Shown: piece after piece, positions 1-28,583 of the stretch
Layout of the letters: each line of letters starts with the position of its first letter
Numbering within the stretch: the stretch's first letter is position 1
Assembly: GCA_048884785.1 (NCBI GenBank)
Contig: JBHLQM010000047.1
Location: 1-28,583 of the forward strand
Reading direction: 5' to 3'
Source: Candidatus Thorarchaeota archaeon
GTDB taxonomy: Archaea > Asgardarchaeota > Thorarchaeia > Thorarchaeales > Thorarchaeaceae
DNA: 28,583 nt
Made by a program: the position numbers and the translations under genes
Notes under the pieces: model-generated
Seen by the model: the letters and a program-made list of their open reading frames with translations, nothing else
Databases searched by the model: none
What the model was told of the DNA's origin: nothing

Positions 1-21
1 GTTACTTATTACGAAAGTATT

Positions 22-64
22 ATAAATGAACGTTCATTCATTATTATAACTGAATAAGCATTCA
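22..64. promoter_or_regulatory. Palindromic operator overlapping a TATA box upstream of the MBL hydrolase operon
   Basis: Perfect 14-bp palindrome AATGAACGTTCATT (25-38) within TAAATGA-ACGT-TCATTCA. Second related site TGAAT-AAGC-ATTCA (51-64). Each site abuts a TATTATAA box (18-25, 42-49). Confidence 0.6.
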
Positions 65-78
65 CTAATGTTATAAAG

Positions 79-804
79 GTGTTAAGGATGGTACAAAACA
101 TCGAGATACGTACAATGGCGAATGAGTCTGATAGACCATATTCTATCACAAGAATCGAACAGAACCAGACTAACTGCTATTTAATAGAAGTAGATAATGG
201 ATTCATCTTGATAGATACAGGTTACACCAAATACCGACAAGAGATAGAGGATGCAATAGCATCATTAGGGTGTACACCCGGAAATCTCAAACTCATTGTG
301 CTAACCCATGGGGACTTTGACCATACTGGTAATTCTGAGTATTTTCGCAGGAAATTCAACTGCAAGATTGCAATGCATTCTGTAGATATCGGAATGGTTG
401 AGAAGGGAGATTTCTTTTGGAATCGTGAGAATCGAGCCATTACCAAGATTCTTGGAAGATTGATGATCTCAATTCTACGCATGAAGCTCAAGAAAGAAGA
501 CCGTTTCACTCCGGACATTCTTCTTGACGACAAGCAAGACCTTTCAGAGTTTGGACTTGATGCCTCGATAATTCACACTCCCGGACACTCGAAGGGATCT
601 ATTGGCATTCTTACAAAAGAAGGGGATTTCTTCTGTGGGGACCTCTTTGTGAACACCACGACTCCAAGAAAGAACACCATGCTCTCAAACTCTATAGATT
701 ACGAGGAAAGCATCAAGAAGATAGGGACTCTCCAAATCCAGAGAATCTATCCAGGACATGGACTTCCCTTTGATGTGACTGATATACTATCTGAGGTTTC
801 ATAG
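79..804 (+). CDS. MBL-fold metallo-hydrolase (true start may be ATG 88 or 115)
   Basis: LIDTG, THGDFDH (variant of HxHxDH), HTPGHS, CGDLF and YPGHG motifs. Confidence 0.9.
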   Translation: MLRMVQNIEIRTMANESDRPYSITRIEQNQTNCYLIEVDNGFILIDTGYTKYRQEIEDAIASLGCTPGNLKLIVLTHGDFDHTGNSEYFRRKFNCKIAMHSVDIGMVEKGDFFWNRENRAITKILGRLMISILRMKLKKEDRFTPDILLDDKQDLSEFGLDASIIHTPGHSKGSIGILTKEGDFFCGDLFVNTTTPRKNTMLSNSIDYEESIKKIGTLQIQRIYPGHGLPFDVTDILSEVS

Positions 805-1395
805 ATGACACTTATTCTTCAGAAAGAAGCTTCCCAAGTCCTGAGTGATGAACGGAGCAAGCTAAGAAGACCCATGTACCTGAGCCTGCTTTTGATTTTT
901 CTTGTTATGCCACTAGTTCTATCTGTATTGCAGGCATCTGAATATGGTGGTACCATAGATGACACCCAACTTGGTTTTAGCGCTGAGATAATCAAGGGAC
1001 ACTTCTCATTGATGGATACTCAAGGCATGATGCTCTTTGCTCTTGGGAATCTATTTGACTGTCTGTTCATACTATCCTATGGAACCTTCTTCTATAATAG
1101 TACAAGATACCTATCTTGGAACTATCGGCACGGGAGCATAGCAAAACGAATAGCGGTTGCCTTCACATGGATTGGGGTTACAAGTGCAACTTGCGATGCT
1201 ATTGAGAATGCCTTTCTATTCCTGATGCTTTCCAATCCGTTGGGATTTCCAAGCTGGCTTGCAATAGCCCATTCACTGTTTGCCACATTGAAGTTCCTGA
1301 TGATGTATGCTACTATTGGATGGCTAATACTATCAGTGGTATTGAACAAGACCTTCTTCCGGAATCAAGTTGAAAATGAAGGTAGAATTACTTGA
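805..1395 (+). CDS. Integral membrane protein (~4 TM), unknown function
   Basis: Four hydrophobic stretches and a DxxEN motif (CDAIEN); starts immediately after the MBL stop. Confidence 0.75.
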   Translation: MTLILQKEASQVLSDERSKLRRPMYLSLLLIFLVMPLVLSVLQASEYGGTIDDTQLGFSAEIIKGHFSLMDTQGMMLFALGNLFDCLFILSYGTFFYNSTRYLSWNYRHGSIAKRIAVAFTWIGVTSATCDAIENAFLFLMLSNPLGFPSWLAIAHSLFATLKFLMMYATIGWLILSVVLNKTFFRNQVENEGRIT

Positions 1396-1990
1396 CGGGC
1401 TGTCTAATCACAGTCCTGAGTCTCTCTGGTGCAGTCCTTCTTGGATCACTAAGGTATATTTCATGATGTTTCCCTCTGAGCTTTAATCCCTGATTCTCTG
1501 CAAATTCGTGGAGCATATTGATGGTCGGACCCTCGTCTGCATATGGTCCAAGATACATTATCTGAATTGATTTCCCCTCGTGGAATGGCCGGAATCTCAC
1601 CTTACGAAGAAATGGGCTGTCTCTCTTTTCAATAGCCTGTTTCTTTGCATCATCAATCGCCTGTTTGGACACCTGTTCTGGCTGCATTATCATTGAAGTC
1701 CAACTCCAATCATTTTTTCTAGTAAGATCAAATTTCTCACCTTCTAGCCACCACAATCCCTCAAGGGGCATTACTGTAAAATCTGCAATACCATCCTTCT
1801 TCATGGCAAACTTAACCGTGAAGGCTACTGAATATAGGGCCATCAACGCCTCTTGATAGTCCTGTGATGTATTTGGGTCCCCCTTGCCATCCAGCATGAT
1901 GAAGTTGAACTCAGGAACATCAACAATAGTTGGTTTTTTAGGAGGATTATAGAACTCTCGGTATATCTTCTTATGATCAACCTTTTCCAA
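1388..1990 (-). CDS. GyrI-like small-molecule-binding domain protein
   Basis: DGKGDPN, VMPLEGLWW, W-x-W-x-x-MIMQP, GPYADE and HHEIYLSDPRRTAPE motifs; TTG start with AGGAG upstream. Confidence 0.9.
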   Translation of the reverse strand: MEKVDHKKIYREFYNPPKKPTIVDVPEFNFIMLDGKGDPNTSQDYQEALMALYSVAFTVKFAMKKDGIADFTVMPLEGLWWLEGEKFDLTRKNDWSWTSMIMQPEQVSKQAIDDAKKQAIEKRDSPFLRKVRFRPFHEGKSIQIMYLGPYADEGPTINMLHEFAENQGLKLRGKHHEIYLSDPRRTAPERLRTVIRQPVK

Positions 1991-2016
1991 AGCGACCTAC
2001 TCCTACAATCTATTAC

Positions 2017-2039
2017 ATCACAACTCTCGCAGTTGTGAT
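2017..2039. promoter_or_regulatory. Inverted-repeat operator upstream of the GyrI-like gene
   Basis: Perfect ATCACAACT-N5-AGTTGTGAT abutting a minus-strand AAAGCTTATC promoter-like element. Confidence 0.55.
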
Positions 2040-2189
2040 AAGCTTTACCAGTAGTGAGAGTTTGTGATTCTCTTCTCTCGACAATTATTCTTACATTCTC
2101 CTCAATCGGCCAGTTCCCAAATAGCTTATTTTGCATCAAGTTTACCTACGCATATATCAACTACTATGACAAAAACGAGGTAGACGCAT

Positions 2190-2657
2190 GTGACGTATTC
2201 TGAAAAGGAGTTGAAGAACTATCTAAAGGGTCTAGTGAAACAGCAGTCGGGTCTAGCTAACTTCTCGTTTGAGTATAATGCCGGACACACGGCATTTCAT
2301 TCACGATTAAGAATTATCTTGTCTTCGGACCAGATTATCCACTGGAAGATACCAAAAGGAACCCCTGTAGACTCTTCCGAGGAGGGCAAAGCAGCAAAAA
2401 TCCGAAAGACTGATTTCTCTACTGAGAAGTTGTCAGCATTTGCACAGGACCTTATGAAATTAAAAATATGGGACCTGGAGAATTGTGCAGAAAAAGCTCT
2501 ACCTGATGCGGCATTATTATCATTCTCGATTAAGGATAAGGAAGCAATTGTTTTCGAGCGAAAGGTCTGGGAACGCTGCAGAAACGACAACAAGCAGACA
2601 AAAGAATTACTAAAGACTCTAGCCAGAACTCTCCCTCCTGACTGGACCCCTCCATGA
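2190..2657 (+). CDS. Hypothetical protein
   Basis: 155-aa ORF, GAGGT SD before the GTG start, natural composition. Confidence 0.7.
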   Translation: MTYSEKELKNYLKGLVKQQSGLANFSFEYNAGHTAFHSRLRIILSSDQIIHWKIPKGTPVDSSEEGKAAKIRKTDFSTEKLSAFAQDLMKLKIWDLENCAEKALPDAALLSFSIKDKEAIVFERKVWERCRNDNKQTKELLKTLARTLPPDWTPP

Positions 2658-2800
2658 GAAATCATTCCTGAATCATTCTGCTTGCTCATTTTATTATTCA
2701 TTTGACTATTCCGTTCTGGCGCTATTAAGAACGATTATAATCAAATCCGAAAGGCAAGCGAGATTAGCAGGTATTGCGCCTTCAGTTGGAGTAGCCAAAA

Positions 2801-3760
2801 ATGAAATTGATGACACAAAAGATGCACGAGATTGATGTCGATGCTCATGCCAAACTAATCTATGACGCTCGTCAAAACTCTCCACTACGCAATAGTGAAC
2901 GCACAATAGATGGTATCAAAGAATCACTGGGTCAGTTGATTGAGCAGGGCGAATCCCATGCCATGATAGTGGCTCAAGATGAGGATAGTAACGCCCTCCT
3001 GGGCCAGCTTCTAATGTGGCTTGAGTGGGGAGAAATGGCAATCTCCCATCCGTGGCAGCCTATTATTCACCCAGAGGCAAATCAAGAAGAAGTCGCAGTG
3101 GCCTTAATTGAACACTCCAAGACCTTGATAAAAACCAAAAACAAGACAAGGGTGGAAACATGGCTAGAGATAAAGACTGACAACGAAGAGGCGATGAGTT
3201 CAATCTTTATACCATGGTACAAAAAATCAGGATTTATTCTGAAAGCCGAGGAGTACTACATGAATACGCCATATTCCAGATTAAATGAATTGGATTACTC
3301 AATACCGGCAGGCGTAGATGTTGTGTCAATGGATGAAGTCACAAATGAGGAGATTATGGGTAGTGTTCTAGAAACATTTCGTCAAGGCTCGGATAAGTGG
3401 TTCATATCCATGACAGAGTCTCAGCAAGAAGGCTCCGCAAGGGCATGGTTCAAAAGAGATGAAACATTTGACACCGATTCTTCAATAGTCTTTATTGAAA
3501 ACGGAAAGATCATTGGCTATAATGTCATGAGAATAGAAGAAGGCTTAGTAGAAGTTGGACCTATAGGCGTCTTGCCCGCTCATAGAGGGAGAGGTCTAGG
3601 ACGGGCTCTCCTTCTGGAATCGACCAGACGACTGAATTCAAAAAATCCTGAAACTGTATGGTTGACTGTAAGCACAGAAAACACATCAGCTTGCAATCTC
3701 TACTCAAGTCTAGGATTCGACAATAAGTATCGAATTCTCATCTACACATGGATGCCTTGA
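2801..3760 (+). CDS. Tandem-domain GNAT N-acetyltransferase
   Basis: C-terminal GNAT motif A GPIGVLPAHRGRGLGRALL and motif B N..A..LYSSLGF; degenerate N-terminal GNAT domain. Confidence 0.9.
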   Translation: MKLMTQKMHEIDVDAHAKLIYDARQNSPLRNSERTIDGIKESLGQLIEQGESHAMIVAQDEDSNALLGQLLMWLEWGEMAISHPWQPIIHPEANQEEVAVALIEHSKTLIKTKNKTRVETWLEIKTDNEEAMSSIFIPWYKKSGFILKAEEYYMNTPYSRLNELDYSIPAGVDVVSMDEVTNEEIMGSVLETFRQGSDKWFISMTESQQEGSARAWFKRDETFDTDSSIVFIENGKIIGYNVMRIEEGLVEVGPIGVLPAHRGRGLGRALLLESTRRLNSKNPETVWLTVSTENTSACNLYSSLGFDNKYRILIYTWMP

Positions 3761-3770
3761 TATTCAAAAC

Positions 3771-4724
3771 CTATGGTGCCCAGTAATAGAACTGCTTGTA
3801 GTAGACATCTTCAAAGCCGAATTTGCTGTAGAGCCTCTTAGCTGGAAGATTGGATACAGACATATCCAAGAATGCAGCTATCAACCCAATATTTCGTAGA
3901 TTCTTCAATGAAGAACCCAGCAAGTAACTACCAAGTCCTTGCCCTTGTACTTCCGGAACAAGACCTACTGGTCCAATTTCTGCCTCATCATCACTTCTAC
4001 GTGCAATGACAAAACCAACAACCCTTCCTTTTTTTACCAAAACAAGTGATGAATCATCGAGATAGGGCTTGGTCTTGTCGAAGAAAAACTTCAGGGTCAC
4101 TATCTGTTCATTACGATTCATGGAACGAAAAAGGAGATCTCCTCCATTCTGAAAGGTCTGAAGTCCAGCAAGTTCCAGCTGTTCATAGGAAAGATCGGAG
4201 AATTTCCGAACCATGTAGCTATCAGGTAGGTCTGAATCCGGTATATCAATTACTTTGAGATTAGTCTTCATATGTGCCTCCTCAGATGCAAACTGGAACC
4301 CGCATTTTTTGTACCAATCAACATACTTTCCTTGCATGGTTCTGTATGCATCTGTCATGAGATCAAATTGAATCTCCAATCTGCTATACCCACGTTCTAT
4401 GACATCCTTCTTCGATGCTTCAATCAGAGCTGTGGCGATGTCCTCAGACTCTTCTGATTGCTTCACAATCGGCAAGAACCCATTGATGAACGCCATCGGA
4501 GGCATTCCGATATAATAGTAGATCCATCCAATGATTGCTCCATCTTCATTCAGTGCAATCAGAATCTTGTAGCTTTCATTTGAAGACAGTTTTTCAATGC
4601 CAGATGCAATTTCCTCTATACTTTTGTCAGATTCCAATGGCGTGCCACTCCTCACGGAATCTGTTAAGGTTGCAAGCATATGATAGTCATTTGAATCGAG
4701 TTTTTTGGATTCTATTTGGATCAT
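3771..4724 (-). CDS. Tandem-domain GNAT N-acetyltransferase (paralog of 2801..3760)
   Basis: GPVGLVPEVQGQGLGSYLL and NLPAKRLYSKFGF; WYKKCGF aligns with WYKKSGF in the neighbour. Confidence 0.9.
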   Translation of the reverse strand: MIQIESKKLDSNDYHMLATLTDSVRSGTPLESDKSIEEIASGIEKLSSNESYKILIALNEDGAIIGWIYYYIGMPPMAFINGFLPIVKQSEESEDIATALIEASKKDVIERGYSRLEIQFDLMTDAYRTMQGKYVDWYKKCGFQFASEEAHMKTNLKVIDIPDSDLPDSYMVRKFSDLSYEQLELAGLQTFQNGGDLLFRSMNRNEQIVTLKFFFDKTKPYLDDSSLVLVKKGRVVGFVIARRSDDEAEIGPVGLVPEVQGQGLGSYLLGSSLKNLRNIGLIAAFLDMSVSNLPAKRLYSKFGFEDVYYKQFYYWAP

Positions 4725-4768
4725 GAGTTGGATCCCTTCCCTCTTGACATGTTACTGAATCGGTGGTG

Positions 4769-5809
4769 TCATTTCATTCTTTTGAGAATGTGCTTCAGCC
4801 ATCGTCCATATAGTTCAATCTCTCTTCTTGCCTCTTCTTGAATCGTTGGATTCCGCAAGGCACCGCCCTGATTGAAGAGCATAATCTGAGCACAGCGTGC
4901 ACCTATGAAGAGATCAAGGTTATCCAAATTGGATTCAGGCAAAGGACTTGTTTCCATATAGCCTTCAATCAATGCATCTTGCATCTCAGGAATTTCTCCA
5001 TCTGTGTCGACCATATAATGCGCCAAGACAACTCCGAGGTCAAACATCCAGTAGCCAAAGCCGCAATCATCAAAGTCGAATGGCCTGGCTTCTCCTTCAT
5101 GAATTGCAACATTTGCATCAAAGCTAAGATCCGCATGAATTAATCCATAAACGTTCCTTCCTCTTCCCATCTGATCGCTGGCTTCTTGAACTCGCTGCAA
5201 AAGGTCATTGAACGAGTCTTGATGATTTTTGGGAATTGCTTCTCGCGCTTCACTTGCAGAAAAGCCATAATCAAAACCATCTCCAAAGAGGCCTTCCCAG
5301 TCCCAATGGGGACGCTTGAATTTCGGTGGCTTTTTCCAATTCCTTGATTGTCCATGCATTCTCCCAACTATTCTGCCCAACGAATTGAAATGCCTCGAGC
5401 GAAGACCCTTGTTAAGTAATCTGCCCTCTGTCCAACCTATGAGTGTGCAGTTTCTCTTTGTAGGGACTTCGTATCCCCCGTCCACGGTGGCAATCCAGTT
5501 TCCATCCAAAGTCCTGAATGGCTGAGGAACCCCTATGCGCTCGTGATTCAACGCAGCCAGCCATTCCAATTCTGATGAGATGTACTCAGGCGTCATATAG
5601 TTGGGTTGATGGAGTCTTAGAGCATACCGACCAGGAGCAAAATTGCTCCTCTGTTTGTCTGAAACTTGGACTTGATATAGTCCATTCCCACTAAAATTGA
5701 TGAACCTTAATCTTGCCCCTTCGAGACCGTATGCTTCAAGAGCTTTTTCTGCTAGTTTTCTTAGTCTTAGCAGGAACGCATGATAACTTATCTCACTGGC
5801 TGATGACAT
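4769..5809 (-). CDS. APH / type II homoserine kinase-like phosphotransferase
   Basis: YALRLH, ELEWLAAL, GLIHADL..N catalytic loop and DFDDCGFG metal-binding motif. Confidence 0.88.
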   Translation of the reverse strand: MSSASEISYHAFLLRLRKLAEKALEAYGLEGARLRFINFSGNGLYQVQVSDKQRSNFAPGRYALRLHQPNYMTPEYISSELEWLAALNHERIGVPQPFRTLDGNWIATVDGGYEVPTKRNCTLIGWTEGRLLNKGLRSRHFNSLGRIVGRMHGQSRNWKKPPKFKRPHWDWEGLFGDGFDYGFSASEAREAIPKNHQDSFNDLLQRVQEASDQMGRGRNVYGLIHADLSFDANVAIHEGEARPFDFDDCGFGYWMFDLGVVLAHYMVDTDGEIPEMQDALIEGYMETSPLPESNLDNLDLFIGARCAQIMLFNQGGALRNPTIQEEARREIELYGRWLKHILKRMK

Positions 5810-6088
5810 AATCTTTCACCCTATCATTCTCAAAGACCCTTTGATATTGGACGAAATCCCAGGTTCTATTGGTATAATCAGTTTAAGAAAAAGGACTCGC
5901 CCGCAATTAGAGATTCAATTTTTATGATTTCAGTATCTCATGTTATGGGCCTCGACATCAGTCCTATCTTTTTCACATATAATTGAACACATCAACGCCA
6001 AAAAACAGGGGAAGGAACTCTCATGTAGATTCTTATGTGGCGGTAATGATTTATGAATGACAGAATACTGAGTTGGATGGGTTGACGC

Positions 6089-6394
6089 ATGGATGAAGCA
6101 AATTTGAGTGTAAAGCTAGTAGAACTGCGCGGAAGGACATCCATTTTCATTGATGCGGAAATCGACAAGGATGGTGACCTTGTCATGTCCGGTCAAGATC
6201 TTGGTGAAGCTCCCATGAAGTTCTGGGGGGATTCTGACTACGAGTATTGGGTTCATGTGCCAAGCAACCAAAAAGACCGAGTCATACTGGCGCTCCTGGA
6301 GAAACTATACAAGGACGATGTCAAGGCCTTTTCGAAGTTCAGGGATCTACTTGGTGAGAAAGGCATACCAAGCGAATATGGCAGCTATATCTGA
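6089..6394 (+). CDS. Hypothetical protein
   Basis: 101-aa ORF with conserved-looking GDLVMSGQDLG and FWGDSDYEYW segments. Confidence 0.75.
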   Translation: MDEANLSVKLVELRGRTSIFIDAEIDKDGDLVMSGQDLGEAPMKFWGDSDYEYWVHVPSNQKDRVILALLEKLYKDDVKAFSKFRDLLGEKGIPSEYGSYI

Positions 6395-6502
6395 TTGCGC
6401 TCTCTGAGGTTTCAACGCCCTAGGGAGGACGCCAATGGATAGGTTTTTCATTCTTAGCAATTTGATTGATTTGGGACAAATTCCCTTCCAGGATGATACA
6501 CG

Positions 6503-7615
6503 ATGACTGCGACATGTAGAGCAGCTGTGGTTCCTAAGCCAAATGCACCACTTGAGATTAGAGAGTTTGATATACCGGAATTAGTCCCTGGTTCAGCCCT
6601 AATGAGAGTGGCAAACGCAGGTGTGTGCGGGACAGACGTACATTTATGGCATGGAAAACTGGCAGGTGTGCCATATCCACTAATTCTGGGTCATGAAGTC
6701 GTCGGTACAATTGAAAAGACAGGGTCTGGTGGCCTTAGAGATTTGAATGGGAATGAAATCCATGAAGGCGATAGGGTTGCTTTCCATGATGTAGTGGATA
6801 CATGTTTCTCATGCTGGTATTGTTTAGTAGCTAAAGCTCCAACAAAATGCAAGAATCGAGGAGTCTATGGGATTACTCTAGATTCTTCCAAATGGCCATT
6901 TCTTATTGGTGGGTTTAGCGAGTATATGTATTTCAAGCCACGAACACAGATTATCAAAATCCCAGACCATGTAACCTTCGATGATGCAATATTTGCAGGG
7001 TGCGCTCTGCCAACGGCAATCCACGCCGTGACTAGAAGCCCATTAAAATGGAACACTAATGTAGTTGTTCAAGGTGCTGGACCTGTTGGAATCATGCTAG
7101 CAATCCTTGCTTCAATTAATGGCGCGAAGACAATAACTACCATCGATCAAGCTCCTAGTCGATTGAAGTTTGCCCGAAAATTTGGAGCGACTCATACTCT
7201 TGACATTCGCGAGACCTCCCTAGAAGAGAGGAAGAGCTTTGTCACTGAAATCTCGGAAGGGCATGGGCCCGATATCGTCTATGAAGCGACAGGAAATGCA
7301 CGGGCAATCCCAGAGGGTATTGAGCTGGTGCGAGAAGGTGGAACATATACTATCTGCGGACAATATACCGATAGCGGAACCACAGAAGTTAATCCGCACT
7401 ACATGAATCGAAAACATCTGGACATCAGAACAGTATGGGGAACACAGACAACCAATGTGTATCAAGCAGTGATGACAATCGCAGAGAATGTTGATAGGTT
7501 TCCGTTTCATGAGTTGGTGACACATCATTTCTCATTAGAGGATGCACAGAAAGCACTTGAAGTACAGGGGCAGCAAGAATCACTCAAAGCAGTAATTCAT
7601 CCAAATGGAATTTGA
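6503..7615 (+). CDS. Zinc-dependent medium-chain alcohol dehydrogenase
   Basis: CGTD and GHE catalytic Zn motifs, structural C-x2-C-x2-C-x8-C, GCALPT, Rossmann GAGPVG. Confidence 0.93.
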   Translation: MTATCRAAVVPKPNAPLEIREFDIPELVPGSALMRVANAGVCGTDVHLWHGKLAGVPYPLILGHEVVGTIEKTGSGGLRDLNGNEIHEGDRVAFHDVVDTCFSCWYCLVAKAPTKCKNRGVYGITLDSSKWPFLIGGFSEYMYFKPRTQIIKIPDHVTFDDAIFAGCALPTAIHAVTRSPLKWNTNVVVQGAGPVGIMLAILASINGAKTITTIDQAPSRLKFARKFGATHTLDIRETSLEERKSFVTEISEGHGPDIVYEATGNARAIPEGIELVREGGTYTICGQYTDSGTTEVNPHYMNRKHLDIRTVWGTQTTNVYQAVMTIAENVDRFPFHELVTHHFSLEDAQKALEVQGQQESLKAVIHPNGI

Positions 7616-7623
7616 CAGACAAA

Positions 7624-8148
7624 TCAGGATTTCATCTGATACAACCGCTTTAGCATTGATATCTGTCCGATGTGCATGGCCTCATGTTCTATGATATGAA
7701 AGAGTATCCACTCAATGCTAACAGCCGCATGGTCAAGCTCAACCAAGTGGCCTAACTCACTATCTGTAAGAGTTGAGATTCGCTTGAGCACTTCATCCCT
7801 GACTTCTATAAGCCGCGCGAGATAGAACTTCAGTTTTTGCCCCTTAGTCTGAGGAATTTTCTCTCTCAAGGCAAATGCAACTCTCCATTTTTCATAGTCC
7901 ATCTCAAGGCCATCTATGTCCTCGAAAATCCATGACCACTCTACGGCAGCTATGTGAAGCAAAAGGGTTCCAATTGTTTCAATGTTTTCTTCATCGGGTG
8001 TGAAATCCAATTCTGAGAGAGTTAGGTCCTCAACTCGTTTGAGGAGTTTCTCTCTTACTTTTTCCAGCATGCCATACATTTGTGCCACGCGCGGTTCCAA
8101 ATGCTCAGTCTTCTGCAATGATATGATTGTTTTCTCTTCTCCGTCCAT
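7624..8148 (-). CDS. DinB/YfiT-like four-helix-bundle metalloprotein (ORF open to 8187; ATG 8148 preferred)
   Basis: IGTLLLHIAAVE and WILFHIIEHEAMHIGQI His-triad pattern. Confidence 0.88.
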   Translation of the reverse strand: MDGEEKTIISLQKTEHLEPRVAQMYGMLEKVREKLLKRVEDLTLSELDFTPDEENIETIGTLLLHIAAVEWSWIFEDIDGLEMDYEKWRVAFALREKIPQTKGQKLKFYLARLIEVRDEVLKRISTLTDSELGHLVELDHAAVSIEWILFHIIEHEAMHIGQISMLKRLYQMKS

Positions 8149-8175
8149 GCCGTATAACTTGCAGAGCGACAATAT

Positions 8176-8373
8176 TTGTCTAGTCATTCTCTTGAAAGAT
8201 ATAGGGCACCAATGAAATCCGATGGATGGCTTTGGGTAACGAATCGGAAAGGAACCTCAAAAGCAAAGACTGATGTTAGTCGTGATAGCATCTGGGAGTA
8301 TGCCAAGAGTTTCGGACTGAAAGATGTTCACATGATCTCAATTGATGATACATGGTCTGCAATGCGTTTCTGA
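8176..8373 (+). pseudogene. C-terminal remnant of a DUF3052-like protein
   Basis: DGWLWV..KGTSK.KTD.SRD...MISIDDTWSAMRF resembles the C-terminal half of DUF3052-type proteins; the N-terminal half is missing. Confidence 0.55.
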
Positions 8374-8454
8374 ATCTCCGAATGGGATATTCGGGTTTGT
8401 TCCTATTTCTCATAACTTAATACTAGAAGTAAGAATTCCAAGCTGCGATTAAAG

Positions 8455-8715
8455 ATGACTGAGTTCAAAAACCATGCGGAAATTTGGGGTTTTGAAGGAT
8501 GCGGTGCCATGTGGAGTTTCTTCAGCAAACAGGAATCAGCTTTACGGCACGCAGGTGAGAATGAAGTATATTCTTTTAGAATTCATGAGGCCTTTGATCT
8601 TGATAACAGACGTCGTCTTGAGCTCGGTTATTCAAGGATATCTCTTGAACAATTCTACGAATGCATCGACCTCGGAGAAAGCTGCTCCTTAGCCGAGGAT
8701 GAATGCATCGAGTAA
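8455..8715 (+). CDS. Small acidic hypothetical protein
   Basis: 86-aa ORF with an ATG start, TTAATA box ~35 nt upstream, filling an otherwise empty gap. Confidence 0.5.
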   Translation: MTEFKNHAEIWGFEGCGAMWSFFSKQESALRHAGENEVYSFRIHEAFDLDNRRRLELGYSRISLEQFYECIDLGESCSLAEDECIE

Positions 8716-8820
8716 ATGTGGGTGGCATTAAGACATAGTTCGTTTTCATTGGAGGGAATAGGTTATCAGTTGGCAAGCTGGCACGAGAACTATCTACAAC
8801 ACAATTCTGGGGTGAACTAC

Positions 8821-9435
8821 ATGGCGCATAAAACGCTCACAACCGCAATTCTTGTTGGGGGCGATTCGACTCGCTATGGTTCTGAAAAATCAACCACAAT
8901 GTTCCGTGGCAAACCATTAGTTGCTCATATGATATCAATTGCACGGACGATATCTCCCCGCGTCATCTTGGTCACATCGAGCGAGGATCATATGAGCTCC
9001 TTAAGAGAATACGCTCAAGGATTAGAGATTGCCATTGACCCCGAGGGATCTGATAGGTCCGCTCTGAATGGGGCAGTGACAGCTTTTGAGTATTCTGAAA
9101 GCGAGTATACTCTTCTCCTCCCGGTGGACACTCCACTTGCCAACAAGGGGCTTCTAATGGCTCTTGTTCAGCTATGTGAGGGTCATGGTGCAGTTGTTCC
9201 ATCTTGGCCTAATGGATTTGTAGAACCCCTACACGCTGTCTATCTCACTGAGCACGCGTATTCTAGAGGTCTCCATGTAATAGATGAAGGAAAGATGAGG
9301 ATGCAGGATTTACTCGACTCTCTGAGAAATGTCTTGTATGTACAGACCGATGTATTGCGAAGATTTGACCCCAATCTTGATACATTTGCAAACATAAACA
9401 CTATTCAAGACTTGAAGAAACTGGAACGCAGATAA
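8821..9435 (+). CDS. mobA: Molybdenum cofactor guanylyltransferase
   Basis: ILVGG.STRYGSEK, LPVDTP, VEPLHAVY and FANINT motifs; GGGGTGA SD before ATG 8821 (ORF open from 8716). Confidence 0.88.
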   Translation: MAHKTLTTAILVGGDSTRYGSEKSTTMFRGKPLVAHMISIARTISPRVILVTSSEDHMSSLREYAQGLEIAIDPEGSDRSALNGAVTAFEYSESEYTLLLPVDTPLANKGLLMALVQLCEGHGAVVPSWPNGFVEPLHAVYLTEHAYSRGLHVIDEGKMRMQDLLDSLRNVLYVQTDVLRRFDPNLDTFANINTIQDLKKLERR

Positions 9436-9437
9436 AA

Positions 9438-10514
9438 TCAAAGACTTCCATACTCATGCCTAATACGGCAGGTCCCCTCATGGCCCACCATGCATGGTCC
9501 ATATGGATTCTCTAGAGTGCAACGTTTTCCGAAGAGAGGGCATTCAGTAGGGTCGATCATCCCCAGAATCACCTCATGGCATCTGCATCCCGGAAGTATG
9601 TCTACTGAATCCATTTGTGGAAAATGGTAGCGTCTACGAGCATCAATGTCTGCATATTCCTCTCTGATGTAGAGTCCTGAATTGCCAATGACTCCTAGTC
9701 CTCTCCAAGGGGCATCCTTGACTTCGAAGATTCGTTTCATTTTTTCTTGAGCGGCTTTGTTCCCTTCAGGAGTAACTACACGAGTATACTCGTTTTCTGA
9801 CTCAGTTCTTCCGTCTCTAATCTGAAGGAGAATCATTCTAGTGGCTTCCAAAACATCCAATGGTTCAAAACCTGCTGCCACACACGGAACCCTGTGCTTC
9901 TGAGCCAAAGAACCAAATGCATCTGTTCCGATTATGGCACTGACATGTCCGGGTGTAACGAATCCATCAACTGCAAATCCTTCTAGATTGACTAGTATCT
10001 CCATAGCTGGAGGTATGAGTTTCAATGAAGTGAGAATGGAGAAATTGCTTGGTGCTCCCCTTTCAACCTCAACTGCCATTGTTGGCGCGGTCGTTTCGAA
10101 GCCGGTTCCTATAAAGACAATTTCTCTATCAGGATTCTTCCGTGCAATTTGAGTTGCTTCATTTACTCCATAGACTATACGCACATCAGCGCCATTTGCA
10201 CGTTCCTTCATCAGTGACGATGATGTTGAAGGTACCCTGATCATATCTCCGAATGTCGCAATAGTCTTTCCTTGTCTGGCAAGCTCAATGGCCATGTCAA
10301 CATCTTGCGCAGCACATACACACACAGGACATCCAGGTCCCGCAACAAGAGTGACTTCTCTGGGAAGCAAAGATCTCAGACCGTGACTGGTTATGGTGTC
10401 TTCATGCGTCCCGCAAACGTGAACAATTCGTATCTGTTGTCCTTCAGCAAGACCTTGTATCTCATCTATGATTGCCTTAGCATACCGTGAGTTACGAAAA
10501 TCAGTCTTTTCCAC
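9438..10514 (-). CDS. hypD: [NiFe]-hydrogenase maturation protein HypD
   Basis: CGTHE, GPGCPVCV, GFETT, PGHVS and the C-terminal Fe-S cysteines (CRC..ECPLFG.RC..PYGPCMV..EGTC). Confidence 0.97.
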   Translation of the reverse strand: MEKTDFRNSRYAKAIIDEIQGLAEGQQIRIVHVCGTHEDTITSHGLRSLLPREVTLVAGPGCPVCVCAAQDVDMAIELARQGKTIATFGDMIRVPSTSSSLMKERANGADVRIVYGVNEATQIARKNPDREIVFIGTGFETTAPTMAVEVERGAPSNFSILTSLKLIPPAMEILVNLEGFAVDGFVTPGHVSAIIGTDAFGSLAQKHRVPCVAAGFEPLDVLEATRMILLQIRDGRTESENEYTRVVTPEGNKAAQEKMKRIFEVKDAPWRGLGVIGNSGLYIREEYADIDARRRYHFPQMDSVDILPGCRCHEVILGMIDPTECPLFGKRCTLENPYGPCMVGHEGTCRIRHEYGSL

Positions 10515-10579
10515 TCATGGACCCCCATATATTGATTCACAGGTCCAAACACCAATAAATTTGGCTATCAAGATACAAA

Positions 10580-10906
10580 CTAGGCACGGGCTGCATCGAG
10601 AATGACGAGGGCTTCTCCTATCGAGATTGATAGCTTGCTCGCGAGTTCCTTGGCACTTATGTTTGGATTAGTTGGCAGAACTTGGTTTCGGGTATATCCC
10701 GCAAGGTTCGGATATAATGGATTTCTCATTGTTGTCTCCACAAGAACTGGCCACAGTGGGTTTGATTTGAAATCTGCTGGGTTGAGATCCAGCATCCGAG
10801 CTGACAGTTTCTCTCTGGGTTCAGGTTTGGAGTCTTCTACTTTCTTGCGGCTTTTGGTGTGCTTATCCAGTCTATCCTGCTTCAACAGAGCGTCCCATCC
10901 TTTCAT
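10580..10906 (-). CDS. Small protein with a C-terminal helix-turn-helix
   Basis: NPNISAKELASKLSISIGEALVIL fits an HTH pattern; basic, probably disordered N-terminus. Confidence 0.65.
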   Translation of the reverse strand: MKGWDALLKQDRLDKHTKSRKKVEDSKPEPREKLSARMLDLNPADFKSNPLWPVLVETTMRNPLYPNLAGYTRNQVLPTNPNISAKELASKLSISIGEALVILDAARA

Positions 10907-10919
10907 CCCGGCAGTGTCA

Positions 10920-10936
10920 TAGAGTCAATGACTCTA
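10920..10936. promoter_or_regulatory. Palindromic operator between the TATA box and the start of the HTH gene
   Basis: Perfect TAGAGTCA-A-TGACTCTA; extra half-site TTGACTC near 10947; minus-strand GCTTATAAT box near 10957-10965. Confidence 0.55.
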
Positions 10937-11117
10937 GGATTTCTTATTGACTCGACATTATAAGCCTTGGGGCAGAGCCCTTGTTCATAGCAAAATTTTA
11001 TCCACCTTTCTCCGATTGGCGCTTAATTGTCCCACTCAGTAAGGTTTAACAACGATGAATACTGGGAATGTTTGAATAATGTAGGCCATATCGGCCATTA
11101 CGGGGTTTGAGTTCAAG

Positions 11118-11414
11118 TTGCCTCATGGCATTAGAAGAATAGTTCTGGACGTTTTGAAACCACATACACCTAGATTGACTGATCTTGCCCTCATGCTATC
11201 CAGAGATCCGCACGTTATTGGTGTAAACATATCACTAAAGGAAGTTGACCAGAATACAGAGTCAATAGCCGTTACTCTCGAGGGTGATAATCTCAGCTTT
11301 GAGTCCATTAAGGAGATTCTTGAGCAAGCCGGAGCAGTCATTCACTCGATCGATCAAGTGGTGGCGGGAAAGGAACTTGTTGAAGAAGTAACCCTACAAC
11401 CAGAGAATTCTTAG
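11118..11414 (+). CDS. DUF211 family protein (COG1888-like)
   Basis: [17 protein letters not shown]...EVD..TE and [13 protein letters not shown] signatures. Confidence 0.9.
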
Positions 11415-11419
11415 TTCTC

Positions 11420-12052
11420 CTATCGATTTCTCAACTGCCTGAGCAGTCGATTGCTTTCTTCTTCTATTTTTCGATGGACTATTGAACGCAGGTCATGTTC
11501 AAATGCATTAGGCACAATGCTTACGATATTGCAGAGTCTATCTACTATTCTATCCGCAAGGGCGTGTGGAGCTAGAACTCCTCCAGTGACCACACTCTTT
11601 ACAACCGCTTCTCCTACACTTGTTCGGATGACAGAATCAACAACATTGGAAATAGTTCCATCAGGATCAACATAGAATGGAAGTTGGGTTCTATCATGAA
11701 GTACAAGAAAACCTAGCTTTTCAGTAATGCTGTCAGTATACCATTCTAGGCTTGACTCCTTCATTCGGAACTTGTTGGCAAACTCAGTCTTTGTAAGAGG
11801 ATTTGGGTGGCTCCATGGATGTCGTGTGACCATATACAAAGCAGCAGCAAAGAATGGGTCTGGTTCTCTGGGAACTCCTTCCTGAGACACATAGCGTCGT
11901 ATTAGATTCAATGCCATTGTTTGATAGTTCTCATCAATTCTGTTTTCATTGAAGAATTGATGGGCATTTCTAACCAACCCTACTACCACCTTTGGGCTTG
12001 CAGCTAGCCCATCATATTCATCACGAAAATCCATTGTCACGTTCGCTCTCAT
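11420..12052 (-). CDS. Protein with a single TFIIB/TFB-type cyclin-fold repeat and an unknown C-terminal domain
   Basis: ALNLIRRY..REPDPFFAAALYMVTR..PLTKTEFANKFRMKESSLEWYTDSITEKLG aligns by eye with the TFB core repeat; no Zn ribbon. Confidence 0.65.
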   Translation of the reverse strand: MRANVTMDFRDEYDGLAASPKVVVGLVRNAHQFFNENRIDENYQTMALNLIRRYVSQEGVPREPDPFFAAALYMVTRHPWSHPNPLTKTEFANKFRMKESSLEWYTDSITEKLGFLVLHDRTQLPFYVDPDGTISNVVDSVIRTSVGEAVVKSVVTGGVLAPHALADRIVDRLCNIVSIVPNAFEHDLRSIVHRKIEEESNRLLRQLRNR

Positions 12053-12145
12053 CCGGCAGTATATATGAAATGCGGTTGCTTGTTGCTTATATGTCCATAG
12101 GAAACTGAGGTCAGGGACTATTGTATTACGCGCGGTTTGCTTTCA

Positions 12146-12757
12146 CTATCTTGCCTTGTAGACTTTCTCGAGAGCCCACCGCATTGCCCTCTCAATCTCA
12201 GTGAGTCGGACTTCTCCTCCGTAATTCTTGATGACAACCTCTTCAAGAATACCATTGTCCGCACGGACTTCAAAATCGAAAGCATCATCCCATGTCAGCT
12301 CACCTGCTTCCACTCTATGACGGTCCTCTTCTTGGAATTTACCAAGAATTCGTTCCACGAAGAATCTTGCAAATGCGCCTCTCTTTATATCATAGACTGC
12401 ATGGGCTGCGGGAATTGCCCGAATCTCATGGGACGTTACTTCAAGTGTTGCGAGTTCGAGGTCTCTCCCCTTGTTGAACAGAACTATGCTCCTGAGCTCA
12501 GGTACTCCCTCGGTTGTTGCTCTCTCCGGTGGAGGGGTTTTTGCTGGTGCTGCACTGCTCATGGCTGCCTCAGCAGTTGCAAAGCTTCCTGCAGTAATTG
12601 TGGCATCCAGTGCTTTGATGTACTCCTCTATCTTCTTTATTCTGCTGCGAAGTTCTTCCAACTCCTTCTGCAGCTCTCTTCTAATTTCCAGCAGAGTGGG
12701 TACCTGTGGACTTGCCATGATTGACACCTTTGGATAGATGTGCTTCTTAGGAATCAC
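12146..12757 (-). CDS. Conserved archaeal coiled-coil protein, unknown function
   Basis: N-terminal heptad coiled coil, GSFATA, Ala/Pro linker, then a globular domain (FFVERIL..D, IKNY, RL.EI..RW.LEK) recalled from TACK/Asgard hypothetical proteins. Confidence 0.75.
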   Translation of the reverse strand: MIPKKHIYPKVSIMASPQVPTLLEIRRELQKELEELRSRIKKIEEYIKALDATITAGSFATAEAAMSSAAPAKTPPPERATTEGVPELRSIVLFNKGRDLELATLEVTSHEIRAIPAAHAVYDIKRGAFARFFVERILGKFQEEDRHRVEAGELTWDDAFDFEVRADNGILEEVVIKNYGGEVRLTEIERAMRWALEKVYKAR

Positions 12758-12819
12758 TAATCTACTATATCATCCTGTGTGTTATATGGTCATAGTGAAA
12801 ACGAATCCTAATAGATTCT

Positions 12820-13038
12820 TCACTTTTCTACAACACGTATAGCAAAGTCAGGACAGTGCATCTCACAAATATGACACACCTTGCAGGCGTCAAGGTCATC
12901 AACAAGGGGAAGAAAGAAGCCTCTATTATCTACGTGTTCGGACTTCTTTAGAACAGCATGTGGGCATACTGAGATACAGATATGGCATCCTTTGCACAGT
13001 CTGGGATTTACGACAATCTCGCGTGCTTTCTTTGCCAT
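12820..13038 (-). CDS. 2x[4Fe-4S] ferredoxin, similar to the 2-oxoacid:ferredoxin oxidoreductase delta subunit
   Basis: CKGCHICISVCP and CKVCHICEMHCPDFAI, two CxxCxxCxxxCP motifs. Confidence 0.92.
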   Translation of the reverse strand: MAKKAREIVVNPRLCKGCHICISVCPHAVLKKSEHVDNRGFFLPLVDDLDACKVCHICEMHCPDFAIRVVEK

Positions 13039-13131
13039 AACTCTAGCCTCAATTTCGGCCTGTTCCTCTCTGAGATATAACGATATTCATCCGAACACGG
13101 GAGGATTATATAAGCAATACAATATAGGATT

Positions 13132-13863
13132 GTGAATGCTGGTGGTTTCAAGGTGAAAAGGTTCTTTGTATTTCAGTGCTCGAACTGCCAGAATTTCACG
13201 ACTGCGCCTGTAGAACAGAAACGAAGGAGATGTAGCTATTGTGGAAAAATAATCGATATCTCCAAAGCCGCAAAAGCGTTGGTCGAAGATCATCAAGCGG
13301 CATCTATTGCAGTTCGAGCATATAATGCAGCAAGGGGTGGAGATGAATTCGAGAAAGCAGTCGATAGATCCCGAGAACGTATTCGCCAGCTTGTGCCCCT
13401 CACAAAAAAGACTGCAGAGGAGATCGCTACCCAAGACGTAGAAGATGAAATCCCCTCTGGAAGACAGGCAAAACTCAGATTCCTATTAGAAAAACATGCC
13501 GCCGTTTCTCCATTGTCATTGACTGAACTCGAAGATCATTGTTCAAAGAATAATCTAGACTGGTCTTGGGTGGAGAAGCAACTCACACTAATGGCAAATG
13601 CCGGAGCTCTTATTTTTCCGCGTCCATGGACAGTTCAGGCAGTGAGAGCGTCCGAAAGCGATGAACAAGTTCAACCACTGCTTCGCGATGTGACTCAGGA
13701 TATTTTGAAGCTGCTTGGAACAAGTACTGTGAGTGTTGAGTCAATTATAGCACATTTCCAATCACGTGGCATCTCGAGAGCATCTGTTGAAAACTCTTTG
13801 AATAAGTTAATGCGGTCTGGAGACATATTTGAACCGAGTACAGGTCAAGTGCGAGTAATTTAG
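13132..13863 (+). CDS. Zn-ribbon (DUF1922-like) protein with two C-terminal winged-helix domains
   Basis: CSNC...RCSYCG ribbon; two wHTH-like repeats ending LMANAGALIFPRPWTVQAV and LMRSGDIFEPSTGQVRVI. Confidence 0.75.
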   Translation: MNAGGFKVKRFFVFQCSNCQNFTTAPVEQKRRRCSYCGKIIDISKAAKALVEDHQAASIAVRAYNAARGGDEFEKAVDRSRERIRQLVPLTKKTAEEIATQDVEDEIPSGRQAKLRFLLEKHAAVSPLSLTELEDHCSKNNLDWSWVEKQLTLMANAGALIFPRPWTVQAVRASESDEQVQPLLRDVTQDILKLLGTSTVSVESIIAHFQSRGISRASVENSLNKLMRSGDIFEPSTGQVRVI

Positions 13864-13910
13864 CATGCGAACCATTCAATAGCATATAGAATAATTGAGG
13901 TCGGAGTATC

Positions 13911-14300
13911 ATGCCAATTGTGGAATTAGTAGCTCGTAAATCGCTAGAGGCAAATCCAGACATAGGCATGAGCGTGATTGACCTCATCATTCTACTCTGG
14001 CTATATTCGAATCCGTATGAGAGTAAGCGGCGTCAGATCAGCTCAATTCGAAATGTCCTCAAGATGACAGAGACCCTTCAGACTCCTGGCAAAGGAATTG
14101 AGTTATCGGATGAAGAAGTCACACAGATCGTACTGAGCAGTCTGAATAATCTCAAGAAAAAGGGGCTTGTTTTCTTAAGATCTGCAGGCATTCATTATAT
14201 CAAAGGTACTCTAACAACGAATGGTATCTCTCTAGTTGAAGAGGCCGTTTCTACGCCCGTTTTAAAAAGGATTACAGCAGAGTTTGGCAACAATCCATAG
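13911..14300 (+). CDS. Winged-helix DNA-binding domain protein
   Basis: MSVIDLIILLWLY, SLNNLKKKGLV and LTTNG match MarR/PadR-like wHTH patterns; GAGGT/GGAG SD. Confidence 0.7.
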   Translation: MPIVELVARKSLEANPDIGMSVIDLIILLWLYSNPYESKRRQISSIRNVLKMTETLQTPGKGIELSDEEVTQIVLSSLNNLKKKGLVFLRSAGIHYIKGTLTTNGISLVEEAVSTPVLKRITAEFGNNP

Positions 14301-14303
14301 TGG

Positions 14304-14329
14304 TTGCATTTCCAAAACCTTAAATGCAA
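14304..14329 (+). promoter_or_regulatory. BRE/TATA promoter of the r-protein operon flanked by an inverted repeat
   Basis: AAAACC-TTAAAT (14314-14325) enclosed by TTGCATTT (14304-11) and AAATGCAA (14322-29). Confidence 0.6.
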
Positions 14330-14339
14330 TATACTACGC

Positions 14340-14538
14340 GCAGACGATTGTCGCTCTCTGAAGCCAATTGTTTCAGAACGGAAGGAAGCAGTGCAGGCAC
14401 CTAGTTCTGCTCGCGAGAACGTCTGCATACGTGTGCCGGAATGTTCTGGAGTGATTGTGGAGGGTTCATGACAATTACACAAGATCTGGCTGCAAACAGT
14501 TGGATCGAGTAAATGTAAAGCACCGGAAGTGAGGCAGG
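14340..14538 (+). promoter_or_regulatory. Long, potentially structured 5' leader of the r-protein operon
   Basis: Hairpins 14357-14377, 14387-14411, 14436-14449 and 14451-14478; possible 14-codon uORF at 14468-14512. Confidence 0.4.
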
Positions 14539-15003
14539 ATGCCGTCATATAGATATTCCATCATAGGCATTGACCCTGATAGAACCGCAATTGCAAGTGG
14601 GCGGAATATACGTTGTTCTCCCAAGCACAGTCGGGAAATCTGTAATGAGATTCGGGGAATGATGCTAGACAAAGCCATTGAACTCCTTGAGAGTGTAATT
14701 CAGGAAAAGGCTTGGATCCCCTACAGGCGTCATAGAAAGAAGCGTGGACACCATGCCGGGGTGAAGAAATGGGGACCAGGTGGTCATCCAGTAAAGGCAT
14801 CCCATCATATTCTCAAGGTACTAAAGAATGCTGAAGCAAATGCAGACAATAAAGGACTCGACATTGACCGTCTAAAGATCTTGCATGCTTCTGCACAGAG
14901 AGGGAGAGCCTACAAGGCCTTTATCCAGAGAGCGTTTGGCCGAAGTACTCCTTACTTTGAGAATACTTCGCATGTTGAGATTGTATTGGAAGAGGTGGCA
15001 TAA
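14539..15003 (+). CDS. rpl22: 50S ribosomal protein uL22
   Basis: SPKHSREIC, G.HPVKA, LKNAEANA, RAFGRSTP and HVEIVL. Confidence 0.98.
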   Translation: MPSYRYSIIGIDPDRTAIASGRNIRCSPKHSREICNEIRGMMLDKAIELLESVIQEKAWIPYRRHRKKRGHHAGVKKWGPGGHPVKASHHILKVLKNAEANADNKGLDIDRLKILHASAQRGRAYKAFIQRAFGRSTPYFENTSHVEIVLEEVA

Positions 15004-15927
15004 ATGTCAGCAATCAAGTACTTCATCGACCAAAATGCGCGAAAACTTACTGTAGACGAGTTTCTAAGCCGCGAGCTAAACTCTGCAGGATATGGTGGCG
15101 TTGATATTAGAAAAATGCCTATGCGAACAGAGGTTGTTATTCAGGCATCAAGACCCGGTGTTGTGATTGGTCGACGTGGATCCAAAATCCGTGACTTGAC
15201 ATACATTCTTGAGAATGACTTCGGGATTGAGAACGTCCAAGTAGAAGTTGCAGAGATTGAGAATCCATGGCTTAATGCTCAAGTAATGGCATCAAGACTT
15301 GCGAGGCAGCTTGAACGTGGTGTTCGTTTTCGAAGGATGGCTTACTGGATTTTGCGAAGAGTAATGCGTGCCGGAGCCATTGGATGTGAAATCATTGTTA
15401 AGGGTAAGTTGTCCAGCCGACGTGCCCGATATCAAAAATTCAAGCAGGGTACAATTGCCAAGACAGGAGAGCCTGCAACTGTATTCGTTGACGAAGCTGA
15501 TGATAGAGCAGTCCTGAAACCTGGGGTAATTGGAATCAAGGTTCGAATCATGAAGCCTGAGTCAAGACTTCCAGGAGTGATTGTAGTCAAGAAGCCCAAG
15601 GCCAAGAAGGCCAAGAGACCTATAGTTGCAGCAGATGACCTCGAAGGTGAAGAAGTCACGGAGGAAATCGCTCCTGAGATTGATGAGAGTCTGGAGGGCA
15701 TCACAGACCTTGAAGAGCTGCGAGAACTTGAGGAACTCGATGGGCTAGAGCTAGTAGAAGAAGAAGTTGAACCAGAGAAGTCTGCTGAAGAGAAGCCACC
15801 AAAGAAGCTTTCAGACACAAAGGAAACAGAGGAATCTGTTGATGAATCCAAGAGTGATGATGATGAGCCTGATGTTGATCTATCTGATCTCGATGAGCTG
15901 GATTCTCTTGATGAAGGAGGAGAGTAA
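15004..15927 (+). CDS. rps3: 30S ribosomal protein uS3 with a long charged C-terminal tail
   Basis: AGYGG, RPGVVIGRRG KH motif, GAIGCEIIVKGKL and GVIGIKVRIM. Confidence 0.98.
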   Translation: MSAIKYFIDQNARKLTVDEFLSRELNSAGYGGVDIRKMPMRTEVVIQASRPGVVIGRRGSKIRDLTYILENDFGIENVQVEVAEIENPWLNAQVMASRLARQLERGVRFRRMAYWILRRVMRAGAIGCEIIVKGKLSSRRARYQKFKQGTIAKTGEPATVFVDEADDRAVLKPGVIGIKVRIMKPESRLPGVIVVKKPKAKKAKRPIVAADDLEGEEVTEEIAPEIDESLEGITDLEELRELEELDGLELVEEEVEPEKSAEEKPPKKLSDTKETEESVDESKSDDDEPDVDLSDLDELDSLDEGGE

Positions 15928-15930
15928 GAT

Positions 15931-16143
15931 ATGCCACAGCTTACACCCCAAGATATTCGCAAATTAACTCCCACAGAGAGGAAGAAGAAACTTGCTGAGC
16001 TCTACAATGAGCTGACCACTATCCAAGTTGAATTGACCACTGGTGGTGGTACGGATAATCCGTACAAGACTCGTGCCGTAAAGAAAGCTATTGCTCGCAT
16101 TCTTACAATAGAGCGGGAAGAAGAACTGGGGGTAAAAAGATGA
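15931..16143 (+). CDS. rpl29: 50S ribosomal protein uL29
   Basis: DIRKL..ER.KKL.EL..EL and KKAIARILT; operon position. Confidence 0.95.
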   Translation: MPQLTPQDIRKLTPTERKKKLAELYNELTTIQVELTTGGGTDNPYKTRAVKKAIARILTIEREEELGVKR

Positions 16144-16427
16144 GTGACGTAACCCCTCTCAACATTCTCAATCATGAACTTATCGGTCTTGAAACTCACG
16201 TGGTCAACTCAAGAGACCCTGGTCACGTATCTAAGAGAGGCAAAATTGTAGCTGAAACCAGAGAGATGATTCAACTGGAAACAGACGAAGGAGAAGTATT
16301 GCTGTCCAAAGAGGTCTGCATCTTTCAAATAGAGCTCCCAGATGGAACACTCATTCAGATTGATGGAAACCTGCTAAAGGGACGTCCTGAGGACAGGCTC
16401 AAGAAACACCAGAACAGGAGACAGTGA
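16140..16427 (+). CDS. rnp1: RNase P protein component 1 (Rpp29/Pop4)
   Basis: NILNHELIGL, G.IV.ETR and DG..L.GRPEDRLK; canonical position before uS17. Confidence 0.95.
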   Translation: MSDVTPLNILNHELIGLETHVVNSRDPGHVSKRGKIVAETREMIQLETDEGEVLLSKEVCIFQIELPDGTLIQIDGNLLKGRPEDRLKKHQNRRQ

Positions 16428-16795
16428 AGATGGTAAAGAAAGGAGCAAAAGTTCGGAATATCGGCATTCCTAATATAAACCCGCCAGAAAAGGTATGTGA
16501 GGACAAGAACTGTCCATTTCACGGAGATCTATCTGTGCGTGGTAGAACCATGGAGGGTATTGTGACAAGTGTCAAGATGCACAAAGCAATCACATTCCAA
16601 ATGGACTACCTCTCTCTGATTAAGAAATACTCCCGTTATGAACGAAGACGATCAAAGAAACATGCACTCCTTCCATCCTGTATCGATGTGAAGGTTGGTG
16701 ACATCATCAAAGCTGTAGAGTGCCGTCCAATTAGCAAGAATGTGTCCTGTGTTGTAGTGTCGGTAACTCCGAGCGGTGTTGAGCAGGAGGAATAA
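16424..16795 (+). CDS. rps17: 30S ribosomal protein uS17
   Basis: NIGIP..PP..C.DKNCPFHG.LSVRG, KKYSRYERRRSK and ECRPISK. Confidence 0.98.
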   Translation: MKMVKKGAKVRNIGIPNINPPEKVCEDKNCPFHGDLSVRGRTMEGIVTSVKMHKAITFQMDYLSLIKKYSRYERRRSKKHALLPSCIDVKVGDIIKAVECRPISKNVSCVVVSVTPSGVEQEE

Positions 16796-16798
16796 GAA

Positions 16799-17221
16799 TT
16801 GTCAAGGAAAGTTGGAAGAGGAATTCGAAAATTCATACCTCGAATCGCACGAGGTTTACCTGTCGGCGCAACACTACTTTGTGCTGACAACTCAGGTGCA
16901 AAGGAGCTTCAGCTAATTACTGTATTCGGCTACAAGGGAAAATTGAGAAAGATTGGAAAGGCCGGTGTTGGTGACAGAGTCAATGTGGCTGTAACAAAGG
17001 GCAAACAGGAATTACGAAAGCAGGTACTACAAGCCATAATTGTCAGACAGCGAAAACCATTCAGAAGACCCGATGGCACATGGATGCAGTTCGAGGATAA
17101 TGCAGCTGTTCTAATCAAGCCCGGAGGTGAGCCTCAAGGCTCAGAGCTTAGAGGCCCAATGGCACGCGAAGTCACCTTGATGTGGCCAAGAGTTGCTGCC
17201 ATTGCATCAAAAATAGTATGA
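16799..17221 (+). CDS. rpl14: 50S ribosomal protein uL14
   Basis: CADNSGAK, IVRQRKPFRRPDG and FEDNAAV; TTG start with GGAGG SD. Confidence 0.98.
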   Translation: MSRKVGRGIRKFIPRIARGLPVGATLLCADNSGAKELQLITVFGYKGKLRKIGKAGVGDRVNVAVTKGKQELRKQVLQAIIVRQRKPFRRPDGTWMQFEDNAAVLIKPGGEPQGSELRGPMAREVTLMWPRVAAIASKIV

Positions 17222-17231
17222 GGTGAAACAA

Positions 17232-17618
17232 ATGGGAAAGAAACAAAGTTCAGTATCGCCGAGGAAGCAGCGAAATCTAATCCACAAGTCACCTCTGCAC
17301 ACCCATAAGAGCATGTTGAAGTGCAGACTAGATGAGTTTCTACGGGAAGAGTACCCGGTGCGGTCGCTAGTGCCAAAGAAGGGCGATTTAGTTCGCATAA
17401 TGCGAGGGCAATTCAGAGATACAGAAGGCAAAATTACCAGAGTTGATTACACCAAGATTCGAGTCTTTGTGGATAGTGCCACAACAACAAAATCTGATGG
17501 AAAAGAAGCCCTAATTCCTGTGCATCCATCCAATCTCCTGCTCGTCAAACTTGAGCTTGATGATGAAAGAAAGCGTTTCCTAGAGAGTAAGACAGTTAAT
17601 GTTACGGAGAGTGAATAA
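17232..17618 (+). CDS. rpl24: 50S ribosomal protein uL24
   Basis: PRKQR, KGDLVRIMRG KOW motif and PVHPSN; ATG 17232 follows a GAGGTG SD. Confidence 0.97.
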   Translation: MGKKQSSVSPRKQRNLIHKSPLHTHKSMLKCRLDEFLREEYPVRSLVPKKGDLVRIMRGQFRDTEGKITRVDYTKIRVFVDSATTTKSDGKEALIPVHPSNLLLVKLELDDERKRFLESKTVNVTESE

Positions 17619-18374
17619 ATGGCGAGAAGAGGTCAGAAGAAACACCTGAAGCGCATGCCTGCGCCAAAGCATTGGCCAATAATGAGGAAACATGGCAAGT
17701 TCACCACAAAACCAATTCCTGGCCCTCATGGAAAAGAGGATTGTCTTACATTGGCGATTCTATTGAGAGAAATCCTAGGAAGAGCCGAGAATATGAGAGA
17801 GGTCAAGGCGATTCTTTCTGTGGGCGACGTCACTGTTGATGGGCGCACTCGCAAAGATCCCCGCTTCCCAGTAGGCCTCATGGATGTCATTGAAATAAAA
17901 TCCTCTGGGGATAGGTTCCGATTACTACCAAAACGCAAAGGTGGCCTTCGACTTGTTAGCATTGACGAGGCGGAAACAAAGTTCAAGCTAGGTAGAATCC
18001 AGAAGAAACAGATGGTACAAGGTGGAAAGGTGCAACTTACTCTACATGATGGCAGAAGTATCCTGTTGCCTGATGGAGCAAAGCCCTCGGAGTACACAAC
18101 ACTTGATACTCTTGTTTTATCTGTTCCTGAGCAAAAGTTAATGGATACTATTTCGCTTGAGAAAGGATCCCATGTCGTCATAACCCAGGGTCGTAACATC
18201 GGGATCGAAGGTAAAGTTGTAGCGATTGAAAAACGAATAGGCACGCATGCGAGTACAGTGACAGTAGAAGACCCTCAGGGGACAAAATTCGAAACTGCAT
18301 TGGAATATGTGTTTGTGCTTGGTAAAAACAAGCCCAAGGTCAGCCTCGGCGTTGTGGGAGGAAGTTCTGAATGA
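17619..18374 (+). CDS. rps4e: 30S ribosomal protein eS4
   Basis: KHLKR.PAP..W, PGPH, VDGR.RKD..FPVGLMDVI and LHDGR. Confidence 0.98.
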   Translation: MARRGQKKHLKRMPAPKHWPIMRKHGKFTTKPIPGPHGKEDCLTLAILLREILGRAENMREVKAILSVGDVTVDGRTRKDPRFPVGLMDVIEIKSSGDRFRLLPKRKGGLRLVSIDEAETKFKLGRIQKKQMVQGGKVQLTLHDGRSILLPDGAKPSEYTTLDTLVLSVPEQKLMDTISLEKGSHVVITQGRNIGIEGKVVAIEKRIGTHASTVTVEDPQGTKFETALEYVFVLGKNKPKVSLGVVGGSSE

Positions 18375-18955
18375 GCGATGTAGAATTACCAAATGAGAAA
18401 CTCTTCCTTGAAGACTGGAAAGCCTATCCTATGAGACAACCCTATGTGTCAAAAGTAGTTGTAGACATGTGTACAGGTGGAGGAGAACCACTCAACCGTG
18501 CCTCTTCCATACTTGAAGAGCTAACTGGACAGACTCCGGTTCAGTCTCGCGCAAAGCAAACCATTCGTGATTTCAGTATTAGAAGAAAAGAGGCCATTGC
18601 GGTAAGAGTAACTCTTAGACATAGCAAAGCAAAAGGTTTCCTTGAGAAGGCTCTAAAGGCCAAGGATGATATTCTTCTAATTAAAAACTGGGATGAAGAT
18701 GGCAACTTTGCATTTGGCATAACTGAGCACATCAATATTCCCGGCGTGAAATACGATCCGCAGAAGGGAATCCAGGGGCTGAATATCACTGTTTGTCTTG
18801 AGAGACCTGGATATCGGGTAAAACGCAGGCGTCGATCCCGTGCAAAAGTGCCTCACAAGCATAGGCTGACTCCTGAAGAAAGCATGGTCTACGTGAAGAA
18901 CACCTTCGGGGTGGAAATCCTCGAAAAGGAGCGTGAGCGGACATATCTATTCTGA
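18371..18955 (+). CDS. rpl5: 50S ribosomal protein uL5
   Basis: LEELTGQ.P, RVTLR, GNFAFGI.EHI, YDP..GI.G and LERPGYRV. Confidence 0.98.
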   Translation: MSDVELPNEKLFLEDWKAYPMRQPYVSKVVVDMCTGGGEPLNRASSILEELTGQTPVQSRAKQTIRDFSIRRKEAIAVRVTLRHSKAKGFLEKALKAKDDILLIKNWDEDGNFAFGITEHINIPGVKYDPQKGIQGLNITVCLERPGYRVKRRRRSRAKVPHKHRLTPEESMVYVKNTFGVEILEKERERTYLF

Positions 18956-18963
18956 GGTGATGT

Positions 18964-19137
18964 ATGGTGAGTGCAAAGAAAGAACGAGGTAAACGCAGAA
19001 AGAAGACTGGCAAAGGCAGTAGAACATGTATCCGTTGCGGCACCCATCAGGCGATAATCCGTTCATATGGATTGAATATGTGCCGACGTTGTTTTAGAGA
19101 AACAGCGGTTAAGCTCGGTTTCAGGAAGATGAGTTAG
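18964..19137 (+). CDS. rps14: 30S ribosomal protein uS14, zinc-binding (absent from the ORF track)
   Basis: Manual translation: [57 protein letters not shown]; GAGGTGA SD. Confidence 0.97.
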
Positions 19138-19153
19138 GGAGGTTGGACGATAG

Positions 19154-19546
19154 ATGACACTACTAGATCCATTGGCTGATGCAATGACAAGTATCTACAA
19201 CAGTGAGCTTGTGGGAAAACCCGAGGTTGTTGTGGCTCCTGCTTCAAGCCTAATCGAGAGGGTATTGCGAGTAATGCAATCCAAGGGATACATTGGTGAA
19301 TTCGAGAGAGTTGATGACGGCAAAGCCGGCATGTTTCGGATTCAGCTAATGGGCCGAACAAACAAATGCGGTGTGATAAGACCACGCTTCCCCGTCAGAC
19401 GTGATGGCTTTGAAAGTTACGAGAAGCGCTTCTTGCCTGCATATAATTATGGGATACTTATTGTCACAACACCACAAGGTGTGATGACTCATAGTGAAGC
19501 CAAGGACCGCGGGATTGGCGGAAGGCTCCTGGCATATGTGTATTAA
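19154..19546 (+). CDS. rps8: 30S ribosomal protein uS8
   Basis: [28 protein letters not shown] and GGRLLAYVY. Confidence 0.98.
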
Positions 19547-19558
19547 GGAGGTCGAGAG

Positions 19559-20119
19559 ATGTCATACGATGCCTATGAAAAGAGGTTCGAAATCCCTGAT
19601 GATTGTAAGGTGACTGTCGAGAATAAAACAATCACAGTTAGTGGACCAAAGGGAAAGCTAACAAGAAGCTTTCCAGAGCCTCAGGTCAAAATATGGATGG
19701 AGAATAACGAAGTTGTTGCATCCACTCATGTTTCTCGAAAGAAAACTCGTGCTTTGGTAGGAACAGTCCTTGCTCACACAAGGAACATGTGCACTGGTGT
19801 TCAGCATGGCTATGAATACACTATGAAGATTGTCTACTCGCACTTTCCAATCTCTGTCGACGTAAAGGACGACGCTGTCATCATCAAGAACTTCATCGGT
19901 GAGCGAGGTGTCAGAACAGCCCGGCTAGTTGGAGATGTTGAGATACAGACCACTGAAGATGATATTATAATCAGCGGAGTAGACCTCGAACATGTTTCGC
20001 AGAGCGCCGCTAATATCCAACTTGCTACCAAAATCCGCGGAAAAGACAGACGTGTGTTTATGGATGGCATCTATGTCATTCGGAAGCGGAAAGGTGAGGA
20101 AGTGAAATCAATAGTATAG
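19559..20119 (+). CDS. rpl6: 50S ribosomal protein uL6
   Basis: GPKG, YSHFPI, NFIGER, QSAANI and KDRRVFMDGIY. Confidence 0.98.
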   Translation: MSYDAYEKRFEIPDDCKVTVENKTITVSGPKGKLTRSFPEPQVKIWMENNEVVASTHVSRKKTRALVGTVLAHTRNMCTGVQHGYEYTMKIVYSHFPISVDVKDDAVIIKNFIGERGVRTARLVGDVEIQTTEDDIIISGVDLEHVSQSAANIQLATKIRGKDRRVFMDGIYVIRKRKGEEVKSIV

Positions 20120-20130
20120 GAGGCAAGACA

Positions 20131-21042
20131 ATGTCAAAGAAATCTACACTTAGTGATGTACCCGGAGTTGGCCCCAAGATGGAGGAGAAACTCCGCGAGG
20201 CTGGTGTTAAAACGCCACTCGCACTGTCAAAGTCAGATCCAGAGAAACTGGCAAGTAAGGTGGACGGACTGAGTCTTGCTGGAGCTGAGAAGATTGTCGC
20301 GGCAGCCAAGGAAATGATTCCTGAGGCCGCTCCTACAAAGAAAGAAACTAAGCCAGCCAAGAAAGTCGCGGAGAAGGAAGCAAAGCCAAAGAAGGAAGCC
20401 AAGCCAGAGGCTCCCAAAGCCAAACCGAAGAAGGAAGCCGAGCCGAAAGCCCCAGAACCAAAGAAGGCCGAAGCAAAGAAGCCCGGGAAAGAAACACCTC
20501 CGGCAAAGAAGAAGCCTGAGGAGAAGAAAGAGGCAAAAGCAAAGAAAGCGAAGCCAAAGAAGAAAGAACCTGAACCCGAGTTTGTGAAGCGTGAGGTCAC
20601 ATATGACAAACGGCTATTCAGAATCGCTCAGGCTAAAAAGAGGCGTAAGCCAAAGTTCAGACACGAACAAGCCCATCGCTGGGTTCGTATAAGTAATAGT
20701 TGGAGAAAAGTCCGAGGTATAGATAGTGCTACTCGTGAAAAACTGAGCGGCCGCATTACACTTGTATCTCCTGGCTACAGAAGTCCAAAATCAGTCCGAG
20801 GGCTGCATCCATCTGGATATGAGGAAGCACTGGTTCATAGACCTGCGGACCTCTTGCAGCTTGATCCTGATGTTCATGCCATCAGGATTGCGAGTACAGT
20901 TGGGCTGAAGAAGCGTCAAATCATTCTTGACGAAGCAGAAATGAAGATGTTCAAGATCCTGAATCCGGGAGTTCCTGAGGCCGCAGCTGAAGAGGACCTC
21001 TTTGAGGAGCTTGAAGGATTAGATGACTTGGAGGTTGACTAG
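20131..21042 (+). CDS. rpl32e: 50S ribosomal protein eL32 with N-terminal HhH domain, Lys/Ala/Pro/Glu-rich linker and acidic tail
   Basis: eL32 core KPKFR, WRK.RGIDS, GYRSPK.VRGLHPSG; N-terminal VPGVGPK...LREAG HhH motif. Confidence 0.96.
   Translation: MSKKSTLSDVPGVGPKMEEKLREAGVKTPLALSKSDPEKLASKVDGLSLAGAEKIVAAAKEMIPEAAPTKKETKPAKKVAEKEAKPKKEAKPEAPKAKPKKEAEPKAPEPKKAEAKKPGKETPPAKKKPEEKKEAKAKKAKPKKKEPEPEFVKREVTYDKRLFRIAQAKKRRKPKFRHEQAHRWVRISNSWRKVRGIDSATREKLSGRITLVSPGYRSPKSVRGLHPSGYEEALVHRPADLLQLDPDVHAIRIASTVGLKKRQIILDEAEMKMFKILNPGVPEAAAEEDLFEELEGLDDLEVD
20317..20580 (+). repeat. Low-complexity coding repeats (KKEAKP/PAKK-like) within eL32
   Basis: Recurring AAGAAGGAAGCC(A/G)AGCC-like units encoding a K/E/A/P linker. 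Confidence 0.7.
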
Positions 21043-21044
21043 AG

Positions 21045-21497
21045 ATGAAACTTTCAACTCAGAAACGACTTGCTGCACAAGTAATGAAGGTCGGTATGTC
21101 CAGAGTATGGATTGACCCCCAGTTTCAAGATGAGGCTAGCCTAGCCATAACAAAAGAAGACATCCGAAGGCTAATTGATGAAGGTGCTATACAAAGAAAG
21201 CAGAAAGTAGGTGTGAGCAGAGGTCGAGCCCGTTATGTGATGGCACAGAAACGCAAGGGACAACAACGGGGTCCCGGGCACAAGAAGGGCAAGGCTACTG
21301 CACTCTTGTCAAAGAAGGATCGCTGGATGCATAAGATTCGTCCTATGCGTCGTGAGCTACAGCGTCTTCGAGATGAAGGAAAGATCTCTAGACGGGTCTA
21401 TCGTGACCTCTATCTGAAAGCGAAAGGCAATGCCTTCAGAAACACTGGCCACTTGAAGACCTATATTACTGAACAAAAACTAGGAGCGAAGAAATAA
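21045..21497 (+). CDS. rpl19e: 50S ribosomal protein eL19
   Basis: QKRLAA, RVWIDP, SRGRAR, GPGHKKG and YRDLYLKAKG. Confidence 0.98.
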   Translation: MKLSTQKRLAAQVMKVGMSRVWIDPQFQDEASLAITKEDIRRLIDEGAIQRKQKVGVSRGRARYVMAQKRKGQQRGPGHKKGKATALLSKKDRWMHKIRPMRRELQRLRDEGKISRRVYRDLYLKAKGNAFRNTGHLKTYITEQKLGAKK

Positions 21498-22252
21498 TGG
21501 CGCAGGGTCCAACATATCGAGTCAAGTTTCGTCGAAGGCGAGAAGGAAAGACGAATTACTACAAGCGCCGGAGGCTCTTACTATCAAGAAGGCCTCGTCT
21601 GGTGATTAGAAAGACGAACTCAAAAATAATCGTTCAGATAATCAGTGCAAAGGTACAGGGCGATGTTACTGATGCATCAGCCATTTCTTCTGAATTGGCT
21701 ACATATGGTTGGGTCGTTGGCACAAATAACCTACCATCTGCCTATCTTACTGGACTTCTTGCAGGTCTACGGGCAAGGAGTAGAGGAGTTGATAGTGCTA
21801 TCGTTGACATTGGTCTTAATCCTCCAGTAAAAGGCTCTAAAATCTATGCTGCACTCAAAGGCGTAATTGATGCAGGAATGGATGTACCCCATGATGCTGA
21901 GGTATTACCTGATGATGAGCGTATGACTGGGAAACACATTATTGAATGCTACGAGCATTTCTCCAATATCAAGGAAACTAAGATGTTCTCAAGGACAGGC
22001 GCTAAGAAAACAGCAATCACTGGTATTCCTAAGAGCTTTGATGCTGTGAAGAAAGCGCTGCTTCAGATTCCCAAGGTAGATCTGAAGAAGAAGAAGAAGT
22101 ATACAAAGCCGAAGGCAGCTGCAAAGGCACCGGCTAAGAAGATAAAAGAGAAACCCGCAGAGCGCCCACCGAGAGCAGAGCCAAGAGCTCCAAAGCCAAA
22201 GAAGCTCATAGCCCGAGGACGAGGAAAGAAGGGCAAGAAGGGCAAGCAGTAA
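21497..22252 (+). CDS. rpl18: 50S ribosomal protein uL18 with a basic C-terminal extension
   Basis: FRRRREGKTNY..R, RLVIRKTN, N.PSAYLTG and LKG.IDAG..VPH. Confidence 0.98.
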   Translation: MAQGPTYRVKFRRRREGKTNYYKRRRLLLSRRPRLVIRKTNSKIIVQIISAKVQGDVTDASAISSELATYGWVVGTNNLPSAYLTGLLAGLRARSRGVDSAIVDIGLNPPVKGSKIYAALKGVIDAGMDVPHDAEVLPDDERMTGKHIIECYEHFSNIKETKMFSRTGAKKTAITGIPKSFDAVKKALLQIPKVDLKKKKKYTKPKAAAKAPAKKIKEKPAERPPRAEPRAPKPKKLIARGRGKKGKKGKQ

Positions 22253-22262
22253 AGGGTGATTG

Positions 22263-22943
22263 ATGATGAGTAAACAAAGAAGACGCAGACCCGCAAGAGT
22301 TGAAGCAGACCCACTACAAGACTGGGTACCAAAGACCCATCTCGGCCGGCTTGTGAAAGAAGGTCACATCAACACAATACAGGACATCTTTGAGAATAAC
22401 CATGTTATTCGAGAACCTGAGATTGTGTCCATGCTGTTTCCTGATTTACGACAAGAGGTTGTTGATGTCACAATGGTTCAGCGACAATCCGATAGTGGAC
22501 AGCAGAAAAGCTTCAGGATAACAGTTGTTGTCGGGAATGGTGAAGGAGTTATTGGCATTGGTGTCGGAAAGGCTCCAGAGTTTGTGCCGGCTGTTCGCGC
22601 TGCTGAAACACGGGCAAAGCAAAACATTACCATGATCAGAAGAGGTTGCGGGTCCTGGGAATGTCGTTGTAACGACCCACACAGTCTTCCATTTGCAACA
22701 GATGGCAAGGCTGGATCAGTCAAAGTCACTCTTAGACCTGCACCCAAGGGTACCGGTCTAGTCACTGCAGATGTTGGAAAGATTGTGCTTCGCATTGCTG
22801 GTTTGAAGGATATATGGTCGATCACAAAGGGACGATCACGAACATCCTCCAATTTTGCAAAAGCGCTTCTTGAAGCTCTGACCAGCACCTACAAGATGCT
22901 TCCACCGCAAGAGTGGTCATTTACGGGGGCGGTTGAACAATGA
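22263..22943 (+). CDS. rps5: 30S ribosomal protein uS5
   Basis: WVPKT.LGRLV, VVVGN, RRGCGSWEC.C..PHSLPF and PAPKGTGL. Confidence 0.98.
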   Translation: MMSKQRRRRPARVEADPLQDWVPKTHLGRLVKEGHINTIQDIFENNHVIREPEIVSMLFPDLRQEVVDVTMVQRQSDSGQQKSFRITVVVGNGEGVIGIGVGKAPEFVPAVRAAETRAKQNITMIRRGCGSWECRCNDPHSLPFATDGKAGSVKVTLRPAPKGTGLVTADVGKIVLRIAGLKDIWSITKGRSRTSSNFAKALLEALTSTYKMLPPQEWSFTGAVEQ

Positions 22944-23422
22944 GTGGTGAAGAAAAAGTTATTCTCGCTATTAGAGTGAGAGGAAGAGTGCGAGTGCACC
23001 CTCGGATAGAAGACACACTTGACAAGCTTAGTCTCATCAGGCTACACCATGCAAGGGTGTACAAGACAACTCCTAGTGTTCGAGGAATGGTTGACAGAGC
23101 AAAGGACTATATCACATGGGGCGAGGTCAATCTTGATACCTTGACCACATTACTCGAGAAGCGCGGAAGGACAACCGGTAATAGGAAACTGACTGATGCC
23201 TACATCAAAAAGAACTCATCTTATAGTTCTATCAAAGCATTTGCGAAGGCAATAGCTACAGGTGAGGCTTCTGTCAAGGACGTGGAAGGTCTAAAGCCCA
23301 TTTTTAGGCTCACACCACCAAAGAAGGGCTACAAGGGTACAAAGTACTATTCTGTAGGCATGGGCGGCATTACAGGATACCGTGGTGATGGTATTAACGA
23401 ACTCGCTCAAAAAATGCTATAA
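22940..23422 (+). CDS. rpl30: 50S ribosomal protein uL30
   Basis: IRVRG, DTL..L.L, KDYITWGE, FRL.PPKKG and GYRG..INEL. Confidence 0.98.
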   Translation: MSGEEKVILAIRVRGRVRVHPRIEDTLDKLSLIRLHHARVYKTTPSVRGMVDRAKDYITWGEVNLDTLTTLLEKRGRTTGNRKLTDAYIKKNSSYSSIKAFAKAIATGEASVKDVEGLKPIFRLTPPKKGYKGTKYYSVGMGGITGYRGDGINELAQKML

Positions 23423-23438
23423 TATAGAGGTGAATGAA

Positions 23439-23984
23439 GTGTCGTGGAAAAATCCATTCGGGTCTGATGATGATGAAACCCGCGAGGCTCTTAGAAGATG
23501 GCTTGGAGAATTCCTTCCAGAGTCCATGTTCCAAGAGATCGAAGAAATGATGAATAGGATGATGGAACAGATGCAAGATGGCACTCTGTTTGATCCCAAG
23601 ATGATGGAGGAATTCATGAAGGATCCCCATGGCACCAATCCCTTTGTCTTTGGATTTTCCATGAGGGTTGGCCCTGATGGTAAACCAATGATTCAGAGAT
23701 TTGGCAACGCTCCCGATGGCGAAACCATGAAGATGACGCCCCAACTAGAACCACTTGTTGATGTCATCGAAGAGGGTGATGAGATCATTGTTGTTGCAGA
23801 GATGCCCGGTGTTGATAAGGACGATATCAAAGTCCGAGTAAAGGGCAGAACACTGACAATCGATGTTGATGATCCAGACCGTCCCTATCGCAAGACTCTG
23901 GAACTTCCCTCGAACGTGCAGAAGGAAAACGCCAAGTCTGCAATCAGAAATGGAGTATTAGAGGTTCGTCTGAAGAAGGATTAG
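23439..23984 (+). CDS. hsp20: Archaeal small heat shock protein Hsp20 (GTG start at 23439)
   Basis: PFVFGFSMRVGPDGKP..FGN, EPLVDV, VAEMPGVDKDDI and NGVLEVRL alpha-crystallin motifs; GAGGTG SD at 23427-23432. Confidence 0.95.
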   Translation: MSWKNPFGSDDDETREALRRWLGEFLPESMFQEIEEMMNRMMEQMQDGTLFDPKMMEEFMKDPHGTNPFVFGFSMRVGPDGKPMIQRFGNAPDGETMKMTPQLEPLVDVIEEGDEIIVVAEMPGVDKDDIKVRVKGRTLTIDVDDPDRPYRKTLELPSNVQKENAKSAIRNGVLEVRLKKD

Positions 23985-24000
23985 TAGCAGGGTGACCACT

Positions 24001-24453
24001 ATGCAAACGAGAAAAGAGAAGAAGATTCGGAAAATGAGAGGACAGCGGTCCGCAGGATATGGATTTACCAAGGGTCATAGAGCAGCTGGTCAAAGAGGCG
24101 GTAAGGGAAACGCTGGTCGAAAGAAGCATCATTACATCAAGACAATGATCGAGAATCCAAATTACTTTGGCAAGCATGGCTTCAAGAGACCTCAGAAAGT
24201 GATTGAAACAATCAATACCATCAATATCGGTGAATTAGACGAGGCTGCTGATAGGCTAGTTGAACGTGGTCTAGCTACCATGAAAGGCAAGAGGTATCAG
24301 ATTGATCTATCAAGGCTGGACATTGACAAGATTCTTGGTTCAGGAAAAGTCACCAAGAAGATAGACTTTACAGGCGTCAAGGTCGTCAGTCCGCGAGCTC
24401 GTGACAAGATCACTGAAGCCGGTGGCACGCTCGACATACTTGCTGAAGAATAA
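24001..24453 (+). CDS. rpl15: 50S ribosomal protein uL15 (alternative GTG start at 23992)
   Basis: RKMRG, G.RGG.GNAG, FGKHGF.RP, KILGSG and KI.EAGG. Confidence 0.98.
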   Translation: MQTRKEKKIRKMRGQRSAGYGFTKGHRAAGQRGGKGNAGRKKHHYIKTMIENPNYFGKHGFKRPQKVIETINTINIGELDEAADRLVERGLATMKGKRYQIDLSRLDIDKILGSGKVTKKIDFTGVKVVSPRARDKITEAGGTLDILAEE

Positions 24454-24639
24454 TACACAAGCCATTTGAGTTGCCTTCCTCTGGTTCAGATTTCATGAGC
24501 TTTAGAGGCATCTTTGCTTCTCAGAGAGTAGAACAATGCACCAAAGAGTGTACTACACGCTGGTACATTCCTCTGCCTTTGATATCAATTATCTACAAGT
24601 TTCTCTCCAAGAAAGCAGGGTTTCAGACAATGAGGGTAA

Positions 24640-24660
24640 ACCATTAGCTTTAAAGGTATA
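24640..24660 (+). promoter_or_regulatory. Putative secY promoter (TATA box)
   Basis: TTTAAAGG at 24649-24656, ~50 nt before the TTG start; GGAG SD near 24691. Confidence 0.5.
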
Positions 24661-24704
24661 CCACAACTGAACCCACGAAAATAACCTGCAGGAGACATAA
24701 GGTC

Positions 24705-26174
24705 TTGCCATCAACATTTCTCAAAGCATTATCACCAATGGTAAGAATAATGCCTGAAGTAAAGACGCCAGATAGAGAAGTGTCATTCAGAGAGAAAATC
24801 ATCTGGACCGCAGTGGTCCTGATCATTTTCCTCATAATGAGTCACCTACCTCTCTATGGTGTTGACAAACAGGCTGGAACTGACTATCTCTGGGCCATGC
24901 GAGTCATTCTCGCAAGTACACGAGGCACACTGATGGAGCTTGGCATAGGACCTATAGTTACTGCAGGACTGGTGATGCAGCTCCTCTCAGGCTCAAAGAT
25001 CATCAACGTAGACTTTGGAGACCCCGAGGACCGTGCCCTCTTCACCGGAGGTCAGAAAGTACTCGCCATGTTAATGACTGCCTTCCAAGCGATCGCCTAC
25101 ATTCTCGGCAATGCCTACGGGACACTAAGTCCTGAACAGGCTGTCATTGTCTTTCTGCAGCTCTTCTTCTCAGGAATCATTGTGATTCTCATGGATGAGC
25201 TGATCCAGAAGGGCTGGGGACTTGGTTCAGGTGTTTCGCTGTTCATCATGACCAACGTTGCAGGACAGGTCATGTATAACATGTTCAACGTGATTGAGGT
25301 CAGTGACGACTCCCTTCCAAAGGGCATTATCGCCGCGATGATATCCAATCTGCTCCGTTTCATGGGCATTGGTGTCAGCGAAGTTCAACCCGTTGTTGAT
25401 GCTGGATGGCTCTTTGCAAGGAACGGATTTGACCCAAGTATGCTGGCGCTGATTGTGACATTCGTCATATTCGCGGCTGTTCTCTATATGGAGAGCGTGC
25501 GTATCGAGATACCATTACAGTACGCCAAGTACAGAGGTATGAAGGCACGGTACCCCATCAAACTGCTGTATACTTCAAACATCCCAGTAATTCTGGCGCA
25601 GGCACTATATGCGAATATAATTTTCTTCGGGCAGATTGTCTGGAATTCCTTTAATCCATTAGGCACCAATCCATTCCTGAATGTCCTCGGGATGTATGAG
25701 ACAATAGACGGAAGAATGATAGCCACATCGGGTCTTGCTAGATACATCACTCCACCACAAGGGATTTTTGCTATTATAACCGAATCCGATGGGCTTCTCC
25801 ATGTCATCATATACTCCTTACTCATGATATTCCTCTGTTGGGGCTTCTCGAAAATTTGGGTTGATATCAGTGGCATAGCTCCCCGCGATGTTTCCAGACA
25901 GCTCCTGAACTCAGGATATATCGTTCCTGGTTTCAGAAGGAGCGAGAAGGTCCTTGAGAGACTACTTGAGAGGTACATCCCCATAGTCGCAGGGCTTGGT
26001 GGATTCCTTGTGGGTGTTCTAGCCGCTGCAGCAGATGTCATGGGTGCGCTTGCCAGTGGGACCGGAATACTGCTGATGGTTTCTATCATTAAGCAGTACT
26101 ACGAGCAGATAGCAAAAGAGCAGCTCAAGCAGATGGGCGGCGAGGGCGTCCAAGGCCTTCTTGGAATTCTGTAG
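24705..26174 (+). CDS. secY: Preprotein translocase subunit SecY/Sec61alpha
   Basis: PEVK.P, GTLMELGIGPIVTAG, KGWGLGSGVSLFI, YPIKLLYTSNIP, PGFR, RYIP and SGTGILL. Confidence 0.99.
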   Translation: MPSTFLKALSPMVRIMPEVKTPDREVSFREKIIWTAVVLIIFLIMSHLPLYGVDKQAGTDYLWAMRVILASTRGTLMELGIGPIVTAGLVMQLLSGSKIINVDFGDPEDRALFTGGQKVLAMLMTAFQAIAYILGNAYGTLSPEQAVIVFLQLFFSGIIVILMDELIQKGWGLGSGVSLFIMTNVAGQVMYNMFNVIEVSDDSLPKGIIAAMISNLLRFMGIGVSEVQPVVDAGWLFARNGFDPSMLALIVTFVIFAAVLYMESVRIEIPLQYAKYRGMKARYPIKLLYTSNIPVILAQALYANIIFFGQIVWNSFNPLGTNPFLNVLGMYETIDGRMIATSGLARYITPPQGIFAIITESDGLLHVIIYSLLMIFLCWGFSKIWVDISGIAPRDVSRQLLNSGYIVPGFRRSEKVLERLLERYIPIVAGLGGFLVGVLAAAADVMGALASGTGILLMVSIIKQYYEQIAKEQLKQMGGEGVQGLLGIL

Positions 26175-26183
26175 AGTATCGAT

Positions 26184-26217
26184 GAGGGGTCTCGGCCCCT
26201 CTTCCTTCCTTTTCTTT
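26184..26217 (+). terminator. Hairpin plus pyrimidine-rich terminator after secY
   Basis: GAGGGGT-CTCG-GCCCCTC stem followed by TTCCTTCCTTTTCTTT. Confidence 0.75.
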
Positions 26218-26289
26218 GTACTTCTGTCATTCTAAAACTAGATTTTAATCCTCATGCAGCGTCTATAGGACATGAAGAGGGCAAGCTGA

Positions 26290-26541
26290 TTGAGGACTAG
26301 AAGTGTTTCCGTAATCTTGCTTATTACAATCATCTTCACATTCTTGCTTCCGGCTTTAGTGCAAGCTCCGCCTCTATGGACATATTTCAAAATTGGCTCT
26401 CCCATTGATGTGGATGATAATATGACCATGAATATGGCCAATGTTACAGTAGATATCACCCCGACGACGGATGAGACTGAGTCCTATCTCACAAGTGCCA
26501 AAGTAAATGTGCCTGTTATGCCTAGAACTCATGTTGTTTGA
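26290..26541 (+). pseudogene. Truncated N-terminus of a secreted/surface protein
   Basis: Signal peptide (basic n-region, hydrophobic core, VQA cleavage site) and NMT/NVT sequons; the ORF then runs into the convergent permease. Confidence 0.45.
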
Positions 26542-27265
26542 ATCTATACACAGCCAATACAACCAATATCGCCAGAATAGCTAGAGTCACTAATACTGGG
26601 TAGATTGGATATGCCTCATTATTGACTAGGCCCAACGAGACCCTAAAGAGTCCCCAGGGTCCCCATGGTCCCAAAAGCGGATCCTGACCAAGATTGACTC
26701 CAACAAATAGGAATGGAAAAGGCACTGCCATCGTTGGCCCTGGTGTGCTAAAGAACGTTCCCATGCATATGGTCAGAAATGCCAGAAACATCTGCCAAAG
26801 CGCAAGTGGCCCCAGTGATATCAGAAAGATGAAGAAGTCAGGTGCCACTCCAAACGCCGCGAAGACGAGATATGCAGCGAGTCCTGGTATGAGAATCATG
26901 GAAATGGTAAAACCAACTCCAACATGTATGAACTTAGATAGCATAAATGCAGTCCTTGATACTGGTTTGGAGAGAACCCAAGCGGCGGATCCCGACCTCT
27001 TCTCCTCCAATATGACCTCATGTGCAATGATGATTGTAGCAATCGATGGGAAGATGGTTGCCATCATGTAAAAGACTGCTAGACCAACCCCAGTATCCTG
27101 AATACCTATGGAGCCAAACAGAGCAAGAACAAGACTCCATAACAGTCCTTGTTGCCACCAAGTTTTAGAGCCAAACCATGTCTTGAGTTCTTTCTTCACT
27201 AAGGTGGAGAATCCCATCCTCCATCCTGATTCGGTGACTGGCTCAAACGCATCCCTATTGGTCAT
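26522..27265 (-). CDS. ABC-2 type transporter permease
   Basis: KKEL and EKRSGSAAWVLSKPVSR...LSKF motifs, ~6 TM segments; overlaps the ATPase stop. Confidence 0.9.
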   Translation of the reverse strand: MTNRDAFEPVTESGWRMGFSTLVKKELKTWFGSKTWWQQGLLWSLVLALFGSIGIQDTGVGLAVFYMMATIFPSIATIIIAHEVILEEKRSGSAAWVLSKPVSRTAFMLSKFIHVGVGFTISMILIPGLAAYLVFAAFGVAPDFFIFLISLGPLALWQMFLAFLTICMGTFFSTPGPTMAVPFPFLFVGVNLGQDPLLGPWGPWGLFRVSLGLVNNEAYPIYPVLVTLAILAILVVLAVYRFKQHEF

Positions 27266-28217
27266 TATTACTTCCCTCCACTAGTCTCATGAATATCTCT
27301 TCAAGTTCATATTGCTTGAGTCCGAAATCCAAGACATCAATTCCATCATCAGCCAAAATAGTCCTGAGCAGTTTTTTCTTTGCCATTGAATTGTCATTGA
27401 CATCTACTATCCAGTGGACTCTCCCTCTATCTTCTCTGACAGATACTGAGTTTACCCATGGTTCTTTTGAGAGGCGAGTGTAGGCAGATTGTGTATTTCC
27501 TTCAAGATCAACGGTATAGGCTACTCCTTCACTTCCTGCAAGAAGCTCTTCAATGGATGCCTGAGCAATCAGATTTCCTTTGTTCAGAATGGCCACTCTA
27601 TCACTAACTCGCTGGACATCATCAAGTATGTGAGTGCTGTAGAAAATTGTAGATTCAGAGCGGAGAGACTCCATTATCTTCAATACTTGCTCCCTTCCTT
27701 CTGGGTCCAATCCTGCTGCTGGTTCATCTAATATCAGCAAATCTGGGAAGTTTATCTGAGCCTGAGCAATACCCAGTCGCTGCATCTCCCCTCCAGAAAA
27801 ACCCTCTATCGGTCGGTCAGATTTCTCTTCGAGTCCAACAACATCTAGAAGGTATTCTATTCTTTCCTCAATCTTGTCCTCTGGACCTTTAAAGAACAGA
27901 CTGGCTGCGAAACGCATTGTTTCTCTAGCAGAGAGTTCCTTGTAGAATTTTGGCTGCTGTGCCAAGTAGCCAACATTCCTTCTAATCTGGTCATTGTCTG
28001 ATACTATGTTCCGTCCAAGTACTGTTGCACTGCCACTAGTGGGTTTGGTTAGACCCAGCAAAAGCTTGATTGTAGTCGTCTTTCCTGCTCCATTAGGTCC
28101 GAGAAAGGCGAAAATTGAATTCTTGGGAACCTTCAAGTCCAGTCCCGCTAACGCCTTGACATCTCCATAGGATTTACCAAGGTTTTGTGTTTGAATGACA
28201 TATGACTCTGCGGCCAT
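27255..28217 (-). CDS. ABC transporter ATP-binding protein (ATG 28217 preferred; ORF open to 28298)
   Basis: Walker A GPNGAGKTT, signature FSGGEMQR, Walker B LILDEP and H-loop STH. Confidence 0.96.
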   Translation of the reverse strand: MAAESYVIQTQNLGKSYGDVKALAGLDLKVPKNSIFAFLGPNGAGKTTTIKLLLGLTKPTSGSATVLGRNIVSDNDQIRRNVGYLAQQPKFYKELSARETMRFAASLFFKGPEDKIEERIEYLLDVVGLEEKSDRPIEGFSGGEMQRLGIAQAQINFPDLLILDEPAAGLDPEGREQVLKIMESLRSESTIFYSTHILDDVQRVSDRVAILNKGNLIAQASIEELLAGSEGVAYTVDLEGNTQSAYTRLSKEPWVNSVSVREDRGRVHWIVDVNDNSMAKKKLLRTILADDGIDVLDFGLKQYELEEIFMRLVEGSNNDQ

Positions 28218-28371
28218 ATCACTTGCTCTCCATCTCTTGTATAGTTCGACGCCCATCCAGATTTTCGAATATAAGTGCGATGATATAACTGCGGTCACTT
28301 TATGTCAGCAAGAATATACATCGTGTTGCGGTTGTGACTCTCTTTTTAATAACATCAATCAATTCCTAAAT

Positions 28372-28551
28372 ATGGTTCTAGTGAAAGACAAATACCTGAT
28401 TCCAATTGGAGTGTTATGCTTGGCCTTTGCAATTCTGGTTGATAGGTTTCTCCCGCAGGATTCTGTAACATCCTTCTTGGTTGGTGTTCTTACTGGAATA
28501 TCCATTGTCACAAATCTGGTTGGGCTATATCGAGAAGGACGCAAGCTATAA
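28372..28551 (+). CDS. Small two-TM membrane protein
   Basis: 59 aa with two hydrophobic helices; TTTTTAAT box ~25 nt before ATG 28372 (probably leaderless). Confidence 0.6.
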   Translation: MVLVKDKYLIPIGVLCLAFAILVDRFLPQDSVTSFLVGVLTGISIVTNLVGLYREGRKL

Positions 28552-28583
28552 ACATCCTCCCGCCTGATATTGAACTGCAATGA

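Follow-up and report, generated by a model that had tools for sequence, protein, structure and literature searches.

A Family of Asgard Archaeal Proteins with a Single TFB-Like Cyclin Box, a β-Hairpin Wing and a Three-Helix Domain

The protein encoded at positions 11420–12052 on the reverse strand of the window (the whole stretch of Candidatus Thorarchaeota DNA that was analyzed, 28,583 nucleotides) is, by its predicted structure, a member of the cyclin-box fold superfamily with a five-helix box. It belongs to a distinct and undescribed family, with an architecture of its own, within the cyclin-box/TFB superfamily; no description of the family was found in the literature on Asgard structural modeling or in reviews. 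The gene encodes the Thorarchaeota ortholog of an Asgard-wide family of about 200 aa, whose members join a TFB/TFIIB-type cyclin box, a hairpin wing and a three-helix C-terminal domain. The sequence supports the view that the protein is not an initiation factor and lacks the parts to recruit RNA polymerase. As to what it does instead, our leading but tentative reading is that of a TFB-derived, non-initiating adaptor or co-regulator, which would act through protein contacts, probably in the control of transcription; its associate in Thor-like lineages would be a coiled-coil protein encoded upstream.

The Gene and Its Start Codon

The open reading frame contains 210 codons and translates as quoted in the original prediction. 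Two features of the gene are:

11420–12052, reverse strand: ORF/gene of 210 aa, span including the stop codon; probable start at ATG 12034 (M7), giving 204 aa
12086–12104, reverse strand: promoter-like element TTTCCTATGGACATATAAG, a TATA-like box with a conserved motif upstream, in the 93-bp spacer

The true start is probably ATG 12034 (M7) and not 12052, since nearly all orthologs begin in the alignment with MDFRDE or MEFRDE, which matches this codon; the product would then have 204 aa. The database gene call (P0002, 206 aa) begins at GTG 12040. Sequence comparison marks the gene as real and under purifying selection (dN of 0.16–0.31 against Thor orthologs, with dS saturated and a sole computable dN/dS of 0.11), and it is single-copy in this genome. 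It probably has its own promoter in the 93-bp spacer, because a TATA-like box is present there and the motif ahead of this box recurs 45–70 nt upstream of the start in the close relatives L055, L056 and L061.

Domain Topology and Fold Matches

The structure was modeled with AlphaFold2 from a 33-sequence alignment (A2) that reaches down to about 20% identity; the model has a mean pLDDT of 94.1 and a pTM of 0.85. The predicted topology is five α-helices, two β-strands and three further α-helices, with the following parts in order from the N-terminus:

11708–12001, reverse strand: single TFB/TFIIB-like cyclin box of five helices, residues 18–115 (AlphaFold2, VIA-align, Foldseek, profile, hhalign)
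11792–11824, reverse strand: loop between helices 3 and 4, RHPWSHPNPLT, residues 77–87 (alignments, hhalign gap)
11738–11761, reverse strand: KESSLEWY, residues 98–105, where helix 5 begins, the counterpart of the BRE-recognition helix in TFB repeat 2 (hhalign, conservation)
11657–11707, reverse strand: conserved β-hairpin "wing" and turn, residues 116–132, L.D....PYF.DP.G (AlphaFold2 strands, conservation)
11423–11656, reverse strand: C-terminal three-helix domain, residues 133–210, conserved together with the box (AlphaFold2, hhalign)

The helices of the box span residues 20–36, 41–58, 64–76, 88–94 and 99–113 and are modeled with a pLDDT of about 98. Helix 5 is followed by the conserved hairpin (strands 116–119 and 125–128), and the C-terminal domain consists of three long helices (133–156, 162–176 and 182–208).

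A VIA-align search over 48,161 PDB representatives matched the model to human TFIIB residues 109–209 (Z 11.6, 2.9 Å, 99 residues), Ccl1/cyclin H (Z 11.4), Pyrococcus woesei TFB (Z 10.7), Brf1 and cyclin C (Z 10.6 each) and cyclin B1 (Z 10.3). A second pass over Foldseek's top 1000 gave Z 11.7 to TFIIB and Brf2, 11.1 to yeast TFIIB repeat 2 and 11.0 to TFB repeat 1 (1d3u_B). Taking both passes together, human TFIIB repeat 1 is matched at Z 11.6–11.7 with an rmsd of 2.8–2.9 Å over 98–99 residues, cyclins A/B/C/D lie at Z 10–10.8, and the box superposes on TFIIB, Brf2 and Ccl1 over 98–108 residues at 2.5–3.0 Å. Among Foldseek's top 1000, 180 chains reach Z ≥ 8, and the 50 rows listed (all Z ≥ 10) are cyclin-fold proteins. 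Orc6 (8s0d_F) is a fold match without sequence signal (Z 8.5 over 89 residues). In Foldseek's own ranking the first matches, about 24, are TFIIB, Brf or TFB, and cyclins follow (E 1.5e-3 upward, probability 1.0).

A TFB-like core repeat had been proposed from the sequence at about residues 25–115; it is found as a cyclin box at about 18–115 (AlphaFold2 pLDDT 94), with TFIIB, Brf and TFB as its top fold matches. The fold assignment stands because the five-helix box was found and its best matches do not belong to an unrelated family. Residues 132–210 gave only generic three-helix matches in the whole-model search (Z 6–7.6), and flexible structural alignments spanning both halves of the protein have an rmsd of 8–12 Å.

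Sequence Relationship to TFB, TFIIB and Cyclins

The genome encodes five full TFBs of 320–322 aa, all of which contain a ribbon and two repeats and score 60–85 bits with PF00382. The family resembles the TFB/TFIIB core repeat (PF00382), especially the C-terminal one, in the five-helix box, the helix-3 motif G-x-P-R/AALY and an HTH-like helix 4–5 ending in LG[FI], and the TFB/TFIIB repeats provide the best profile and fold matches. Searched against the PDB, the family profile matches the human TFIIB core at E 2.4e-5 (profile positions 11–107 against repeat 1); for P. woesei TFB (repeat 2) E is 0.04, and for cyclin B1 it is 0.1. Alignment of the N-terminal domain by hhalign with the genome's own TFBs gave a probability of 91.6% for repeat 2 (E 8e-7, 84 columns) and of 60% for repeat 1 (E 8.6e-5); as a yardstick, TFB repeat 1 against TFB repeat 2 gives 97.4%.

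The curated models respond far less. The protein has no match to PF00382, and a genome-wide search with this model recovers only the five canonical TFBs; two of 33 family members match it, at E ≥ 0.078, below threshold. Nor does it match Cyclin_N (PF00134), whose genome search yields only weak signals, located at the canonical TFBs and not at this locus; 4 of the 33 members match sub-threshold (best E 0.0013). No model in Pfam or NCBIfam covers the family, and single-sequence searches of Pfam, NCBIfam and the PDB returned nothing useful. Given these profile and hhalign scores, and Pfam models that stay below threshold, the box is classed by sequence as TFB-like, a little nearer to repeat 2, and too diverged for curated models.

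A second cyclin repeat is not detectable; the protein has one box only. The C-terminal domain shows no relation by hhalign to TFB repeat 1, to TFB repeat 2 or to the family's own N-terminal domain (probability 0.2–1.2%), which bears out two earlier statements, that a second repeat is missing and that the C-terminal domain is unrelated in sequence to the first. The idea of a degenerate second repeat within the C-terminal domain was likewise unsupported by hhalign. An ESM Atlas lead to DUF6398 (PF19935; feature score 0.92) was dropped: no A2 member matches this model at E ≤ 1, and its genome-wide search is silent at the locus.

Parts Missing and the Conserved Face

The family would most likely have arisen from a single TFB repeat, and would afterwards have lost the Zn ribbon, B-reader and B-linker, along with the second repeat, its basic surface and the BRE-reading Arg. 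Unlike TFB, these proteins have one repeat and no ribbon, reader or linker. The protein contains one cysteine (C174) and about 17 residues ahead of the box, and the ribbon is likewise absent in all aligned homologs, in agreement with the CxxC ribbon having been reported missing. There is also no sequence between the N-terminus and helix 1 that could form a B-reader or B-linker, where the genome's five TFBs have about 110 residues. The view that the protein is not an initiation factor follows from the absence of ribbon, reader and second repeat, from the scores below the PF00382 threshold, and from an acidic box with Glu at the Arg position. The original prediction had called it a TFB-derived or cyclin-like regulator that does not recruit RNA polymerase, and this description fits a profile nearest to the TFB/TFIIB repeats in a protein devoid of ribbon, B-reader and B-linker.

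The recognition helix is also changed. hhalign pairs the TFB recognition-helix segment TEVTVRNRYKE with KESSLEWYTDS (TVRNRY to SLEWYT), and the first Arg falls on Glu103. In TFB/TFIIB-BRE structures this Arg is the residue that reads the BRE. Across the family the equivalent position holds Glu, Asp, Asn, Ser or Gln; Lys occurs there once, and Arg in no member. A Glu in place of the BRE-reading Arg and, in Thor orthologs, an acidic box set the family apart from TFB. Thor-type boxes carry a net charge of −1 to −5, and in the genome's own TFBs the charge is +9 to +14 for repeat 1 and +2 to +5 for repeat 2. TFB-style reading of DNA by the protein is unlikely because of Glu103 at the Arg position and the acidic Thor-type box. 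The more distant family members span −9 to +14, and several are basic (+3 to +14), with a pI of 9–10 in many.

What would have been retained, under strong conservation, is a face made up of the loop between helices 3 and 4, the start of helix 5 and the wing, and this face is the putative binding site. The loop exceeds that of TFB by about 3 residues. Among Thor orthologs RHPWSHPNPLT is invariant at 9 of its 11 positions, P79 and H82 being at least 90% conserved, and R77 and P79 hardly vary across the family as a whole. The conserved polar residues gather in this loop, at the start of helix 5 and in the hairpin (L.D....PYF.DP.G); their clustering on one face was argued from the fold topology. 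The same face is presumably the one that TFB repeat 2 turns to DNA (1AIS/1D3U geometry). It is aromatic (Trp, Tyr) and rich in His and Pro rather than Lys/Arg, and would bind a specific partner, which is more likely to be a protein than duplex DNA.

An alternative is that the protein is itself a sequence-specific nucleic-acid binder, in which the HTH of helices 4–5 and the hairpin make a winged-helix-like unit that reads a site other than the BRE. The position of the most conserved polar residues on the face that contacts DNA in TFB repeat 2 would suit such a role, as would the basic boxes of many distant members, and the conserved motif upstream of the gene's TATA-like box could be an autoregulatory site. 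This alternative is nevertheless unlikely: the Thor-type box is acidic, the base-reading position holds Glu, Asp or a polar residue and only once Lys, and the composition of the conserved face is not that of a Lys/Arg surface.

Distribution and Variants of the Family

The protein had been described as an orphan, and this did not hold. A word-indexed search found at least 220 homologs, of which the best 120 of 220 share 60–77% identity with the query; all 220 are about 204 aa long, annotated as hypothetical and labeled Thorarchaeota or related Asgard groups. An exhaustive search of representatives gave 36 clusters at 50% identity, about 30 of them genuine, mostly of 185–220 aa and covering both halves of the query. 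Among the 36, P0155 (a histidine kinase) and P0156 are not family members. P0142, of 3587 aa and with 24 matched stretches, is built of FN3 repeats and was matched falsely because its repeats were summed. The distant members carry the labels Lokiarchaeota, Helarchaeales, Odinarchaeia and "Asgard group," and one Odinarchaeia member is named "cyclin family protein" by NCBI. The family is conserved across Thor-, Loki-, Hel-, Odin- and Frey-labeled Asgard lineages.

A survey of 301 genomes of the phylum found relatives in 198 of them, which, together with the distant clusters and the conserved gene neighbors, speaks against an orphan. By taxonomic family, matches were found in 72 of 76 genomes of f1 (the window's own), 67 of 68 of f9, 15 of 19 of f12, and in all those of f27 (11/11), f19 (6/6) and f7 (5/5); few or no matches came from the sampled genomes of f5 (1/28, weak), f14 (0/11) and f22 (0/21). 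Most f1 genomes have a single copy, and f9 genomes have up to nine matches each. The patterns WSHPNPLT and LA[ED]xIVD[RQK]LC, searched in 185,579 species genomes, led to 72 confirmed loci, all Thor-type and labeled Thorarchaeota, Promethearchaeota, Hermodarchaeota or uncultured archaeon. When distant members were used as queries, a protein search brought up 12 proteins, whose labels added no further lineage.

Several variants depart from the common arrangement. In P0157 the module is fused with a wHTH and with TPR repeats; P0124 begins with a pair of transmembrane segments, and P0139 consists of the box, a coiled coil and a C-terminal membrane anchor.

Gene Neighborhood

Synteny was followed at 16 loci, drawn from eight of the phylum's families (f1, f2, f6, f7, f9, f19, f27 and f30). 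Two neighbors of the gene in the window recur at other loci:

12146–12757, reverse strand: coiled-coil plus α/β-domain protein, directly upstream on the same strand (synteny)
13132–13863, forward strand: Zn ribbon plus winged-helix (WH) protein, divergent (synteny at 9 of 16 loci, PDB profile, Pfam)

At 9 of the 16 loci (f1, f2, f6, f7, f19) a coiled-coil gene of about 190 aa lies directly upstream and the Zn-ribbon/WH gene is divergent beyond it. The coiled-coil gene is found 70–1400 bp upstream on the same strand in every f1, f2, f6, f7 and f19 genome with both positions listed. Its family and the cyclin-box family co-occur only partly. The coiled-coil family is present in f8, f13, f15 and f21, where the cyclin box was not found, and reaches Nitrososphaerota and Bathyarchaeia (an Atlas lead); conversely, f12 and f27 have the box, with the coiled-coil family not found, and f9 has the box together with weak coiled-coil hits.

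In the AlphaFold2 model of the coiled-coil protein (pLDDT 79), a disordered linker joins a long helix to a β4-α-β2-α domain. Fold searches with it gave no informative match (VIA-align best Z 6.0, Foldseek best E 0.011), the hits being an uncharacterized Methanothermobacter thermautotrophicus protein, folds like those of T3SS chaperones and, weakly, ARPC4. The name "Roadblock/LC7/MglB," attached to one homolog in a JGI record, was rejected, with no Pfam Roadblock domain in ten partners or in the JGI-named protein itself.

In the Zn-ribbon protein the C-terminal WH domain matches, by PDB profile, the WH domains of RPA32 (E 2.2e-7) and MCM (E 2.6e-6). Its ribbon resembles MTH1184/DUF1922 (MTH1184 6.4e-5), and a TFIIB-ribbon model matches sub-threshold in 4 of 10 orthologs. 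The gene is separated from the cyclin-box gene by two genes.

Other lineages have other neighbors. At four f9 loci the neighbor is a divergent RHH+HTH gene; f30 has one SarA/MarR-like and one Lrp gene among its neighbors. In f27 a Ras-family GTPase of about 550 aa (Ras E 4e-40) is encoded directly upstream, in one locus along with a longin-like protein (sub-threshold, E 0.0023). Neither a kinase or other enzyme nor a replication gene is a conserved neighbor in the sampled loci.

Possible Roles

The setting that appears most plausible for a protein-binding adaptor is transcription control, where its partners would be a DNA-binding regulator, TBP/TFB or both. The coiled-coil protein, whose gene is the next one upstream, would act alongside it in Thor-like lineages. 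A precedent is the N-terminally truncated TFB2 of Sulfolobus, which is dominant negative (bioRxiv 10.64898/2026.09.06.749720).

Several observations touch this reading from either side. DNA-binding neighbors or partners occur in separate lineages (Zn-ribbon/WH; RHH+HTH; SarA/MarR-like with Lrp; the wHTH fusion P0157), which speaks for it; small DNA-binding genes are, however, common neighbors by chance. The partial co-occurrence of the coiled-coil and box families also counts against it, and the promoter-like element in the spacer makes joint transcription with the coiled-coil gene uncertain. In the several distant members with basic boxes (+3 to +14), direct nucleic-acid binding is possible. 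The membrane-anchored P0124 and P0139 and the Ras-family GTPase neighbor of f27 hint at other settings.

The box could instead be a cyclin-like regulatory subunit, a stand-alone module that tunes an enzyme such as a protein kinase and would amount to a proto-cyclin. The fold scores point this way (cyclin H/Ccl1 11.4, cyclin C 10.6, cyclins A/B/D 10–10.8, taken in the analysis as within 1 Z of TFIIB), as do the sub-threshold Cyclin_N signals in 4 of 33 members, the NCBI name of the Odinarchaeia protein and the profile match to cyclin B1 at E 0.1. Against these stand a profile similarity that is clearly better to TFB/TFIIB, the lack of a kinase or other enzyme as conserved neighbor, the presence of one box only and the silence of Cyclin_N at the locus, which together make the proposal very unlikely.

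A replication or repair adaptor comparable to Orc6, working with the neighboring Zn-ribbon/WH protein, is highly improbable. It is suggested by the Orc6 match (Z 8.5), by the RPA32- and MCM-like WH domain of the neighbor and by the synteny at 9 of 16 loci; yet Orc6 scores 3 Z under TFIIB, the WH likeness is that of a generic protein-interaction module, the conserved neighborhood contains no replication gene, and the Zn-ribbon gene is divergent and two genes away.

An adaptor in small-GTPase or membrane signaling, to which the f27 GTPase (once with the longin-like protein), the JGI Roadblock name and the membrane-anchored variants might point, is hardly credible, as the GTPase link is confined to one family, the longin match is sub-threshold and no Pfam Roadblock was found in the ten coiled-coil partners or the JGI-named protein.

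Comparison with Known Systems

Cyclins, Rb and TFIIB share one fold, of which TFB is thought to be ancestral. The present family resembles cyclins (Cyclin_N PF00134; cyclin H/Ccl1, cyclin C) in fold (Z 10–11.4) and in its weak sub-threshold sequence signals. It differs from them in having a single box and no Cyclin_N score over the cut-off; a CDK-type partner is not known in these genomes, and none was found in the neighborhood. The β-hairpin distinguishes it from both TFB repeats and cyclins, and compared with TFB the three-helix domain is also an addition.

Orc6, a part of ORC, has TFIIB-like domains and a C-terminal helix that binds Orc3. The family shares with it a cyclin-box fold outside transcription initiation, but the structural score is lower, there is no sequence signal and the architecture is different.

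The truncated TFB paralogs are closer in kind, since Sulfolobales TFB3 and the engineered TFB2 are likewise derived from TFB and incapable of full initiation. Both act as modulators. However, TFB3 keeps its Zn ribbon, and TFB2 without its N-terminus still has both repeats and still binds promoters, whereas the family has neither that ribbon nor two repeats and carries extra domains of its own.

The family bears on the question of how a fold of transcription factors came to be used in other regulators, as it presents one TFB-like box that is no longer tied to the initiation machinery. It is conceivable, though distinctly unlikely, that it is a widespread and independently evolving Asgard stand-alone cyclin box that split from TFB and now serves as a regulatory subunit for other proteins away from promoter DNA. 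If so, the step from a TFB repeat to a cyclin/Rb-like regulator, which has been postulated to explain how eukaryotic cyclins arose, would have a living example. Besides its added domains, the family has paralogs that multiplied in one lineage, variants that are membrane-anchored or fused to TPR repeats, and a partner gene that is conserved. The Sulfolobus TFB2 preprint (bioRxiv 10.64898/2026.09.06.749720) calls for the cyclin-fold proteins of Asgard archaea to be surveyed. The protein is small and confidently modeled, so its partners, its DNA binding and its effect on transcription in vitro are directly testable.

Genomic neighborhood of the cyclin-box gene

The gene for the single TFB-like box protein is surrounded by the following features:

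12146-12757 (-), uncharacterized protein with a coiled coil and an α/β-domain (AF2 model)
13132-13863 (+), zinc-ribbon protein with a C-terminal winged helix
12086-12104 (-), conserved TTTCCTATG(C/G)A motif with a TATA-like box
11118-11414 (+), DUF211 (COG1888) gene, converging on the cyclin-box gene at the latter's 3′ end

Many Asgard families share the coiled-coil protein in strongly conserved form, and Pfam assigns it to no family. In the AF2 model the topology of its C-terminal domain is β4-α-β2-α, for which the PDB offers no clear match; among the weak Foldseek rows for the protein are the p20 subunit of Arp2/3 (probability ~0.5) and 3cxj, an uncharacterized protein of M. thermautotrophicus. 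An ESM Atlas cluster of 2444 members (score 0.95) provides a lead that the protein family is also carried by Nitrososphaerota and Bathyarchaeia.

In five Asgard families (f1, the window's own, and f2, f6, f7 and f19), the zinc-ribbon gene keeps its place beside the paired coiled-coil and cyclin-box genes. The ribbon of its product is similar to MTH1184/DUF1922, Pfam DUF5817 gives sub-threshold matches, and the C-terminal winged helix is matched by those of RPA32 (E 2e-7) and MCM.

Ahead of the cyclin-box gene, the TTTCCTATG(C/G)A motif lies directly 5′ of the TATA-like box and may represent an operator or extended promoter element of this gene. The same arrangement recurs 45-70 nt before the start in three close relatives (L055, L056, L061).

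The DUF211 gene shows 86% identity across Thor relatives. Only 5 bp separate its stop-codon end from that of the cyclin-box gene.

Neighbors of homologues in other Asgard families

Two further families, f27 and f9, display their own neighbors:

L043:7722-9383 and L049:7691-9861 (f27), Ras-family GTPase of ~550 aa with a C-terminal zinc ribbon
L041, L046, L051 and L054, around 7800-8600 (f9), gene for an RHH+HTH protein of ~140 aa

The GTPase gene is located directly upstream of the cyclin-box homologue, and L049 additionally contains a longin-like protein of 183 aa (Fuz_longin_1, E 0.002). In f9, a family with many paralogues, the best cyclin-box homologue is always divergent to the RHH+HTH gene. 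Several small paralogous proteins (70-90 aa) sharing the motif ...IPF...Y.G.E.IPFK.. are also found near these pairs.

Domain variants and full-length TFBs

Among the homologues P0124, P0139 and P0157, one variant carries a transmembrane pair at the N-terminus, one replaces the C-terminal domain with a coiled coil and C-terminal membrane anchor, and one is fused with wHTH domains and TPR repeats. The window's own genome encodes five full-length TFB paralogues of 320-322 aa (contigs C3, C4 and C35; loci L002-L009), including a tandem pair on C4 and two on C35.
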